From: Candidatus Pelethomonas sp.
Lineage (GTDB): Bacteria; Bacillota; Clostridia; Oscillospirales; Oscillospiraceae
NCBI GenBank assembly: GCA_048404665.1
Contig: DBFJQM010000002.1
Span: 18,845-82,844 of the forward strand
Direction of reading: 5' to 3'
Length of the DNA: 64,000 nucleotides
This document shows, piece after piece, positions 1 through 64,000 of the stretch; within the stretch, counting starts at the first letter, position 1; every line of letters begins with the position of its first letter. A program made the translations under genes and the position numbers. Below the pieces are notes generated by a model. It was given only the letters and a program-made list of their open reading frames with translations, searched no databases and had not been told where the DNA came from.

Positions 1-321
1 GATGCCCCGGACGCACTTGCTCTCGCACTGGGTCTCCTGGGGGCAGACGCGGCCGCACACGGCGGGCAGGGCGCTGTCCTGGGCGATGATCTGATAGGCG
101 GCCTCGAAGTCGCCCTCCGCCACCTTGGCGATAAAGTCGGGGATGTGGATCTGCACCGGGCAGCCGGAGACGCAGGGCATATTCTTGCAGTGGAGGCAGC
201 GCTGGGCCTCGTCAATGGCCTGCTCCCGGGTGTAGCCGAGGGCTACCTCGTTAAAGTTCCCCGCGCGGACCTGGGGGTCCTGATGGGGCATGGGATTCTT
301 ATGCGGACACATATTGGGCAT
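1..321 (-). CDS. nfnB: NfnB / GltD-family NADPH-dependent oxidoreductase large subunit, N-terminal 107 codons only (gene runs off the left edge)
   Basis: Own reverse translation from ATG at 321: MPNMCPHKNPMPHQDPQVRAGNFNEVALGYTREQAIDEAQRCLHCKNMPCVSGCPVQIHIPDFIAKV...AVCGRVCPQETQCESKCVRGI. This is the Cys-cluster N-terminus typical of GltD/NfnB. The start lies 1 nt after the nfnA stop. Confidence 0.8.
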   Translation of the reverse strand, partial: MPNMCPHKNPMPHQDPQVRAGNFNEVALGYTREQAIDEAQRCLHCKNMPCVSGCPVQIHIPDFIAKVAEGDFEAAYQIIAQDSALPAVCGRVCPQETQCESKCVRGI

Positions 322-322
322 G

Positions 323-1165
323 TCACTTTACCTCCTGCTTGAACAGATTACAGGTCTCCTCCCGGGCGTGGAGCTCAAAGTCCCGGTACATGGCGCCCCG
401 GGCCATGGCCTCGTCGAAGTCCACCAGGTGGCCGTCAAACTCAGGGCCGTCCACGCAGGCGAACTTGGTCTCGCCGCCCACCGTCAGGCGGCAGCCGCCG
501 CACATGCCGGTGCCGTCGATCATGATGGGGTTCATGCTGACCACAGTGGGGATGTTGTACTGCTTGGTCAGCAGGCAGACGAACTTCATCATGATGACAG
601 GGCCGATGGCAATGACCCGGTCATACTGGGCGCCGGCCTCGATCTGCTCCTTCAGCAGGTCGGTGACCAGGGCCTTCTTGCCGTAGGAGCCGTCGTCGGT
701 GCCGATGATGAGATTGGTGGAGGCGGCGCGGAACTCGTCCTCCAAGATCACCAGGTCCTTGTTGCGGAAGCCCACGATCAGGTCCACATGGCAGCCCACG
801 TCGTGGAGCTTCTTCGCCACGGGGTAGGCGATGGCGGTGCCCACGCCGCCGCCGATGACCGCCACCCGCTTCAGGCCCTCGGTCTCGGTGGCCTTGCCCA
901 GGGGGCCCACGAAGTCCTGGAGGTATTCGCCTTCCTGCTTGTGGTTCAGCTTCTCCGTGGTGGCGCCCACGATCTGGAAAATGATGGTGATGGTGCCCTT
1001 CTCCCGGTCATAGGCCGCAATGGTCAGGGGGATGCGCTCGCCGTTCTCATCCACACGGAGGATGATGAACTGGCCCGGCTCCGCCTTGCGGGCTACCGCG
1101 GGAGCTTCCACCTCCATCAGGGTAACGGTGGGGTTCAACTCTCTCTTCTTTACGATCCGATACAT
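323..1165 (-). CDS. nfnA: Ferredoxin-NADP+ reductase-like small subunit (NfnA / SudB / PyrK-type FAD + 2Fe-2S subunit)
   Basis: ORF track 323..1183, trimmed to MYRIVKK (ATG 1165) behind AAAGAGGAAAC. Ferredoxin-reductase-type fold with C-terminal CGGCRLT...C motif; coupled to nfnB. Confidence 0.85.
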   Translation of the reverse strand: MYRIVKKRELNPTVTLMEVEAPAVARKAEPGQFIILRVDENGERIPLTIAAYDREKGTITIIFQIVGATTEKLNHKQEGEYLQDFVGPLGKATETEGLKRVAVIGGGVGTAIAYPVAKKLHDVGCHVDLIVGFRNKDLVILEDEFRAASTNLIIGTDDGSYGKKALVTDLLKEQIEAGAQYDRVIAIGPVIMMKFVCLLTKQYNIPTVVSMNPIMIDGTGMCGGCRLTVGGETKFACVDGPEFDGHLVDFDEAMARGAMYRDFELHAREETCNLFKQEVK

Positions 1166-1372
1166 AGTGTTTCCTCTTTCCACTTAGATTCGGTTGCGTA
1201 TATGTATTGACGCGCCGTTTTCATACATTCAGGCACATCAGCTTTAGTGTAGCACAGATTCTTCGCCTCGTCAATTTTCTTCCGCGGATTTCCACGATTT
1301 TCAGAGGAAAAAACGTCTCCCCAGCCGGCGGCCGCCGTGAAAAATCTCCCGCAAATGCAGGTAAAACCCACC

Positions 1373-1401
1373 TTGACGAGCGGGCGAGGATGTGGTATAC
1401 T
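1373..1401 (+). promoter_or_regulatory. Sigma-A-type promoter for tRNA-Thr
   Basis: TTGACG (1373-1378), 17 nt, TATACT (1396-1401), about 60 nt upstream of the tRNA. Confidence 0.5.
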
Positions 1402-1461
1402 ACCTTCGTTGCCGCGGGGCAGGTCCCACTGGCGGCGCTCGCTCCCGTCCCATTTATATAC

Positions 1462-1537
1462 GCTGGAATAGCTCAGCCGGTAGAGCAGCTGATTCGTAAT
1501 CAGCAGGTCGCGTGTTCGAGTCACGTTTCCAGCTCCA
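1462..1537 (+). tRNA. tRNA-Thr (anticodon CGT), CCA encoded
   Basis: Hand-folded cloverleaf: acceptor GCTGGAA/TTCCAGC, D arm GCTC/GAGC, anticodon arm GCTGA-TTCGTAA-TCAGC, T arm GCGTG-TTCGAGT-CACGT, then T-CCA. Confidence 0.9.
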
Positions 1538-1538
1538 C

Positions 1539-1577
1539 GATGAGCCTCTCAGCGGCTTTGCCGCTGAGAGGCTCATC
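1539..1577 (+). terminator. Perfect 18-bp hairpin immediately after the tRNA (terminator or processing hairpin, no U-tract)
   Basis: GATGAGCCTCTCAGCGGC-ttt-GCCGCTGAGAGGCTCATC, starting 1 nt after CCA. Confidence 0.45.
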
Positions 1578-1907
1578 GTGCATATTGGGGCAAATCGCTT
1601 TGACCTAATATTGCAGGATTGCCCTGAAATCGCAGGATTTTGGGGCAATTTTGCGTTCTAAGAGCATTTCGGATGGGCGGCGGTCTTTTGCGCATCCGCT
1701 TGCGGAGGTTTACCACTGAGCCGGGGGTACTTCAATGCTTGGGTGGAGGCCGGCGTGAGACGGAAGTCGGTTATCCTGTACTGCTCCACTGCCTCCTCTG
1801 TCTTCAGCAATGTCTCGGCCTTTGCGGCCCCGGCAGCACTTCGCTGAGGGCAAGATAGGTGCAACCATTTTTGCGGGTGCTGCCGTTTATCAGCAGGACT
1901 TTCATCG

Positions 1908-2888
1908 TCACCGCAGGTTTTCCGCGAAAAACCGCTCCAGCTTATCAAAGGGGATAGCGTCTTTCCCGCCGCCGTCGTAGAGGTCGGTGTGCACCGCGCC
2001 GGAGATGATCAGCAGCCCCTTGTTGTCCCCGGTGAGCTTCTGGAAAGCGTCCTCGCCGAAATAGCGGGAGTGGGCCTTCTCCCCGTGGACGACGAGCACG
2101 GCGGAGCGAATCTCATCGGCGTAGCAGAGAATAGGCTGGTTGAGGAAGGACAGGCACCCGGTCTTGTTCCAGCCGCCGTTGGAGTTGAGGGAGCGGGGGT
2201 GATAGCCCCGGGCGGTCTTGTAGTAGTCGTAGTAGTCCTTCACGAAGAAGGGCGCGTCCTCCGGCAGAGGGTCCACCACGCCGCCGCCCAGCTCATAGCT
2301 GCCCGCCCGGAAGTCGGCGGTACGCTGGGCGTTGAGGGCCTTTTTCTTCTCGTACCGGGCGTTGGCGCTGTCCTCGGCGTCAAAGTAGCCCTTGGCGTTG
2401 ACCCGGCTCATGTCGTACATGGTGATGGCGGCTGTCGCCTTGACCCGGGTGTCCAGGACCGCGGCGTTCAGGGCCATGCCGCCCCAGCCGCAGATGCCGA
2501 TGATGCCGATTTTCTCAGGGTCTACATTGTCCTGAACGGAGAGAAAATCCACCGCCGCCTGGAAATCCTCGGTATTGATGTCGGGAGAGGCCATATACCT
2601 GGGCGTGCCGCCGCTCTCGCCGGTAAAGGAGGGGTCAAAGGCGATGGTCAGAAACCCCCGCTCCGCCATGGTCTGGGCGTACAGCCCGGAACACTGTTCC
2701 TTCACCGCCCCGAAGGGCCCGCACACGGCAATGGCCGCCAGCTTTCCGGTCGCTTCCTTGGGCCGGTACAGGTCCGCCGCCAGGGTGATGCCGTAGCGAT
2801 TGGGGAAGGTCACCTTGCAATGCTCCACCTTGCCGCTCCGAGGGAAGGTCTTATCCCACTCCCGCACCAAATTTAATGTTTCTTCCAC
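1908..2888 (-). CDS. Alpha/beta hydrolase, dienelactone-hydrolase-like (Cys nucleophile elbow GICGWG)
   Basis: ORF track 1908..3140, trimmed to GTG 2888 behind AGGAGG (GCAGGAGGAATTGACTGTG). The upstream 84 codons of the ORF look non-coding. Hydrolase fold motifs are GPFGAVKE, GICGWGG and a C-terminal VHGEKAH. Confidence 0.75.
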   Translation of the reverse strand: MEETLNLVREWDKTFPRSGKVEHCKVTFPNRYGITLAADLYRPKEATGKLAAIAVCGPFGAVKEQCSGLYAQTMAERGFLTIAFDPSFTGESGGTPRYMASPDINTEDFQAAVDFLSVQDNVDPEKIGIIGICGWGGMALNAAVLDTRVKATAAITMYDMSRVNAKGYFDAEDSANARYEKKKALNAQRTADFRAGSYELGGGVVDPLPEDAPFFVKDYYDYYKTARGYHPRSLNSNGGWNKTGCLSFLNQPILCYADEIRSAVLVVHGEKAHSRYFGEDAFQKLTGDNKGLLIISGAVHTDLYDGGGKDAIPFDKLERFFAENLR

Positions 2889-2907
2889 AGTCAATTCCTC
2901 CTGCAAA

Positions 2908-3144
2908 TTAGTCCTGTTTTTCAATTTGATAGACCAGATAGTCCAGACAGTCAATGCGCTTTTCGCTTTGGTGGACCAAGTCCAGCAGCTCCCGTCTGTG
3001 GCGGGAGAGGACCTGGAGCAGCTCCCTGCGGTCCTGTTTCCTTGCCAAGTCCATACACCGCCGGACCGTATCCCCGCTGCACCCCGCGTCAAGTAGGTTT
3101 TGGCGGAGGAGGCCCTCGGCGTCCGATGCGTTTGGCACACCCAT
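2908..3144 (-). CDS. Small hypothetical protein (about 77 aa) ending ...RIDCLDYLVYQIEKQD
   Basis: ORF 2908..3189. Likely start is ATG 3144 or GTG 3138 behind GGAGG. Lies 19 nt upstream of the hydrolase gene and divergent from the LysR gene. Confidence 0.5.
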   Translation of the reverse strand: MGVPNASDAEGLLRQNLLDAGCSGDTVRRCMDLARKQDRRELLQVLSRHRRELLDLVHQSEKRIDCLDYLVYQIEKQD

Positions 3145-3264
3145 CACCTCCACTGACCTTATGATAACGTGGGCGTTCAAAAATAGCAAATACTTTGTTT
3201 CTATATCAAGTTATTCTTGAACGGCATAACTAAAGCTGCTATACTGGGGACGGAGGTGGTCTTG

Positions 3265-4146
3265 ATGGAACTTCGGGTGCTGCGGTATTTTCTGGAGGTG
3301 GCGCGGGAGGAGAGCGTGACCCACGCGGCGGAGCGGCTCCACGTCTCCCAGCCCACGCTGTCCAAGCAGCTGAAGGACTTGGAGGGGGAGCTGGGCAAAA
3401 AGCTGTTTGTCCGCACCAATTACAGCGTCCGGCTCACGGAAGCCGGGATGCTGCTGCGCAAGCGGGCGGAGGACATTTTGGACATGGTGGATAAGACCGC
3501 CGGGGAGTTCCGCTCCCTGGAGGAGGATATGGGCGGCGACGTCCACATCGGCTGCGCGGAATCCGACAGCATCAAGTATCTGGCCCGGTGCCTGAAGGAG
3601 CTGCGGCAAAGCCATCCCCGCATCCGCTATCATCTGCACAGCGGAAATACGGAGGACATTGCCGGACGGTTGGACAGCGGCCTTTTCGACTTTGCCTTCC
3701 TGGTGGAGCCCCCCAACCTCTCCAAGTATAACTATCTGGAGGTCCCGTCGGCGGACGCCTGGGGCGTGGTCATGCGAAAGGACGCCCCGCTGGCGCAAAA
3801 GGAACAAATCCGGATTGATGACTTGATGGGACTGGACCTGATCTGTTCAGAGCAGGCCATGCAGGTGGACATTCCCCGCTGGTGCGGAGAGAAGGCCGAC
3901 CTGCTCCGCCTGACCGGGACGGTCAATCTGGTCTATAACGGCGCCGTCTTTGTGCGGGAGGGGCTGGGCTATCTGCTCTCCTTTGACAAGCTGGCGGACA
4001 CCGGGCCGGACAGCGAGCTGTGCTTCCGCCCCCTTGTCCCCGCCCTGGAGACGAAGATGTATGTGGTCTGGAAAAAGTACCAGATGTTCAGCCCGGCGGC
4101 GGAGGAACTGCTGCGGGAAATGAAGCCGCGGTTTGGGGCAATGTGA
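3265..4146 (+). CDS. LysR-family transcriptional regulator
   Basis: MELRVLRYFLEVAREESVTHAAERLHVSQPTLSKQLKDLE... is a typical LysR wHTH plus substrate-binding domain. ATG 3265 sits behind GGAGGTG. Confidence 0.9.
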   Translation: MELRVLRYFLEVAREESVTHAAERLHVSQPTLSKQLKDLEGELGKKLFVRTNYSVRLTEAGMLLRKRAEDILDMVDKTAGEFRSLEEDMGGDVHIGCAESDSIKYLARCLKELRQSHPRIRYHLHSGNTEDIAGRLDSGLFDFAFLVEPPNLSKYNYLEVPSADAWGVVMRKDAPLAQKEQIRIDDLMGLDLICSEQAMQVDIPRWCGEKADLLRLTGTVNLVYNGAVFVREGLGYLLSFDKLADTGPDSELCFRPLVPALETKMYVVWKKYQMFSPAAEELLREMKPRFGAM

Positions 4147-4272
4147 TATCCGTATATTCTTTGATCGGGCGTATCACGTCAGGAACAAAGGCTGTCAGGC
4201 TGTTAAGGTGATCCCCCTGATTCTGAGCCGCATGGGGCAGGGAATTGTGAGGGGTCCCCCTTTGATTATAAG

Positions 4273-4319
4273 AAAATCTCTCCGGCTATGGTGGAAACCC
4301 ATAGCCGGAGAGATTTTTT
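4273..4319. terminator. Bidirectional intrinsic terminator (copy 1 of repeat element, see findings)
   Basis: AAAATCTCTCCGGCTATGG-tggaaac-CCATAGCCGGAGAGATTTT flanked by A/T runs, between convergent lysR-type gene and rhaD. Confidence 0.7.
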
Positions 4320-4395
4320 GACCACATAAAATGCCGCAGACGGCTCAAAAAGTGATTGGCCTGCTTCTGCGCCTATCTATGTATCGCAGCGCAGA

Positions 4396-5223
4396 TCACG
4401 CCAGATACCCGTCCCGGGCCTTGACGCCGAAACGCTGCTCCAGCAGGTGCATCTGCTGGTCGGTGATGGTCTGCTTCAACGGCAGGTGGGCGATCTTCAG
4501 ATAGATCTCGGCGGCTTTCTCGGCGGTCTCGATGAGGCCGAAGGTCTCGTCCAGGTCCTTCCCCGCGCCGTAGATGCCGTGCTGGGCCCAGACCACCAGC
4601 CGGGCGGTCTTCATCTTCTCCGCCGTGGCCTCGCCGATCTCGTTGGTGCCGCAGAGCATCCAGGGCAGCACGTTCACCCCGTCGGGGAACACCACGATGC
4701 ACTCGGTACACATCTGCCAGAGGGTGCGGGTGAAGGCCCGCTCGTCCAGGTCGTGGACGTAGGTCATGGCCAGCAAATTGGTGGGGTGGCAGTGCATCAC
4801 CACCCGGTTCTCCGGGTCCACCGCCAGCCGGGCCATGTGGCTCATGAGGTGGGCAGGCAGCTCGCTGGTGAACTTCCCACCGTCCTTGTAGCCCCACAGC
4901 AGCTCAGCGGTGGCGCCGTCGGCGGCGATGCGGAGGATGCCAAGGTTGGTCTCCGGGTCGTCCTCCACGTTTTTGAAATACTTGCCGGTGCCAGTGACCA
5001 GAAAATACTTCCCGGCCAGGGGCTTGGCCTCAAAGCCGATGGGGATGGTGCGGAGGACCTTGTTCAGGTCCAGATACTCCCCCACCTCCTTCTCGTCCAG
5101 CAGGAGGCTGATGTTGCCGCCGTTGCGCTCGTCCCAGCCCAGGCGGTACATGTTGGCGGTGGTTTTCTTCATCTCCTCCACAAAGGGAGTCGTTCCCATA
5201 AAAGCCCTTAAAATGTCCTTCAT
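4396..5223 (-). CDS. rhaD: Rhamnulose-1-phosphate aldolase (class II aldolase)
   Basis: 275-aa ORF, MKDILRAFMGTTPFVEEMKKTTANMYRLGWDERNGGNISLLL...; overlaps the rhaA stop (ATGA-type coupling). Confidence 0.9.
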   Translation of the reverse strand: MKDILRAFMGTTPFVEEMKKTTANMYRLGWDERNGGNISLLLDEKEVGEYLDLNKVLRTIPIGFEAKPLAGKYFLVTGTGKYFKNVEDDPETNLGILRIAADGATAELLWGYKDGGKFTSELPAHLMSHMARLAVDPENRVVMHCHPTNLLAMTYVHDLDERAFTRTLWQMCTECIVVFPDGVNVLPWMLCGTNEIGEATAEKMKTARLVVWAQHGIYGAGKDLDETFGLIETAEKAAEIYLKIAHLPLKQTITDQQMHLLEQRFGVKARDGYLA

Positions 5224-6470
5224 ACCCGGTTCACCAGCACTTTCTTCTCATAGTCCTTCACCTGGTCCAACCACGCCCCGTCGGCGGGCACGCCCTGGCG
5301 GCGGCAGTACTCGTCCCAGATCTCCCCAAAGGGGGCGGTCTTCAGCTCCTCCTGGGCCACCATGAGCCTGGTCCAGTCGTCGCCGTCCTGGAGGGCTTTC
5401 AGCTCCCCGTTGGGCTGGAGCAGGGCAAACAGCAGGGCCTTTTGCAGATTGCGGTAGCCCACCGTCCAGGCGGACACCCGGTTGATGGAGGCGTCGAAGT
5501 AGTCCAGGGCAATGTGGACCCGCTCCGCCCCGCAGCGGACGATCTCCCGGCAGATCTCCCGCGTCTCGTCATCGAACAGCACCACATGGTCTGAGTCCCA
5601 CCGGATGGGCCGGGTGACGTGGAGGGCGATTTCCGGGAAGAAGGCCAACAGGGCGGGAATTTTGTCGCTGACCACCTCGGTGGGGTGGTAGTGGCCGTTA
5701 TCCATAAGGGGGATGCACTTGTCCCGGTTGAAAGCGGCATAGCTCAGGGCGAACTCGGCGGAGCCGGCGGTGTAGGCCTCCACGCCGATGCCGAACACCT
5801 TGCTCTCGATGCAGGGCTTGACCTTCTTGAAGTCATAGGGCTCGGACAGGATCTGGTCAATGCTGTCCCGATACCGCTCCCTGGGCCCCAGGCGGTCGCC
5901 GGGAATGTCCTTAAAGCCGTCTCCGGTCCAGATGTTCATGACGCAGGGCTGGCCCAGCTCCTGGGCCAGGTAGCTGGAAATGCGGATACAGGCCTTGCCG
6001 TGGTCGATCCAGAACCGCCGGGTCTCCTCGTTGGGCGAGCTGAGGGTCAGGGGGTCGCACTTGGGGTGGGAGAAGAAGGTGGGGTTGAAATCGCAGCCCA
6101 GGCCACGTGCCTTGCAGAACTTGACCCAGGGGGCAAAGTGCTTCGGCTCCAGCTTGTCCCGGTCGGCCCACTGGCCGGGCTCAAAAATGGCGTAACTGGC
6201 GTGGAGGTTCAGCTTCTTGGCGCCGGGGCAAAGCTTCAGCACCTGGTCGATGTCGGCCATCAGCTCCTCCGGCGTCCGGGCCCTGCCGGGGTAGTTCCCC
6301 GTGGTCTGGATGCCGCCGGTGAGGGGCTTTGTGGGGTCGGTGTCGAACCCCCGCACGTCGTCTCCCTGCCAGCAGTGGAGCGCCACGGGGATGGTTTTCA
6401 GCCGCTCCATGGCCGCCTCGGCGTCCACGCCCAGGACGGCGTATTTTGCTTTCGCTTCCTGATAGCTCAT
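5220..6470 (-). CDS. rhaA: L-rhamnose isomerase
   Basis: 416-aa ORF with ...ALHCWQGDDVRGFD... and a RhaA-type TIM-barrel signature; sits between rhaB and rhaD. Confidence 0.95.
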   Translation of the reverse strand: MSYQEAKAKYAVLGVDAEAAMERLKTIPVALHCWQGDDVRGFDTDPTKPLTGGIQTTGNYPGRARTPEELMADIDQVLKLCPGAKKLNLHASYAIFEPGQWADRDKLEPKHFAPWVKFCKARGLGCDFNPTFFSHPKCDPLTLSSPNEETRRFWIDHGKACIRISSYLAQELGQPCVMNIWTGDGFKDIPGDRLGPRERYRDSIDQILSEPYDFKKVKPCIESKVFGIGVEAYTAGSAEFALSYAAFNRDKCIPLMDNGHYHPTEVVSDKIPALLAFFPEIALHVTRPIRWDSDHVVLFDDETREICREIVRCGAERVHIALDYFDASINRVSAWTVGYRNLQKALLFALLQPNGELKALQDGDDWTRLMVAQEELKTAPFGEIWDEYCRRQGVPADGAWLDQVKDYEKKVLVNRV

Positions 6471-7768
6471 AGCGTTACCTCCATCTGGATTTTTAAGTTG
6501 CCTAAGGCGGTTGCCTCGATGGGCAAAGCGATGACCTCTTTGCCCGTGGCTTCCTGGGTCAGTCGGTTCAGGAATTGGTTTTTCGCCCCGCCGCCCACGA
6601 TGTACAGCTTTTGATAGGTCTTGCCCGTGTTCTGCTCCAGCTCCCGAATGGCGTCCCGGTAGCTGAGCGCCAGCGAGCGGTAGGCACAGCGGAAGTAGTC
6701 CCCCACGCTCCGGGGCTGCTCCGATAAAGTGGCGTCAAAGGCGGCTCTCATACTTTCAGGGGCCAGGAACGCCGGGGCGTTGGCGTCCACGGTGTTCTCA
6801 AAACCGCTTTGCTCCGCTTCGGCTACGATCTCAGAAAACGGCTTCTCCGGGCACAGCTCGTCCCGGAGGCGGTTCACCAGCCACATGCCCATGATGTTCT
6901 TCTGATAGCGGGTATACCCCACGCCGCCCTCGTTGGACCAGTTCCCCGCCCGGCTTGCGGCGTCGGTGATAGGCTCAGGGACCTTCACCCCCAGCAAAGA
7001 CCAGGTGCCGGAGGAGATGTAAGGCTCGTTCCCCTCCATGGGGATGCCCTCCACCGCCGAGGCGGTGTCGTGGGTGGCACAGAGGACCACCTGGCAGGTC
7101 CCGCCCACCTCGCTCGCAACAGACGGCAGCAGCGGCCCCAGGACAGTTCCTGGCCCTCTGAGCCTGGGAAACAGCCCCTCAGGCAGGCCCAGGCGGCGGA
7201 CGGTCTCCCGGTCAAACTCCCCGGTCACTGCATTCACCAGCCCGGTGGTGGTGGCATTGGTGTACTCGTGGGCCTTGACTCCGGTGAGCTTCCACAGCAG
7301 GTATTCCGGCACCATCAGGAAATCCGCAGCTCCCTCCAGTCTGCCCGCCCGCAGGTCGTCGCAGAGCTGATAGATGGTGTTGAAGGGCTGAAACTGGCAG
7401 CCGGTGCGGGCGTACAGCTCCTCAAAGTGCGCCTTTTCATGGACGGCGGAAAGGACCGCCTCCGTCCGGCTGTCCCGGTAGGCATAGCAGGGCCAGACCT
7501 CCCGGTCTCCCCGGAGCAGCACATAGTCGCACCCCCAGGTGTCGATGGAGAGGCTCACAATGTCCGGGAACCGGGCAAAGGCGGCCTTGACGCCCGCCTT
7601 GACCTCCCGGAACAGTCTCTCCATGTCCCAGGTCAGGTGGCCCTCCCGCTCCACAACGCCGTTGGGGAAGCGGTAGACTTCCTCCGTCCTGAGCGCGCCG
7701 CCCTCCCGCCAGCCCACGATGTGCCGGCCGGAGGAGGCCCCGATATCAATGGCAAGGTAGCGCTTCAT
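6467..7768 (-). CDS. rhaB: Rhamnulokinase (FGGY sugar kinase)
   Basis: ORF track 6467..8113, trimmed to MKRYLAIDIGASSGRHIVG (ATG 7768) behind GAGGA. The upstream extension overlaps the GH3 gene end. Confidence 0.9.
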   Translation of the reverse strand: MKRYLAIDIGASSGRHIVGWREGGALRTEEVYRFPNGVVEREGHLTWDMERLFREVKAGVKAAFARFPDIVSLSIDTWGCDYVLLRGDREVWPCYAYRDSRTEAVLSAVHEKAHFEELYARTGCQFQPFNTIYQLCDDLRAGRLEGAADFLMVPEYLLWKLTGVKAHEYTNATTTGLVNAVTGEFDRETVRRLGLPEGLFPRLRGPGTVLGPLLPSVASEVGGTCQVVLCATHDTASAVEGIPMEGNEPYISSGTWSLLGVKVPEPITDAASRAGNWSNEGGVGYTRYQKNIMGMWLVNRLRDELCPEKPFSEIVAEAEQSGFENTVDANAPAFLAPESMRAAFDATLSEQPRSVGDYFRCAYRSLALSYRDAIRELEQNTGKTYQKLYIVGGGAKNQFLNRLTQEATGKEVIALPIEATALGNLKIQMEVTL

Positions 7769-7776
7769 AGCTGTCC

Positions 7777-10128
7777 TCACTTCCTCAGCATCGCCCGCAG
7801 TCCCCGGAAAAAGTGCCCGTTGGCCATCTCCAGCAGCCCTTGGGCCACCCCGTCGGTCATGCTCCCGCCGGCGTTGATGACGGTGGCCCGCAGGGGGCAG
7901 TCGGTGGCGCAGATCATCATCATGCAGAACGCGGGGTCGGAATAGTCCTTCCGGCCGCCGAAGCTCTTGGCGATGATGCCCTCGGTGACTTTGTATTGGA
8001 GCTTCATGACCAGGGAGCGGTCCTTCATCTCCATGCAGGAGTTGTCCAGGGTAAACTGTCCCTTTTTCGGCTCCGCTGCCAGAGGGACCAGACGCCCCAT
8101 GACCTTCTCCCACTCCTGCCGGGTGGGGACGCCGTCCAGGGTCTCATACCAGCTGCCCGCCTGCCATTCCGGCGCCGGGACAGCCTCCCCGTCGATATGG
8201 AGCGTCCCTTTCAGCCGGATATCCCGGCTGGAGGAGGCCAGCAGAAGCCCATAGTCCCCGCCGGGGACGTTCCAGCCATGATTATACACCGCAAAGCTGC
8301 GCTCGTCCAGAGGGAACTCCACTCGCCTGCTCTCCCCGGGCTGAAGTGCCACCCGGGCAAAGCCTTTCAGCTCCTTCTCCGGGCGGTGGAGGCCGCCCCT
8401 GGGCGGGGCCACATAGAGCTGGACCACCTCGGCGCCGGGAACCGCCCCTACATTGGTGATGGCGGCGGACACGCTCCCGCCCTCCACTTTCAAATCGCTG
8501 TACGCAAATTGGGTGTAGCTGAGGCCGTGGCCGAAGGGAAACCGAACCGCTTTTTTGGCCTTGTCGTAGTACCGGTAGCCCACGTAGACGCTCTCCCGGT
8601 ATTCCACATTCCGCTTTCCGAAGGTGTCCCTGGAGATCACGTCCTCATAGGTCAGCGGCCAGGTCTCGGTGAGCTTGCCGCTGGGGCTTGCCTTTCCCGT
8701 GAGCAGGTTGGCGCAGGCCCGTCCGCCCGCCTGGCCGGGCAGGCCCATGTACAGGATGGCCTTCACCTTGCCGCACCAGGGCAGCTCCATAGGGCTGCCC
8801 CCCAGCAGCACCACCACGGTGTTGGGGTTGGCGGCGGCCACCGCCTCGATCATACGGGTATGCCCCTCGGGCAGGGCCATGCTCGCCCGGTCAAAGCCCT
8901 CGGATTCGTAATTGTCCGGCAGTCCGGCCACCACCACGGCGATTTTTGCCTCCTTGGCCCCCTGGACCGCTTTCGCAAGCTCCGCCTCGGTGACGCGTCC
9001 GTCCCTGTCGCAGCAGGGGACGAAGGGCACATCCGGGAGGGCGTCGGTCAGGCTGGTGAGCCGGGTGGGGTTGATGTGGCTGGAACCGGCTCCCTGATAG
9101 CGGAAGTCCTTGGCCATGCGGCCGATGAACACCATATCGGCGGGGGAGGCCGGCAGCAGGCCGCCCTCGTTTTTCAGCAGCACCGCCCCCTCCTCGGCCA
9201 CGGTGCAGGCAAGGGCGTCGTGGCCGTCCACGTCAAAGGTCCCGTCCCCCTTCTTCCGCCGGGCGGAGCGGAAAGCCAGGCGGAGGATGCGCTCCACGGC
9301 GGCGTCGATGGTCTTTTCGTCCAGCGTCCCGCTCCTGACCGCCTCCAACGCGGCCTTCTCCATGAACCTGGAGCCGCCGGGCATATTCAGATCGCAACCG
9401 GCCCGGAAGCCCTCGATTCGGTCATTGAGGGCCCCCCAGTCGGTGACCACCATGCCGTCAAAGCCCCACTCCTCCCGCAAAACCTCCGTGAGGAGCCATT
9501 TGCTGTCGCTGGCGTGGACGCCGTTGATCTTGTTGTAGGAGCACATGACGGCGCCGGGCCTGCCCTCCCTGACGGCCAGCTCAAAGGGGGCCAGGTAGAT
9601 CTCCCGCAGGGCCCGGTCGTCCACCTGGCTGTCGCCGTTTTGCCGCTTGTACTCCTGGTTGTTGGCGGCGAAGTGCTTCAGGCCGGCGGACACCCCGGTC
9701 CCCTGCAAGCCCTTGATAAAGGCGGCGGCCAGCTTGCCGGCCAGGTAGGGGTCCTCGGACAGATACTCAAAATTCCGCCCGCAGAGGGGATTGCGCTTTA
9801 TGTTGCACCCCGGGCCCAGCACCACGTCCACCCCGGCGGCTGCGGCCTCCTCCCCGATGGCCCGCCCCTCGGCGGCATAGAGGGACCGGTCCCACGCCGC
9901 CCCGGCGGTCACCGCCGCAGGGAAGCAGGTGGCGGGAATGGAGTCGTTGACGCCGATCATGTCCGCCTCCCCGCTCTGGCAGCGCAGGCCGTGGGGGCCG
10001 TCGGACATGGTAACAGCCGGGATGCCGTACGGTTCCATGGCCTTGCTGTGCCAGAAGTCCGCCCCGGTGCAGAGGCTGATCTTGTCCTCCAGAGTCATTT
10101 TTGCCATGATTTCAGAGATATTTCCCAC
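7777..10128 (-). CDS. Glycoside hydrolase family 3 beta-glucosidase
   Basis: 783-aa ORF with GH3 N-terminal motifs (SDGPHGLR, KHFAANNQE, VVTDWGA) and an FnIII-like C-terminus. GTG 10128 sits behind GAGGAGGG inside the end of the GH78 gene. Confidence 0.9.
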   Translation of the reverse strand: MGNISEIMAKMTLEDKISLCTGADFWHSKAMEPYGIPAVTMSDGPHGLRCQSGEADMIGVNDSIPATCFPAAVTAGAAWDRSLYAAEGRAIGEEAAAAGVDVVLGPGCNIKRNPLCGRNFEYLSEDPYLAGKLAAAFIKGLQGTGVSAGLKHFAANNQEYKRQNGDSQVDDRALREIYLAPFELAVREGRPGAVMCSYNKINGVHASDSKWLLTEVLREEWGFDGMVVTDWGALNDRIEGFRAGCDLNMPGGSRFMEKAALEAVRSGTLDEKTIDAAVERILRLAFRSARRKKGDGTFDVDGHDALACTVAEEGAVLLKNEGGLLPASPADMVFIGRMAKDFRYQGAGSSHINPTRLTSLTDALPDVPFVPCCDRDGRVTEAELAKAVQGAKEAKIAVVVAGLPDNYESEGFDRASMALPEGHTRMIEAVAAANPNTVVVLLGGSPMELPWCGKVKAILYMGLPGQAGGRACANLLTGKASPSGKLTETWPLTYEDVISRDTFGKRNVEYRESVYVGYRYYDKAKKAVRFPFGHGLSYTQFAYSDLKVEGGSVSAAITNVGAVPGAEVVQLYVAPPRGGLHRPEKELKGFARVALQPGESRRVEFPLDERSFAVYNHGWNVPGGDYGLLLASSSRDIRLKGTLHIDGEAVPAPEWQAGSWYETLDGVPTRQEWEKVMGRLVPLAAEPKKGQFTLDNSCMEMKDRSLVMKLQYKVTEGIIAKSFGGRKDYSDPAFCMMMICATDCPLRATVINAGGSMTDGVAQGLLEMANGHFFRGLRAMLRK

Positions 10129-10130
10129 GG

Positions 10131-12686
10131 TCAGCCCTCCTCAAAGGTATAGGTCCCCGCCGGCAGCTCCCGCTTCAGCCCTCCGGGCAGCGCCAGCTCC
10201 GCCGTGCAGTTGGCGGGGACCGTGACGGTGTATGCCGTCTTTCCGTTCCGCCGCTCCCATCTGCTCTCCACTGTACCATATACGCTGTCATAGCGCAAGC
10301 CCGCGGCGGTAAAGTGTCCGCCGGGACGGGGCGCAACGGTGAAGCGGTTTTCTCCGGCCACCTGGATGCCGCACATGACCCGGAACACCCACTCGCATGC
10401 CGCCCCCTTGGAGTAGTGGTTCAGAGAGGCGATGCCCCCCTGGGCCCGGGTACCCTCCCAGCTCTCCCAGATGGTGGTAGCGCCGCTTTTGGGCATGGCC
10501 AGCCAGCCGGGAATCTCCTCGTTTTCCAGTAGCTTGTAGGCGTATTCAATATCCAGGTCCGAGAGCACATAGAGGATCAGCGGCGTGGACAAAAATCCGG
10601 TGCCCACCCGCCAGCCGTAGTGCTCCAGCGCCTGAAGCAGCCGCTTTTTCGCGTACTCGGTCTGCTTCTGGCTCAAAAGCCCGAAGTACAGCGGCCGCAC
10701 CAGCCGGGCCTGCCGGTCGGTGTCCAGGCTGTAGGTCCTTGTCTCCACCAGCTCCTGATAGGCGGCGGTGCAGCCCCGCTGATATTCCCGGTACAGGGGC
10801 ACGTCCTCCGTTTTCCCCAACGCCTGGGCCATCTCCGCCATGACAGCCATCACATAGGCGGTGTAGGCGGTGGACACCTCCGGGTGGGGCGCCACCATGT
10901 CCGTCCACCGGTTGGGGTACACGTCCGCCGGCTCCGCCCACTCGCCGTAGGACTGTCCGGCGTTGACGGCGTATTGCTTCGCTTTGCCTTTCAGCCCCAG
11001 GGGCTTGGCAAACAGGCCCAGCCTGCCGCACCGCCTCATCATAAAGCGGGCGTACCGGGCCATGGCGTCGTAGTTGTCCCGGATAAAGTCCATATCTCCG
11101 TACAGCTTCCAGCAGCGGTAGGGAATCAGCACCCCCGCGTCCGACCACCCCACCGAGCCGTTCATGGTGTTCATATAGGAGTCCACCCCGCCGTAGGGGG
11201 CGATCTGTGGGAAGCAGCCGTCCTTCCGCTGCCAGTCGGTCAGGTCCCGGATGTGCTTTTTGGCGAAGGGAATGTAGTTCATCAGATAGCCCGCCGTGAC
11301 GGCAAAGAGCTGGCTGTCCCCCGTCCAGCCGTGGCGCTCCCGGGTGGGGCAGTCGGTGGGCACGTCGGCGGAGTTGTTCTTGGCGCTCCACAGGGTACAG
11401 TCCACGAACCGGTTGAGAAGCGGGTTGGAGGAAGCGAACCGGGCCGTGACCTCCAGATTGGAGTAGACGGCGATGGCGGTGAAATCCTCCGGGGCAAAGG
11501 GCGCATCGGTCTCCACCAGCACATACCGGAACCCGAAGATGGCAAAGGCGGTCTTGTATTCGTTCTCCCCAGCCTTGCAGATGTACTCCACCTGCTGGAG
11601 GGGCGTGGCGATCTTTTTGTTGGAGCATTGGATATTCCTTTGGGTAAATTCGCCCGTATCGTCCAGCATCTCGCCGAACCGCAGGAATACCCGCTGCCCG
11701 GCCCGGGCCGTCAGGGAGAACGCCGCATAACCCGCGATGTTCTGCCCGAAGTCCAGCACCTTCCTGCCGGTGGGCGTGGTGATAAGCGTGGGCTTGAACC
11801 GCTCATGCTCGGTGACAGGCACATTGTTGGAGGCGGCAGGGACCACGCTGTGGCCGGTTTCCCGCGCTTTCCCGCCGCAGCTTGGGACCCGGCGGGCGTC
11901 CACCACCTCGCCGTCCTTGTTGTCGGCAAAGCGGACGGGGCCGTCGTTGGACCACTGCCAGGTCTCGTCGGTGCCGATGGTCTCCACCGTGCCGTCCGGG
12001 CCGGTCAGCTCCAGCTGAGCCAGCAGCTTGGTCTGGACGCCGTACTGGTTCCGAAGCCCCCAGGCCCCGCAGCTGCCCCGGTACCAGCCGTCCGCCAGCT
12101 GGAAGGTCAGCTCGTTTTGACCCTCCCGCAGCAGGGCGGTCACGTCGTAGGTCTGGTACTGCACCCGTTTGCGGTAGTCGGTATGGCCGGGAGCCAGGAC
12201 AAAATTACCGATCCGCTCCCCGTTCAGCCGCCCCTCGTACAGCCCGCAGGCGGTAGCATACAGCCGGGCCTTTACAATGTTCCGAACGACAAAGGTCCTG
12301 CGGAAGCAGTCCACGGGGTAGCGCTGCTTTTTGTTCACCTTATAGTCCCCGGTGATCCATTTGGCCGTCCAGTCCTCCGGCCTGAGCAGCCCCATCTCAA
12401 AAAACGCCGGCTCCGACCAGGGGCCCTCGGCCCCGTTTTCGTCCCACAGGCGCACCCGCCACGCCACTCTTGTCCGGGAGGTGAGCGTTCCCCCATAGGG
12501 GATGTGGGTCATCCGGCCGCTCTCCACTTTTCCGCTGTCCCAGACAGCGGTTCCGCCGGCCTCCGCCGCGATCTGATAGGCGGTCTGCTTCACCCCGCCC
12601 TCGCAGCTCCAGAACAGCCGGGGCTGGAGCGTGTCAATGCCCATGGGGTCTTTCAGATATTCCGTTCTCAGCCGAATCGCACGCAT
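10131..12686 (-). CDS. Alpha-L-rhamnosidase (glycoside hydrolase family 78)
   Basis: ORF 10131..12749, trimmed to MRAIRLRTEYLKDPMGIDTLQPRLFWSC (ATG 12686). This is the typical bacterial rhamnosidase N-terminus and (alpha/alpha)6 domain length. Confidence 0.9.
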   Translation of the reverse strand: MRAIRLRTEYLKDPMGIDTLQPRLFWSCEGGVKQTAYQIAAEAGGTAVWDSGKVESGRMTHIPYGGTLTSRTRVAWRVRLWDENGAEGPWSEPAFFEMGLLRPEDWTAKWITGDYKVNKKQRYPVDCFRRTFVVRNIVKARLYATACGLYEGRLNGERIGNFVLAPGHTDYRKRVQYQTYDVTALLREGQNELTFQLADGWYRGSCGAWGLRNQYGVQTKLLAQLELTGPDGTVETIGTDETWQWSNDGPVRFADNKDGEVVDARRVPSCGGKARETGHSVVPAASNNVPVTEHERFKPTLITTPTGRKVLDFGQNIAGYAAFSLTARAGQRVFLRFGEMLDDTGEFTQRNIQCSNKKIATPLQQVEYICKAGENEYKTAFAIFGFRYVLVETDAPFAPEDFTAIAVYSNLEVTARFASSNPLLNRFVDCTLWSAKNNSADVPTDCPTRERHGWTGDSQLFAVTAGYLMNYIPFAKKHIRDLTDWQRKDGCFPQIAPYGGVDSYMNTMNGSVGWSDAGVLIPYRCWKLYGDMDFIRDNYDAMARYARFMMRRCGRLGLFAKPLGLKGKAKQYAVNAGQSYGEWAEPADVYPNRWTDMVAPHPEVSTAYTAYVMAVMAEMAQALGKTEDVPLYREYQRGCTAAYQELVETRTYSLDTDRQARLVRPLYFGLLSQKQTEYAKKRLLQALEHYGWRVGTGFLSTPLILYVLSDLDIEYAYKLLENEEIPGWLAMPKSGATTIWESWEGTRAQGGIASLNHYSKGAACEWVFRVMCGIQVAGENRFTVAPRPGGHFTAAGLRYDSVYGTVESRWERRNGKTAYTVTVPANCTAELALPGGLKRELPAGTYTFEEG

Positions 12687-12687
12687 A

Positions 12688-14151
12688 CTATTCACCCTTC
12701 CTGCGGGCCTTGATTTCCTCCTGCTTTTTGCTGATGTCCTTCTCCACATTCAGGAAGATGAGCAGCGCCGCTAAGACAGCGCCGGTGAACACCTCCAGGC
12801 CCACAAAGCCGAAGGTGATGACGTTCTGCACCGCCGGGGTCTGGGCGGCGGCCACCGTCACCCCGTCCACGATCTCGGGGGCAATGTAGCCCGCCCCGGC
12901 CAGCCAGCCGTTAAAGATGCCGGTACACACCCCCACCATGGCTACGGCGATGATGTTGTACACCGACATGGCGATGCCGTCGCAGCGGAAGCCGGTCTTC
13001 CACTCCAGGTGGTCCAGCACGTCGGCAAACAGGGCCATGAACACGTAGGAGCAGGGCAGCCCGCCGATATTCTTGATGAACTGTCCCACCAGCATGATGG
13101 TCATATTGTGGGGGAAGGCCCAGCAGATGGCGCCGCCGACAGCGTAGAGGACAAATCCGGCCAGGGTCACGTTCCGCTTGCCGAACTTTTTCGCCAGGGG
13201 CCAGACGGCAAAGATGCCGATGCCCATGGGGATGCCGCCGATGACCGAGATCATGGTCTGGGTGATCCCGTCGTTGTAGGCGCCCAGCACATAGTTGCAG
13301 AAATAGACCAGGCTGATATTTTTGATGCAGCTGCCCGCGGTGAAGATGAGGAAATAGATGTAGATGATGAGCATATACTTATCGGTAAAAATGGCCTTCA
13401 GCTGCCGGGCAAAGGGGGCGGGCGGTTCCCCCGCCGCCTGGTTTTCCAGGGTGACCCGCTCCTTGGTGAAGAAGTATTCCACCAGCGTCAGCGGCAGGGC
13501 CAGAATGGACAGGCCGCTCATAAGTCCGATCCACTTGCCCTGGTCCACCCCCAGCATGGGCATGATGACCATAGGGAATACAAGGGCCACCAGGATGCCG
13601 CTCATCATAATGGTGGTGATCTGGTTAAAGACCGACAGCCCGCCCCGCGCCGTGGTGTCCCGGGTAGACAGGGGCACCATCAGGTTGTGGCTCATGTTGA
13701 AAATGGTGTAGGCGAAGGAGTAGAACAGGTTATAGGACACCATGACCCAGATGACCTGCACTGTCTCTCCGGCGTTGGGCACCGTAAAGAGCAGGACGCC
13801 GGTGACGGTCAGCAGCGGGGCCGACAGCAGAAGCCACGGCCGGGCCTTGCCCTCCCTGGTGCGGGTGTGGTCGATGATATAGCCCATCACCACGTTGGTA
13901 ATGGCGTCGATGACCTTGGACACGATGGGGAACACCACCAGAAAGGCCCCGCCCCACACATGGGTCAGCTTCAGCACGTCGGTATAGTACACGTTCAGAT
14001 AGGTGGCCAGCACCGCGTTGAGCAGCAGCGCCCCGGCGGGACCCAGCAGATAGCCCAGCCATTTTTCCGGGCGGGTCACGTTGTCCGAACGGATGCGGCT
14101 TGCCGGCAGGAGCCTGCTATGCCGGGCGCCCTTGTTCCTTGTTTTCTCCAT
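12688..14151 (-). CDS. Glycoside-pentoside-hexuronide (GPH):cation symporter, MFS superfamily
   Basis: ORF 12688..14184, trimmed to MEKTRNK (ATG 14151) behind GAGGAGG. About 12 predicted TM segments and GPH-like motifs. Confidence 0.85.
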
Positions 14152-14220
14152 CAAATAACCCCTCCTCAGTGCCTTTTGCGGCACAGTTTATACCAGTATT
14201 GTCACACATTTTTTACGATG

Positions 14221-14257
14221 GATATATCATTTTTCAGCAAAGTGTGATATCATTCAG
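14221..14257. promoter_or_regulatory. Direct repeats GATAT(A)TCATT..TCAG in the divergent transporter/AraC intergenic region (candidate AraC-type operator)
   Basis: GATATATCATTTTTCAG (14221-14237) and GATATCATTCAG (14246-14257). Confidence 0.3.
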
Positions 14258-14284
14258 AAAAAGCACTGTGAGAAGGGATCATTT

Positions 14285-15502
14285 ATGACAGATACCGCTC
14301 TGCTGGACCAGTTCCATGAGCTTACCGGGCTTCCGCTGTGCCTCTGCTCCGGCGCCGGGGAGGCTCTGCACTACTGTCCCAACTTCCCCCGCCTTCCCAT
14401 GTCCCGCGACTATCTCACCTACTGCGTGATGGATTTTTCCCTCCAAAAGCGGGACGGGGACCACCCGCTGGTGCTGGTCTTTGAGCCGGGATACTTCCTG
14501 GGCGTGGCCCGCCTGGCGGAGGACGCCTACCTGATGCTTGGCCCCGCCGGACCTCAGCGGCCCCGGCGGGAGGCCATTCTGGACATGTGCCGGGAGGTGA
14601 TCGTCCCCGACCTGCTGCTTGCTTTCTGCGAGCTCCTCGCCAATATGCCCACCTATTCCTACCGCCGGTTTTCCATCGCCCTCTCCCTGGCCATCCGGCT
14701 GTGTGCCGGGCGGCGGGTCCCCCTGGAGGACATTCTGCTGTGCAACAACACCCTTCAGCAAAACACGGTGGAGCAGGTCTGGCAGGACACGCTGTTTCAC
14801 GCGCGGGAACAGGAGGAGCCCGCCCGCCACGCCAGCGTCAGCTTTGAAGCCGGGGTCTTGGACGCCATCGAACGCGGCGACCCGGCGGAGCTGCGGCAGC
14901 GGTTTCTCCAGCCCACCGGCGGCAGCGAGGGGCTGATGTCCCTGGACCTGCTGCGGCAGAGCAAATACACCTTTGTCTCCTTTGTGACCATGGTGACCAG
15001 GGCGGCCATCCGGGGCGGGATGCCCCCGGAGGAGGCCTTCTCCCTCAGCGACAGCTACTGCCAGCAGATGGACCGGCTGATGGGCCCCGTCGACGTGGAC
15101 GCCCTCAGCTACAAAATGGCCATGGACTTCTGCGGCAAGGTGGGGCAGCTTCAGGCGGCGGGAGAACGCTCCCCGGAGCTGCGGCGGTGCCTAGACTACA
15201 TCGGACAAAACCTCCACCGCCCCATTCGGGCGGAGGAGCTGGCGGAGTATGCCGGCGTAAGCACCCGCAGCCTGTCCGACCGGTTCCGGCGGGAGCTGGG
15301 CGTGAGTCTCCCGGTCTATGTCTTGGGGGAGCGGCTCCGGGAGGCGGCATACCTCCTGACAGCGTCGGAGCTGTCCCTCTCGGAGATCTCGTCCTATCTG
15401 CAATTCAGCTCTCAAAGCCATTTCACCAAGCGCTTCCGGGAGCAGTTTGGCTGCACGCCAAACCAATATCGCAGGCAGGGCGGAGGCACCTCCCCCGGCT
15501 AA
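14285..15502 (+). CDS. AraC-family transcriptional regulator (probable rhamnose-locus regulator)
   Basis: 405-aa ORF with a C-terminal double HTH (...YAGVSTRSLSDRFRRELGVS...SSQSHFTKRFREQFGCTPNQYRR); divergent from the rhamnoside operon. Confidence 0.9.
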   Translation: MTDTALLDQFHELTGLPLCLCSGAGEALHYCPNFPRLPMSRDYLTYCVMDFSLQKRDGDHPLVLVFEPGYFLGVARLAEDAYLMLGPAGPQRPRREAILDMCREVIVPDLLLAFCELLANMPTYSYRRFSIALSLAIRLCAGRRVPLEDILLCNNTLQQNTVEQVWQDTLFHAREQEEPARHASVSFEAGVLDAIERGDPAELRQRFLQPTGGSEGLMSLDLLRQSKYTFVSFVTMVTRAAIRGGMPPEEAFSLSDSYCQQMDRLMGPVDVDALSYKMAMDFCGKVGQLQAAGERSPELRRCLDYIGQNLHRPIRAEELAEYAGVSTRSLSDRFRRELGVSLPVYVLGERLREAAYLLTASELSLSEISSYLQFSSQSHFTKRFREQFGCTPNQYRRQGGGTSPG

Positions 15503-15603
15503 AACGGCAGGGCGTCTTACACCAAGTGTTTTCTCGGAATATCGCCCCGAAAGATTTGAACCGCAGAGAACGGGAGACTTACAGGAAGCATTGCCCGGGC
15601 AAG

Positions 15604-15651
15604 AAAACGCCCTCCGGCTATGGCGATACCCCATAGTCAGAGGGCGCTTTT
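15604..15651. terminator. Bidirectional intrinsic terminator (copy 2 of repeat element)
   Basis: AAAACGCCCTCCGGCTATGG-cgatacc-CCATAGTCAGAGGGCGCTTTT between the convergent AraC gene and the ABC exporter. Confidence 0.65.
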
Positions 15652-15738
15652 GACCATATGACATACCGCAGACAGGCGCGGAGAGCAGGGAAACCGCTGC
15701 CTTCAAAGGGGGATAAGCGTATGCGGCGGCTTCTCCCT

Positions 15739-17472
15739 TTACCCCAGGGACCAGGTCTGGCTCTCGGTTTGGAGCTGCACCATCCGGGCGAAGGCCCCGT
15801 TTGGGGCCATCAGCTCAGCCGGCGTACCCAGCTCGGCCACGGCGCCGTGGTCCAGCACCACGATCTGGTCGGCGTTCTCCACGGTGCGCATCCGGTGGGC
15901 GATGATGAGCACCGTCTTGTCCTTCACCAGCCGGGAAATGGCCTGCTGGATCTCGGTCTCGTTCTCGGCGTCCAGGGAGGCGGTGGCCTCGTCCAGCAGG
16001 ATGATGGGGGCGTCCTTTAAAAGCGCCCGGGCGATGGAGATGCGCTGACGTTCACCGCCGGAGAGAGTGGAGCCGTTTTCCCCGATCATGGTCTGATACC
16101 CCTGGGGGAGCTTCTGGATAAACTCCTCGCACATGGCCGCTTTCGCCGCCGCCACGACCTCGGCGTCGGTGGCGTCCTTGCGGCCCAGGCGGATGTTTTC
16201 CATGACCGTATTGTTGAACAGGGTCACGTCCTGGAACACGATGGAATAGGCGGTCAGCAGCTTTTCCGGGTCCACCGTGGACACATCCACGCCGCCGACG
16301 GTGATCCTGCCCCGCTCCACATCCCAGAACCGGGCGGCCAGCTTTGCGGCTGTGGACTTGCCCCCGCCGCTGGGACCGATCAGGGCGGTGACCTCGCCCT
16401 GCCGGGCGGTGAAGGAGACATCCTTCAGCACGGTCTCGCCGCTGTTATAGGCAAAGCCCACATGTTCAAAGGTGATGTCGTAGCCTTTCGGCGCAAACGC
16501 CGCCTCGCCGTCCTGCACCTTGCTGCCCCAGATCTCATTCATGCGGTCGATGTTCACCTGCAGGGAGTTCATGGCCGCCAGGTTTTGCAGGGAGAAGGAC
16601 ATAGGCTCGTAGAGCCGGGAGACCACCAGCAGGAACAGGAAGAAGGTGACAAGGGACAGCTCGCCGCTGATGAGGCGCATACTTCCCACCAGGGCCACCG
16701 AGGCTATGCCCAGCTTCAGGATCATCTGGGCCGGGACCACGAACATGGCCGCGCCCAACTCACTCTTGATCATTCGGCCTTCCAGCCCATCTATTTTCTT
16801 GTTCAAGCCGCCGAGATACGCCTGCTCCGCCTTGTTGCTTTTCAGGTCACGGATGGTTTCCAGGCACTCCTGCACACCGTCTGCAACGGCGATCAAGGCG
16901 GCGTTTTGCCTGCGGGTGAAATAGTTCTGCATCTTCTTGGAGAAGCCCACGATGACCAGCGCCACCGGCAGCACCCACAAGGCCGCAATCGCCATCTGCC
17001 AATCGCAGCACAGCAGGCCGGCCGCCACCAGGCAGGTGGAGAGGATGGAGCCATAGAACTGCGGGACATAGTGGGAGAACATCTGCTCGGTGGTGGACAC
17101 GTCCCCCATGATGGTGTTGGTCAGGTCCGCCAGGTCCTTTCTGCCGAAGAAGGAGAGGGGCAGCCGCCGCAGCTTCTCCGCCAGTCTGATGCGGCACGCG
17201 CCGGATTCCCGGTAGGTGGAGAAGTACGTGGCATTGTACTTCCAAAACTCCGTCAGGAGCACCAGGGCCAGGGCGGCGGCGATACCGACGCCGTAGAAGA
17301 CGCAGCTCCGAAGGACCGCGCCGCTGCTGAGAAAATCACTGACAAGCAGATAAAGAAGCCCCACCGGGAACATCAGCGCCAGATCCCCCACCGCGCAGGC
17401 AATGGTGGCCCTGACAAGCCCTTTTGCCCCTTCTTCGGAGAGGGCGAAGCGTTTCATCAATCGCTGCGTCAT
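15739..17472 (-). CDS. ABC transporter, fused permease/ATP-binding subunit (exporter type, second gene of the pair)
   Basis: ORF 15739..17520, trimmed to MTQRLMKRF (ATG 17472), which overlaps the upstream stop by ATGA. Walker A GPSGGGKST, signature LSGGERQR, Walker B IILLDEA. Confidence 0.9.
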   Translation of the reverse strand: MTQRLMKRFALSEEGAKGLVRATIACAVGDLALMFPVGLLYLLVSDFLSSGAVLRSCVFYGVGIAAALALVLLTEFWKYNATYFSTYRESGACRIRLAEKLRRLPLSFFGRKDLADLTNTIMGDVSTTEQMFSHYVPQFYGSILSTCLVAAGLLCCDWQMAIAALWVLPVALVIVGFSKKMQNYFTRRQNAALIAVADGVQECLETIRDLKSNKAEQAYLGGLNKKIDGLEGRMIKSELGAAMFVVPAQMILKLGIASVALVGSMRLISGELSLVTFFLFLLVVSRLYEPMSFSLQNLAAMNSLQVNIDRMNEIWGSKVQDGEAAFAPKGYDITFEHVGFAYNSGETVLKDVSFTARQGEVTALIGPSGGGKSTAAKLAARFWDVERGRITVGGVDVSTVDPEKLLTAYSIVFQDVTLFNNTVMENIRLGRKDATDAEVVAAAKAAMCEEFIQKLPQGYQTMIGENGSTLSGGERQRISIARALLKDAPIILLDEATASLDAENETEIQQAISRLVKDKTVLIIAHRMRTVENADQIVVLDHGAVAELGTPAELMAPNGAFARMVQLQTESQTWSLG

Positions 17473-19246
17473 TTTGCCGCACCTACCTTCCAGTTCACAG
17501 AGGTCTGATAGTCCTGCCACATCTGGGCGTAGAGTCCGCCCTGCGCCACGAGGGAATCGTGGGCGCCGCTCTCCTCCACACGGCCCTCCCGCAGCACGAA
17601 GATTCGGTCGGCGTTCCTGACTGTGGTGAGCCTGTGGGCGATCATAATAACGGTTTTCCCCTTGGAGAGCCGTTCAAAGGCCTGCTGCACCAGCGCCTCG
17701 TTTTCCGGGTCGGCAAAGGCGGTGGCCTCGTCCAGGATCAGGATAGGGGCGTTTTTCAGCATGACGCGGGCGATGGCGATGCGCTGCTGTTCCCCGCCGG
17801 AGAGATACACGCCCTTGGTGCCGATCACCGTGTCGATCCCCTGGGGCAGCTTGGCGATGATGTCGTCGCATTGGGCCTCATGCAGCGCCTGCTCCACCTC
17901 CTGCCGGGAGGCGTTGGGCCGGGACAGCCGCACATTTTCGAGAATAGAAGCCTTTAACAGCCGGCTGTCCTGAAAGACATAGGCCACGGTGTCCGCCAAT
18001 GTTTCCTTGGAGATGTCCTTCACATTGACGCCGCCGATGGTGATGGCCCCGCCGCTCACATCCCAGAACCGGGAGATCAGCCCGGCTGCGGTCGTTTTGC
18101 CGCCGCCGGAGGGGCCCACCAGGGCAACCGTCTCCCCTGCGCCTATCCGGATGCTTACGTCCCGGAGCGCGTCCCCCGCGGCGTTCTGATAGCGGAAGGT
18201 CACGTTTTCAAGCGTGACCGAATTGTCTGCCGGGACCTTGCCGCTGCGGGGTTCGGGCAGCGGCTCCACATCCAGAACGGAGTGGATGCGGGTTAGGGCG
18301 TCCGTCACGATCATGCCGTTTTCGCTCATATACATGACCTTGGTCATGGCGGTGGCGATAACGGGCGTAAAGATCACATAGAAAATGAAGTTCAGCAGCA
18401 CCGACTGCGGGATGGCCTCGCCTCCTGCCAGTATCAACGCCAGTACAATGAGGAACGCGAAGGCGCTGTTGAAAATACGGTGTAGGCCAGCATAGGCGGG
18501 CGGCACTTCTTGCAGTAGCTGATGCAGTATTTGTAGTAGTTGTCAATGGTGTCCTTGAACCGCTTGAAGGAGTGGACGGTCTGCCCAAAGGTCTTGACCA
18601 CCGGGACGCCCCGCACATACTCCACCGCCTCGTTGTTCATGTCCGCCAGGGCGTCCATGTAGTCCTTCATATCCTTCGCCATGCCGGGACCGGCCATTTG
18701 GAACATGGACGCAAAGCCCAGAGCGAAGGGCACAAGGCTCACCAGCCCGAACCGCCAGTCAAAGAGGAACAGCATGACCACCATGCAGACCGGCGTAGTG
18801 ATCGCTGCCGCCATGTCCGGGAGCTGGTGGGCCAGATAGGTCTCGGTGGCAGCGCTTGCGTCATTGACGATACGGCGGATCTTGCCGCTGCCCATCTCCC
18901 CGATGAAGCCCAGGGGAAGCTGGGCGATGTGGGCCATCAGTGCCTTGCGGATGTTCGCCGCAATGCGGAAGGCCGACAGGTGGGAACACATCAGGCCGCA
19001 GATGTAGACCAGGATGGACAGCACGGCAAATCCCACCGCCAGAGCGCCATTTTGAACCACATGGGTGGCCTGGGCATAGTTGGGAGCAGCTTCGAGGACT
19101 TCCCGGATGATGAAGAATAGGAACACAAAGGGGAACAGGGTCAGGACCGCGCTGACGGCGGACAGCAGCAGCGATAAATAGGTCAGATACCTGCGTCCCC
19201 CGGCGTAGCTTAAAAGCTGGGACAAATTCGACTGTTTTTGATCCAT
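17469..19246 (-). pseudogene. ABC transporter fused permease/ATP-binding subunit, interrupted by a frameshift (first gene of the pair)
   Basis: N-terminal TMD ORF 18434..19333 (real start MDQKQSNLSQLL, ATG 19246 behind GGAGGG). A second ORF 17469..18506 in another frame carries Walker A GPSGGGKTT, LSGGEQQR and ILILDEA. The 1778-nt span is not a multiple of 3. Confidence 0.7.
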
Positions 19247-19434
19247 TTGCAATACCCTCCTTGTAAAGCAGTAGGCGAATACAGAGGCCGGCGGGCTGGT
19301 GAGTGGATGTTCCAAGCCCGCCAGGCCCCTCATTCAAACAGATTTTCTGTGGAGAAAAGTCCAATGACGCTCTCCATGCTCACTTGGCCCCCTTGGCAAT
19401 GGCCTGGGCCATAGGCACCGCTTCCCTTAAAATT

Positions 19435-19452
19435 AGTTAGTTATAACTAACT
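19435..19452. promoter_or_regulatory. Palindromic operator AGTTAG-TTATAA-CTAACT (site 1)
   Basis: Perfect 18-bp palindrome about 190 nt upstream of the ABC exporter start. Confidence 0.5.
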
Positions 19453-19458
19453 CTCTTT

Positions 19459-19500
19459 GAGAAGATCGGCGCTCCCCCAGATGATGGGAGCGCCTTCTTC
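19459..19500 (-). terminator. Hairpin GGCGCTCCC-N9-GGGAGCGCC (possible terminator of the upstream 10-gene operon)
   Basis: 9-bp GC stem between operator sites 1 and 2, with weak T-rich flanks on both strands. Confidence 0.35.
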
Positions 19501-19528
19501 TGCATATGGGTGGTACAAGGCTCACAGT

Positions 19529-19548
19529 TAGTTAGTTTAAGCTAACTA
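19529..19548. promoter_or_regulatory. Palindromic operator tAGTTAG-TTTAAG-CTAACTa (site 2)
   Basis: Same half-sites as site 1, with an extra overlapping AGTTAG at 19526-19531. Confidence 0.5.
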
Positions 19549-19581
19549 CAATAGAGATCATAGCAGACCCGTGTCCACTTG

Positions 19582-20229
19582 TCAAGCAGATTTCCCACTA
19601 GCAGTCTCTTTTTTTGCCGCCGCGCAGCACAGCGGGGCCAGGGAGCCGCCCAGCACCGCCTGGTCAAAAACGGCAAAGCCATGGGCCGAGAGATACTCCG
19701 CAAACCCCGCGGCGCTCCACTCGTGGTATGTACGGAACCCCGCCAACTTCATGATACGCACCCGTACCCGGAAGCCCTTCCCCTCCCCGTGGACAAAGGT
19801 GGGTGCAAACAAAAATCCACCCGGTTTCAACACCCGGCGGATCTCCCCCAAAGCCTTGTCCGGGTCGGGTATGATGTGCAGGGCGTTGGCGATCACCACC
19901 GCGTCAAAGCTCTCTGGGGCATAGGGCAGGGCCGTAGCGTCCTGGACGGAAAAGTGGAGGCGGGCCGAGCAGTTCTTCTTTTTCGCCTGGGCAATCATGT
20001 TTGGGGAGAAGTCGGTGGCCTCCCACAGCCGAACTCGGCTGAAGAGTGGATAGGAGAGCTGCCCTGTGCCGCAGGCCAACTCCAGCACATCCATGTCCCG
20101 ACTCAGATGGGGGCGGATCCGGTCACAGATGTCCCGGTAGAACTTTGCCCCGCTTTTCTCCATCACCGGCCCGTAAAGTCTGGCGAACCGCTGCCAGAAT
20201 GCTTTATTGTCAGATTTTAATTCAGGCAT
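19582..20229 (-). CDS. Class I SAM-dependent methyltransferase
   Basis: 215-aa ORF with motif I VLELACGTG and post-I/II motifs. Confidence 0.85.
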   Translation of the reverse strand: MPELKSDNKAFWQRFARLYGPVMEKSGAKFYRDICDRIRPHLSRDMDVLELACGTGQLSYPLFSRVRLWEATDFSPNMIAQAKKKNCSARLHFSVQDATALPYAPESFDAVVIANALHIIPDPDKALGEIRRVLKPGGFLFAPTFVHGEGKGFRVRVRIMKLAGFRTYHEWSAAGFAEYLSAHGFAVFDQAVLGGSLAPLCCAAAKKETASGKSA

Positions 20230-20242
20230 ACAATACCTCCCC

Positions 20243-21127
20243 CTACCACAGCTTCACAAATTCCAGCGTTTTCTCCAGCGAATCCATGCGGGCTCTCCGC
20301 CCCGGCTCCTTGTTCCTGCCCCGGTCGCCCCGGAAAAACTTTGCCATGGGCAGCTCCATGGGAACGAACAGGTGACTGCCGCAGCCGTAGCTCAAGTGCC
20401 GGCAGGGATAGGGGAAATTCTTCTCCTTCAGCCGCTTCATGATCTCCTCCGCCGCAGGCTCCGAGGGCCACATGGTATCCAGCTTGGAGGAGATCAGCAG
20501 GATGGGGCCGGTGGTGTTCTCCACCTGGATGACCGCCTCCGGAACAGGGCGGCGCACCATGGGCAGATACAGGTCAAACATGGTGACCTCTCTGGCCTTC
20601 AGGCTCTTCCAGAGGATGGGGCCGTAGGGGGTCTTCTCGTACCCAAAGGGGGTGTAGGGCAGCTCCTTGCCGTGGAAGCTCCAGGAGCTGCCCGGCATCA
20701 GCTCAATGCCCTTCCCCTTGGCAAAGCCCTGGCATACGGTGCTCATGGGGGCCACCGCCACCACGGCGTTTATAAGCCCCGGCAGCAGACTCCCGGCGGT
20801 AAGGGCCAGCTCCGCCCCCTTGGAGATGCCCCACAGGCCCACCTTCTCATAGCCCATCTCATGGAGCCGCTTGGCCGCCGCCTCCAGGGTGTCGATAGGC
20901 ACACGGAAGAACTTGTCGGGCAAGCCCTCCTCCATCACATAGGCCAACGCCAGGGCGGTCAGTCCCCTCCCCTGAAAAATCGCCGCCAGCTTCCGGGCCA
21001 GCTCAAAGTTCCCGTCGCTGCCGCCGAAGCAAATGAGCGCCTTGCCGGGATAGTTGTCCTGTGCAGGGCGGAACAGCTCCCCGTGGAAGCCGTCGGTCTT
21101 TACGCGGAAGATTTCATTTTGCTTCAT
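20243..21127 (-). CDS. Alpha/beta hydrolase, BAAT/acyl-CoA thioester hydrolase C-terminal-domain-like
   Basis: 294-aa ORF with nucleophile elbow GISKGAE and a length and pattern like BAAT_C-type hydrolases. Confidence 0.7.
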   Translation of the reverse strand: MKQNEIFRVKTDGFHGELFRPAQDNYPGKALICFGGSDGNFELARKLAAIFQGRGLTALALAYVMEEGLPDKFFRVPIDTLEAAAKRLHEMGYEKVGLWGISKGAELALTAGSLLPGLINAVVAVAPMSTVCQGFAKGKGIELMPGSSWSFHGKELPYTPFGYEKTPYGPILWKSLKAREVTMFDLYLPMVRRPVPEAVIQVENTTGPILLISSKLDTMWPSEPAAEEIMKRLKEKNFPYPCRHLSYGCGSHLFVPMELPMAKFFRGDRGRNKEPGRRARMDSLEKTLEFVKLW

Positions 21128-21145
21128 AGCCCCACTCCTTTTCTC

Positions 21146-21628
21146 TCAGAAAATCCATACCACCAGCGCCGCCGCCACGGCCGCGCCCACGAGCCAAATC
21201 AGTGTCAGCGTCCCCCGCTTTTTCAGCACCTGGGGCCAAGTCTGCACGAAGGGAAGGTCCTCTGTGCCGGGGAGCACCCAAAACCTGCTGTGCCCCACCC
21301 AGAGCCGGTCGATGACGACGCCGTCATACCAGTTCATCACCTCCAGGAACAGGAGAGACTGGAGGTATGCGGTCCTGAAGTCCCGCACACCGTTCCAGGC
21401 CCCGACGATCAACAGCAGGGCGGCAAGCATCATAAGAGAGAAGAAAATCAGGAACAATTTGTGTTTCCGTGCCACGTCCGCCCGGTCCGCCAAACCGATT
21501 GCAAAGGCCCGCTCCTGCACAGGCTTGGGATAGAAGTACAGGGCATTGACCGCCTTGCCCCCGGTGAAAAGGTACACCAGTGCGGTGAACAGGGCACAGA
21601 AAAGGCAAAGTTGAATGAACAGCATCAC
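21146..21628 (-). CDS. Small integral membrane protein (paralog of 21641..22141)
   Basis: 160 aa with four hydrophobic segments. Shares ALFTALV...YP..Q...D..V.D...LPGTE with its neighbour. Confidence 0.6.
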   Translation of the reverse strand: MMLFIQLCLFCALFTALVYLFTGGKAVNALYFYPKPVQERAFAIGLADRADVARKHKLFLIFFSLMMLAALLLIVGAWNGVRDFRTAYLQSLLFLEVMNWYDGVVIDRLWVGHSRFWVLPGTEDLPFVQTWPQVLKKRGTLTLIWLVGAAVAAALVVWIF

Positions 21629-21640
21629 GGTTTTCCCCCT

Positions 21641-22141
21641 CTACGGTCGGATCAGCGCCACAGCACCGCCCACAAGCAGCCCGAGGATCAGCGCGAACAG
21701 GCTGCCTGGAAACAGCATCCCTTTCACATGGAACCACTTCTGGGCATATTCCCTGTCCATATGCTCCGTGCCGGGCAAACGGAATAGTTTCAGCCTGGGA
21801 AATAAGACCCAATCCAGAAAAAAGGTGTCGTAAGCGCCGACCACCGCAAACAGCAGCAGGGCAAACCAAAAGCCGTCCCCAAAGCTGTCCGCCCCGGCCA
21901 GCAGCGCCCCGCCCGTCAGCACGATGGCAAAGAGCACGATCCCCGCGGATTTGATCAGGACCGTGCGCTTGCTCAGCGGAGCGGTCTCAATGCGGGGATG
22001 GGTCTTGAAGTATTCCTCCTGGATCTCCGGGGGATAGTTGTGGATTCCCGCTGCGGGGTTTTTGATGGCGGGGATCGTCACCAGAGCGGTAAACAGCGCG
22101 AGAAAAACCGCCATCTCGATCAGAATGGTCAGCCAGTTCAT
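21641..22141 (-). CDS. Small integral membrane protein (paralog of 21146..21628)
   Basis: ORF 21641..22174, trimmed to MNWLTILIE (ATG 22141) behind AGGAGG. Confidence 0.6.
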   Translation of the reverse strand: MNWLTILIEMAVFLALFTALVTIPAIKNPAAGIHNYPPEIQEEYFKTHPRIETAPLSKRTVLIKSAGIVLFAIVLTGGALLAGADSFGDGFWFALLLFAVVGAYDTFFLDWVLFPRLKLFRLPGTEHMDREYAQKWFHVKGMLFPGSLFALILGLLVGGAVALIRP

Positions 22142-22184
22142 ACAGGGCCTCCTTCTTTTTTCAGCGGCTCTCAAAGCCGTTCAT

Positions 22185-22895
22185 TCACGTCAGATCCTCC
22201 TGCCTGACATATTTCCCGTAGCCCACGAACAGGGCCAGGAACATGATGATCACGGCCAGACTTTTGTTGGAGGTGCCAATGCCGTTTATGATGGCGTAGT
22301 TGCCGATACCCCGGAAAACATTGAAGCATACCGCCAGGATCAGGAGATTGAACAGCGCATACCACTTGGGAAGCGGCGTATATCCCTTGATGATCCCGAC
22401 AAACTGCACAATACTGCTGCCCGCAAAGAAAACATAGAACACAGCAGCGACTGGGAGAATGAAATACAAAATGTAGTGCAGCGCAATATGGTATCCGACC
22501 TCCGGCCCGGCGGCGTCCGTGACCGAGTGATAGAGCCACATGAACACACCGCAGGGCAGATGGACTGTCCCGCCTGCAACAGCCAGATAGACATACATGG
22601 ACAGTTTGTAGAACGCAGCGCCCCGGGGCATATTCTGCTTCAGCAGGGGGTAAAGGGTCATGAGCCCGAGAAATTCCAAAGAGATGCCCAGAAAGCCAAT
22701 CATACCGCCCAGAATGGGACGCCATATGGGCAGCGCCAGCGCTGCGGCGAAATAGCCCTCCAGCATTCCTGCTCCCTCCGGAAATGTGACATATCCGATC
22801 AGCAGGTCCCCGACCAGCGTCAGACATGCGCCGGCCAGGCCGATCAAAAGAAAGGCCCTCGCCTTTTGTACTGTTTTGATCTCCATTCTTATCAT
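22185..22895 (-). CDS. Multi-pass membrane protein, unknown function
   Basis: ORF 22185..22973, trimmed to MIRMEIKT (ATG 22895) behind GGAGAAAGG. About 7 hydrophobic segments. Confidence 0.6.
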   Translation of the reverse strand: MIRMEIKTVQKARAFLLIGLAGACLTLVGDLLIGYVTFPEGAGMLEGYFAAALALPIWRPILGGMIGFLGISLEFLGLMTLYPLLKQNMPRGAAFYKLSMYVYLAVAGGTVHLPCGVFMWLYHSVTDAAGPEVGYHIALHYILYFILPVAAVFYVFFAGSSIVQFVGIIKGYTPLPKWYALFNLLILAVCFNVFRGIGNYAIINGIGTSNKSLAVIIMFLALFVGYGKYVRQEDLT

Positions 22896-22938
22896 CTGCC
22901 TTTCTCCAGAAGCGCCAACATTCGTGGAACGCCGCCCT

Positions 22939-23640
22939 CTAAATGAGTGTGCCGGTAAAGTCCAACGCCGCATGGATCAGCACAGGCAGCCACAATGTTC
23001 CTGACCAGCAGCGCAGCCAATAAAAGGCACAGGCAGCCCCAACATATCCCAGGGAGGACATCAGCAGTTCCGGCGAGAAGCCATCCCGCATGACCGGAAG
23101 TACAGAGTGCATCAGGCCCCACAGCAGGCCAGGCAATACCCAGACACACCACGCCGGCAGCTTGCTTTCTTCAAACAGCAGAGGCAGCACGGCGCGGAAG
23201 ATGAGTTCCTCAAAGAGTGCAATAAATACCCCATAATAAATCCATTGATATGCCACTGCCAGCAACGATATCCGTCCAAGCAAAAGGGCCGCAGCCAAAA
23301 GCATCAGGTAAACGCCCGCCGCAGCACCGGCGGCAACGCGGCCGCGCTTTTTACCGACGGTGAAACCCATCACGCGTCCAAAGTCCCGCCGCAGTATAAG
23401 CACAGCAATGGCTGCTGTCAGGAGAGCGGGCAAGTTGACCACAATGTGTTGAACCAGCATCGTTCCGAGGTTTTCTATCGTTATCTGAGCCGCGGAGAGA
23501 ATTGTTCCGGCCCGGTACAATCCGCCATAATACCACAGGGTCCAAATATAGTCTGCCGCGCAAATCAAGACGGCCAAAAGCGGCAGCAGCATTCTTTTTT
23601 CTGCTTCCCTCCGGCGCTTCATAATTCTATCCCGCGGCAT
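22939..23640 (-). CDS. CPBP-family intramembrane glutamic endopeptidase (CAAX protease/Abi-like)
   Basis: Motifs FEELIFRAVL and WGLMH...; start taken as ATG 23640 behind GAGGG, directly after the upstream stop. Confidence 0.8.
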   Translation of the reverse strand: MPRDRIMKRRREAEKRMLLPLLAVLICAADYIWTLWYYGGLYRAGTILSAAQITIENLGTMLVQHIVVNLPALLTAAIAVLILRRDFGRVMGFTVGKKRGRVAAGAAAGVYLMLLAAALLLGRISLLAVAYQWIYYGVFIALFEELIFRAVLPLLFEESKLPAWCVWVLPGLLWGLMHSVLPVMRDGFSPELLMSSLGYVGAACAFYWLRCWSGTLWLPVLIHAALDFTGTLI

Positions 23641-23641
23641 A

Positions 23642-24616
23642 TCATCCCTCACTCTTCTCATACAGCCGGTGCAGCGTCTCCCAGTCCGGCATGGCTGTGT
23701 GCAGGGCGTCCCAGTTGGGCATGGGGAAGTCCGGTGCCTTTGCCCGCAGCTCCTCCCAGACCCGGTCCAGCCCCTCCATTTCCGTCACCGCATGGCGGCA
23801 GTGATCAGACGCCGCCAGACGGCCAAGGGCCGTCTTTGCCATGACCCACATCATGGCGTAGGACAGCGCTCCCCTGACGCCCGTCAGCTCCTCCATGGTT
23901 CCTTCCGGCAGGATCGGATAGTGCAGAGTGGAAAGCAGGCCATAGCCCTCCCGGACGGCGTCCATACCCTGGCTGAGCTGCCGCCGTGTGCAGCGGGTCA
24001 GATCGCAGCCCAGGAGATAAGAGAGATAGCAGATGGGCAAAATAAAGGCCAAATGGCATTTACACCAGGCGTCCATGTCCGACACCCAGGTCAGCCGATA
24101 CTTCGTTCCCTCAAACAACCCCGTAATCGCTGCTTTGACCTCCCCGGGCACTTCCCTCCGCAGGCCGCCGATGCTCATGGACCCGCCGCCGAACCGCACG
24201 CAGAGGACCTTGCCGCCCTCCCGCCGCCCGGCCGTGCCCTGGAAGCCAAACAGCACCGTCTTTGGCGTCTGCGTGTGGGCCTGGATGTACGCCTCCATCT
24301 CCGGGGCCGACATGTTGTTGCCCACCAGCACCACCAGCGGGGCGTCCGCCCCGGCCAAATCGTCCAGGATGCCCCACATCTGCTGATGCTGCATGACGGC
24401 GAACACCGCATCATAAGGGCCCATGATCCCGCTGACGATCCTGGGTCGGTCGGTGGTGATCTTTCTTTGCAGGACGTGGCGGATCACCAGCCCGTCCCGC
24501 TCCAGAGTTTCTTTCCACGCGCCCCGGGCCAGCAGATCCACATCGTTCCCCGCCCGGCACAAAGCATGGGTCAGATAGCACCCGATGACCCCGGCGCCAT
24601 AGGCCAAAACCTTCAT
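23642..24616 (-). CDS. Ketopantoate-reductase-family (ApbA/PanE-like) NAD(P)-dependent oxidoreductase
   Basis: MKVLAYGAGVIGCYLTHAL is an N-terminal Rossmann GxGxxG; 324 aa. Confidence 0.8.
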   Translation of the reverse strand: MKVLAYGAGVIGCYLTHALCRAGNDVDLLARGAWKETLERDGLVIRHVLQRKITTDRPRIVSGIMGPYDAVFAVMQHQQMWGILDDLAGADAPLVVLVGNNMSAPEMEAYIQAHTQTPKTVLFGFQGTAGRREGGKVLCVRFGGGSMSIGGLRREVPGEVKAAITGLFEGTKYRLTWVSDMDAWCKCHLAFILPICYLSYLLGCDLTRCTRRQLSQGMDAVREGYGLLSTLHYPILPEGTMEELTGVRGALSYAMMWVMAKTALGRLAASDHCRHAVTEMEGLDRVWEELRAKAPDFPMPNWDALHTAMPDWETLHRLYEKSEG

Positions 24617-24713
24617 TCCTCATTCCTCCATTCCACGGCAGCGCCGTTTCCGTGAGCATGTCCGGGAGGCAGCAGGGTCGCCGGGGCATCTTCTTTTCCA
24701 ACGGTGCAAAATT

Positions 24714-25388
24714 TCATATGCGCTCGTCTCCCTTTTGCCGCTCCTGGTCCCACTTGGACCCCTTGCGGCAAACATAGAAATCGCATTGGTCCCCGCCGGA
24801 GGCCAGGGTCTGGGTCCGGTAGAGCCGGCCCCCTGTCCAGTCTGTAGACATGGTATCCACGGCGCACATATAGGGCACCAGATGGGGCCGCCCCTCCTGC
24901 TTCCCCAACGCGCACAGGCCGCACTGACGGTAGAGGATGGTGTACTCGTCCGCGTCCCGGCCCAGGATCACTTCAGTCTTCCAGTTGAAGGCCCCGCCTG
25001 GGGCGGCGTTGCCCCGGAGGGAGTTTTCCTGCCGCTTTTTCTGTCCTGCAAGGGTAAAAGCGCTCTTCCCCTTGGCCTGGAACGTTTTCTTCACCAGGGG
25101 AGCGTTCATGCTGGCGTCCATCATCCCGGCGAAGCGCGTCTCGCTCATGCGCCCCTCAGCCGCCTCGTAAACCGACAGCCACAGCATCCCGGCGGCCTGG
25201 CAGATTCGCAGGGAGTTTTCCCTCAGGGAGCCGATGTCCGGCGTCCGGCCGATCATCTGCCGGTAGGTTTCTTTCGTTTTCCGCTTCAAATCGGGAATGT
25301 CCCAGTCCGGTTCCGTCTCCCTCAGATACCCCAGCGCCGCCGGCGCCATAGCAAGCCATATCATCGTCTCGCAAACAGAACGTCTCAT
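24714..25388 (-). CDS. L-2-amino-thiazoline-4-carboxylic acid hydrolase-family protein
   Basis: 224 aa with the Cys-rich C-terminal pattern CGLCALG...PYMCAVD...TLASGGDQCDFYV, remembered as typical of that Pfam family. Confidence 0.65.
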   Translation of the reverse strand: MRRSVCETMIWLAMAPAALGYLRETEPDWDIPDLKRKTKETYRQMIGRTPDIGSLRENSLRICQAAGMLWLSVYEAAEGRMSETRFAGMMDASMNAPLVKKTFQAKGKSAFTLAGQKKRQENSLRGNAAPGGAFNWKTEVILGRDADEYTILYRQCGLCALGKQEGRPHLVPYMCAVDTMSTDWTGGRLYRTQTLASGGDQCDFYVCRKGSKWDQERQKGDERI

Positions 25389-26065
25389 GCTCCCTCTCCC
25401 TTCACACAGGTAAAGCAGGCCATGGCCTCCACGGTCTCCAAGGCTACCTGGGCGTACATGCGCCCCAGCCGCTGTTTCAAGCTTTTTGCCGTCTCGTAGG
25501 GCGGGGTGAAAAAACCCTTCGGCGTGTAGAGCTTATCCACGAACCAGTCCGTGCGGCGGTTTTCCCCCTTGATGTAGAAGCACCCGCAGAAGGTCCCGCC
25601 GGGCTTCAGCACCCGGAAGGTCTCGGCGTAGGCGGCCTCCTTGTCCGGAAAGGCGTGAAAGCCGTTGAGGGACAGGACCACGTCGAAGCTCCCGTCGGCG
25701 AAGGGCAGAGCGCCCACGTCCCCCTGGACGAACCGCACGCTGCCGGGAGCGCGCTCTTTGGCCCGCTCCATCATGTCCGGGGAGTAGTCCAGGCAGGTGA
25801 TCTTCGCCTGGGGCAAGGTCCGGTAGACGGGCATGGTGAGCACGCCGGTGCCCACCGGCACCTCCAGGAGCGTCCCGGAAAAGTCCTCCGGGATGCCGGA
25901 CAGAGCCTTTTCCAGATACGCCCGGTTTTCCTGCTCGCCCATGCTCCACACCAGACGGCACACCGCTTTGCCCGGCAGGGTGGAGCAGGTGATCATGCCG
26001 TCGTAAAAGGTGGCCTCGCCGCCCAGGGACTTGTAGGCGTTTTTGATCTCATCGTGCCGGTTCAT
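25385..26065 (-). CDS. Class I SAM-dependent methyltransferase
   Basis: Motif I LLEVPVGTG. Start is ATG 26065 (MNRHDEIK) or ATG 26086. Overlaps the next gene by ATGA. Confidence 0.85.
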   Translation of the reverse strand: MNRHDEIKNAYKSLGGEATFYDGMITCSTLPGKAVCRLVWSMGEQENRAYLEKALSGIPEDFSGTLLEVPVGTGVLTMPVYRTLPQAKITCLDYSPDMMERAKERAPGSVRFVQGDVGALPFADGSFDVVLSLNGFHAFPDKEAAYAETFRVLKPGGTFCGCFYIKGENRRTDWFVDKLYTPKGFFTPPYETAKSLKQRLGRMYAQVALETVEAMACFTCVKGEGA

Positions 26066-26069
26066 CCCT

Positions 26070-26324
26070 CTACCTTCCAAAGCCAAACAAGCCCTTCTTC
26101 TCGTAGGGCCCGCGCTCCACGCCCAGCACCCGGTAGCCCGTGGGCTCGATGGCAGCGCGGAGCTGTTCCTCGCTGATGTCCGTCTCCGTCAGGATGACGG
26201 CCTCCCCCTTCTTGTGGGAGGAGGTGACCTTCTTCACCGGAAGGGCCCGCCGCACCGCGTCGTTGACGTGGCTTTCGCACATGCCGCAGGCCATGCCCTC
26301 GATTTTGACTGTGATCTGAATCAT
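26070..26324 (-). CDS. Heavy-metal-associated (HMA) domain protein, CopZ-like
   Basis: 84 aa, MIQITVKIEGMACGMCESHV..., with an MxCxxC metal-binding loop. First gene of the operon. Confidence 0.85.
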   Translation of the reverse strand: MIQITVKIEGMACGMCESHVNDAVRRALPVKKVTSSHKKGEAVILTETDISEEQLRAAIEPTGYRVLGVERGPYEKKGLFGFGR

Positions 26325-26349
26325 ATGTACCCTCTCCTTTTGGAGCTTA

Positions 26350-26367
26350 AGTTAGTTGTTGCTAACC
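26350..26367. promoter_or_regulatory. Palindromic operator AGTTAG-TTGTTG-CTAACc (site 3)
   Basis: Same half-sites as 19435 and 19529. Lies 8-25 nt downstream of the putative -10 of the HMA operon. Confidence 0.5.
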
Positions 26368-26374
26368 ATAGGAT

Positions 26375-26402
26375 AGTCTACCACATTCCCCGCATTTGTC
26401 AA
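26375..26402 (-). promoter_or_regulatory. Putative promoter of the HMA-led operon
   Basis: Minus strand TTGACA, 16 nt, TAGACT. Confidence 0.45.
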
Positions 26403-26465
26403 TGCCTTTTTGCATGGCGGGCGTCTCCGGCGGGGCAGATGCCTGACATGGTTCCCCCAGCCGGC

Positions 26466-26510
26466 AGAAAGGGAGCCCCGCCTGCGGCCGCAGGCGGGGC
26501 TCCCTTTCTT
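26466..26510. terminator. Intrinsic terminator downstream of rny
   Basis: GGGAGCCCCGCCTGC-ggcc-GCAGGCGGGGCTCCC flanked by AGAAA / TTTCTT. Confidence 0.7.
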
Positions 26511-26525
26511 GTATCAGCGGTAACG

Positions 26526-28082
26526 CTATTTGGCGTACTCCACGACCTTGGTCTCCCGGATCACGTGGACCTTGATCTGACCAGGGTACTCCAGCTCGTC
26601 CTCAATGCGCTTGGCCAGCTCCCGGGCCAGAATGACCATCTGGTCCTCGCTGATCTGCTCGGGCTTGACCATGACGCGGACCTCCCGGCCCGCCTGGATG
26701 GCATAGGACTTCTCCACGCCGGGGTAGGAGCCGGTGATCTCCTCCAGGCGCTCCAGGCGCTTGATGTAGTTCTCCAGATTCTCCCGCCGGGCGCCGGGCC
26801 GGGCGGCGGAGACCGCGTCGGCCGCCTGGACCAGGCAGGCCATCAGGGTCTTGCACTCCACGTCCCCGTGGTGGGCCTGGATGGCGTTGAGGATGTCGTC
26901 CCGCTCCCGGTACTTCTTGCAGAACTCCACGCCCAGGCTGACGTGAGTACCCTCGTACTCGTGGTCCAGGGCCTTGCCGATATCGTGGAGCAGGCCCGCC
27001 CGCTTGGCGGAATTCACGTCCAGGCCCATCTCCCCGGCCATCAGGCCGGCGATGTGGCTGACTTCGATGGAGTGCTGGAGCACGTTCTGGCCGTAGCTGG
27101 TGCGGTAGTGCAGACGGCCCAGCATCTTGATGACCTCGGGGTGGAGGCCCCGGACGCCGGTCTCAAAGGCGGCGCGCTCGCCCTCGCTCTTGATGACGGC
27201 GTCCACCTCCCGGCGGGCCTTCTCCACCATCTCCTCGATGTGGGTGGGATGGATGCGGCCGTCGGCAATGAGCTTCTCCAGGGCCACCCGGGCGATCTCC
27301 CGGCGCACCGGCTCGAAGCAGGACACGGTGATGGCCTCGGGGGTGTCGTCGATAATGAGGTCCACGCCGGTGAGGGTCTCGATGGTGCGGATGTTGCGGC
27401 CCTCCCGGCCGATGATGCGGCCCTTCATCTCGTCATTGGGCAGGGGAACCACACTGACGGTGATCTCGGAGGCGTGGTCCGCGGCGCAGCGCTGGATGGC
27501 GGTGGCCACGATCTCCCGGGCGCGCTGGTCCGCCTCCTCCTTGGCCCTGGCCTCGATCTCCTTGATCTTCAGGGCCGTCTCATGGGTCACCTCGGACTCC
27601 ACCTGGGAGATGAGGTAATTCTTTGCCTCCTCGGCGGTAAAGCCGGAGATCCGCTCCAGCATCTCAGTCTGCCCGCGCTTGATGGCCAGGATCTCCTCCT
27701 GCTCGCGGTCCGCCTGGGCGTGCTTTTGGTTCAGGGCTTCTTCTTTCTTCTCAATGTTCTCGGTCTTGCGGTCCAGATTCTCTTCCTTCTGCTGCAGGCG
27801 GCGCTCCTGCTTCTGCAGGTCCGCCCGGCGGCTCTTCTCTTCCTTCTCGTACTCACTACGGGAGCGCAGGATCTCCTCCTTGGCCTCCACCAGCGCCTCG
27901 CGCTTTTTGCTCTCGGAGCTCTTGATGGCCTCGTTGATGATGCGGCGCGCCTCCTCCTCGGCGCTGGAGATCTCCTTTTCGGAGACCGACTTGCGATAGT
28001 GATACCCGATAAGGAAGAACGCCACGGCAGACACCACGACGGCGATCGCGATCACCACGAAGTGAATGGGTCCAAATGGCAT
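26526..28082 (-). CDS. rny: Ribonuclease Y
   Basis: ORF 26526..28106, trimmed to [16 protein letters not shown] (ATG 28082) behind AGGAGG. N-terminal TM segment, coiled coil, KH domain (IGREGRNIR) and HD domain (LLHDIGKA). Confidence 0.95.
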
Positions 28083-28240
28083 TTCAGGTCTTCCTCCTAC
28101 TGACAATTGTTTGTATGGCTTGGGGTTTTTCGCCTGTCCCGGCGGTTTTCGCCGGGCATGGAAAAAACCGGCGCGGGCCCCTATCCCCCGCCGATACTGA
28201 TCTTACTTAATAATACTCGCTTTACCCGTCATCTGTCAAG

Positions 28241-28278
28241 AGAAAACCGACGGAAAAGTCCATCCCTTTTCCGCCGGT
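28241..28278 (-). terminator. Terminator downstream of the amidase gene
   Basis: Minus strand ACCGGCGGAAAA-loop-TTTTCCGTCGGT followed by TTTTCT. Confidence 0.5.
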
Positions 28279-28315
28279 TCGGTATTCTGGCCCTTTTCCC
28301 CTCGCTGGGAGACGG

Positions 28316-29053
28316 TCAGGAGATATAGCGGCTGGCGGCGTAGCCCACATAATCGCCGTAGCGCACCACGGACCAGGGCCCGGTCTGACCGTAGACCCGC
28401 ACCGCGGCCCCGTGGGGGATGCTGGCAATGACGGCGGCGTCCGTCTCCGGCCTGGCGCGGAGGTTCAGCGTCCCGCCGCCGGCACGGACGGTGCCCTCCC
28501 AGGGGTCCTCCGGCCAGATAAAGGGGAGGTCGAAGTAGTCGGTGAGGCTGATGACCAGGTTCCGGGCGATCTCCGTGACGTTGGATTCGATCCATCGGGC
28601 GTCCTTCTCGTTGTCGTGGTAGCCGATCTCCAGCAGCACCGCCGGGAACCGGGAGTCCCGCACCTCCCCCAGGCTGGTGGTGGAGCGGGTGGTCACCTGA
28701 TTGGGCAGGGGATAGATGTCCTTCAGGTTGTTGGCAAAGATCTGGGCGGCCCGCTGGCCCTGGCTGCTGGTGGGGTAGTAAAAGGCGATGATGCCCCGGT
28801 TCCGCCCCTCGTTCCCGGCGCCGGAGGCGTTGGAGTGGATGGCCAGGTAGAAGTCGTACCAGCCGGCGTTGGCCTGGCGGATGGAGCTGCCGGCGGTCAT
28901 CTCCGGGGTGTTGCGGGTGTAGCGGATGCCGGAGCTGTTGAGATAGGGGATCATGGCGTCGGCGATGCGGTTCATCCAGTACTCCTCGCTGCCGCTGCCG
29001 GTGATGTAGGGGTTGGATTCCTGGGTGGACGGGCTGAGATAGATGATGGGCAT
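28316..29053 (-). CDS. N-acetylmuramoyl-L-alanine amidase (Amidase_3) with C-terminal SH3-like domain
   Basis: ORF 28316..29128, trimmed to MPIIYLSPSTQESNPY (ATG 29053) behind AAGGAGG. Contains ...AIHSNA... and ...LLEIGYHDN.... Confidence 0.85.
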   Translation of the reverse strand: MPIIYLSPSTQESNPYITGSGSEEYWMNRIADAMIPYLNSSGIRYTRNTPEMTAGSSIRQANAGWYDFYLAIHSNASGAGNEGRNRGIIAFYYPTSSQGQRAAQIFANNLKDIYPLPNQVTTRSTTSLGEVRDSRFPAVLLEIGYHDNEKDARWIESNVTEIARNLVISLTDYFDLPFIWPEDPWEGTVRAGGGTLNLRARPETDAAVIASIPHGAAVRVYGQTGPWSVVRYGDYVGYAASRYIS

Positions 29054-29178
29054 GGTTGGACCTCCTTTTCCTTTGCCCCAGTGTATGCAAAAGGAGGCGC
29101 AGGGGGTACGCGCAAAGGCCCGCCGCACGGGAGCGCTCCCGGCGGCGGGCCTTCATTCATCGCAGGTGATAGCAGGAC

Positions 29179-30603
29179 TTACAGGTTGAAATACCGCTCG
29201 AACTCAGCGGGATGGGGGATGGCGGACATCTGGCTGCACTCCTTGCGCTTGGTGTCGATCAGGTTGCGGATCAGATGCTCCGGGAACACGCCGCCGGCGG
29301 TGAGGTAGTCGTGGTCGGCCTCCAGGGCGTCCAGGGCGGCCTCCAGGGTGGTGGGCAGACCCTGGAGCTTGGCCTTCTCCTCGTCGGACAGGGTGTACAG
29401 GTTGAAGTCGTAGGGGCCCCAGCCGTTGGCGTGGGGGTCGATGCGGTTCTTGATACCGTCCAGGCCGGCCATCAGGATGGCGGCATAGCACAGATAGGGG
29501 TTGCAGGTGCCGTCGGGGGTGCGCAGCTCAAAGCGGCGCAGATTGGGGGTCTTGGCGTAGGCGGGGATACGGATCACCGCGCTGCGGTTGGAGGTGGCGT
29601 AGCCCACAGTGACCGGCGCCTCGAAGCCGGGGACCAGCCGCTTGAAGGAGTTGGTGCTGGGGTTGGTGATGGCGCACAGGGAGGCGATGTGCTTGAGCAG
29701 ACCGCCCATGAAGAAGTGGGCCGTCTCGCTGAGGTGGGAGTAGCCGTTGTCGTCGGAGAACACCGGCTGGCCGTCCTTCATCAGCAGGACGTGGACGTGC
29801 ATGCTGCTGCCCGCCTCGCCGTAGACCGGCTTGGGCATGAAGGTGGCCACCATGCCGTGCTTCATGGCCACATTGTGGATGATGTACTTGATCATCATGG
29901 CGTTGTCCGCCATCTTGGACATCTGCCCCAGCTTAGGCTCGATCTCGAACTGGCCGGAGGCGCCCACCTCGGGGTGGTGGTACTTCACGGCGATGCCCAT
30001 TTTCTCCATTTCCAGGCACATCTCACTGCGGCACTCGTAGGTCTTGTCCAGAGGCTTGGCCACATGGTAGGCCTTCTGGTTGGGCACCACGCAGCCCAGG
30101 CCCTCAGCCCCGCTGTTCCAGTGGGCCTGTCTGGCGTCCAGAGTCATGCCGATGCTGTTGGGCTGGACCTCCCAGCCCACCTGGTCGAACAGGTAGAACT
30201 CAAACTCCGGCAGCACCAGCATGGTGTCCGCGATGCCGGAATCGCGCATATACTGCTCCGCGGCCAGGACGATATTCCGGGGGTACTGACTCAGGGGGTG
30301 GTTCTCCGGGTAGCCGATGACCATGGCGTTGCCCGTCATCGACAGGGTGGGGACGTCGCAGAAGGGGTCCACCACGGCGGTGTCGGGGTCGGGGATAAAG
30401 ACCATATCGCTCTTCTCCACCACGGCGTAGCCGTAGTTGGACGCGTCGAAGCCGATGCCGTCCGTCATGGTCTCCTCAGAGAAGTTCCTGGCGGGGATCG
30501 TCACATGGCGGAACTGCCCGCTGACGTCCACCATCTTGAAATCCACCATCTGGATATTCTGCTCCCGAATCATCTCCAGAATATCCTGCACTGACCTGCT
30601 CAT
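29179..30603 (-). CDS. glnA: Glutamine synthetase, type I
   Basis: ORF 29179..30681, trimmed to MSRSVQDILEMIREQNIQMVDFKMVD (ATG 30603) behind AGGAGG. Contains KPVYGEAGSSMHVH, NPSTNSFKRLVPGFEAP and ASNRSAVIRIP. Confidence 0.95.
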   Translation of the reverse strand: MSRSVQDILEMIREQNIQMVDFKMVDVSGQFRHVTIPARNFSEETMTDGIGFDASNYGYAVVEKSDMVFIPDPDTAVVDPFCDVPTLSMTGNAMVIGYPENHPLSQYPRNIVLAAEQYMRDSGIADTMLVLPEFEFYLFDQVGWEVQPNSIGMTLDARQAHWNSGAEGLGCVVPNQKAYHVAKPLDKTYECRSEMCLEMEKMGIAVKYHHPEVGASGQFEIEPKLGQMSKMADNAMMIKYIIHNVAMKHGMVATFMPKPVYGEAGSSMHVHVLLMKDGQPVFSDDNGYSHLSETAHFFMGGLLKHIASLCAITNPSTNSFKRLVPGFEAPVTVGYATSNRSAVIRIPAYAKTPNLRRFELRTPDGTCNPYLCYAAILMAGLDGIKNRIDPHANGWGPYDFNLYTLSDEEKAKLQGLPTTLEAALDALEADHDYLTAGGVFPEHLIRNLIDTKRKECSQMSAIPHPAEFERYFNL

Positions 30604-30784
30604 GTTATTGTTCCTCCTGTACTCATATTTCTGTTTGTGATCTGGCACGCGGTCCTGTCCAGCAAAAAAATTGCCGGGCATGAATTACATGTCCGGACAG
30701 CAGAAAGCCGCGCGCTTCCAGAGATCAAAGACCACGCAGCTTGTCTGATATAAACGAATTTATCCGTACATTTCATCTACCGCT

Positions 30785-30814
30785 ATTATATTAGAGAACG
30801 GCCTCCATTTTCAA
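30785..30814 (-). promoter_or_regulatory. Putative glnA promoter (leader about 175 nt)
   Basis: Minus strand TTGAAA, 18 nt, TATAAT. Confidence 0.4.
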
Positions 30815-30952
30815 TGGTAGAATCTTATGAAGAATTGGCCGCCGTATTTGTCTACTTTGCACAAAGTCAGAGGCATCTGCGGCAAAACGGGGCGGAAAAG
30901 GCCCGCCGCCGGGGTGAACCCGGCGGCGGGCCTTGGTCTAAGGCACCGGCGG

Positions 30953-33004
30953 TCAGAGCTGCGCTGTCCGCTCCCGTTTCGCGGCGAGATAGTCCCAGAG
31001 GCACACGCCGCCCACCAGCGCCAGCCCTACCACATCGGAGGCCGCGCCGGGGATCATCATGCCCAGGCCGCCCACGATGCACAGAGCCCTGCCCCACCGC
31101 TTCATGGGCCGGAACACGTAGCCGCCCAGGCCGGCGGCAATGCCGAAGATGCCCAGCAGGGCGGTGACGACGATCAGGATCACCTCGTACCACACGGTAT
31201 CCACCAGGAGCATGGCGGGGTCCATGGCAAAAATGTAGGGCACTACAAAGGCGGCGATGGCCAGGCGGGTGGCGTTGACGCCGGTCCGCATGGGGTCCGC
31301 CTTGGCGATGGCGGACCCGGCGTAGGCCGCCAGGGCCACCGGCGGCGTGATGTCCGCCACGATGCCGAAGTAGAACACGAAGAAGTGGGCCGCCATGCGG
31401 CTGATGCCCAGCTCAATGAGGATAGGGGCGCAGGTGGAGGCCATGATGCAGTAGTTGGCGGTGGTGGGCACGCCCATGCCCAGCACGATGCAGCACAGCA
31501 TGGTCAGAAACAGGGCAATGAGCATGGCCAGCGACGGAATGGGGATCAAGCTGCTGATGTTCACCACCGCGCTGACCAACCGGGAGGCCAGGCCGGTGAC
31601 GGTGATGCAGCCGGCCACCATGCCGGCCATGGAGCAGGCCACCGCCACGGTGATGCAGTCCCGCCCGCCGGCGTCCAGGGCGCTGAGGATGGTTTTGCCG
31701 GTCTGCCTGGCGGCGGCCAGCAGCGTCCCCCTGCCGCTGCCGCACCGGCAGGAGCGCACCGTCCCCGGCAGGCTCACCAGGATGGCCGCCACGATGGCTA
31801 CGGAGGCGGAAAACTGGAGGGAGCGGGTGTTGGTGGACACCATCCACACCAGCAGGACCAGGGGCGCCAGCAGGTAGATGCTGCGCAGCAGCAGCCTCAG
31901 CTTAGGCAACTGCTCCCGGGGGACGCCCCGGAGGTCCAGCCGCTTCGCCTCCAGGTGGACGGAGAGGAAGATGCCGGTAAAGTACAGCACGGCGGGCAGA
32001 ATGGCCCGCAGGGCCACCTCGCCGTAGGTGACATCCATGTACTCCGCCATCAGGAAGGCGGCGGCCCCCATGATGGGGGGCATGATCTGGCCGCCGGTGG
32101 AGGCGGCGGCCTCCACCGCCCCGGCGAACTCCCCCGGGTAGCCGGTCTTTTTCATCATGGGGATGGTGACGGAGCCGGTGGTCACGGTGTTGCCCACGGA
32201 GGAGCCGGACACCATGCCGCACAGAGCGGAGGAGATGACGGCCACCTTGGCGGGGCCGCCGGAGGAGCTGCCCGCGATGGAGTTTGCCAGGTCGATGAAA
32301 AAGCCGGAGATGCCGGTGCGCTCCAAAAACGCACCGAAGATGATGAACACGGCGATGAACTTGGCGCACACCTGCACCGGGGTGGCCAGCACGCCGGAGG
32401 TGCCGAAGAACAGGGTGTAGATGATGCGGTAGACGGCCATCTGCCAGTTCTCCAGCCCCTGGCTCCGGACGCCGTATAGGACCGTGTACACCAGCAGGAC
32501 GCCTACCACGCACAAAATGGGGATGCCCACGCACCGGCGGCACAGCTCCGCCAGGCACAGGATGCCCACCACCCCCAGAATCGCGTAGAAGGGCGTCATC
32601 TTGGAGGCGCTGGTGATGGTCTTGACGATGGTCATGTAGTGGAAGCAGTAGAAAAAGAAGGCCCCGGCCCCCAGGGCCATGAGGACCGCGTCGTACCAGG
32701 GCATGGCGTTGGGCCTCACGTGGCGGGGACTGGCGGGGTAGGTCAGATAGCCCATGACAATGATAAGGCCCAGGAAGGCGCTCAGCCGCACCGGCAGGTC
32801 CGCCGTGCTGAACAGGGTGGACCAGATGCAGTACAGGGAGAACACGGCCATGACGCAGCGCACCACGGCCCGGGGCTTCCCCTCCCAGACCCGGGTGGCG
32901 GATTCCCGGTCGTACTTGCGCATGACCTCCTCCATGGAGCCTTCGGCCCCTGCCTGGGTCACGGCGGCGTTCGTGTCGTTCCTGGTTTTCTCGTTATGCG
33001 GCAT
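30953..33004 (-). CDS. TRAP transporter fused permease (TAXI-type large membrane subunit)
   Basis: 689-aa ORF with more than 15 hydrophobic segments. Start taken as MPHNEK (ATG 33004); ATG 33022 is also possible. Confidence 0.9.
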   Translation of the reverse strand: MPHNEKTRNDTNAAVTQAGAEGSMEEVMRKYDRESATRVWEGKPRAVVRCVMAVFSLYCIWSTLFSTADLPVRLSAFLGLIIVMGYLTYPASPRHVRPNAMPWYDAVLMALGAGAFFFYCFHYMTIVKTITSASKMTPFYAILGVVGILCLAELCRRCVGIPILCVVGVLLVYTVLYGVRSQGLENWQMAVYRIIYTLFFGTSGVLATPVQVCAKFIAVFIIFGAFLERTGISGFFIDLANSIAGSSSGGPAKVAVISSALCGMVSGSSVGNTVTTGSVTIPMMKKTGYPGEFAGAVEAAASTGGQIMPPIMGAAAFLMAEYMDVTYGEVALRAILPAVLYFTGIFLSVHLEAKRLDLRGVPREQLPKLRLLLRSIYLLAPLVLLVWMVSTNTRSLQFSASVAIVAAILVSLPGTVRSCRCGSGRGTLLAAARQTGKTILSALDAGGRDCITVAVACSMAGMVAGCITVTGLASRLVSAVVNISSLIPIPSLAMLIALFLTMLCCIVLGMGVPTTANYCIMASTCAPILIELGISRMAAHFFVFYFGIVADITPPVALAAYAGSAIAKADPMRTGVNATRLAIAAFVVPYIFAMDPAMLLVDTVWYEVILIVVTALLGIFGIAAGLGGYVFRPMKRWGRALCIVGGLGMMIPGAASDVVGLALVGGVCLWDYLAAKRERTAQL

Positions 33005-33099
33005 TGATTCGATTACCTCCATTCTCAGCGGTCGTCCGCGCCGCCGGGCGGGGGCTGCGGACCTTTGCCGCGGCCCCCGCCGTCAGGCTCCGGGGGATG

Positions 33100-34089
33100 T
33101 CAATAGGTGCCAGCGGGGATGGTGTAGGCGCTGTAGTAGGGGGAGGCCGCCAGCAGGCTGCCCACGTGCTCACGGTCCAGGCCCACCAGGTAGACGCTGC
33201 CGGCGGTGGCCAGGTCCACGATGGCGTTGGTGGGGGCCCCAGCCACAATGAAGGCGGCGTCGATCTTGCCGTCCTTCAGGCTGTCGGCGCTGTCGCCGAA
33301 GCTCTGGAACACGGGCTTGATGTCCTCCTCATTAAGGCCGTAGGCGCCCAGCACGTCGATGGCGTTGAAGTACACGCCGGAGCCGGAGGCGCCGATGGAG
33401 ACCTTCTTGCCCTTCAGGTCGGCCACGGACTTGATGTCCGGGTCGGTGGTGACGATCTGGACCTGCTCCATGTACAGGGCGGCCACCACGGAGAAGCCCT
33501 CCACAGGGCTGTCAAAGAGGCGCTCGCCGTTATAGGCGTAGCTCATGACGTCGGACTGGACGAAGGCCAGCTGCACGCTGCCGGAGGCGATGTCCTCGAT
33601 ATTGGCCTTGGAGCCGTCGGAGGTGACGGCGGTGACGGAGAGATCGGTGTTGTTGGACACATAGCTGGCCAGCACGCCGCCGAAGCCGTAGTAGGTGCCG
33701 GTGTCCCCGCCGGTGCCGAAGGTCATCGCCTTGGAGGTCCCCTCCCCCGCGCCGTCCTTCACGGCGGCCACGGAGACGCCCTTCTCCTCAAAGTACCTGG
33801 CCGCGCCGGGGTGATAGGGCACGGAGGTGACGGATGCGGCAAAGGTCAGGTCCAGCTCCGCGCCCTTGTTGTGCAGGGAAGTGATGGTCTCCATGTTGTC
33901 AAAGATGGTGGAAACGAAGGTATACACGTCCTCCTCCGGAACGTCGTCCCGGGCGATGACTACCGCCCCCACCGCCACGGTGTCCGTGTCCACAGGCGCA
34001 GGGGCGGCCCCGCCGTCCGTACCGCCGCCGCAGGCCGCCAGGGCCAGGGTCATCGCCAAAACCAAAAGCATCGCAAAAAACTTCTTCAT
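33100..34089 (-). CDS. TAXI-family TRAP transporter solute-binding lipoprotein
   Basis: ORF 33100..34146, trimmed to MKKFFAMLLVLAMTLALAACGG (lipobox, ATG 34089) behind AAGGAGAG. Contains a TAXI-like motif ...GTGGDTGTYYGFGG.... Confidence 0.9.
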   Translation of the reverse strand: MKKFFAMLLVLAMTLALAACGGGTDGGAAPAPVDTDTVAVGAVVIARDDVPEEDVYTFVSTIFDNMETITSLHNKGAELDLTFAASVTSVPYHPGAARYFEEKGVSVAAVKDGAGEGTSKAMTFGTGGDTGTYYGFGGVLASYVSNNTDLSVTAVTSDGSKANIEDIASGSVQLAFVQSDVMSYAYNGERLFDSPVEGFSVVAALYMEQVQIVTTDPDIKSVADLKGKKVSIGASGSGVYFNAIDVLGAYGLNEEDIKPVFQSFGDSADSLKDGKIDAAFIVAGAPTNAIVDLATAGSVYLVGLDREHVGSLLAASPYYSAYTIPAGTY

Positions 34090-34427
34090 AGCCGTGCTCT
34101 CCTTTTCTCCAATCCGTTTCAGCTGCCTCGCAGCTGTGTTGTGCATTTATCATACACGATACTTGCATCTATTGCAAGAACATTTCCTATATTTCTGCAT
34201 TTTATTTTCCGGCGGTTCTTGGTGGTTTTGACTAACATATTCATTATTTCTTGAATTATTCGCAATTTTCCCTGATTTTTCATTGATTTATGCAGAAAGT
34301 CCATGCCGCAGGTTTTGCCGGGCCGTCCTGCATTTTTGGCAGGCTTTCTCCTTCTTCTCTCCTTTTCTGCAAGTTCTAATTCAGATTTATTCATTTTCAG
34401 GAATCCGCCGCCCGGTCGGGAGCGCAG

Positions 34428-34459
34428 AAAGAGGCCCCGCCGTCAGGCGGGGCCTCTTT
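34428..34459. terminator. Intrinsic terminator downstream of thrS
   Basis: AAAGAGGCCCCGCC-gtca-GGCGGGGCCTCTTT. Confidence 0.75.
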
Positions 34460-34492
34460 GCACGTACAATGTCGCTCTTTTGGGGAGCGCGC

Positions 34493-36253
34493 TCACTTCA
34501 TGGACTTGGTGTCCACGACTTCCTTCAGCATGGCGGCAAACTCGTCCATGGACATGGCGCCCAGGTCCTCGCCGCTGCGGTGGCGGATGGAGACCGTCTG
34601 GTTCTCCATATCCCGGTCGCCCACCACCAGCATGTAGGGGATCTTCTCCAGGGTGGCCTCACGGATCTTCTTGCCGATCTTCTCGTTGCGGCCGTCCACT
34701 TCCACGCGGAAGCCCTGGGCGTCCAGCTTGGCGGCGATGTCCTTGGCGTACTCCGCCGCCCGGTCGGTGACGGGCAGGACCTTCACCTGCACCGGACTCA
34801 GCCAGGTGGGGAACGCGCCGGCGAAGTGCTCGGTAATGACGCCGATGAACCGCTCGATGGAGCCCAGCAGGGCGCGGTGGATCATAACCGGGCGGTGCTT
34901 CTCGCCGTCCTCGCCCACGTACTCCAGCTCAAACCGCTCGGGCATCTGGAAGTCCAGCTGGATGGTGCCGCACTGCCAGGTCCGGCCCAGGGAGTCGGAC
35001 AGGTGGAAGTCCAGCTTGGGGCCGTAGAACGCACCGTCCCCGGCGTTGATGACGAAGGGCTTGCCCATCTCCTCCATGGCGGCCTGGAGGGTGCTCTCCG
35101 CGAAGTGCCAGACCTCCTCGTCGCCCATGTGGTCCTCGGGCATGGTGCTCAGCTCGATCTGGTAGGTCAGGCCGAAGGTGGAGTACATCTCGTCAAAGAG
35201 CTTCACCACGTTCTTGATCTCGTCCTTCATCTGCTCCGGGGTCATGAAGATGTGGGCGTCGTCCTGGGTGAAGCACCGCACACGGAACAAACCGTGGAGC
35301 GCGCCGCTCATCTCATGGCGGTGGACCAGGCCCAGCTCCGCCATGCGCAGGGGCAGGTCGCGGTAGGAGTGGGGCTCGTTTTTATATACCAGCATCCCGC
35401 CGGGGCAGTTCATGGGCTTGACCGCGTAGTCCTCGCCGTCGATGACGGTGGTATACATGTTGTCCTTGTAGTGGTCCCAGTGGCCGGACTGGTGCCACAG
35501 GTGCTGGTTGAGGATGATGGGGGTGGAGATCTCCACATAGCCGTAGCGCTTGTGGCACTCCCGCCAGTACTCCAGCAGGGTGTTTCTCAGCACCATGCCC
35601 TTGGGCAGGAAGAAGGGGAATCCCGGGCCCTCGTCGCTCATCATGAACAGGCCCAGCTCCTTGCCCAGCTTGCGGTGGTCCCGCTTCTTGGCCTCCTCGA
35701 TGCGCTCCAGGTACTCGTCCAGCTCCTCCTTCTTGGGGAAGGCCACGCCGTAGATGCGCTGGAGGGTCTGACGGCTGCTGTCGCCCCGCCAGTAGGCGGC
35801 GTTGCAGGCGGTGAGCTTGATGGCGTTGCCCTTGATGCGGCCGGTGGAGTCCAGGTGGGGACCGGCGCACAGGTCGGTGAACTCGCCCTGCTTGTAGAAG
35901 GAGATGACCGCGTCCTCGGGGAGGTCGTTGATAAGCTCCACCTTGTAGGGCTCGCCCTTCTCCTCCATGAACTTCACGGCCTCCTCCCGGGGCAGCTCGA
36001 ACCGCTCCAGCTTCAGCTTCTCCTTGCAGATCTTCCGCATCTCCGCCTCCAGCTCACTGAGCTGGTCCTCGGTGAAGGGCTCGGGGGTGTCGAAATCGTA
36101 GTAGAAGCCGTTTTCGATGCTGGGGCCGATGGCCAGCTTCACCTCCGGGTGCAGGCGCTTCATGGCCTGGGCCAGGACGTGGGAGCAGGTGTGCCAGTAG
36201 GTGCGGCGGTACTGCTCGTTTTCAAAGGTATACTGGTTGTTTTCTTCGGACAT
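34493..36253 (-). CDS. thrS: Threonine--tRNA ligase (short form without N-terminal TGS domain)
   Basis: ORF 34493..36286, trimmed to MSEENNQYTF (ATG 36253) behind GGAGG. Editing-domain HTCSH motif near the N-terminus, class II core, anticodon-binding domain. Confidence 0.95.
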   Translation of the reverse strand: MSEENNQYTFENEQYRRTYWHTCSHVLAQAMKRLHPEVKLAIGPSIENGFYYDFDTPEPFTEDQLSELEAEMRKICKEKLKLERFELPREEAVKFMEEKGEPYKVELINDLPEDAVISFYKQGEFTDLCAGPHLDSTGRIKGNAIKLTACNAAYWRGDSSRQTLQRIYGVAFPKKEELDEYLERIEEAKKRDHRKLGKELGLFMMSDEGPGFPFFLPKGMVLRNTLLEYWRECHKRYGYVEISTPIILNQHLWHQSGHWDHYKDNMYTTVIDGEDYAVKPMNCPGGMLVYKNEPHSYRDLPLRMAELGLVHRHEMSGALHGLFRVRCFTQDDAHIFMTPEQMKDEIKNVVKLFDEMYSTFGLTYQIELSTMPEDHMGDEEVWHFAESTLQAAMEEMGKPFVINAGDGAFYGPKLDFHLSDSLGRTWQCGTIQLDFQMPERFELEYVGEDGEKHRPVMIHRALLGSIERFIGVITEHFAGAFPTWLSPVQVKVLPVTDRAAEYAKDIAAKLDAQGFRVEVDGRNEKIGKKIREATLEKIPYMLVVGDRDMENQTVSIRHRSGEDLGAMSMDEFAAMLKEVVDTKSMK

Positions 36254-36282
36254 GACAAAAGCCTCCATTCGTTCGTCTCGGG

Positions 36283-36543
36283 GCAAAGAAAAAGCGCTTC
36301 ACCCCTGATTGATGGTCAGGGGTGAGGCGCGAAGATACGTCCCACGGTTCCACCCTGCTTGCGTCCACAGGACGCCGCTTTGTGAGCGCTGTAACGGGCG
36401 CTTTCCCGTCCCGGTCGTCCCGGGCGGCTCGGGAGTGGTACAGCCGCCGCCTGCCGCAGGGCCCTTGCACCATACAGGCCCCTCTCTGCGCGGCGCTATG
36501 CGGTTTCTTCTCCGTCAAAGCCGTTTTGTTAGAGCTAAGTCTA
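36283..36543 (-). promoter_or_regulatory. T-box leader (threonine) with promoter and terminator/antiterminator
   Basis: Minus strand: TTGACA-17-TAGACT (36538-36566), candidate specifier ACC followed by A (36437-36439), and the T-box sequence AGGGTGGAACCGTGGGA (36341-36357). The terminator is GCGCCTCACCCCTGA-loop-TCAGGGGTGAAGCGC + TTTTTCTTT (36286-36330). Confidence 0.85.
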
Positions 36544-36562
36544 CCACCGGCGGACGAAAATG

Positions 36563-36736
36563 TCAATGGTCTTTTTCCCCAGTGTCCGGGGCCTTTTTCC
36601 CCTCCAGATACAGCTCCTCCGCGGCCTGCTGGCCCTTCTTCAGGATGTCCGCCGCCTGACCGTAGTTTTGCCGTTCCAGCGCCTCCAGCGCGTCCGTGAT
36701 GCTGTTGAACAGCTTCAGATACATCTTCTTATACAT
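36563..36736 (-). CDS. Small helical hypothetical protein (57 aa)
   Basis: MYKKMYLKLFNSITDALEALERQNYGQAADILKKGQQAAEELYLEGKK...; ATG 36736 behind AAGGAGG. Divergent from the XRE gene. Confidence 0.5.
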   Translation of the reverse strand: MYKKMYLKLFNSITDALEALERQNYGQAADILKKGQQAAEELYLEGKKAPDTGEKDH

Positions 36737-36878
36737 GGCGATTCCTCCTTCTATAAACTGATAATTCAACTATAAATGTGGAAAACTAACTTGTCAAGAG
36801 TTTTTCTACTTTTGACAATCGTTTATTTTCAAGTCGAGATTTGCATTAATAGTATCAGTAGAAAGTGAGGGGTGAATC

Positions 36879-37205
36879 ATGCAGCTGGATTATACTGTCA
36901 TCGGAAAGCGAATTGCTGCCCGCCGCAAGGCCCAGGGCCTGACACAGGCTGTTGCCAGCGAACTGGCTGATATCAGCCCCACATACATGTCCAGTATCGA
37001 GCGGGCGGTTTCCATCCCCTCCACGGAGGTCATCATGCGTCTGGCGGCGGCGCTGGACACCACGCCGGACGAGTTCCTGGTGGGCACCGCCCGCCGGGAG
37101 GGGGACGAGTGGAAGAACGTGGCGGAGCTGCTGCGGCCCATGGACCCACAGCAGCTGGCCCTGGCCCGCAGCTTCCTCCAATGGCTGTCGGAACAGAAGC
37201 TGTAG
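36879..37205 (+). CDS. XRE-family helix-turn-helix transcriptional regulator
   Basis: 108 aa, ...IGKRIAARRKAQGLTQAVASELADISPTYMSSIERA...; RBS GTGAGGGG. Confidence 0.85.
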   Translation: MQLDYTVIGKRIAARRKAQGLTQAVASELADISPTYMSSIERAVSIPSTEVIMRLAAALDTTPDEFLVGTARREGDEWKNVAELLRPMDPQQLALARSFLQWLSEQKL

Positions 37206-37248
37206 GAAAGATAGAGCCAGGAGAATATGCTCCTGGCTCTATCTTTCC
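37205..37248 (+). terminator. Perfect 19-bp hairpin at the XRE stop codon
   Basis: GGAAAGATAGAGCCAGGAG-aatatg-CTCCTGGCTCTATCTTTCC; weak U-tract. Confidence 0.5.
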
Positions 37249-37287
37249 TCTGGTCCCTGCCGCGGCTTCGCCTTGGCAAGGGGATTC

Positions 37288-37315
37288 AAAAAAGCGCGCT
37301 TACGCGCGCTTTTTT
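37288..37315. terminator. Bidirectional terminator downstream of the GGGtGRT gene
   Basis: AAAAAAGCGCGC-ttac-GCGCGCTTTTTT. Confidence 0.7.
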
Positions 37316-37324
37316 GATGATATT

Positions 37325-38323
37325 TTACTTCAGGCTCTCGGCAACGGCCACGGCCACGGCGACGGTAGCGCCCACCATGGGGTTGTTGCCCATGCCCAAA
37401 AAGCCCATCATCTCCACATGGGCGGGGACGGAGGAGCTGCCGGCGAACTGGGCGTCGGAGTGCATCCGGCCCATGGTGTCGGTCATGCCGTAGCTGGCGG
37501 GACCGGCGGCCATGTTGTCGGGGTGCAGGGTGCGGCCCGTGCCGCCGCCGGAGGCGACGGAGAAGTACTTCTTGCCCTGCTCGATGCACTCTTTCTTATA
37601 GGTGCCGGCGACGGGATGCTGGAAGCGGGTCGGGTTGGTGGAGTTGCCGGTGATGGAAACGTCCACGCCCTCGGCGTGCATGATGGCCACGCCCTCCCGG
37701 ACGTCGTCAGCGCCGTAGCAGCGGACGTTGGCCCGCTCGCCCTCGCTGTAGCGGATCTCCCGGACGATCTTCAGCTCGCTGGTGTAGTAGTCGAACTGGG
37801 TCTGGACGTAGGTGAAGCCGTTGATGCGGCTGATGATCTGGGCGGCGTCCTTGCCCAGGCCGTTGAGGATGACCCGCAGGGGCTCCTTCCGGGCCTTGTT
37901 GGCGTTCTTGACGATGCCGATGGCGCCCTCGGCGGCGGCGAAGGACTCGTGGCCGGCCAGGAAGGCGAAGCACTTGGACTCGTCGCTGAGCAGCATGGCG
38001 CCCAGGTTGCCGTGGCCCAGGCCCACCTTGCGGTCGTCGGCCACAGACCCGTCAATGCAGAAGGCCTGGAGGCCCTCGCCGATGGCCCGGGCGGCGTCGG
38101 CGGCGGTCTTGACGCCCTTCTTGATGGCAATGGCCGCGCCTACGCAGTAGGCCCAGCAGGCGTTCTCAAAGCAGATGGGCTGGATGCCCTTGACGATCTC
38201 GTAGGGGTCAAAGCCCTTGGCCTTGCAGATCTCCCGGCACTCCTCCACACTCCCGATGCCGTACTGAGCGAGGACGCCGTTGATCTTGTCGATTCTTCTC
38301 TCGTAGCTTTCAAACAGAGCCAT
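37325..38323 (-). CDS. GGGtGRT-family protein (uncharacterised conserved family)
   Basis: 332 aa containing the eponymous ...SVASGGGTGRTLHPDN... motif. Confidence 0.85.
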   Translation of the reverse strand: MALFESYERRIDKINGVLAQYGIGSVEECREICKAKGFDPYEIVKGIQPICFENACWAYCVGAAIAIKKGVKTAADAARAIGEGLQAFCIDGSVADDRKVGLGHGNLGAMLLSDESKCFAFLAGHESFAAAEGAIGIVKNANKARKEPLRVILNGLGKDAAQIISRINGFTYVQTQFDYYTSELKIVREIRYSEGERANVRCYGADDVREGVAIMHAEGVDVSITGNSTNPTRFQHPVAGTYKKECIEQGKKYFSVASGGGTGRTLHPDNMAAGPASYGMTDTMGRMHSDAQFAGSSSVPAHVEMMGFLGMGNNPMVGATVAVAVAVAESLK

Positions 38324-38341
38324 TTTCTATGTCCTCCTCTC

Positions 38342-39034
38342 TTATTCCTGCCGGGGGTCGATGTACTTCACCGCGGCGTCAAACTGGCCGTAGTGGCCCT
38401 TGGCCTTCTCCAGGGCGGTGTTGGCGTCGTCGCCCTTCTTGATGAAGTCCATCATCTTGCCCAGGTTCACAAACTCGTAGCCGATGACCTCGTCGTCGGC
38501 GTTCAGGGCCATGCGGGTGCAGTAGCCCTCGGCCATCTCCAGGTAGCGGGGGCCCTTGGCCTTGGTGCCGAACATGGTGCCGATCTGGCTGCGCAGGCCC
38601 TTGCCCAGGTCCTCCAGGGAGGCGCCCACGGCCAGGCCGCCCTCGGAGAAGGCGGACTGGGTGCGGCCGTACACGATCTGCAGGAACAGCTCCCGCATGG
38701 CGGTGTTGATAGCGTCGCACACCAGGTCGGTGTTCAGGGCCTCCAGGATGGTCTTGCCAATGAGGATCTCGCTGGCCATGGCGGCGGAGTGGGTCATACC
38801 GGAGCAGCCCAGGGTCTCCACCAGGGCCTCCTCGATGACGCCGTTTTTCACGTTCAGGGTCAGCTTGCAGGCGCCCTGCTGGGGAGCGCACCAGCCCACG
38901 CCGTGGGTGAAGCCGCTGATGTCCTGAATGTCCTTGGCCTGGACCCACTTGCCCTCCTCAGGGATGGGAGCGGGACCATGGTACGCGCCCTTGGCGACGG
39001 GGCACATGTTCTGTACTTCGGTGGAATAGATCAT
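38342..39034 (-). CDS. NifU/IscU-like Fe-S scaffold-domain protein with C-terminal extension
   Basis: 230 aa with the three-Cys pattern GACKLTL / LGCSGMTHSAAMASE / LVCDAINTA, resembling the IscU N-terminal domain. Sits 18 nt upstream of the GGGtGRT gene. Confidence 0.7.
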   Translation of the reverse strand: MIYSTEVQNMCPVAKGAYHGPAPIPEEGKWVQAKDIQDISGFTHGVGWCAPQQGACKLTLNVKNGVIEEALVETLGCSGMTHSAAMASEILIGKTILEALNTDLVCDAINTAMRELFLQIVYGRTQSAFSEGGLAVGASLEDLGKGLRSQIGTMFGTKAKGPRYLEMAEGYCTRMALNADDEVIGYEFVNLGKMMDFIKKGDDANTALEKAKGHYGQFDAAVKYIDPRQE

Positions 39035-39140
39035 GGCGGATATTCCTTTCTATCGTATTGTCACTAGCCCCGCCGTCGTTTGCGGGACCGGATGGCGAAA
39101 AGCGTTCCGGAATGGAGAATCCCATTACCCGGCACTATAA

Positions 39141-39169
39141 ATTATAGAAAACAGCGCCCGCTTTGTCAA
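39141..39169 (-). promoter_or_regulatory. Consensus sigma-A promoter of the NifU-like/GGGtGRT operon
   Basis: Minus strand TTGACA, 17 nt, TATAAT (both hexamers perfect); about 100-nt leader with hairpins. Confidence 0.6.
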
Positions 39170-39257
39170 GGCGAACGTTTTTCCTTTTCCCACAAAAATC
39201 ACGGCTCTGCCCTCCGTTTTCCCGGCAAACGGGCCTCTCTCCACGGTTTATCCCCTG

Positions 39258-39315
39258 AAAAAGCGCCAAAGAGGCGTCCGGGCGGTCTTGAGACCCGGAC
39301 GCCCCCTTGGCGCTT
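39258..39315 (-). terminator. Strong intrinsic terminator in the ORF-free region
   Basis: Minus strand AGCGCCAAGGGGGCGTCCGGG-loop-CCCGGACGCCTCTTTGGCGCT + TTTTT. Confidence 0.6.
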
Positions 39316-39463
39316 TCATATAGACACGTGTGAGAGGAGAGAGCTGTTCCTGTGCCGCCGCCCCATCGGCCGCACAGAGAAACACGATTCAAGCGGGCGC
39401 AAAAAACGCGCCCTGCACCGATTCCCAGGACGCGCAAGGCCCCCCTGCGGATGCAGTGAGGCC

Positions 39464-39620
39464 AAAACAAAAAGCGGCGCTTCCGGTTTCGGCGGAGTGC
39501 CGTCGCCCGCCATGTATCTGACTGATCCTCTCAGGGAGGCTTCACAGTGACCGACTCGCAGGGAATTTCACCCTATTCCATGGGCCGCTGACGCGGCGCG
39601 GGGCGACGCAGTATTCTCTT
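39464..39620 (-). promoter_or_regulatory. Candidate cobalamin riboswitch with terminator expression platform
   Basis: Minus strand ...CCATGGAATAGGGTGAAATTCCCTGCGAGTCGGTCACTGTGAAGCC...ATCAGTCAGATACATGGCGGG..., then a GC hairpin + TTTTTGTTTT. Matched from memory to the conserved B12 riboswitch core and B12 box; not verified with a covariance model. Confidence 0.55.
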
Positions 39621-39627
39621 ACTTGTG

Positions 39628-39656
39628 ATGATACCACACCAAACGCCGTTTGTAAA
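39628..39656 (-). promoter_or_regulatory. Promoter of the riboswitch-like unit
   Basis: Minus strand TTTACA, 17 nt, TATCAT with TG-extended -10 (TGGTATCAT). Confidence 0.5.
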
Positions 39657-39708
39657 GCGCCCGGGCGAGAAAAATTTTATTTGCCCTCCCCTCTCCGGCG
39701 GAAACATC

Positions 39709-39737
39709 TTGCCAATCCGTGCGCGCCGTCGTATAAT
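39709..39737 (+). promoter_or_regulatory. Putative ridA promoter
   Basis: TTGCCA, 17 nt, TATAAT; about 110-nt leader. Confidence 0.5.
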
Positions 39738-39851
39738 GAAAGACAAGCGGCCTTAGACGCCGGCCCCGTCCCGGACGCCGGCCCTTGAGACCGTCCGGAC
39801 AGATCCTGCGCAGCAGCGATGATTATTTTTTTGACATAGGAGGAACTACCA

Positions 39852-40220
39852 ATGAACGTGCTGGAAACCAAGAACGCCCCCGCCGCTATCGGCCCCTACT
39901 CCCAGGGGTATGAGGTGAACGGCTTTGTCTTCACCTCCGGCCAGATCCCCGTGGACCCCGCCAACGGCCAGGTCCCCGCGGGCATTGAGGCCCAGGCGGA
40001 GCAGAGCTGCAAGAACGTGGCCGCCGTGCTGGCCGCCGCAGGCGCCGGCCTGGAGCAGGTCTTCAAGACCACCTGCTTCCTGGCGGACATGGGCGACTTT
40101 GCCGCCTTCAATCAGGTCTACGCCCGCTACTTCACCTCCAAGCCCGCCCGCTCCTGCGTGGCGGTAAAGGACCTGCCCAAGGGCGTCCTGTGCGAGATCG
40201 AGGCCATCGCGGCCAGGTAA
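39852..40220 (+). CDS. ridA: RidA-family reactive enamine/imine deaminase
   Basis: 122 aa, MNVLETKNAPAAIGPYSQGYEVNGFVFTSGQIP...CEIEAIA; RBS TAGGAGGA. Confidence 0.9.
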   Translation: MNVLETKNAPAAIGPYSQGYEVNGFVFTSGQIPVDPANGQVPAGIEAQAEQSCKNVAAVLAAAGAGLEQVFKTTCFLADMGDFAAFNQVYARYFTSKPARSCVAVKDLPKGVLCEIEAIAAR

Positions 40221-40234
40221 GCGGCCCCGCCGGG

Positions 40235-40275
40235 AAAAAGCCACCCCTCCGCCTATGGCGGAGGGGTGGCTTTTT
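40235..40275. terminator. Bidirectional terminator between ridA and the V-ATPase operon
   Basis: AAAAAGCCACCCCTCCGCC-tat-GGCGGAGGGGTGGCTTTTT. Confidence 0.75.
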
Positions 40276-40279
40276 GTCC

Positions 40280-40942
40280 TTATGTGGCCGGTTCCTTGAA
40301 CTGGTGGGCGTCGGCCAGCACCATGTCCTTCACCTTCATCAGGCGGGTGATGTTGCCGCGCTCGTTCTCGTCCAGCTTCATGGAGATATACCGGATCTTC
40401 TGCTGGAAGTCGGGGATCATCACGTACTCCAGGGCGTTGACCCGGCGGCGGGTCTTTTCGATGTCCTCCGCCAGCAGCTGCATGGTCTTCTCCACCTGGG
40501 CCAGCTCCAGCATGTCCTGGAACACCGCCGCCAGCTCCTCCAGGGCGGCGTCCAGCTCGCCGGAGGTCTGGGCGAAGCCGTAGGGATAGATCTCCGTGGG
40601 GTCGTCGTTGCGGGTCTTGAACTGGTACTGGGGCACGTTGACGCTCATGATGTTCTTGAACGTCATGTCCAGCTCCACGCTCTGCTTGGGGTACAGCAGG
40701 GCCTGCTCCAGCATCTCCGGGCTCATGACGGCGGAGGTCACGGTAAAGGCGGCGTTGGCCCGCTCCAGGCCCTGCTCCACCTTGGCCCGCAGCTCCCGGT
40801 TCCGGCGGACGATCTCCAAAAACTGCTTCATCAGCTCATCCCGCTTGTCCTTCAGCAGCTTGTGGCCCCGGGAGGCGGTCTTGAGACGCCCCTTCAGCCG
40901 GGTCAGCTCCATTCTGGTGGGATTGATGGTCGTGGAAGCCAT
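40280..40942 (-). CDS. ntpD: V-type ATP synthase subunit D
   Basis: 220 aa, MASTTINPTRMELTRLKGRLKTASRGHKLLKDKRDEL.... Confidence 0.9.
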   Translation of the reverse strand: MASTTINPTRMELTRLKGRLKTASRGHKLLKDKRDELMKQFLEIVRRNRELRAKVEQGLERANAAFTVTSAVMSPEMLEQALLYPKQSVELDMTFKNIMSVNVPQYQFKTRNDDPTEIYPYGFAQTSGELDAALEELAAVFQDMLELAQVEKTMQLLAEDIEKTRRRVNALEYVMIPDFQQKIRYISMKLDENERGNITRLMKVKDMVLADAHQFKEPAT

Positions 40943-40980
40943 GGTTCACCTCCTCCCCCCTATCGGGGAAAATCGCCGGG

Positions 40981-42360
40981 TCATTCCTGCTTGGGCAGGT
41001 ACTTGTCGATCATGTCCTGCTTGATCCGCTTCAGCTCGCCCCGGGGCAGGATGCTCAGCAGCTCCCAGCCCAGGTCCAGGGTCTCCTGGATGGTGCGGTT
41101 CTCCTCCTGGCCCTGGCTGACGTAGCGCTTTTCAAACTCGTCGGCGAACTTGGCGTACAGCAGGTCCGTGGGGGTCAGGGCGGACTCACCCAGAATGGTC
41201 ATCAGCTCCTTGGCCTCCTTGCCGGTGGCGTAGGCCGCGAACAGCTGGTTCATGGTGGCGGCGTGGTCCTCCCGGGTCTTGCCCTCGCCGATGCCCTTGT
41301 CCTTCAGACGGCTCAGGGAGGGCAGCACGTCCACCGGGGGCAGCACGCCCTTGCGGTACAGGTCCCGGCTGAGGATGATCTGGCCCTCGGTGATATAGCC
41401 GGTCAGGTCGGGGATGGGGTGGGTCTTGTCGTCCTCGGGCATGGTGAGAATGGGGATCATGGTGATGGAGCCGGGCTTGCCCAGCTGGCGGCCGGCCCGC
41501 TCGTAGATGGTGGCCAGGTTGGTGTACAGATAGCCCGGATAGCCCCGGCGGCCGGGGACCTCCTTCTTGGCGGCGGACACCTCCCGCAGGGCCTCGGCGT
41601 AGTTGGTGATATCCGTCAGGATCACCAGCACGTGCATATCCTTCTCAAAGGCCAGGTACTCCGCGGCGGTCAGGGCCATACGGGGGGTGGCGATACGCTC
41701 CACGGCGGGGTCGTTGGCCAGGTTGGTGAACAGCACCGTCCGGTCAATGGCCCCGGTGCGCTTGAACTCGTTGACGAAGTACTCTGACTCCTCAAAGGTG
41801 ATGCCGATGGCGGCGAACACCACGGCGAAGTTGGCGCTCTCGTCCCCCAGCACCTTGGCCTGGCGGGCGATCTGGGCGGCCAGCTGGGCGTGGGGCAGGC
41901 CGGAGGCGGAGAAGATAGGCAGCTTCTGGCCCCGAACCAGGGTGTTCAGCCCGTCGATGGTGGAGACGCCGGTCTGGATAAACTCGTTGGGGTAGTCCCG
42001 GGCGGCGGGGTTCATGGGCAGGCCGTTGATATCCATGTACTTGTCCGGCAGGATATCGGGGCCGCCGTCGATGGGACGGCCCATGCCGTTGAACACCCGG
42101 CCCAGCATGTCGGCGCTGACCCCCAGCTGCAGGGGGTGGCCCAGGAAACGGATCTTGGAGTCCCGCAGGTTGATGCCGGCGGAGGACTCGAAGAGCTGGA
42201 CCACGGCCTTGTCGCCGTTGACCTCCAGCACCTGGCAGCGGCGGATGCCGCCGTCGGGGAGCTGGATCTCCGCCAGCTCGTCGAAGGTGACGCCCTCCAC
42301 GTGCTCCACCACCATCAGGGGGCCGGCGACCTCGTGTATGGTACGGTATTCCTTTATCAT
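40981..42360 (-). CDS. ntpB: V-type ATP synthase subunit B
   Basis: 459 aa; typical regulatory B subunit. Confidence 0.95.
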
Positions 42361-44138
42361 AGCTCAGCACCTGCTTTCTCCACGGCGGCGTCGATCTGCT
42401 CCGCCATCGCCTGGGCGATACCGGCGTAGACCTGGACGTAGCTGTCGGCGTCCACGCTCTTGGCACGGCCGATCTGCTCCTTGGCGGGGATGGCCAGCAG
42501 GTCCGTCAGATGGGCGCCCTTGGCCACGGCCTCCCGGGCCAGCCGGTCATAGTCGAGGATCAGCCCCAGCAGGCGCATCTGCCGGTCATGGCTGGAGTAG
42601 CTGTCCACGTCCATAAAGGCGTTTTGCTGCAAAAAGTCCTCCCGGACCATCTTGGCGGTCTCCAGGGTCAGCTGGTCCGCCGGGCTGAGGGAGTCCTTGC
42701 CCACCAGCTGGACGATCTCGTTGAGCTCGTTCTCCTCCTGGAGGAGGCTCATGGCCTTGTTGCGGTTTTCCATGAAGGCGGGGCCGAAGTGCTGGTCGAA
42801 CCAGGGCTTCATGGTGTCCAGGTACAGGGAGTAGGAATTCAGCCAGTTGATGGCGGGGAAATGGCGGCGGTAGGCCAGGGAGGCGTCCAGGGACCAGAAC
42901 ACCTTGACGATGCGCATGGTGCCCTGACTCACCGGCTCGGACAGGTCGCCGCCGGGAGGCGACACCGCGCCCACGGCGGTGAGGCTGCCCTGGCGGTCCT
43001 CCGTGCCCATGCACTGCACCACGCCGGCCCGCTCGTAGAACTGGGCCAGGCGGCTGGCCAGGTAGGCGGGGTAGCCCTCCTCGCCGGGCATCTCCTCCAG
43101 GCGGCCGCTCATCTCCCGCAGGGCCTCGGCCCAGCGGGAGGTGGAGTCGGCGATGACGGCCACGTCGTAGCCCATATCCCGGAAGTACTCGGCGATGGTG
43201 ATGCCGGTGTACACCGACGCCTCACGGGCGGCCACAGGCATATCGGAGGTGTTGGCAATGAGCACCGTCCGCTTCATCAGGGACTCCCCGGTGCGGGGGT
43301 CGGTCAGCTCCGGGAACTCCCGCAGCACGTCGGTCATCTCGTTGCCCCGCTCGCCGCAGCCCACGTACACCACGATGTCCACATCGGACCACTTGGCCAG
43401 GGCGTGCTGGACCACGGTCTTGCCGGAGCCGAAGGGGCCGGGCACGGCGGCGGTGCCGCCCTTGGCGATGGGGAACATGGTGTCGATGATCCGCTGGCCG
43501 GACTGGAGGGGGACCACGGGGTTGAACTTCTTCTTGTAGGGGCGGCCCACGCGGACCGGCCACTTCTGGACCATGGTCAGCTCCTTCGTCTCGCCCTTGT
43601 CGGTGCGGACCTTAGCCACCACCTGGTCAACGGTGTAGTCTCCGGGCTGGATGGCCCACTCCAGGACGCCGCTGACGCCGTTGGGGACCATGATCTTGTG
43701 GAGCACCACCTCGGTCTCCGGGACGGTGCCCAGCACGTCGCCGCCGGTCACCTTGTCCCCCGCCTTGGCCACGGGGGTATAGGCCCACTTCTTCTCCCGG
43801 CTCAGGGCGGGGACCTCCACGCCTCTGGCCAGGTTGTTGGAGTTGGTCTTTTTGACGATCTCCTCCAGCGGGCGCTGGATGCCGTCGTAGATATTCTCGA
43901 TGATGCCCGGCCCCAGCTCCACGCTGAGGGGCGCGCCGGTGGATTCCACCTCTGCGCCGGGGCCCAGGCCGCTGGTCTCCTCGTAGACCTGGATGGAGGC
44001 CTGGTCGCCGGTCATGGTCAGGATCTCGCCGATCAGCCGCTGTTCGCCCACCCGGACCACGTCCGCCATGTTGGCGCCGGCCATACCGTCGGCCACCACC
44101 AGAGGGCCGGAGACCTTGATGATCTTTCCTTGGCTCAT
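42357..44138 (-). CDS. ntpA: V-type ATP synthase catalytic subunit A
   Basis: 593 aa with Walker [10 protein letters not shown]; overlaps the ntpB start. Confidence 0.95.
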
Positions 44139-44165
44139 TGCTTCACTGCCTTTCTTGTAAAGGTC

Positions 44166-44337
44166 GCTCTTTTTCTTGTAAGAAAAAGAGCCAAAAAGAA
44201 CTTTTGCGGCAAAACTGCGTTTTGCCTGTCAGATACATACCGAAGTCCGGAGCCGCCTGCATATCATTTCCACGCAAAACGGAGTTTTGCGCAAGGTTTT
44301 TCTTTTGGTTCTTTTCTTTGTCCACAAAGAAAAGAAC
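44166..44337. repeat. Cluster of four perfect hairpins in a low-GC spacer between the subunit F and subunit A genes
   Basis: H1 GCTCTTTTTCTT-gt-AAGAAAAAGAGC (44166-44191). H2 GGCAAAAC-tgc-GTTTTGCC (44208-44226). H3 CGCAAAAC-gga-GTTTTGCG (44273-44291). H4 GTTCTTTTCTTTGT-cc-ACAAAGAAAAGAAC (44308-44337). Confidence 0.6.
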
Positions 44338-44355
44338 GGCCACTTTTTTGATTTT

Positions 44356-44664
44356 TTACGCGATATCGGCGCCTACTGCGCGTTCGACAGCGCTCTGGAG
44401 CGCCTGGGCTCCCAGGCCCATGGCGCCGCCCCTACCGGGAATCAGGATCACCGCGGGGGTCACCTGGGTCTTGTACCGGTCGATGTCCTCTGCCAACTGG
44501 CCCGCCAGCTGCTCGGTGACATAGATGATGGCGTAATTCTCCCGGGCCAGACGGTGCAGCGTGTGCCTGGCCTCCTCCGCATCCTCCGCGAAGAAGGTAT
44601 CCAGACCCAGGGCCTTGAAGCCCAGCACGCTGTCCCGGTCCCCCAGGACCGCGATCTTATACAT
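44356..44664 (-). CDS. V-type ATP synthase subunit F
   Basis: MYKIAVLGDRDSVLGFKALGLDTFF...; ATG 44664 overlaps the end of the subunit C gene. Confidence 0.85.
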   Translation of the reverse strand: MYKIAVLGDRDSVLGFKALGLDTFFAEDAEEARHTLHRLARENYAIIYVTEQLAGQLAEDIDRYKTQVTPAVILIPGRGGAMGLGAQALQSAVERAVGADIA

Positions 44665-45658
44665 ACGCCTCACGCAGCCTTTCCCGGATGGTGTCGCCGC
44701 TGATGCCCGCCATGCGGCCGGACATGATGATGCGCACCGCCGTAAATTCGATCTCCTTGGCGATCAGGTAGCCGATGACCGCCTCCACGCCGAAGGGAAC
44801 GGACTTGGCCCCCGCCGCCACGGCGGTGACCGCGTCGTCGCAGGCCTTCTCAAAGGCGGTAAGGCTGCCGCCCCGGGCCGCCTCCGCCCCCAGCTGGGCC
44901 GCGCGGCGCATGGCGGAGGAGCGGAACAGTCCCTCCACGTCGCCGCCCAGCGCGCCGGCCAGGATATTCACCGCCGGGACCCGGCCCCCCTCAAAGAAGA
45001 CCACCTTCCGGAGCATCTTGTCGCTCCCCTTCATCCGAAGGGTGCGCACCACCGTTCTCAGGTTGGCGCTGTCGATGTTGGCCCGGACGTAGTCCACCAG
45101 CAGCTCGCTGCCGGATTCCTCCGCCAGGGAGAGCATCTCCTTGTAATAGGCCTCGTCCAGGGCAAAATCCGCCAGCTGGGGGTCGCCGGTGGCGGCCAGG
45201 GTCTCATAGGCCGCCTTGGCCGCTCCGGCCAGCACGGGGGGCAGCACGTCAAAGCGCCCCTCCGCCAGCGCCCGGGCCATCTCCTCCGCCGGGACGCGCC
45301 CGGCGTCGATCAGCAGCCGCCTGCCGTCGGCGTCCATGGCCTGGGCCTTCAGCAGGGTCTTGATATTGTGGTAGTCGTACTTCACCTTGAACACGTCCAC
45401 CACCGACCGGTCCGGGACGAACCGGTACAGGTCCGCGAACATGCGCTCCCGCTCCCGGGCCAGGGCGGCGTTCAGCTCCCGGTCGCTGTCCGGCGAGAAC
45501 TCCCCGTAGCCGATCTCCTGGAGGACCTTCACAGCGTCCGCCGGGGTGGCGGCGTCGATCATCCGCTCCATGCGGGCGGCGGTGAGCAGGTTCCTCTCCC
45601 GGGCGCGCAGGCAGGTGGAGATAAACAGATAGTCCGTATCCTTCAATCTCTTTGCCAA
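44657..45658 (-). CDS. ntpC: V-type ATP synthase subunit C
   Basis: 333 aa; assigned by position and length in the ntp-type operon. Confidence 0.85.
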   Translation of the reverse strand: MAKRLKDTDYLFISTCLRARERNLLTAARMERMIDAATPADAVKVLQEIGYGEFSPDSDRELNAALARERERMFADLYRFVPDRSVVDVFKVKYDYHNIKTLLKAQAMDADGRRLLIDAGRVPAEEMARALAEGRFDVLPPVLAGAAKAAYETLAATGDPQLADFALDEAYYKEMLSLAEESGSELLVDYVRANIDSANLRTVVRTLRMKGSDKMLRKVVFFEGGRVPAVNILAGALGGDVEGLFRSSAMRRAAQLGAEAARGGSLTAFEKACDDAVTAVAAGAKSVPFGVEAVIGYLIAKEIEFTAVRIIMSGRMAGISGDTIRERLREAYV

Positions 45659-45704
45659 AAAGCCATCCCCTTTCCTGGATCTCCCGTCATCCGGACGGCC
45701 CCGC

Positions 45705-46394
45705 TCAGGCGAACAGGACCCCGGCGATCTCAGACGCCATGGTCTCCCGCAGCGAGCGGAGCTGCGCCTCGAAGGAGCAGTTGATCTCCACGTTGCCGTC
45801 CTTCAAAATCAGTCCCCCGGTGATGTCCCGGGTCTCCTGGGACAGGGTCAGCAGGGCCTTGCCCTGCAAAACGGCGCTGGCGCCGGTGACCACCCGGGAG
45901 AGGATCTCCCCCCTCCGGGAGCCGTCGGCCAGCTCATGGGCCAGCTGGGGCGCGGCGCGCTCCGCCAGCAGGGCGTTGGCCTGGGCCGCCGCCTGGGGGC
46001 CCACCCGGTCCCGGTCCCGGGCGTTCAGGATGATCTCCTCCCGTCCGGTCCTGGCCTCCCGGGCCGCTATGCGGGCCAGCAGGGCGGCGTACTCCGCCTC
46101 CGGCAGCTCCGTCAGACGCCTGCCCGCGGCGGCGAAGGTCTCGTCCAGGCAGGCCTGCTTGGCCGCCAGCAGCTCCTTTTTCGCCTCCATGTGGGCGGCG
46201 CTCTCCAGCCGTTCCAGCTGGCGCTGGGCCGCCTCCTCCCCGCTCCGGTGGGCCTGCTCGCCCTCCGTTTGGGCCTGCTGGGCATACTCCGCGCGGGCGG
46301 CGTCGGCCCGCTCCCGGGCCTGACGGAGGATCTCCTCCACCGCCGTCTGGCCGTCGGCCTCGATCCGCGCGGTGATCTTTTCGATTCCGTTCAT
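45705..46394 (-). CDS. ntpE: V-type ATP synthase subunit E
   Basis: 229 aa; long Ala/Glu/Arg-rich N-terminal helix plus a globular C-terminus. Confidence 0.8.
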   Translation of the reverse strand: MNGIEKITARIEADGQTAVEEILRQARERADAARAEYAQQAQTEGEQAHRSGEEAAQRQLERLESAAHMEAKKELLAAKQACLDETFAAAGRRLTELPEAEYAALLARIAAREARTGREEIILNARDRDRVGPQAAAQANALLAERAAPQLAHELADGSRRGEILSRVVTGASAVLQGKALLTLSQETRDITGGLILKDGNVEINCSFEAQLRSLRETMASEIAGVLFA

Positions 46395-46437
46395 GTATGG
46401 GCTACCGCCTTTCCAATGAGGATCGGTGCGCCGCCCA

Positions 46438-46929
46438 TCAGAGCTGATACATCAGCACCAGCAGGATGGTGGCCACCAGGGACAAAATGGCATAGAACTC
46501 CACGATACCGCACAGGATGATGCCCTTGGTGGACTCCTCCGGGCGCTTGGCCACGATGTTGATGGAGGCGGCGGCCACGCGGCCCTGGGCGATGGCGGAG
46601 AGCAGGCCGCCCAGCGCGATGGGCAGGCAGGCGCAGAACAGGGCCATGCCCTGGGGGATGGTGAGCTGCACCATGCTGCCGCCGAACACGTTCAGCTTCA
46701 GCAGCACCATGAACCACGCCACGATGCCGTACAGGCCCTGGGTGCCGGGCAGCACCTGCAGGATCATGCACTTGGAGAAGTTCTCCGGGGTCTCGCTGAT
46801 AACGCCGGTAGCGGCCTCGCCGGCCATGCCGGTGCCCTTGGCGGAGCCGATGCAGCACAGAGCCACAGCCAGGGCGGCGCCCAGATAGGCCAGGCCGATG
46901 CCGCCAAAGGATTCAAAGAAAGCTGCCAT
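46438..46929 (-). CDS. ntpK: V-type ATP synthase proteolipid subunit K (double-hairpin c subunit)
   Basis: 163 aa; ...LQVLPGTQGLYG...IAQGRVAAA...IVEFYAIL.... Confidence 0.9.
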   Translation of the reverse strand: MAAFFESFGGIGLAYLGAALAVALCCIGSAKGTGMAGEAATGVISETPENFSKCMILQVLPGTQGLYGIVAWFMVLLKLNVFGGSMVQLTIPQGMALFCACLPIALGGLLSAIAQGRVAAASINIVAKRPEESTKGIILCGIVEFYAILSLVATILLVLMYQL

Positions 46930-46930
46930 G

Positions 46931-48898
46931 TTATTGTTCCTCCTTGATAACGTCTACATATTTTGTTTGGATGGACAGGGGGGTGAAGGGCTTGCCGCCC
47001 TCCTTATAAAACCTGCCGAAGAACTCCAGGCACTGCAGGCGCAGGTCGTGGACGTAGCAGCCCAGCAGGTTCAGCGCAAAGTTCAGGGTGTTGCCCAGCA
47101 TGGAGATGATCACAAACAGCACCACGTTCCCGAAGGTGGCCCCCAGGGTGTTGAACACGGAGGCGATGACGCTGCCGGACACCATCAGGGCCATGAGGCG
47201 GATATAGGACAGCGTGTCGCTGAAATATCCTGTGACGCCGGTGTAGATAATGCCCACCAGGGCCGTCACCTTGCCGAAGCCCTTGGCGTTCCGGGTGCCG
47301 CCGATGGCCAGCATCAGCGCCCCGACGATCAGTGCCGCCTTGCCCGCGGTCCCCAGCGCCGCCGGGACGCCGGACACCATCATGCCGCAGATCCACATGG
47401 CCAGGCCCGCCAGGATGATCCACCAGGAGATCTCGCTGAACAGGGCGTCGATGAAGTCGCCCTCCTTCACCTTCCGGTACACGCTGACGCCCATGCCGGT
47501 GAAAATCTGGATCAGCCCCAGGATCAGGGACCCGATCATGATGGCCACGATGTCGTCCAGGGGGGTGATCAGCGCCGGCATCTCAAAGGTGCTGGCGGGG
47601 TCGATGATGCTCAGCAGCTGGGGGATAAAGTCCCCGAAGAAGCCGCCGGTGAGGGCCCCCACGATAAAGGTGCTGATGCCGCACCAGAAGATCATCTCCA
47701 TGAAGTAGGGGTTCTTGGGCCTGGCCTTTTTCAGGTACACCGCCGAGGCGGCGATCATCAGCAGGCCGTAGGCCATGTCCGCCATCATGAACCCGAAAAA
47801 CAGGATGAAGAACGGGGCCATAAGGGGGTTGGGGTCCACGCCGTCGTAGGCGGGCAGGGAGTACATCTCCGTAATGGTGTTCATGCACCGGCTGAACGCG
47901 CCGTTTTTCAGCTTCACCGGCGTCTGGGGGTACTCCTCCGGCGCGGGGTCCGTCAGCTCCCAGGCGCAGTCGTAGCCGCTCAGGAGCTTTTCCAGCTTCG
48001 CCGCCTCCGGCGCCGGGGCCCAGCCGTCCAGATACAGGATAGCGCCGCCGGTGAGCAGGCGCTCCTTGGCCTCCTCCACCGCCAGGACCTGCTCCATGCT
48101 GTCGCAGGCCAGCTGCAGCTCCTCCCGGTGCGCCGCCAGGGCGCGGATGGACTCCGTCACCTGCTCCCGCTCCTCCTCCAGGGCGACCAGCTGGCCGTCC
48201 AGGGCGCGGATATTCTCCCGGGCCGTGCCCGTCAGCTCCTTCAGCTGGGCCATGGCGAAGCCGAAGGACCGCAGACACTCCAGAGCCTCCTGCTCCCGGG
48301 GCCGGTACACCAGCACCTCCAGGTACTGCTGCTCCCGGTCGGCGGAGAGCCGCGTGACCTCCGCCTCCTCCACCGTCTCCGCCAGAGCGCCCGTCATGGC
48401 GCTGAAGTCCACCGCCGCGGGCACGGTGCCCAGCAGCCGGGACACGGAGCGGGTCCCCTTATCCTCCAGGGGTACGCCGCAGTCCGCCCAGGGCGCCAAG
48501 GCCAGCGCGTCGGCCCGCAGGCGGGTCTCCCGGGCGGCCAGCTGCCCCAGGGTCCTGGCGCGGCTGTTGACCTCCTCCGCCAGGCGGCAGGCCCGCTCCC
48601 GGGCCTCATCGTCCAGCAGCTCCCGCTGTGCCACCTGACGCCGGGGGGCAAGCAGCCCCTTCTTGGCGGGCACGTGGCGGCCAAGCTCCTTCAGGGCGCT
48701 TTGCAGCTGGCTGAGGGCGGCGCGGTCCCGGGGCAGCTCCGCGCTGTCCCGGCACAGAAGGCCCTCAAGGTCCTCCTGCCGCTCCCGGGGCGGCTGGCTG
48801 ATCTCCACGCAGCCCGCCTTCAGCAGGTCCGCCATCAGCGCGTCCCGGTCCCGGGCCATCGCAATGAGCCGCAGGCGCTTCATTTTGACAATGGCCAT
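46931..48898 (-). CDS. ntpI: V-type ATP synthase subunit I (a-type stator/ion channel)
   Basis: 655 aa; cytoplasmic N-terminal half plus a polytopic C-terminal half. Confidence 0.9.
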   Translation of the reverse strand: MAIVKMKRLRLIAMARDRDALMADLLKAGCVEISQPPRERQEDLEGLLCRDSAELPRDRAALSQLQSALKELGRHVPAKKGLLAPRRQVAQRELLDDEARERACRLAEEVNSRARTLGQLAARETRLRADALALAPWADCGVPLEDKGTRSVSRLLGTVPAAVDFSAMTGALAETVEEAEVTRLSADREQQYLEVLVYRPREQEALECLRSFGFAMAQLKELTGTARENIRALDGQLVALEEEREQVTESIRALAAHREELQLACDSMEQVLAVEEAKERLLTGGAILYLDGWAPAPEAAKLEKLLSGYDCAWELTDPAPEEYPQTPVKLKNGAFSRCMNTITEMYSLPAYDGVDPNPLMAPFFILFFGFMMADMAYGLLMIAASAVYLKKARPKNPYFMEMIFWCGISTFIVGALTGGFFGDFIPQLLSIIDPASTFEMPALITPLDDIVAIMIGSLILGLIQIFTGMGVSVYRKVKEGDFIDALFSEISWWIILAGLAMWICGMMVSGVPAALGTAGKAALIVGALMLAIGGTRNAKGFGKVTALVGIIYTGVTGYFSDTLSYIRLMALMVSGSVIASVFNTLGATFGNVVLFVIISMLGNTLNFALNLLGCYVHDLRLQCLEFFGRFYKEGGKPFTPLSIQTKYVDVIKEEQ

Positions 48899-49213
48899 TT
48901 ACTCCTCTACCACCCTTTCTACGATCCGCCGGACCGCCTGGTCCATACGGGCGGCGGCCTGGGCCTTCAGCGCCCGGCAGTCCTCCGCGGCCTGGGCCAG
49001 GATCTCCTCCCGGCGCTTCGCCGCGGCCTCCTCCGCCCGCTCCATGGCCCTCTGGGCCTCCTGGGCGGCCTCCCGGCGGCTGCGCTCCAGGGCCTCGCGG
49101 CCCTCCCGCTGGGCGTCGGCCAGCAGCTTCTGGCCCTGGGCGCGGGCCTGGGCCTGGGACTGCTCCACGCCGTCCTCCACCGCCCGGATCTTTGTCATGG
49201 CTTCCAGTGACAT
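48899..49213 (-). CDS. V-type ATP synthase peripheral-stalk subunit (G/H-like)
   Basis: 104 aa, almost entirely charged helix; first gene of the operon, abutting the subunit I start. Confidence 0.6.
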   Translation of the reverse strand: MSLEAMTKIRAVEDGVEQSQAQARAQGQKLLADAQREGREALERSRREAAQEAQRAMERAEEAAAKRREEILAQAAEDCRALKAQAAARMDQAVRRIVERVVEE

Positions 49214-49320
49214 CAGTTCACCCCTTTCCTCAGCGAGGCGATACGCCTCAGGGTATATGGATTAGTGTAACATATTTTTCCGGAAATTGCCATAGTCATC
49301 TTACCAAAATTGTCCGAAAT

Positions 49321-49623
49321 TTAACAATTATTTCCGGCCGGCCCCAGCTCCGCTGTCCGGGACCGCTCCAGGACGGCGGCAGTCTCCTGGGGCCGGTCCT
49401 CCGTCTCGCCGCCGGTGGGCGCCGCGGGCTGGTCCCCGTCCGTCTCCGCCCTCTGGGAGAAGAAGGGCAGATCCAGCCGCATCCCTCCGTCGTCGGTATA
49501 GGTGATATAGCGCTGCGCCAGCAAATAAACGCAGGAGGCCGCAAGGATCAGGGCCAACACCGCCATCAGCAGCTTATGGCCCCGGTCCCTCCGGCCCCGA
49601 TAATTCTGATATCCCTTGGTCAC
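49321..49623 (-). CDS. Hypothetical membrane-anchored protein (100 aa)
   Basis: GTG start behind GGGGGAAGG; a single TM segment (LLMAVLALILAASCVYLL) followed by a Pro/Glu-rich tail. Confidence 0.45.
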   Translation of the reverse strand: MTKGYQNYRGRRDRGHKLLMAVLALILAASCVYLLAQRYITYTDDGGMRLDLPFFSQRAETDGDQPAAPTGGETEDRPQETAAVLERSRTAELGPAGNNC

Positions 49624-49772
49624 AGACCTTCCCCCTTCCTCACATCCCGCCCCGGAGGCCCGGCCTCCTCAGCGGAAGATGGGAGGGGCCGGAAGACGGC
49701 AGACGCCTTCCGGCCCCCTGACATATTCTTTCTCGTTCGCCCGCATTTTATTGCCCCATGTGCCGGCGGACC

Positions 49773-50213
49773 TTACTGCTCCTCAATGGACATCATCTTG
49801 TCCACGCGTCTCTGATGCCGCCCGCCCTCGAACTCATAGGTGAGGAAAGCGGTGACGATCTTCCGGGCCAGCAGCGGCCCCACCGCGCCGGCCCCCATGG
49901 CCAGCATGTTGGCGTCGTTGTGGCGGCGGGTCATCTCCGCGCTCCAGGGCTCGCTGCACAGCGCGCAGCGGATCCCCTTCACCTTGTTGGCGGAGATGGA
50001 GATGCCGATGCCGGTGGTGCAGATGACGATTCCCCTCTCACACTCCCCGGCGGCCACCTTCCGGGCGGCGGCTGCGCCAAAGTCGGGGTAGTCGCAGCTC
50101 TCCTTCCCGAAGCAGCCGCAGTCCACCACCTCGTGGCCCTGCTCGGTCAGCCAGGCGCGCAGATCCTCCTTCAGGTCAAAGCCGCCGTGGTCCGACGCCA
50201 TCGCGATCTTCAT
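49773..50213 (-). CDS. rpiB: Ribose-5-phosphate isomerase B
   Basis: MKIAMASDHGGFDLKEDL...ICTTGIGISISANK...; ATG 50213 behind AAGGAGG. Confidence 0.9.
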   Translation of the reverse strand: MKIAMASDHGGFDLKEDLRAWLTEQGHEVVDCGCFGKESCDYPDFGAAAARKVAAGECERGIVICTTGIGISISANKVKGIRCALCSEPWSAEMTRRHNDANMLAMGAGAVGPLLARKIVTAFLTYEFEGGRHQRRVDKMMSIEEQ

Positions 50214-50239
50214 GATCTCTTCCTCCTTCACACTGCTGG

Positions 50240-51382
50240 TTATTTCTTGAATTTCTTAAAGAAGCTCCTGCGCTCCTCGTAGTTGTTCTCCTTCAGGGTC
50301 TCGCTGAACTTCTTCAGCGCCTCCCGCTGCTCCCGGTTCAGGTTCCGGGGGGTCTCAATGTAGACGGTGACATACTGGTCGCCCCGGCTGCGGCTGTTCA
50401 CATTGGGGATTCCCTTGCCCCGCAGGCGGAAAGTGGTTCCGGTCTGGGTCCCCTCGGGGATGTCGTACTTCACCTTGCCGTCGATGGTGGGAATCTCCAT
50501 CTCCCCGCCCAGGACCGCCTGGGTGAAGGTGATGGGCGCGTCGCAGTACACGTCGGGGCCGTCCCGCCGGAAGAGCTGGTGGGGCCGGACAGTGACCACG
50601 ATCTGCAGGTCGCCGGCGGGGCCGCCGTTGCGTCCGGCGTTGCCCTGGCCCCGCAGGGAGATGATCTGCCCGTTGTCGATGCCCGCCGGGACGGAGACCT
50701 TGATGGTCTTCCGCTGGCGCAGCTGGCCGCTGCCGCCGCACTTGGGGCAGGGGCTCTTGATGATCCTGCCCTTGCCGCCGCACTTGGGGCAGGGGCCGGT
50801 GGTGGCGAACACGCCCATGGGGGTCTGCCGCCGCTGCTGGACCTGGCCGCTGCCGCCGCAGCCGGGGCAGGTCTCCGGGCTGGTCCCCGCCGCCGCGCCG
50901 GTGCCCCGGCAGGCGTCGCAGGACTCCACCCGGTCCACCTGGACCTCCTTCTCACAGCCGAAGGCCGCCTCCTCAAAGGAGATGGTCAGCCCCAGCCGCA
51001 GGCTCTCCCCCCGCTGGGGGCCGGTGCGGGTCCGCTGGCTCCCGCCGAAGCCGCCGCCGAAGAAGCTGCCGAAGATGTCCCCCAGGTCCCCGAAGTCGAA
51101 GCTGCCGTCGAAGCCGCCGCCGTAGCCGCCGGCGCCCGCGCCGTAGTTCGGGTCCACCCCGGCGAAGCCGAACTGGTCGTACCGGGAGCGCTTATCGCTG
51201 TCGCTGAGGACCTCATAGGCCTCGTTGGCCTCCTTGAAGCGGGCCTCCGCCGCCTTGTCCCCGGGGTTCAGGTCCGGGTGGTTCTCCTTGGCCAGCTTCC
51301 GGTACGCCTTTTTGATCTCCGCGTCCGTGGCGTTTTTCTGGACGCCCAGGACCTCGTAATAGTCTCTCTTATTCTCTGCCAT
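50240..51382 (-). CDS. dnaJ: Molecular chaperone DnaJ
   Basis: J domain (HPD), G/F region and four CxxCxGxG zinc-finger repeats. Confidence 0.95.
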
Positions 51383-51486
51383 ACTCTCTCACATCCGATC
51401 TTGCCGGAAGGAGGCGTTTCCTCCCCGGCCGGGAATAGATAGGCTCATGCGGAGCCGCCCGGACAGCGGCCCCGCATAGCGTATGC

Positions 51487-53328
<1,842 letters not shown>

Positions 53329-53479
53329 AATGATTGCCTCCTGTATATAGAAAATATTTTTTATACGAATTGGATCGAACTATGCCGGCTGCGGCATAGG
53401 GATTTGCTCGGTTGGTGCTCACGCTTCGCCTGCTCGCGGCGCACGGCTTCCATCCGTGCTGCTCGCGGCGGCTCAGCGC

Positions 53480-54049
53480 TTAGTTGGCCACCTGTACCGC
53501 TGCGAAGCGGATGACCCGGTCCCCCAGAAGGAAGCCCTTCTGGAATACCTGGGCCACGATGTTCTCCCCCAGGTTCTCGTCGTCCACGTGCATGACGGCG
53601 TTGTGCTTGGCGGGGTCGAAGGGCTGGCCCGCCGGGTCCTCGATGGTGACGCCCATTTTCTCCAGGGTGCCCTTCAGCTGGCTGAAGATCATGGCCATGC
53701 CCTTTTTGTGGACGTTGTCCTCGTCGCCCGCCTGGCTCACCGCCCGCTCCAGGTTGTCGTAGACCTCCAGGAACTTGGCGATGGTATCCAGCTTGGCGTC
53801 CTGGTAGACGCTCTCCTTCTCCTTGGTGGTGCGCTTGCGGTAGTTGTCGTACTCCGCCGCCAGGCGCAGGTGCTGATCGTTGAGGGCGGCCAGCTGGGCC
53901 GCCAGGCCCTCCATCTTCTCCATCTGCTCCTTGGTGACGGTGTAGGTCTCCGCCGGCTCCTCCTGGCGGTACTCCTCCGTCACCTCCTGGGGGGCGGCAG
54001 CTTCCTTTTCCCCGGCGGGGTCCGGCGTCTCTCTTTTGTTCTTGCTCAC
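53480..54049 (-). CDS. grpE: Nucleotide exchange factor GrpE
   Basis: 189 aa; ...RLAAEYDNYRKR... and a C-terminal beta domain. Confidence 0.95.
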   Translation of the reverse strand: MSKNKRETPDPAGEKEAAAPQEVTEEYRQEEPAETYTVTKEQMEKMEGLAAQLAALNDQHLRLAAEYDNYRKRTTKEKESVYQDAKLDTIAKFLEVYDNLERAVSQAGDEDNVHKKGMAMIFSQLKGTLEKMGVTIEDPAGQPFDPAKHNAVMHVDDENLGENIVAQVFQKGFLLGDRVIRFAAVQVAN

Positions 54050-55095
54050 GGTGTATCCTCCTTGGGAGGCAGCTGGTTCTTGCCTCCAAACATTTTTGTC
54101 AGGCTCTCGGCAAAGTAGCTCAGCCGGGCGGCCACGGCGGCGTAGTCCATCCGGGTGGGTCCCACCACGCCGATGAGGCCCCGCATGTTGTCGCCGATAT
54201 CATAGCTGGCCACCACCACGCTGGCGTCCCGCAGGGCCTCGTTCACATTCTCCGGCCCGATGAGGATCTGCATGGGGGTGTTGGCGTCCAGCACCGGCAG
54301 CCGGTCACGCTGGTCCGTGAGCAGGCTCATGAGGTCGTTGGCCCGGGAGGGGTCCTGGAACTCCGGCTGGCGCAGCAGCTGGGACTGGCCGGTGGTGAAC
54401 ACATGGCTCCGCTGGCCCGCGTCCATGACCGCGGCGGCGTACTCCACCGTCTGGCTCAGGGGCATAAACAGCTCCCCGGTCAGCTGGCCCGCCAGGGCCA
54501 TCAGCTTCTCCCCCAGCTCCTCGGGCGCCAGCCCGACGAAGTGGGTGTTCAGGAGATTTGCCAGCGCTGGCAGCACCTCGCCGCTGAGGGGGAGCTGGGT
54601 GCGCAGCACCTGGCTCTTCACCCGGCTGTCGTCGGTCATCACCACGGCGATGAAGCTGCTGCTGTCCACCGGCAGCAGGTCGTACCGCCGCACGGTGAGG
54701 CGGGTCTTGCCCTCCGCCACCGCGTAGGCCGGATAGCTGACGATGGAGGACACCATCTGGCCCGCCTGGGCGATCACGGTGTCCAGCTCCTGCATCTTCC
54801 CGGCCAGGGCCGCGTTGATGGCCTCCGCCTCCTGCTCCGGCACGCTCTTGCGCTCCATCAGCTCGTTGACGTACAGCCGGTAGCCCTTGGGGGAGGGCAC
54901 CCGCCCGGCGGAGGTGTGGGGCTGCTCCAGATAGCCCATCTCCACCAGGTCGCTGAGCTCGTTGCGGATGGTGGCGGAGCTGACCTTGCCGCCCATGGCC
55001 TGGGCGATGTACTTGGAGCTCACCGGCTCCGCCGCGTCGATATAGCGCTCGGTGACTACCTTCAGTATTTGCTTTTTCCGGTCTGTCAATTCCAT
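54046..55095 (-). CDS. hrcA: Heat-inducible transcription repressor HrcA
   Basis: ORF 54046..55113, trimmed to MELTDRKKQILKVV (ATG 55095) behind AAGGAG. Confidence 0.95.
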   Translation of the reverse strand: MELTDRKKQILKVVTERYIDAAEPVSSKYIAQAMGGKVSSATIRNELSDLVEMGYLEQPHTSAGRVPSPKGYRLYVNELMERKSVPEQEAEAINAALAGKMQELDTVIAQAGQMVSSIVSYPAYAVAEGKTRLTVRRYDLLPVDSSSFIAVVMTDDSRVKSQVLRTQLPLSGEVLPALANLLNTHFVGLAPEELGEKLMALAGQLTGELFMPLSQTVEYAAAVMDAGQRSHVFTTGQSQLLRQPEFQDPSRANDLMSLLTDQRDRLPVLDANTPMQILIGPENVNEALRDASVVVASYDIGDNMRGLIGVVGPTRMDYAAVAARLSYFAESLTKMFGGKNQLPPKEDTP

Positions 55096-55106
55096 GGGGC
55101 GCTCCT

Positions 55107-55133
55107 TTAGCACTCCTTTCCCTTGAGTGCTAA
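55107..55133. promoter_or_regulatory. CIRCE operator (HrcA binding site)
   Basis: Perfect TTAGCACTC-N9-GAGTGCTAA. Confidence 0.9.
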
Positions 55134-55137
55134 ACGC

Positions 55138-55166
55138 AGTGTATCACCAATGGAAGCGCTTGTCAA
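55138..55166 (-). promoter_or_regulatory. Promoter of the hrcA-grpE-dnaK-dnaJ operon
   Basis: Minus strand TTGACA, 17 nt, TACACT, immediately upstream of CIRCE. Confidence 0.5.
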
Positions 55167-55260
55167 TACGCCCCGGCCCCTCCAATTGGAAACAATTTGT
55201 GAACGCCCCCGTTTCCCGGCCCCGAGCGGGGAAAACCGGGCGGGCGCGCCCGCCTGCCCG

Positions 55261-55309
55261 CAAAATAGATAGACCCGGGCAGCGCTTTCAGCGCCGTCCG
55301 GGCCTATCT
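55261..55309 (-). terminator. Probable terminator of the rnf operon
   Basis: Imperfect 19-bp hairpin AGATAGGCCCGGACGGCGC / GCGCTGCCCGGGTCTATCT followed by ATTTTG on the minus strand. Confidence 0.45.
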
Positions 55310-55445
55310 AATGTTTAGGAGGATTGGATGAAAAGAAGTTACTGTCTCTTGCAAGTATGATGATACCCAAGGATTGTTACAAAAGGAAGCATCAATTGTT
55401 ACAGAAGTTTAAAATCTCGCTTCTCACCCAAAAAAGTTTTTCGCA

Positions 55446-56282
55446 CTACTCCCCGTCCATGACCACGGGGGCCACCTTGCCGGTGTCGTGGATGTTCACG
55501 ATCAGCTTCCGGGGGCACTTGGTGACGCAGGTCCCGCAGGAGGTACACTTGTCGTAGTCGATGACCGCCACGTTCTTGTTGACGGTGATGGCCCCGCTGG
55601 GGCAGTTCTTCTCGCACAGCTTGCAGCCGATGCAGCTGATGGCGCAGTGGGTCTTGGCCAAAGCGCCCTTCTCCTTGTTGGCGCAGGGGATCAGGATGTC
55701 CACCGCGTAGGGCCGGGTGACGATGACCTTCCTGGGGCAGGCGGCGATACACTGCTTGCAGCAGGTACACTTGTCCGGGTCTACCTCCGCCACGCCGTGC
55801 TCGTTGATGTGGATGGCGTCAAACTTGCAGGCCTTGACGCAGGAGCCCAGGCCCAGGCAGCCGAAGGCGCAGTCCAGATGGCCGTTGCCGGAGACCTTGG
55901 TGGCGGCCACGCAGTCGTCGATGCCCACATACCGCTCGAACTTGTGACCGGCCCGGTCTCCGCCGGAGCAGCGGACGAAGGCCACCCGGCGCTCCACGCT
56001 CTTGACCTCCACCCCCATGACGGCGGCGATGCGGGCGGTGCGCTCGCCGGTGTTGCTGGGGCAGGCGTTGACCGGCGCCTTCCCCTCCAGGATGGCCTTG
56101 GCGCAGGCGGCGCAGCCGGCGTAGCCGCAGCCGCCGCAGTTGGCCCCGGGGAGGGCGTCCTGGATCTCCGCCAGGCGGGGATCGCTCTTGACCTCAAAGA
56201 CCTTGGAGGCGACGGCCAGCACCAGGCCGAACACGCCGCCCAGGATGCCCAGCACCAGCAGGGCATAGATAATGTTCGTCAT
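55446..56282 (-). CDS. rnfB: Rnf complex subunit B (polyferredoxin)
   Basis: N-terminal TM segment, CGGCGYAGC cluster and several CxxCxxCxxxCP motifs. Confidence 0.9.
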   Translation of the reverse strand: MTNIIYALLVLGILGGVFGLVLAVASKVFEVKSDPRLAEIQDALPGANCGGCGYAGCAACAKAILEGKAPVNACPSNTGERTARIAAVMGVEVKSVERRVAFVRCSGGDRAGHKFERYVGIDDCVAATKVSGNGHLDCAFGCLGLGSCVKACKFDAIHINEHGVAEVDPDKCTCCKQCIAACPRKVIVTRPYAVDILIPCANKEKGALAKTHCAISCIGCKLCEKNCPSGAITVNKNVAVIDYDKCTSCGTCVTKCPRKLIVNIHDTGKVAPVVMDGE

Positions 56283-56297
56283 ACTCTCACCCTCCTC

Positions 56298-56882
56298 TTA
56301 CCAGACCTGCAGGCCGCTGAAGCCCATGAAGCTCAGGGCCATAAGACCGGCGGTGATGAGGGCGATGGGGAAGCCCTCGAAGGACTTGGGCGGCTCGGCG
56401 AAGGTCAGCCGCTCCCGGATGCTGGCAAAGAGCACGATGGCCAGCAGGAAGCCCACGCCGCCGGTGACGCCGTAGACCACGGACTCGATGAAGGTGTAGT
56501 GCTCCTGGACGTTCAGCAGCACCACGCCCAGCACCGCGCAGTTGGTGGTGATCAGGGGCAGGTACACGCCCAGGGCCTCGTACAGGGTGGGGATGGACTT
56601 CTTCAGGAACATCTCCACGAACTGGACCAGGGCGGCGATGACCAGGATGAAGGCCACCGTCTGCATGTACTCCAGCTGCAGCTTCTCCAGCAGCAGGTTC
56701 ACCGGGTAGCACAGGGCGGAGGCCAGGCCCATGACGAAGATCACGGCGAAGCCCATGCCCACGGCGGTGTCCATCTTCTTGCTGACGCCCATGAAGGGAC
56801 AGATGCCCAAAAACTGCACCAGGATGAAGTTATTGACCAGGATCGCCCCCAGGGCGATGGAGAGCAGTTTCGTAATATCCAT
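56298..56882 (-). CDS. rnfA: Rnf complex subunit A
   Basis: 194-aa polytopic protein, RnfA/NqrE-like. Confidence 0.95.
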
Positions 56883-56885
56883 GGC

Positions 56886-57485
56886 TTATTTCCCTCCCTT
56901 GACCTTGCTGCGGGCCCACTGCATCAGGGCGATGAGGCAGCCCAGGGTCAGAAAGCCGCCCACCGGCTGGGCCAGCAGCATGGCGGCGTACCGGCTGGGG
57001 TAGACGGGCATCCCTGCCAGGGTGCCGCTGCCCAGCACCTCGCGGATGGCGCTCATCACCAGCAGCACCGCCGTATAGCCCAGGCCCTGGCACACGCCGT
57101 CCGCCGCGGAGGCCAGCACGCCGTGCTTGGAGGCGAAGGACTCCGCCCGGGCCAGGATGATGCAGTTGACCACGATCAGGGGGATAAACACCCCCAGGCT
57201 CTCGGCGATATCAGGCAGGAACGCCTGGAGCAGCAGGTCCACCATGGTGACGAACCCCGCGATGACCACGATGTAGGCGGCGATGCGAATCTGGTCGGGG
57301 ATGATCTTTCGCAGCAGGGAAATGACGATGTTGGAGCAGGTCAGGATGATGAGCACGCTGAAGCCCATGCCCAGGCCGTTGGACACCGTGGTGGTGATGG
57401 CCAGGGTGGAGCACATGCCCAGAAGCTGCACCAGCACCGGGTTTTCGGTGATGAGGCCCTGCTTGAGCTGTTTACCAAAGTTCAT
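56886..57485 (-). CDS. rnfE: Rnf complex subunit E
   Basis: 199-aa polytopic protein, RnfE/NqrD-like. Confidence 0.95.
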   Translation of the reverse strand: MNFGKQLKQGLITENPVLVQLLGMCSTLAITTTVSNGLGMGFSVLIILTCSNIVISLLRKIIPDQIRIAAYIVVIAGFVTMVDLLLQAFLPDIAESLGVFIPLIVVNCIILARAESFASKHGVLASAADGVCQGLGYTAVLLVMSAIREVLGSGTLAGMPVYPSRYAAMLLAQPVGGFLTLGCLIALMQWARSKVKGGK

Positions 57486-57502
57486 AACGCTTCTCCTCCT
57501 CC

Positions 57503-58099
57503 CTACTGTACAGAGGCCACGGCGTCCAGGGCCGCGTTGACCCCGGCGGTGACGCCCCGGGAGCTCATAGTGGCCCCGGTGACGCCGTCGAACCGGTTGG
57601 CCCCGGTGTTGACGGTGATCTCACCGCCGTCATGGCTCATGCCGATGAACCGGTCCAGCACGGACTGGTCTCCCACCACCTTGCTGCCGATGTTGGCGGT
57701 CTCGCTCTGCTTGGTGACGGCCACGCCGGTGACCTTGCCGTCCATGCTCACGCCCACCATCATCTCGATGGCTCCGCCGAAGCCGCTGGAGGACACCTGG
57801 GCCACGTAGCCCAACTGGGCCCCGCTGCCCCAGGCCGCGTAAAGGACGGTCCCGTTCTCCCCGCCGGTCTCCAGCTTCTCATAGCTCAGCGCCGGCAGCA
57901 CCTGGGCCATGGCGGCGGCGTTTTTCTCCGCCTGCATCTGGTCGATGATGGGCTTGGTGACGTAGTTCACCGCCCCCAGCAGCAGGGCCACCACCAGGCA
58001 GATGCCCAGCAGCGTCCCGGCCAGCTTCCCCACAAATTTGGGGTCCAGCGCCAGCTTCTGCTTCTCCGCGGACTTGGCCGCGGCAGTTGTCCCGCTCAT
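57503..58099 (-). CDS. rnfG: Rnf complex subunit G (FMN-binding)
   Basis: ORF 57503..58231, trimmed to MSGTTAAAKS (ATG 58099, ATGA overlap with the rnfD stop). FMN attachment motif ...GVTGATMSSRG.... Confidence 0.85.
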   Translation of the reverse strand: MSGTTAAAKSAEKQKLALDPKFVGKLAGTLLGICLVVALLLGAVNYVTKPIIDQMQAEKNAAAMAQVLPALSYEKLETGGENGTVLYAAWGSGAQLGYVAQVSSSGFGGAIEMMVGVSMDGKVTGVAVTKQSETANIGSKVVGDQSVLDRFIGMSHDGGEITVNTGANRFDGVTGATMSSRGVTAGVNAALDAVASVQ

Positions 58100-59139
58100 T
58101 TGGACGCCGCCTCCTTCTTCTCCTCCTTGGCCTTTTTGACCCTGGGCTTCTTCTCCACGCCAAAGCGGGCGGGATGGACGTTCTTGTCGATGAGCCACAC
58201 CGTCAGGTTCATCACCAGGATGGCGTAGCACACGCCCTCGTTATAGGCCCCGAAGTACCGGATGAACACGGTGATAAGCCCGCAGCCGATGCCGAAGATC
58301 ACCTGGCCCCGGCGGCTCACCGGGGAGGTGACGTAGTCGGTGGCCATGAAGAAGGCCCCCAGCATCAGGCCGCCGCCCAGGAGGTTGTAGAGCATCCAGG
58401 TCATGGGGTCGTTGCCCCGGGGGAACAGGAAGGTGAGCACCGCCACGGTGCCGATGTAGCTGACAGGGATGTACCAGGTGATGATCTTGCGGAAGATGAG
58501 CCACACGCCGCCCAGAATCAGCAGCAGGGCGCTGACCTCCCCCAGGGAGCCGCCGATAAGGCCCACCAGCATATCCTTCAGGTCGTAGTACTGCGTCAGG
58601 CCCGCCAGATCGTTCTCCGCCAAAAAGGCCATGGGGGTGGGTCCGGTGACCACGTCCGCCGTCCCCCACAGGGGAGCCAGCGCGTCGGCCCGGGCCCGGG
58701 GCACCACCCAGCTGCCCATCTCCCCGGCCCAGGACATCATGAAGGCCCGGGCCGCCAGGGCGGGGTTCAGGAAGTTCTTGCCCACGCCGCCGAAGAGCTG
58801 CTTGACCACCACGATGGCGAAAAAGTCGCCGATGAGGAGCACCCAGTAGGGCGCGGTGACGGGGCAGACAAAGGCGATGAGCACGCCGGTGACCGCCGCG
58901 CTGAGGTCGCCCACGGTGTTGTTCTTCTTCATCATGGCCCGGTAGGCCCACTCGAAGAAGCAGCAGCCCGCCACAGAGACGGCGGTGGCGCTCAGCGCCC
59001 GCCAGCCGAAATTGTAAATGGCGAAGCACAGCGCCGGCACCAGGGCCAGCAGCACCTCCCCCATGATGTGGCCGGTGCCGGCCTTGGTACGGACATGGGG
59101 GGACGAGGACCCGATCAGATTAAGCTCTTTGTAGTCCAT
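58096..59139 (-). CDS. rnfD: Rnf complex subunit D
   Basis: 347-aa polytopic protein, RnfD/NqrB-like. Confidence 0.95.
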   Translation of the reverse strand: MDYKELNLIGSSSPHVRTKAGTGHIMGEVLLALVPALCFAIYNFGWRALSATAVSVAGCCFFEWAYRAMMKKNNTVGDLSAAVTGVLIAFVCPVTAPYWVLLIGDFFAIVVVKQLFGGVGKNFLNPALAARAFMMSWAGEMGSWVVPRARADALAPLWGTADVVTGPTPMAFLAENDLAGLTQYYDLKDMLVGLIGGSLGEVSALLLILGGVWLIFRKIITWYIPVSYIGTVAVLTFLFPRGNDPMTWMLYNLLGGGLMLGAFFMATDYVTSPVSRRGQVIFGIGCGLITVFIRYFGAYNEGVCYAILVMNLTVWLIDKNVHPARFGVEKKPRVKKAKEEKKEAASK

Positions 59140-59141
59140 GC

Positions 59142-60512
59142 TCAGACCTCCTTCTTCGGCCCGGCGGCCTTAGCCGCCTTCTCCGCCGCGGCCTTGGCGG
59201 CGGCGCGGGCGTTGTTGATCTTCTGTTTGCCGGCCCGGAAGGTCTGGACCAGGTGGAGCCGTCCGGGACAGATGTAGGTGCAGGCCCCGCACTCGATGCA
59301 GTCCAGCACATTGGCGCTCTCCAGCTCCGTCAGCATCCCGGCCCGCTCGTACTGGTACATGAACACCGGCTGCAGGTGCATGGGGCACACGCTGATGCAC
59401 TTGCCGCAGCGGATGCAGGCGGGGTGCTCCACGGTGCGCTCCTCATCCTCGCAGAAGGCCAGGATGGCGTTGGTGCCCTTGCCGATGGGGGCGGACATGT
59501 CGTACTGGGAGTGGCCCATCATGGGGCCGCCCATGAGGATCTTGAAGGTGTTCTTCTTCACGCCGCCGCAGGCGTCCAGCAGCTCGCTGATGGGGGTCCC
59601 GATGGGGCACAGCAGGTTCTTCGGCTCCTTCACGCCGGAGCCGGACACCGTCACCACCCGGTGGGTCACCGGCGCGCCGGTGGTCACCGCCCGGTAGATG
59701 GCGGCGGTGGTCACCACGTTGAACACCGCGCAGCCGATGGCGGCGGGCAGCCCGCCGGGGGGCACCTGGCGGCCGGTGATGGACTGGCACAGCTGCTTTT
59801 CCGCGCCCTGGGGGTAGCGGGTGGTGAGCACATCCACCACCACGGGGGCCTTGGCCTGCTCGATCTTCATTTTCAGCAGCTCGGCGGCGTTGGCCTTGTT
59901 CTCCTCGATGCCGATGTGGACCCGATCCACGCCGAAGGCCCGGGCCAGGATGGCCGCGCCGCCGATGACCTCCTCCGGGTACTCCAGGAGGAAGCGGTGG
60001 TCGCTGGTGATGTAAGGCTCGCACTCGCTGGCGTTGATGATGACGGTGTCCACCTTGCCCAGGCCGGAGCTGATCTTCACGTGGGTGGGGAACGTGGCGC
60101 CGCCCATGCCCACGATGCCGGCGTTTTTCACCAGCTCCACCAGCTGCTCCGCCGTCAGCTCCCCGGGGTTCTCCACGCCCTTCAGATCCGGGCAGGGGGT
60201 GTCCTCAAAGTCGTTTTCGATGACCACGCTCATCACCGGCACGCCGCTGAAGTGGATGCGGGGCTCCACCGCCGCCACCCTGCCGGAGATGCTGGCATGG
60301 ATGGGCGCGGACACAAAGGCCGTCGCCTCCCCGATCTTCTGTCCCACCGTCACATGGTCCCCCACCGCCACGCAGGGCTGGCAGGGGGCGCCGATGTGCA
60401 GGGACATGGGGATCACCACCTGGGCGGGAGGCGGCAGCAGCTCAATGGGCTTTTTATTCGTGGCGGCCTTTTTATCCTGGGGATGGATGCCGCCAAAAAA
60501 CGATTGTGCCAT
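59142..60512 (-). CDS. rnfC: Rnf complex subunit C
   Basis: ATG 60512 (MAQSFFGGIHP) behind GAGGTGAAGG. NADH-binding domain plus two CxxCxxCxxxCP motifs. Confidence 0.95.
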   Translation of the reverse strand: MAQSFFGGIHPQDKKAATNKKPIELLPPPAQVVIPMSLHIGAPCQPCVAVGDHVTVGQKIGEATAFVSAPIHASISGRVAAVEPRIHFSGVPVMSVVIENDFEDTPCPDLKGVENPGELTAEQLVELVKNAGIVGMGGATFPTHVKISSGLGKVDTVIINASECEPYITSDHRFLLEYPEEVIGGAAILARAFGVDRVHIGIEENKANAAELLKMKIEQAKAPVVVDVLTTRYPQGAEKQLCQSITGRQVPPGGLPAAIGCAVFNVVTTAAIYRAVTTGAPVTHRVVTVSGSGVKEPKNLLCPIGTPISELLDACGGVKKNTFKILMGGPMMGHSQYDMSAPIGKGTNAILAFCEDEERTVEHPACIRCGKCISVCPMHLQPVFMYQYERAGMLTELESANVLDCIECGACTYICPGRLHLVQTFRAGKQKINNARAAAKAAAEKAAKAAGPKKEV

Positions 60513-60780
60513 ATCCTTCACCTCGTTTGACCGCGGAGGGTCTGTCCGCGGGTTGTATGTTCGCCAGCTCTCATCATACTCTCATCTTCCTCTGCTGTCC
60601 AGAGAAATTTGTGCATTTTTTGGATTTTTGTGTTGGATATCCCTGCGATAACTGGTCATGTTTGTTAATTCACTAACGATTTTCCCGGGATACGCCCACT
60701 TGCGCCCGCCGGTTTTTTCTGGTATGATAGGGGCAAACCTGCCCGAAAATATCAAAATCTCTGGATCGGAGGACACTTCT

Positions 60781-61554
60781 ATGCTGGACCGGCAAGAGAT
60801 CAAGCTGCAATCGAAGTCCATTTTGCGCACCGCCCGGGTCAACCCCCTGCTCATGACCGCCATTCTTCTCATCATCCAGTATGTGCTCAACAAGATCGTC
60901 ACCTACGTGCAGTACGGCTCCCTCACCACCTGGGACATGGACTACCGCCTGCTCCAGGCCATGGCCTCCGGGGATCTGAACGCCTACTACGCCCTGCTGG
61001 ACTCCCTGCCCCAGGTCTCCGCCGCCGGGAGCTTTCTGTCCATTCTGGTGGGGCTTGTGGTGACGGTGCTCACCGCCGGGTACTATATCTACTGCATGGG
61101 CATCCGCCAGGGGCTGGAGATGCCCTACAGCTCCCTGCTGGACGGTCTCAGCCTGGCGGGGCGGCTGATCTGGTGCAACATCCTCGTGGGCATCAAGGTC
61201 GCCCTGTGGTCCATGCTGTTCTTCTTCCCCGGCGTGGTGGCCGTGTACCGCTACCGGTTCGCCGTCTACAACCTGCTCACCGACAGCTCCCTCACCGCCT
61301 CCCAGGCCATCCGCCTCAGCTGCGAGCAGACCCGGGGCATCAAGGGGCAGCTCTTTGTCCTGGACCTGAGCTTTCTTGGCTGGTCCATCCTGGCCAGCCT
61401 GACCATGGGCATCCTGAACATCTGGCTGACGCCCTACATGGCCCTGTGCGACCTGGCCTACTTTGAGGACGCCCAGCTGCGCCTGGGCCGCAGCCCCTAC
61501 GGCGGCCAAAGCGGCGACCAGGGCGCCGCCCCGCCCCCCTCCTGGGAGCTGTAA
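60781..61554 (+). CDS. DUF975-like integral membrane protein
   Basis: ORF 60658..61554, trimmed to MLDRQEIKLQSKSILR (ATG 60781) behind GGAGGA. The pattern is typical of the DUF975 family as I remember it. Confidence 0.65.
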   Translation: MLDRQEIKLQSKSILRTARVNPLLMTAILLIIQYVLNKIVTYVQYGSLTTWDMDYRLLQAMASGDLNAYYALLDSLPQVSAAGSFLSILVGLVVTVLTAGYYIYCMGIRQGLEMPYSSLLDGLSLAGRLIWCNILVGIKVALWSMLFFFPGVVAVYRYRFAVYNLLTDSSLTASQAIRLSCEQTRGIKGQLFVLDLSFLGWSILASLTMGILNIWLTPYMALCDLAYFEDAQLRLGRSPYGGQSGDQGAAPPPSWEL

Positions 61555-61575
61555 GGTAAAAACTTTCCCCGGAAG

Positions 61576-61618
61576 AAACGAGACGTGTACCGCATCCGGT
61601 ACACGTCTCGTTTTTCAT
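61576..61618. terminator. Bidirectional terminator
   Basis: AAACGAGACGTGTACCG-catc-CGGTACACGTCTCGTTT + TT. Confidence 0.7.
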
Positions 61619-61631
61619 TTGGGAAATCGTA

Positions 61632-62396
61632 TTATACATGGATCTGGAAGCCGTCGAAGGAAAAGACCCCGCCGCCCTGGGCCAGCTTTCCCTCCTCCGC
61701 CAGCCGGTCAAAGGCCCTGTCGATCTCCCCCACAAGGGACGCGGGGACGTCCAGCCGGTGGTGGCCGGGCAGCACCCGCTTTACGTCCAGGGCCCGGACC
61801 TTTTTCACGGACTGCCGGAACAGCGCCGGGTCCGTGGTGGGGTAGAAGGCGTCCAGGCAGCCGCTGTAGATCAGGTCCCCTGCGTACAGATACCCCCGGT
61901 CCGGCTCGTAGAAGCAGCAGTGGCCCGGGGAGTGCCCCGGCGTATGGAGCACCGTTACCTCCCTGCCGCCCAGGTCCAGCCGGTTCCCGTCCTCCAGAAG
62001 CCGGTCCGGCTCTCCCTGGTAGAGCTGATAGTCCTCCAGGCGGAAGTCCGCCGGGAAGCCGCAGGGCCGGGCGGTAAGGCTGCCCTTCACCGCCGCCAGG
62101 GGCAGGGGAAAGCGCTCCGCCAGCCAGCTCCGCTCCGCCCGGTGGACGGCAATACGGTCAAAGTCCCCCAGGCCGCCGATGTGGTCCCAGTGGACGTGGG
62201 TGACCGCCGCCGTGACGGGGAGCCGGGTCAGCCGGTCCACCTCCGCCCGGATGTTCCCCACCCCCAGGCCGGTATCAATGAGCAGCGCCCGGTCCCGGCC
62301 CAGCAGGAGATAGCAGTGGGTCTCCTCCCAGTGGCGGTACTCGCTGATGGCGAAGGTGCTGCCGTCAATGGCCTCTACCGTGAACCAGCTGTCCAC
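61632..62396 (-). CDS. MBL-fold metallo-hydrolase
   Basis: 254 aa with a THVHWDHIGG (HxHxDH) motif. Confidence 0.85.
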   Translation of the reverse strand: MDSWFTVEAIDGSTFAISEYRHWEETHCYLLLGRDRALLIDTGLGVGNIRAEVDRLTRLPVTAAVTHVHWDHIGGLGDFDRIAVHRAERSWLAERFPLPLAAVKGSLTARPCGFPADFRLEDYQLYQGEPDRLLEDGNRLDLGGREVTVLHTPGHSPGHCCFYEPDRGYLYAGDLIYSGCLDAFYPTTDPALFRQSVKKVRALDVKRVLPGHHRLDVPASLVGEIDRAFDRLAEEGKLAQGGGVFSFDGFQIHV

Positions 62397-62400
62397 GGCG

Positions 62401-63990
62401 TCACTTCTTTCCGCTCAACCGCCCCAGGCACTGGAGCAGCACCAGCTGGTCCGTCAGCTGGTCCCGGTAGCTGTCGTAGCCCTTCCACAGGTACATGGGT
62501 GCGTTGGACCAACAGCCGTAAAGGTCCCAGCCGTCCTCCTCCGCTCCCCCGGCCCGCCTAAACAGCCGGTGGAACAGGTCGTGGAGGGTGTCCCGCAGCT
62601 CCCCGTCGCTCTCCGGGTCCGCCGCCAGGGACGCAAGGCGCGCCTCCAGGTCCCCTGGGATGCCCTCCAGGGCGCCCTCCGCCCGGGCCTGGAAGGCGGG
62701 CAGCTCCGGCAGAGCCGCCAGCTCCTCCCGGCTTTGGAGCAGCTTTTTCTCCTCCTCGGCCCAGTACAGCAGCACCTCAAAGCCGTGGCGCAGCCGCTCC
62801 CGGGTGTGCTCCAGATCCTCCCCGGTGTTCCGCCAGTCCGGCTCAAAGTCCAGGCAGCCGTCGTTGGTGACGGCGATCTCCCGGACCCGGCCCAGGCTGT
62901 CCACATCCACCAGGCACAGGAAGGCGTAGCTGTCAGGCCGCCCGTCCCCGATGAGGAGGCACCGCTTGCCGCTCTGCCAGTAGAGGGGCTCCGCCCCGGT
63001 GTGGTCCACGCCGGTGATGGTGCCGGGGGTGACGGACCACAGGCCCGCCTCAAAAAGCTGCTCCCCTACGGTGTCCAGCAGGGCCAGAGCGCTGTCCAGC
63101 CCCTCCTGGCGGTTGTCCATAAAGGTGACGGCGCAGTCGCTGCGGACCGCGCCCCGCAGCCGCTGGACGCCGCCGTGGGCAAAGAAGTAGGTCATTAGCT
63201 CCAGGGCGTGCTGCTCGCTGTACACCGCCCCGGCGGCGTACTCGCCGATGGCCGCGTCCCCGGAGAGGGTACACAGGGCGGAGACGATGGCCCCCACCTG
63301 CACATTGTCCTTCTGGTCCTCCGCCACCATGTCCATCGGGTGGCACAGCTCGATGTCCCCGAACCGGGTGGAGACGGTGACGCTCAGGAACTTGGTCAGG
63401 GGCTCCATGCCCAGGTAGGTCTCCCCCACCCGGGCGTCCTTCACCACGCCCCGCAGCAGCACCGCGTCCGGCTCCAGGGCGGGGCAGTCCGGTCCCCGGC
63501 GGGGAGCGCCGCCGTTATGGGCGGCCTCCCAGGCGTCGGCGCCGGCCCACTGGCCCGCCTCGTAGAGGTCCCCCTCCGCCAGGACCAGGTCCTCAAAGGG
63601 AGGCTTTTTCTTCTGGGCGGCGGCGTAGTCCGCCTCAGCGGTGAAATATTCCACCCACCGGGGAAAGGCCGCCATGTTCAGCCGCACCGGCTCCCGGCCC
63701 GTCCAGGTGAGCACGTCGGCGTTCACCACGGAGATGGGGATGCTGGTCACCTCGCAGCTGTACTCCCCGGTGCGGCGGGTCTCCGTCCGCTCCACCCAGC
63801 GCTGGAGCGGGTCGTAGCCGTAGACGGCGGGGTCATCCTCCGCCCCGGGCGCCGGCCGCTCCCCCTCCGTCCGCCGGGGGCACAGCTCCGGCGGGAACTC
63901 CCAGACGCAGCGAGACACGGCGTGGGTGTCCATACCCAGCAGCAGCTCCTCCCCGGTGTCCGGGTCCGGCATGGTGCGCACGTTCACCAT
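62401..63990 (-). CDS. Large hypothetical protein (at least 529 aa), no recognisable domain
   Basis: Single long ORF with normal codon bias for this sequence. The frame stays open to the window edge, so the true start may lie beyond 64000. Confidence 0.55.
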   Translation of the reverse strand: MVNVRTMPDPDTGEELLLGMDTHAVSRCVWEFPPELCPRRTEGERPAPGAEDDPAVYGYDPLQRWVERTETRRTGEYSCEVTSIPISVVNADVLTWTGREPVRLNMAAFPRWVEYFTAEADYAAAQKKKPPFEDLVLAEGDLYEAGQWAGADAWEAAHNGGAPRRGPDCPALEPDAVLLRGVVKDARVGETYLGMEPLTKFLSVTVSTRFGDIELCHPMDMVAEDQKDNVQVGAIVSALCTLSGDAAIGEYAAGAVYSEQHALELMTYFFAHGGVQRLRGAVRSDCAVTFMDNRQEGLDSALALLDTVGEQLFEAGLWSVTPGTITGVDHTGAEPLYWQSGKRCLLIGDGRPDSYAFLCLVDVDSLGRVREIAVTNDGCLDFEPDWRNTGEDLEHTRERLRHGFEVLLYWAEEEKKLLQSREELAALPELPAFQARAEGALEGIPGDLEARLASLAADPESDGELRDTLHDLFHRLFRRAGGAEEDGWDLYGCWSNAPMYLWKGYDSYRDQLTDQLVLLQCLGRLSGKK

Positions 63991-64000
63991 GGCGTCCCCC

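What the first reader, a model, noticed from the sequence alone, without database searches (positions are those of the whole stretch)
19435..19548. AGTTAG-N6-CTAACT palindrome occurs twice upstream of the ABC exporter and again at the HMA operon: a regulon without a visible regulator
Three copies of the same 6-6-6 palindrome occur in the window:
- AGTTAG-TTATAA-CTAACT (19435-19452)
- AGTTAG-TTTAAG-CTAACT (19530-19547)
- AGTTAG-TTGTTG-CTAACC (26350-26367)

AT-rich 18-mers of this kind are very unlikely to recur by chance in this GC-rich sequence. Two sites sit in the 335-nt gap upstream of the ABC exporter pair. They bracket a GC hairpin, and a 190-nt leader with a further hairpin (GGCGGGCT...AGCCCGCC) follows. 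The third overlaps the predicted transcription start of the HMA-led operon.

This implies one dimeric repressor, of TetR, MarR or ArsR-like geometry, controls 12 genes on both sides. No candidate regulator gene lies next to either site.
Basis: seen in the sequence. Interest (0 to 1): 0.6.

Follow-up and report, generated by a model that had tools for sequence, protein, structure and literature searches.

The report
Iron-repressor boxes on two accessory operons
The three palindromes are real binding sites for a small DtxR/MntR-type metal-sensing repressor encoded elsewhere in the genome. It very probably switches off these two operons, together with the ferrous-iron uptake genes, when iron is plentiful; this is an ordinary kind of switch that I could not find described for these gut Clostridia.

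Summary
Observation confirmed. The three 18-mers are exactly where stated. RGTTAG-N6-CTAACY occurs only 7 times in the 2.44-Mb genome (0 for the reversed control), always in 5' regions.

Both operons lie on the minus strand. Two boxes sit 7-9 nt downstream of the -10 of the two best sigma-70 promoters in the region. The third (19435-19452) lies inside a weaker promoter just behind a hairpin.

The other four copies precede feoA (two), feoB and a ZIP transporter, so this is a metal regulon. The regulator is visible but unlinked: the genome's only DtxR/MntR-family protein (~123 aa, contig C1).

In relatives and across Clostridia its homologues sit divergently from feoA with these boxes between them. 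The box has the TTAG-N6-CTAA geometry of the one-dimer IdeR site. The TetR/MarR/ArsR guess is therefore not supported.

In relatives the same box precedes flavodoxin and a FecCD permease, which points to iron. The "ABC exporter" pair is most like the siderophore importers IrtAB/YbtPQ.

This scan has reached the same reading on at least 38 other genomes. Specific here are the wiring of an accessory HMA/ABC block into the regulon and an explanation for boxes that follow terminators.

The parts
19530..19547 (.). Operator O1 (AGTTAG-TTTAAG-CTAACT). It starts 9 nt downstream of the -10 of promoter P1, so it covers roughly +4 to +21.
19557..19585 (-). Promoter P1 for the ABC genes: TTGACA-17-TATGAT with TG extension, 11 of 12 matches, the best in the region. 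Its -35 overlaps the stop codon of the last HMA-operon gene.
19468..19494 (-). GC hairpin GGCGCTCCC...GGGAGCGCC between O1 and O2. It is terminator-like with a poor U tract on the minus strand. It probably ends the HMA operon and attenuates P1 transcripts.
   Evidence: the equivalent canonical terminator in G012/G019 is
19435..19452 (.). Operator O2 (AGTTAG-TTATAA-CTAACT). This is the box conserved upstream of the orthologous ABC gene in G012 and G019.
19434..19463 (-). Candidate promoter P2: TTCTCA (19463-19458), 18-nt spacer, TAACTA (19439-19434). O2 fills the spacer and its right half-site supplies the -10. This is inferred.
   Evidence: Sequence. The same design holds at 21 of 27 feoB-proximal boxes in other Clostridia.
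19290..19322 (-). Leader hairpin GGCGGGCT...AGCCCGCC, with no U tract and no Rfam match. Function unknown.
26350..26367 (.). Operator of the HMA-led operon (AGTTAG-TTGTTG-CTAACC). It starts 7 nt downstream of the -10, so it covers roughly +1 to +19.
26375..26402 (-). Promoter of the HMA-led operon: TTGACA-16-TAGACT with TG extension. It is near-identical in layout to the ZIP promoter on contig C51.
19582..26324 (-). Regulated operon: HMA protein, SAM methyltransferase, ATC_hydrolase-family protein, ApbA-like reductase, CPBP/CAAX protease, DUF6796, two unknown membrane proteins, BAAT_C hydrolase and a second methyltransferase.
15739..19246 (-). Regulated pair of exporter-fold ABC half-transporters, closest to IrtA/YbtP and YbtQ. 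The first gene (17469-19246) is frameshifted near 18434-18506.

Best explanation
The three palindromes are operators for a homodimeric, two-domain DtxR/MntR-family metalloregulator of about 123 aa. It is the only family member in this genome and is encoded unlinked at G000 contig C1:12668-13039. When loaded with metal, most likely Fe(II), one dimer binds each TTAG-N6-CTAA box. At the HMA promoter and at P1 of the ABC genes the box lies directly downstream of the -10, over the transcription start, so bound repressor blocks initiation or escape. At O2 the box fills the spacer of a second, weaker promoter and overlaps its -10. The HMA-led operon and the IrtAB/YbtPQ-like ABC pair would thus be switched on together with feoA-feoA, feoB and a ZIP transporter when the metal runs short. 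Shown here: the sites, their non-random occurrence, their promoter positions, their conservation, and their co-localisation with the regulator family. Inferred: which protein binds, which metal is sensed, repression rather than activation, and promoter P2.
For: (1) There are seven boxes in 2.44 Mb against 0 for the reversed control, all in 5' regions: two before feoA, one before feoB, one before ZIP, one before the HMA operon and two before the ABC pair.

(2) The boxes sit 7, 9, 7 and 14 nt after the -10 of consensus-like promoters at the HMA, ABC-P1, ZIP and feoA units.

(3) The box is present in 35 of 41 genomes of the order, with controls at 0-2 per genome. In at least 12 of these genomes a box lies within about 250 bp of a DtxR-like gene, typically in the divergent feoA/regulator spacer.

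(4) In 80 loci across Clostridia chosen only for encoding the regulator, the exact core occurs 38 times against 1 for the control in 594 kb. The boxes fall in the feoA/regulator spacer wherever the two genes are divergent.

(5) G000 has one DtxR-family gene. G003, G008 and G001 also have a single copy, and there it is box-adjacent.

(6) The recognition helix and E12, H78, D98, C100, E103 and H104 are identical in 21 box-adjacent and 68 non-adjacent homologues, the latter including G000's.

(7) TTAG-N6-CTAA equals the experimentally shown one-dimer IdeR site TTAGG-N4-CCTAA. IdeR's base-contacting Ser37 and Pro39 are conserved. Gln43, which reads the inner C, is replaced, matching the variable inner positions here.

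(8) Iron is indicated in four ways. The invariant Cys sits at the IdeR Cys102 position, where MntR has Glu. In relatives the box precedes flavodoxin, a FecCD permease and feoAB. The ABC pair is most similar to IrtA/YbtP/YbtQ. The only Fur-family gene sits next to rubrerythrin and so looks like PerR.
Against: The G000 regulator has no box of its own. It is only 52-56% identical to the feo-adjacent regulators of the same genus, while FeoB is 83-88% identical, so it may be a different lineage. The genome is 94.7% complete, so a second regulator could be unassembled. The metal is inferred. The protein scores best, though below cut-off, against the MntR equivalog models, and position 9 is Asn rather than Met. 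ZIP and HMA proteins are not iron-specific. In Roseburia intestinalis, feoB rose 1.8-fold in low iron but 3.8-fold in high iron (PMC4659462). Regulator presence does not discriminate: it was found in 38 of 41 genomes, including those without an exact box.
Confidence: 0.8

Rival explanations
1. The architecture is as described, but the repressor senses Mn(II), or is a broad divalent-metal sensor, rather than Fe(II). The regulon would then be a manganese or general metal-starvation response.
For: The best family scores are to the MntR equivalog models and to E. coli MntR (2h09). The protein has the two-domain MntR architecture without an SH3 domain. ZIP and HMA proteins are not iron-specific. 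The IdeR ancillary-site ligands are absent.
Against: The invariant Cys sits at the IdeR Cys102 position, where MntR proteins have Glu. The core targets are feoAB. In relatives flavodoxin and FecCD lie behind the box. The ABC pair is IrtAB/YbtPQ-like. The scores are below the MntR equivalog cut-offs (87.9 against 153).
Confidence: 0.12
2. One reading: a TetR-, MarR- or ArsR-type repressor binds the boxes, and the proximity to DtxR-like genes in relatives is coincidental. A Fur-family protein is a variant of the same idea.
For: A 6-6-6 palindrome is compatible with many dimeric wHTH or HTH regulators. The G000 DtxR-like gene is not adjacent to any box. A MarR gene (C36) and one Fur-family gene (C78) exist in the genome.
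Against: No such regulator is consistently linked to the box. The DtxR-like gene is the neighbour in many independent lineages. The half-site and spacing match the IdeR one-dimer site. The Fur-family gene is paired with rubrerythrin, which is the PerR context, and the box bears no resemblance to AT-rich 7-1-7 Fur-family boxes (that comparison rests on my own knowledge). The MarR gene sits beside its own ABC genes.
Confidence: 0.04
3. The boxes in this window are partly relics. The ABC operon is decaying (frameshifted first gene), and O1/P1 is a lineage-specific accident, so regulation of the ABC pair is no longer functional.
For: There is a frameshift in 17469-19246. The intergenic DNA 19250-19600 has no counterpart in 48 other species of the genus. 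The HMA/ABC block is rare: MT1 was found in 3 of 48 species.
Against: All three boxes are perfect or near-perfect and are the top-scoring ones of the genome. P1 matches 11 of 12 consensus positions. The frameshift sits beside a T run in a metagenome-type assembly and may be an assembly error. The orthologue in G019 is intact.
Confidence: 0.04

Closest known systems
IdeR/DtxR iron box of Actinobacteria, in particular the one-dimer 'half binding site' TTAGG-N4-CCTAA of Saccharopolyspora erythraea IdeR (PMC8464063)
   Same: Same TTAG-N6-CTAA register and dyad. One wHTH subunit binds per TTAG/CTAA element. Ser and Pro of the recognition helix are conserved. The Cys-x-x-Glu-His metal ligands are conserved. 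The targets are iron-uptake genes, and the boxes overlap promoters.
   Different: There is no 19-bp double-dimer box. The conserved flank is an outer G (GTTAG) instead of an inner G (TTAGG). IdeR Gln43 is replaced by Val/Ile/Arg. The regulator lacks the SH3-like third domain and the ancillary metal site. The organisms are Clostridia, not Actinobacteria.
MntR of Bacillus subtilis and E. coli (two-domain DtxR-family Mn sensors; PDB 2h09, 1on1)
   Same: Same two-domain size and architecture. These are the best sequence matches among solved structures and NCBIfam models.
   Different: Scores are well below the equivalog cut-offs. There is an invariant Cys where MntR has Glu99. The regulon consists of feoAB, siderophore-type transporters and flavodoxin rather than mntH/mntABC. 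The operator sequence is unrelated to the MntR boxes as I recall them.
Fur-repressed feoAB and siderophore regulons of Proteobacteria and Bacilli
   Same: Same logic: a metal-loaded dimer sits on promoters of iron-uptake genes and releases them under starvation. Accessory uptake islands are wired in through copies of the box.
   Different: The protein family and box are unrelated. The only Fur-family gene here looks like PerR.
IrtAB (Mycobacterium) and YbtPQ (Yersinia, E. coli): exporter-fold ABC importers of iron-siderophores
   Same: The TMD of the first ABC gene matches IrtA (9e-23) and YbtP (2e-21) far better than any exporter (next is CydD at 1e-7). The second gene's best half-transporter match is YbtQ (4e-86). 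Both known systems are iron-regulated.
   Different: There is no siderophore-interaction domain as in IrtA. The substrate is unknown. No NRPS/PKS siderophore genes are nearby. Import direction is inferred only from similarity.

Membership tests
DtxR/IdeR/MntR family metalloregulator (protein at G000 C1:12668-13039) | N-terminal winged-helix DNA-binding domain (Pfam PF01325) | tested here: met
   45.4 and 44.4 bits against a cut-off of 26
DtxR/IdeR/MntR family metalloregulator (protein at G000 C1:12668-13039) | Metal-binding and dimerisation domain (Pfam PF02742) | tested here: met
   54.1 and 52.9 bits against a cut-off of 27
DtxR/IdeR proper (iron sensors of Actinobacteria) | C-terminal SH3-like third domain and ancillary metal site (IdeR H79, E83, H98 plus SH3 ligands) | tested here: not met
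   The protein is only about 123 aa. E83 and H98 equivalents are Ser and Ala. NCBIfam DtxR equivalog scores 42 bits against a cut-off of 290.
DtxR/IdeR proper (iron sensors of Actinobacteria) | Primary site ligands Met10, Cys102, Glu105, His106 | tested here: inconclusive
   Cys100, Glu103 and His104 are invariant in 89 homologues. The Met10 position is Asn in most, and Asp or Met in some.
MntR (Mn sensor) equivalogs | Score above the NCBIfam equivalog cut-off, and Glu at the Bsu Glu99 position | tested here: not met
   87.9 against 153 bits and 65.5 against 138 bits. Cys replaces the Glu.
IdeR-type one-dimer operator | Inverted TTAG/CTAA elements separated by 6 bp (TTAGG-N4-CCTAA) | tested here: met
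   All 7 boxes of G000 and the 82 distinct boxes collected from the other genomes (selected for this core, so true by construction) read GTTAG-N6-CTAAC. The IdeR site is taken from PMC8464063.
IdeR/DtxR 19-bp iron box | Four overlapping CCTAA repeats that bind two dimers (TTAGGTTAGSCTAACCTAA) | tested here: not met
   There is no second register. Inner and outer flanks are only A/T-biased in the 82-site matrix.
Binding of this protein to these boxes | Metal-dependent protein-DNA complex | not testable with these tools
   This needs EMSA, footprinting or DAP-seq.
IrtAB/YbtPQ-type siderophore importers (the ABC pair) | Exporter-fold heterodimer with TMDs closer to IrtA/YbtP/YbtQ than to exporters | tested here: met
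IrtAB/YbtPQ-type siderophore importers (the ABC pair) | Import of a metal chelate | not testable with these tools
   This needs a transport assay or a growth phenotype.

The most novel reading that the evidence does not exclude
The HMA-led operon and the IrtAB/YbtPQ-like ABC pair together form an iron-starvation-induced accessory system for taking up and chemically processing a foreign metal chelate. One possibility is opening of thiazoline rings: an ATC_hydrolase-family gene recurs behind the same box in an unrelated locus of another species. The methyltransferases, reductase and hydrolases would be processing enzymes and the HMA protein the metal acceptor. That would be an unrecognised route of xenosiderophore use in gut Oscillospirales.
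Probability: 0.1. Interest if true: 0.7.

Novelty: new member of a known kind. Interest (0 to 1): 0.35.

Why it matters
Iron control in the abundant, mostly uncultured gut Clostridia is usually assumed to run through Fur. These data indicate instead a small DtxR/MntR-type repressor with an IdeR-like one-dimer box across Oscillospirales and Lachnospirales.

Knowing the box lets iron-starvation regulons be read directly from metagenome-assembled genomes. In this genome it flags a rare accessory block as iron-regulated: an HMA protein, methyltransferases, an ATC_hydrolase-family enzyme and an IrtAB/YbtPQ-like transporter. That gives a concrete functional context to about 12 genes of unknown role.

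The mechanism itself is conventional, and the scan has already met it on many genomes, so the added value here is local annotation plus the promoter-design point.

Tried and rejected
- TetR/MarR/ArsR-type regulator: rejected, because no such gene is linked to the box in any lineage examined.
- Fur-family regulator: rejected. The only copy sits beside rubrerythrin, which is the PerR context.
- Dispersed repeat or mobile element: rejected. There are 7 copies, all in 5' regions.
- Riboswitch or known RNA in the 335-nt gap: no Rfam family matched even at E<=1. The only hit was a spurious miRNA model at 22 bits. The strong fold (z = -5.3) is largely explained by the palindromes and the two GC hairpins.
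- Iron-regulated small RNA running from P1 to the hairpin: considered, but the segment has no counterpart in 48 other species of the genus.
- Autoregulatory box at the G000 regulator gene: none found.
- Phyletic co-occurrence of box and regulator: uninformative, because both are nearly universal.
- Extra weak sites by weight matrix: none above the control level. The matrix was trained on exact cores, so it is biased against degenerate sites.
- Literature: four full-text searches found no description of this box or regulon in Clostridia.
- Alignment of the ABC leader with G012 and G019: only the box, the region near the RBS and a preceding terminator are comparable.

Full report
**1. Observation**

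The three 18-mers are in the sequence at the stated coordinates:
- 19435-19452: AGTTAGTTATAACTAACT
- 19530-19547: AGTTAGTTTAAGCTAACT
- 26350-26367: AGTTAGTTGTTGCTAACC

With up to two mismatches the window gives 4 matches, one of them a 4-nt offset of the first site. Dinucleotide shuffles give a mean of 0.47.

In the window's own assembly (G000: 2.44 Mb, 81 contigs, 64% GC, 94.7% complete) RGTTAG-N6-CTAACY occurs 7 times. The reversed control occurs 0 times. A weight matrix trained only on 82 sites from other genomes ranks the three window sites first, second and third in the genome. No further site rises above the control level.

**2. Anatomy in the window**

Both gene sets are on the minus strand.

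The two best sigma-70-like promoters found between 19000 and 27000 are both on the minus strand:
- 26402-26375: TTGACA-16-TAGACT, TG-extended
- 19585-19557: TTGACA-17-TATGAT, TG-extended, 11 of 12 matches

The 26350-26367 box begins 7 nt after the first -10. The 19530-19547 box (O1) begins 9 nt after the second. Both boxes therefore cover the predicted start site and the first 20 or so transcribed bases, which is a repressor position.

P1 is wedged between the stop codon of the last HMA-operon gene (19582) and a GC hairpin (19468-19494).

The remaining box (O2, 19435-19452) follows that hairpin. It is the one conserved upstream of the orthologous ABC gene in two other species of the genus (G012 and G019). 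There a canonical terminator (GGGGGTCTAAAACCCC-TTTCATTTT) immediately precedes it.

The rest of the 335-nt gap contains one more hairpin (19290-19322) and no Rfam family. Its strong predicted fold (z = -5.3) is largely the palindromes and hairpins themselves.

**3. The rest of the regulon**

The four other boxes in G000 lie as follows:
- two, 35 bp apart, between a TTGACA-17-TAAACT promoter and feoA
- one just upstream of feoB
- one 7 nt after a TTGACA-16-TAGACT promoter of a ZupT-type ZIP transporter, at the end of contig C51

This is a metal-uptake regulon.

In three species of the genus that carry the HMA/methyltransferase cluster, the ZIP gene is part of that cluster. The ZIP and HMA promoters of G000 look like copies of one another.

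**4. The regulator**

G000 has one DtxR/MntR-family gene (C1:12668-13039, about 123 aa, with both Pfam domains) and one Fur-family gene. The only other weak hit is a MarR protein. The Fur-family gene lies directly upstream of a rubrerythrin gene, which is the usual PerR arrangement.

Comparative evidence points to the DtxR-like protein:
- The box is found in 35 of 41 genomes sampled across the order, with controls at 0-2 per genome.
- In at least 12 of these genomes a box lies within about 250 bp of a DtxR-like gene. The usual place is the spacer between that gene and a divergent feoA.
- I fetched 80 loci from diverse Clostridia solely because they encode a homologue of the regulator. In their 594 kb the exact core GTTAG-N6-CTAAC occurs 38 times against once for the control. 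It lies in the feoA/regulator spacer wherever that arrangement exists.
- Relatives G003, G008 and G001 have a single family member, and it is box-adjacent.
- G011, the closest relative (94% identical regulator), shares G000's unlinked arrangement.

The G000 protein is only 52-56% identical to the feo-adjacent regulators of its genus. However, across 89 homologues (21 with a box within 350 bp upstream, 68 without) two features are the same in both groups:
- the recognition helix (S/K)K(P/S)SVS(V/I)AMK
- the candidate ligands E12, H78, D98, C100, E103 and H104

**5. How the box is read**

Each IdeR subunit binds one CCTAA element. One IdeR dimer was shown to bind a 14-bp half binding site, TTAGG-N4-CCTAA (PMC8464063). 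That is TTAG-N6-CTAA, the same register as GTTAG-N6-CTAAC.

IdeR Ser37 and Pro39 contact the T of the repeat and are conserved here. Gln43 hydrogen-bonds the first C of CCTAA and is Val/Ile/Arg here. This fits the loss of conservation at the inner positions and the gain of an outer G.

One dimer per box is therefore the expected stoichiometry.

**6. Which metal**

Arguments for iron:
- An invariant Cys sits at the IdeR/DtxR Cys102 position, where Mn-sensing MntR has Glu.
- feoAB is the universal core target.
- In relatives the same box precedes a flavodoxin gene (with DUF3793), a FecCD permease, further exporter-fold ABC pairs, ZIP and another ATC_hydrolase-family gene.
- The ABC pair of the window resembles the siderophore importers. 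The TMD of the first gene matches IrtA at 9e-23 and YbtP at 2e-21, with the next hit (CydD) at 1e-7. The second gene's best half-transporter hit is YbtQ at 4e-86.

Arguments against certainty:
- The best, though sub-threshold, family scores are to MntR models.
- The Met10 position is Asn.
- The only experiment I found on a related organism is ambiguous. Roseburia intestinalis feoB rose 1.8-fold in low iron but 3.8-fold in high iron (PMC4659462).

**7. Two promoter designs**

Earlier notes of this scan flagged boxes placed oddly just after a terminator inside feo operons. I oriented the feoB-proximal box of 27 loci by feoB and scored -35 likeness at every offset.

- There is a peak 10-12 nt upstream of the box.
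- At least 4 of 6 matches to TTGACA occur in 21 of 27 loci, at a spacer of 16-18 nt from the hexamer TAAYNN formed by the right half-site.
- At control offsets the figure is 2 of 27. At feoA-proximal boxes it is 6 of 24.

These boxes therefore sit inside an internal promoter whose -10 is the half-site itself. O2 of the window fits this design: hairpin, then TTCTCA (19463-19458), an 18-nt spacer and TAACTA (19439-19434).

My reading is that the ABC genes have an ancestral box-in-spacer promoter (P2) plus a lineage-specific strong promoter with a downstream box (P1/O1). The 19250-19600 segment has no counterpart in 48 other species of the genus. P2 is inferred, not shown.

**8. Accessory nature**

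- The first methyltransferase of the HMA operon has orthologues in only 3 of 48 other species of the genus.
- In G011, synteny with the neighbouring RNase Y gene stops at window position 26466, just outside the HMA promoter.
- The first ABC gene is frameshifted at 18434-18506, beside a T run. Its G019 orthologue is intact. I could not tell a real pseudogene from an assembly error.

**9. Comparison, novelty and limits**

This is an IdeR-like one-dimer operator read by a short MntR-like protein in Clostridia. It is a new member of a known kind.

Four full-text searches found no description of it. I cannot exclude curated regulon databases that the library does not hold.

This scan has already reached the same reading on at least 38 other genomes. 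I reached the DtxR reading independently. I then checked the IdeR half-site lead from those notes in the paper itself.

Noticed in passing
L011-L132 (feoA-feoB spacers); G000 C54:17934-17951; window 19434-19463: Boxes that follow a terminator and precede feoB lie inside an internal promoter. A -35-like hexamer sits 16-18 nt upstream of TAAYNN, which is the right half-site itself (21 of 27 loci against 2 of 27 at control offsets). This accounts for the 'odd third site' noted by earlier agents.
   Followed up: yes
window 17469-19246 (frameshift near 18434-18506): The first ABC gene is split into a TMD frame and an NBD frame beside a T run. The orthologue in G019 (L052:3227-1458) is in one frame. 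Real pseudogene versus assembly error is undecided.
   Followed up: partly
window 15739-19246: The 'ABC exporter' pair is most similar to the exporter-fold siderophore importers IrtA/YbtP and YbtQ, not to drug exporters.
   Followed up: yes
window 24714-25388; L138:4387-5043 (G022): An ATC_hydrolase-family gene (thiazoline-ring hydrolase family) recurs directly behind the same box in an unrelated locus of another species. The family may therefore be a genuine member of the iron regulon.
   Followed up: partly
L019:1501-2960 (G019); L147 (G022); L149 (G001): The box is followed by flavodoxin and/or DUF3793, and in G019 by flavodoxin, then DUF3793, then the DtxR-like gene. DUF3793 is thus consistently iron-regulon-linked.
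   Followed up: partly
G000 C78:25552-26590: The genome's only Fur-family gene lies immediately upstream of a rubrerythrin gene with an N-terminal rubredoxin-like domain. This suggests PerR rather than an iron-uptake Fur.
   Followed up: partly
window 26466; G011 C65 (L135): Synteny with the closest relative breaks just outside the HMA promoter. In G011 the DNA beyond rny corresponds to G000 contig C75, so the HMA/ABC block is an accessory insertion or rearrangement.
   Followed up: partly
G000 C1:11638-13039: The unlinked regulator gene follows a sulfite/nitrite-reductase-like 4Fe-4S gene and has its own TG-extended promoter (TTGCCA-17-TATCCT) followed by a short GTATC...GATAC inverted repeat, but no box.
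   Followed up: no
L126 (Bullifex porci NM-380-WT-3C1); L056, L058, L075 (records titled Odoribacter, Alloprevotella, Bacteroides): Close homologues of the regulator turn up in records titled as a spirochaete and as Bacteroidota MAGs, and in Bullifex porci (L126) and the Bacteroides-titled record (L075) the full feo/box arrangement too. This could be horizontal transfer or mis-binned contigs.
   Followed up: no

Follow-up and report, generated by a model that had tools for sequence, protein, structure and literature searches.

A conserved stand-alone non-coding RNA gene with a divergent cobalamin-type aptamer-like domain in uncultured gut Clostridia

The minus strand between positions 39258 and 39656 of the window, that is, the whole 64,000-nucleotide stretch of DNA analysed here, carries an autonomous and conserved gene for a non-coding RNA of about 370 nt, belonging to uncultured gut Clostridia. 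The layout of this module leads from a promoter to an aptamer-like domain, and then through a series of hairpins that includes two strong terminators, T3 and T4. By architectural likeness, the 5′ domain is a divergent, class-II-like cobalamin-type aptamer with a putative ligand and, as nothing but terminators lies behind it, the module probably senses a B12-type cofactor and controls an RNA, not a protein. A stand-alone unit with its own promoter, no open reading frame (ORF) and a cobalamin-like 5′ part had been proposed in a first-pass annotation of this DNA. Comparative genomics supports the idea, as the module is conserved across gene contexts, its cobalamin-type fold is maintained by compensated changes and a bridge can be drawn to a short-P6 riboswitch of Rfam family RF00174; the Rfam scores of the element are sub-threshold, so that the refutation criterion laid down in the first-pass annotation, the want of a significant covariance-model match, would on its own count against the idea. 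The closest named relatives of the host, an uncultured lineage of gut Clostridia, are Faecousia and Oscillibacter, as judged from its NifU-like protein.

Transcription of the module is predicted to start around position 39621, downstream of a sigma-70-type promoter located at 39628-39656 of the minus strand (TTTACA, a spacer of 17 nt and TATCAT). The sequence quoted in the first-pass annotation was found on this strand where it had been placed, and a promoter scan bore out the two hexamers already reported, adding a TG extended -10 element. Three promoter-like sites were counted in the region, where shuffled sequence would yield 0.4. Moreover, the -35 element CTTTACAA and the TG-extended -10 are kept in all lineages, the distant L233 copy included (TGGTATAAT). 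A by-eye check of the stretch between terminator T3 and the conserved hairpin H4 revealed no convincing or conserved promoter.

Copies of the module are known from no fewer than six lineages and from four different gene contexts. In sister lineages it occupies the same site and is about 83% identical, and it is about 71% identical where it directly follows the gene for V-ATPase D and is followed in turn by other, sometimes convergent, genes. Profile searches recovered 27 copies, 19 of them distinct, in loci reached through V-ATPase D. Scans of viral contigs returned one true distant member, namely the diverged L233 copy, which adjoins prophage and IS genes and represents the eighth lineage, reached through a pattern scan; the remaining pattern matches are due to chance. 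Two further loci (L001 and L002) match the window at 100% identity throughout the intergenic region and thus carry no comparative information. The genes neighbouring the module differ by lineage and none of them is B12-related. In addition, no B12-related, eut/pdu or ANTAR gene is present among the 20 large ORFs of the 64-kb window, and no eut locus with EutV/EutW was found among these ORFs or in the 10-kb flanks of related loci. Conservation is concentrated in two parts of the transcript, the aptamer core (86-88% identical) and T4 (84-86% identical across lineages), to be compared with 71-73% at third-codon positions of V-ATPase D and 39-58% in the rest of the tail. Specifically, the strongest conservation falls on the junction and loop nucleotides equivalent to the cobalamin core.

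The aptamer-like domain (39501-39608, minus strand, as all the features that follow) adopts in the comparative model a divergent short-P6 cobalamin-type fold inside helix P1, and the family model R1 scores it at 164 bits. P1 (5′ strand 39599-39608, 3′ strand 39501-39509) contains four doubly compensated pairs. Between P1 and P3 stands a P2-type hairpin, CCGC-GUCA-GCGG (39585-39596), the stem of which is kept across lineages and the loop of which drifts (GUCA, UGAU, GUUGU, CUG). P3 is formed by the pairing of CAUG at 39579-39582 with CAUG at 39511-39514, the latter being part of the CAUGG at 39510-39514; the predicted pairing of this CATGG of the B12-box-like stretch with a 5′ partner is corroborated by L233, in which P3 is compensated from A-U to G-C (CGUG/CACG). 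The J3/4 segment and the P4 T-loop hairpin (39560-39578; GAAUA-GGG-UGAAAUU-CCC-U) are the counterpart of the cobalamin-riboswitch GGUGnnAAnnCC hairpin and align with both the RF00174 and the RF01482 consensus, with the closing pair of P4 covarying from A-U to G-C in 3 of 11 sequences. The P5/L5 element that follows (39549-39557; GA-GUCGG-UC), with a P5 of two pairs, is invariant in the 11 distinct sequences. In every sequence the UCGG of L5 is complementary to the loop, CCGA or CCGG, of the P13-type hairpin adjoining P1, the sole variation being U-A versus U-G with no double compensation; from this complementarity we infer a candidate kissing loop between L5 and the P13 loop. The short P6 (39518-39547) has a CUG/CAG base, a CCUC/GAGG top and a loop that varies in length and sequence by lineage; devoid of the class-I P6 extension, it has 9 nt standing in for sixty positions of the RF00174 model. 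Finally, the B12-box-like J6/3 and the 3′ strand of P3 (39509-39523) read AGUCAGAUACAUGGC, which aligns to RF00174 AGCCAGGAGACCuGCC with one deletion and to RF01482 AAGUCAGGUCUUU. In particular, AGUCAG-AUACAUGGC, invariant in all 11 distinct family sequences, aligns to the RF00174 B12 box (about rAGYCMGgAgaCCkGCc) with one G deleted and ACA for ACC.

In alignment A5, which was fitted to the model and comprises 11 distinct sequences with a shallow phylogenetic depth of about eight lineages, the cobalamin-type structure pairs 99.1% of alignment cells, against 37-42% for slid controls, and 7 pairs are changed on both sides (four in P1 and one each in P3, P4 and P13), a level reached in 0 of 500 shuffles. 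Variation is lacking in P5, P6 and the kissing loop and, consequently, covariation says nothing on these ligand-core helices.

A match to the conserved cobalamin core had been claimed from the sequence, together with a proposal to verify it with the covariance model of RF00174. The claim holds as far as architecture is concerned: the RF00174 core, consisting of the GGUGnnAAnnCC T-loop hairpin, GC..ACUGUnA and the P3-closed four-way junction, is present and aligned column for column. It does not hold as a database match. Rfam at gathering thresholds returned nothing in the whole window and a 901-nt search returned no cobalamin-clan match at E<=10; the full-length global alignment of RF00174 to the window copy is not significant, with 16.7 bits against a gathering score of 31.5, its E-value of 0.016 being obtained only in a 181-nt search and scaling to about 6 for the whole window (about 354 times more sequence). 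The copy of locus L222 matches the eut-type AdoCbl aptamer of Enterococcus (RF01482) with a score of 19.6 bits (E=0.12, model positions 25-96 of 149, gathering 50), the only cobalamin-clan match displayed for it as one match is kept per clan, and it shares with this family UGGAA, CACUGUGA and AAGUCAG. The L094 copy has no cobalamin-clan match at E<=10, and no copy of the module reaches an Rfam gathering score.

The family model R1 aligns full-length to L136, a riboswitch with a short P6 that lies above the RF00174 threshold (39.5 bits), at 35.3 bits and E=1.6e-5, in a comparison that is partly circular, as the loci were chosen with a pattern derived from the window element. L136 precedes an ORF of 659 aa. 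By eye, this ORF resembles a TonB-dependent receptor. A pattern one base off the core layout of the element retrieved only genuine RF00174 riboswitches (20 loci tested), and the core spacing of the element is one base apart from a very common genuine layout. The short-P6, class-II-like members of RF00174, of which L136 is an example, share with the element the order P1, (P2), P3, P4 T-loop GGUGnnAAnnCC and P5, continued by ACUGUGA, a short P6, the B12 box and the closing strands of P3 and P1. The element, on its part, is sub-gathering, departs from near-universal cobalamin positions in having GUCGG in L5 instead of a C-rich loop and the B12 box altered as described above, and controls no coding gene. 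The class-I P6 extension motifs GCCACUG and GGGAAGG, present in genuine class-I examples, are absent from the element; together with the missing P6 extension, this excludes class I alone and not the clan.

A structured sRNA, or a stack of terminators and insulators, with no ligand sensing and with a cobalamin likeness that is convergent or due to chance, would fit the insignificance of the Rfam match at the scale of the window and the existence of one lineage (L094) with no match. In addition, covariation directly backs only P1, P3, P4 and P13, which are generic helices, and the folding energy of the isolated element is no better than that of shuffled sequence (z=-0.87). This explanation appears nonetheless unlikely, as two diverged copies, searched against 4227 families, independently point to one and the same Rfam clan for their best riboswitch match, six helices and their junction motifs agree with cobalamin riboswitches in order and spacing, and the family can be aligned over its full length to a genuine cobalamin riboswitch with a short P6. 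The peak of conservation on the nucleotides equivalent to the cobalamin core points in the same direction.

Another possibility is that the same riboswitch-controlled non-coding RNA employs a variant aptamer, whose ligand would be another cobamide, a corrinoid precursor or an unrelated metabolite. Variant ligand specificities have arisen in other riboswitch families. In the element, the departures from the RF00174 and RF01482 consensus are ligand-proximal or sit in the kissing loop (L5 GUCGG and J6/3 AGUCAG-AUACA), and they are invariant in 11 of 11 distinct sequences, whereas P1 and the loops drift, which suggests that a distinct core is constrained. The two cobalamin-type models both score the family far below gathering, and no B12 gene lies in cis, which is consistent with such a reading. 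Against it, the layout, the T-loop hairpin, CACUGUGA and AGUCAG fit the cobalamin models and no other Rfam family, and nothing points positively to another ligand. Moreover, variation in these very junctions is known among class II cobalamin aptamers (PMC6158498). A change of ligand is hence regarded as rather improbable, and a corrinoid as the preferred putative ligand.

Beyond P1, the transcript runs through a tail of serial hairpins. The first of them is the P13-type hairpin (39476-39501, loop CCGAAAC), which together with the following GCUUUUUGUUUU (39464-39475) constitutes T1 (39464-39501). A GC hairpin plus TTTTTGTTTT had been read here as a terminator (39464-39510). The hairpin does exist and is kept across lineages with one compensated pair, but its stem is imperfect and uncalled by strict terminator scans, and only members of the window's clade have a good U-run, which is degenerate elsewhere (UAUUUCUGUCC, UCGUUCUGUCC or GUUGCCGCG). 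As this U-run is not conserved, it is uncertain which terminator would be the regulated one. Hairpin H2 follows at 39438-39463 (GGCCUCACUGC-AUCC-GCAGGGGGGCC) and is conserved with covariation, pair 178/187 changing from C-G to U-A; a run of U3-U4 comes after it in lineages C and D, and there, unlike in the window, it is a terminator by score. The intrinsic terminator T3 (39395-39435) has a stem GCGCGUCCUG...CAGGGCGCG at 39407-39435 and a U6 run at 39401-39406, followed by GCGCCC. Missed in the first-pass annotation, it was found by a strict hairpin-plus-U-run scan in 6 of 6 lineages tested, 178-209 nt into the extracted transcript, the first base of which lies 2-4 nt upstream of P1, with a stem that differs in sequence by lineage and retains its pairing. 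T3 looks like a strong constitutive terminator, which renders uncertain how frequently the 3′ blocks are transcribed, if at all.

Past T3, hairpin H4 (39350-39377) contains the invariant block UGGGGCGGCGG and is preceded by a conserved GUGUUUC(U/C)C (alignment A3, RNAalifold); it is present in L233 too, but its AUGGGG hexaloop is restricted to the window's clade. Just ahead of the last terminator lies an apparently single-stranded block, GUCU(A/G)UAUGAAA(G), at 39313-39325, which is conserved in the V-ATPase-linked lineages of A3, reads AUCUGUAUGAAA in L231 and L232 and is not found in L233; it is a candidate effector or seed. The strong terminator hairpin reported at 39258-39315 was confirmed as T4, at 39258-39316, and consists of a long GC-rich hairpin with a near-invariant loop, CUCAAGACC, followed by a U-run. 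Changes in its stem are compensated, and T4 drives the fold z-score of -4.4 of the 376-nt transcript. In the Rfam search it gave a partial ftsZ-DE match, and its loop motif occurs 2 times in the whole window.

The absence of an ORF behind the element, also noted from the sequence, was upheld, with no Pfam-recognisable or conserved ORF in the tail and no Pfam match for any ORF of the intergenic region. That the module encodes a small protein, or is a riboswitch left to decay after deletion of the B12-regulated gene that it served (the latter being one of the alternatives offered in the first-pass annotation), is very improbable. The sole shared ORF starts in every lineage at an AUG within the B12 box, but a 1-nt indel shifts its frame, its ends differ and its length ranges from 39 to more than 90 aa; its changes are almost all non-synonymous and it matches no family. 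As for a relic, the window lacks an aminotransferase gene that stands beside the module in sister lineages, and local deletions thus do happen; this gene, however, is on the opposite strand and upstream, not downstream. A core conserved above third-codon positions, with helices kept by compensation across lineages and contexts, is incompatible with neutral decay, and the relic is accordingly rejected. Scarcely tenable is the further proposal that the module is a 5′ leader exerting long-range read-through control on the downstream NifU-like/GGGtGRT operon: although the window and lineages A and B have it directly upstream of this operon and co-directional with it, 80 other species carry the operon with no such element ahead of it (blastn, nhmmer, fuzzy regex, Rfam and model R1), other genes separate the two in lineages C to E, module and operon are convergent in L093, and T3, T4 and the operon's own promoter, the perfect-consensus TTGACA-17-TATAAT already reported for the NifU-like gene and located at 39169-39141, stand in between.

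The favoured reading, an autonomous non-coding RNA gene with a minimal cobalamin-type aptamer in which a corrinoid chooses between a short and a long RNA, is at present evenly poised between being right and wrong. In such a model, corrinoid binding would lock P1/P3 and the L5-L13 contact, and early termination would be favoured. In the window's clade, this early stop would take place at P13 and its U-run around 39464, giving an RNA of about 155 nt, and in other clades at H2 or T3. With no ligand, the polymerase would continue to T3 (about 220 nt) or to T4 (about 365 nt), and the long forms would carry the conserved 3′ blocks (H4, GUCUAUAUGAAA and the T4 loop) and act in trans. We infer here the ligand, the switching step and any trans target, and the switching step is left at this level because a by-eye attempt at finding an antiterminator pairing for T1 or T3 gave no consistent alternative helix. 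A bolder and doubtful version would see in the module the first member of a new corrinoid-type, or re-specified, riboswitch sub-class that is only free-standing, Rfam-invisible and confined to gut Oscillospiraceae-like Clostridia, with a trans-acting long isoform that operates by a non-ANTAR mechanism, which may be base-pairing via the conserved GUCUAUAUGAAA and UGGGGCGGCGG blocks or protein capture by the T4 loop.

To our knowledge, only a handful of riboswitches that gate non-coding RNAs have been described, namely EutX, Rli55 and AspocR. The first two, from Enterococcus faecalis and Listeria monocytogenes, respectively, belong to AdoCbl class IIb (RF01482) and, like the module, have their own promoter, no ORF and a 5′ aptamer with a short P6. 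The aptamer of EutX ends in a hairpin that serves as a terminator stabilised by AdoCbl (PMC5821096). This double role of the last hairpin, common to EutX and Rli55, has its like in the window's clade, in which the ligand would pick the short or the long RNA (PMC5821096, PMC8079631). The differences are equally clear: the module scores 19.6 bits with RF01482, against a gathering score of 50, differs in L5 and J6/3 and has a P2 hairpin between P1 and P3; it lacks the ANTAR dual-hexaloop decoy and lies outside any eut locus; and its tail is made of three or four serial hairpins or terminators plus other conserved blocks. Specifically, a search of the tail for ANTAR dual AxxGxx hexaloops, as had been suggested, found no conserved pair and only a single GCCG-AUGGGG-CGGC, restricted to the window and lineages A and B. 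The specific EutX mechanism is accordingly unsupported, and the module probably follows an EutX/Rli55-like logic with a different, non-ANTAR output and a putative ligand.

AspocR of Listeria offers a second comparison, as in that case a B12 riboswitch controls an antisense RNA, the ligand leading to an early stop and the long form acting on another gene (PMC8079631). Similarly, a transcript of the module extending beyond T4 would run antisense to a convergent gene in L093 and lineages C to E. T3 and T4, however, end the module before any neighbour is reached, and this neighbour is co-directional in the window and varies among lineages, so that an antisense target is not conserved.

A review on ethanolamine utilisation raised the question of whether EutX-like RNAs exist outside eut loci in clostridia (PMC5821096). 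The module represents a conserved and concrete candidate for such an RNA in abundant uncultured human-gut Clostridia, lying below Rfam thresholds. If a corrinoid is bound, the sequence space of class-II cobalamin aptamers would be wider than known, with a different L5 and J6/3, and a new case of cofactor-controlled trans regulation would be added; if something else is bound, the module would represent a new ligand class on a cobalamin scaffold. Corrinoid exchange shapes the structure of gut communities, and binding of a corrinoid would also mean that the extent of B12 sensing in the gut microbiome is underestimated by standard annotation. If confirmed, a trans-acting long isoform would tie cofactor availability to distant B12-dependent pathways.

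The minus-strand sequence quoted in the first-pass annotation is found where it had been placed, and both promoters proposed there were recovered by a consensus scan, namely the module promoter TTTACA-17-TATCAT with a TG extended -10 (39656-39628, minus strand) and the TTGACA-17-TATAAT promoter ahead of the NifU-like gene (39169-39141, minus strand). A TTGCCA-17-TATAAT promoter (39709-39737, plus strand) faces the RidA-like gene (39852-40220); promoter-like sites in the intergenic region number three, against 0.4 expected from shuffles. Transcription of the module is predicted to start at about 39621 on the minus strand. About 105 nt of 5′ UTR (39035-39140, minus strand) separate the NifU-like gene from its perfect-consensus promoter; this UTR has no Rfam match and no alignment outside A and B, two of the lineages (A to E) that carry module copies.

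The anatomy of the module was drawn from alignments of its copies (A2-A5), in window coordinates and on the minus strand throughout. The promoter (39628-39656) is followed by the 5′ strand of P1 (39599-39608), a P2 hairpin (39585-39596), the P3 5′ strand, CCAUG (39579-39583), J3/4 with a T-loop hairpin, GGG-UGAAAUU-CCC (39560-39578), P5/L5, GA-GUCGG-UC (39549-39557), a short P6 (39518-39547), the B12-box-like AGUCAGAUACAUGGC (39509-39523) and the P1 3′ strand (39501-39509). Further on lie a P13-type hairpin with the loop CCGAAAC (39476-39501), the U-run GCUUUUUGUUUU (39464-39475), hairpin H2 (39438-39463), terminator T3 (39395-39435; stem 39407-39435, U6 39401-39406), hairpin H4 with an invariant UGGGGCGGCGG (39350-39377), the conserved block GUCUAUAUGAAAG (39313-39325) and terminator T4 (39258-39316).

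The conserved unit is discrete: in blastn it covers intergenic columns 174-579 (window about 39273-39678), with about 83% identity to the window in A and B and about 71% in the lineages whose V-ATPase D subunit is about 90% identical. Between the window and these 90% lineages, identity is 86-88% in the aptamer core, 84-86% in T4, 71-73% at third-codon positions of V-ATPase D, 55-71% in the P1 strands, which are compensated, and 39-58% in the remaining tail. Pairs were counted against an explicit hand-written cobalamin-type secondary structure that includes a candidate kissing interaction between the L5 and P13 loops. The MAFFT alignment A4 has 99.0% of its cells paired and double-sided changes in five pairs. 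In A5, which is model-guided and includes the diverged copy L233, 99.1% of cells pair, versus 37-42% with the 3′ partners slid, and double-sided changes affect seven pairs (four in P1, one each in P3, the T-loop hairpin and lower P13), values reached by 0 of 500 shuffles; these pair counts rest on about eight lineages only, and A5 is fitted to the model. The compensated changes include CAUG/CAUG to CGUG/CACG in P3 and A-U to G-C in the T-loop hairpin, while P5, P6 and the kissing loop show no variation or only one-sided variation, which leaves them neither supported nor contradicted by covariation. An independent RNAalifold prediction for the full-length transcript contains P1, P2, the T-loop hairpin, H2, T3 and T4, with compensation in 15 of its 89 pairs.

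The Rfam test suggested along with the cobalamin assignment gave no significant result for the window copy. At gathering thresholds tRNA is the sole match in the 64 kb, and cobalamin-clan families are absent from the matches to 39000-39900 at E<=10. A full-length RF00174 match (39492-39615; 16.7 bits versus a gathering threshold of 31.5; E=0.016 in a small search) appears only when the search is confined to 39450-39630; its alignment is global, with 9 nt standing in for the model's 60-nt P6 extension. The copy on L094 has no match in the cobalamin clan, and that on L222 best matches RF01482, the Enterococcus eut-type AdoCbl aptamer, at 19.6 bits versus 50, having UGGAA, CACUGUGA, a short P6 and AAGUCAG in common with it. 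Moreover, shuffled sequences fold about as well as the 171-nt element (z=-0.87). By the defining thresholds the 5′ domain is outside every current Rfam family and, on Rfam evidence alone, the B12-riboswitch claim is unproven. The strongest rival, a structured sRNA or a stack of terminators whose likeness to B12 riboswitches is superficial, is improbable.

Kinship with cobalamin riboswitches was also approached through a metagenome core pattern, whose L4 loop is one N longer than that of the module family, so that the family itself is outside its reach. Among its 120 matches, all 20 loci tested have the pattern inside an RF00174 riboswitch (32-122 bits), which puts the core layout of the element one base from a natural cobalamin-riboswitch signature. 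R1, the covariance model built from the module family, had 45 matches (E<=10) across 583 kb of pattern-derived riboswitch loci, mostly on riboswitch cores, versus four weak matches in a 573-kb control, an enrichment that is partly circular because the loci were chosen by pattern selection. One of the R1 matches, at the locus L136, is full-length (35.3 bits, E=1.6e-5). This locus is above the RF00174 threshold, at 39.5 bits, shares the short P6 of the module and precedes a 659-aa ORF that by eye resembles a TonB-dependent receptor. The cobalamin-core match of the first-pass annotation is borne out in part, by architecture, the one-base-off layout and the R1-L136 alignment, but all Rfam scores of the module are below gathering. 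The most likely origin of the 5′ domain is a class-II-like cobalamin aptamer, whose architecture it shares. The family differs consistently from the cobalamin consensus in L5, which is GUCGG instead of C-rich; in addition, its B12 box is one G short with ACA in place of ACC, GCCACUG and GGGAAGG are missing, and a P2 hairpin lies between P1 and P3. A variant aptamer with a changed ligand is an unlikely reading, next in order after the superficial likeness. An atypical cobalamin-like element with an unusual L4, GGGGUGGCCAAACCCC, lies at 398-650 of L142, a human gut metagenome record, barely above the RF00174 threshold (32.5 bits, L142 only tested); its group also comprises L104, L172, L189, L191, L193, L199 and L204, and it is unrelated to the module family.

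The reported absence of a gene behind the element was borne out, as intergenic ORFs have no Pfam match and no ORF is conserved across lineages. An ORF from an AUG within the B12 box is present in every lineage; it was rejected as a conserved protein, given a 1-nt indel that shifts its frame, a length of 39 to >90 codons and substitutions that are almost all non-synonymous. A relic riboswitch or a small-protein gene is very unlikely, the latter on account of these same features. The 20 large window ORFs examined cover rhamnose catabolism, glutamine synthetase, a TRAP transporter, V-ATPase, DnaK/J and Rnf, and none is B12-, eut-, pdu- or ANTAR-related. The rhamnose-utilisation cluster (4396-12749, minus strand) encodes a class II aldolase, RhaA isomerase, FGGY kinase and alpha-L-rhamnosidase. 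A product of rhamnose fermentation, 1,2-propanediol, is broken down in a B12-dependent way, and a thematic tie of the cluster to a B12-sensing RNA is no more than speculative.

The NifU-like/GGGtGRT operon was fetched from 80 other species by a genome-collection scan (protein 79-93% identical). The element is absent from these operon loci by blastn, nhmmer, fuzzy pattern, Rfam and the family covariance model, and RidA or V-ATPase D lies upstream of the operon in none of them. Because 80 species have the operon without the element, its role as operon leader was rejected, and read-through control of the operon is, for the same reason, the least probable reading of all. MAGs with the pair at this identity (among L003-L082) include some labelled Alistipes, Rikenellaceae, Treponema, Kiritimatiellae, Anaerobiospirillum, Megasphaera and Senegalimassilia, reflecting either unusual conservation, horizontal spread across phyla or contaminated bins.

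Relatives of the module were then gathered by anchoring on V-ATPase subunit D, which gave a graded series. Two metagenome contigs have an intergenic region identical to the window's and are thus uninformative. In lineages A and B (V-ATPase D 97% and 96% identical), the locus runs V-ATPase D, opposite-strand RidA and aminotransferase, module, NifU-like/GGGtGRT. At 89-90% the module lies directly 3′ of V-ATPase D, with a convergent 60-70-aa ORF and a xanthine/uracil permease gene behind it; on L093 a convergent acetyltransferase-GGGtGRT-NifU-like cluster follows. In two further lineages of similar distance the module is not at the V-ATPase D position. The far more diverged L233, from an IMG/VR pattern scan, has the complete architecture and adjoins a phage-tail lysozyme gene and an IS30-like transposase, which places this copy at a prophage or mobile-element boundary. 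Within L233 1-7300 the module is directly 3′ of the phage-tail lysozyme/peptidase C39 gene, the transposase carries HTH_38 plus rve, and a nearby ORF has a weak reverse-transcriptase match. The V-ATPase D-anchored loci contain 27 copies, 19 of them distinct; with L233 added, the module is found in four different downstream contexts.

The window lacks, at 39679-39851, the 402-aa class I/II aminotransferase gene found in A and B between RidA and the module (comparison locus L083 6162-7370). In its place stand about 173 nt that do not align to A and B, and that carry the plus-strand promoter at 39709-39737 and a T4-like hairpin, GGTCTCAAG (about 39770-39800); the gene thus seems to have been lost or replaced in a recent event, perhaps one between similar hairpins. 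The convergent 60-70-aa ORF, immediately past T4 in lineages C to E (L094 6281-6478, L222 6220-6432, L231 6331-6513, all minus strand), has no Pfam family, and T4 could be a bidirectional terminator for it as well.

When hairpins with a U-run behind them were scanned for strictly, T3 was called in all six lineages tested and H2 only in C and D; its imperfect stem keeps P13 from being called in any. Only the window's clade has a good U-run behind P13, and the other lineages have UAUUUCUGUCC, UCGUUCUGUCC or GUUGCCGCG there; hence the terminator annotated at the element's end is clade-specific, not family-wide, and the universal T3 had been overlooked. The T4 hairpin (39257-39317, minus strand) partially matches ftsZ-DE RNA (RF02985, 25.6 bits versus gathering 72.2), and its loop CUCAAGACC is near-invariant across lineages, unusual for a simple terminator loop.

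In EutX the last aptamer hairpin is an AdoCbl-stabilised terminator, and the ligand selects between a short and a long RNA (PMC5821096; PMC8079631). By analogy, the final aptamer hairpin of the module may be a ligand-stabilised terminator making the same choice. Specifically, a corrinoid would stabilise P1/P3 and the L5-P13 contact and lead to early termination, in the window's clade at about 39464, and in its absence transcription would run to T3 or T4. The weak point of this switch is that the first U-run moves among P13, H2 and T3 between lineages; moreover, T3 looks constitutive, which weakens the proposal that the conserved 3′ part is made on ligand loss. Unlike EutX and Rli55, whose output is an ANTAR dual hexaloop, the module has none in its tail, where the one AxxGxx hexaloop hairpin is confined to the window's clade. 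As the comparison of its copies indicates, the unit is real and conserved, stands alone, lacks an ORF and resembles a B12 riboswitch; this part of the first-pass annotation holds, whereas cobalamin-family membership, a corrinoid ligand and an EutX-type mechanism are putative. The unit is thus a candidate riboswitch-gated non-coding RNA, of a kind already known and here in variant form.
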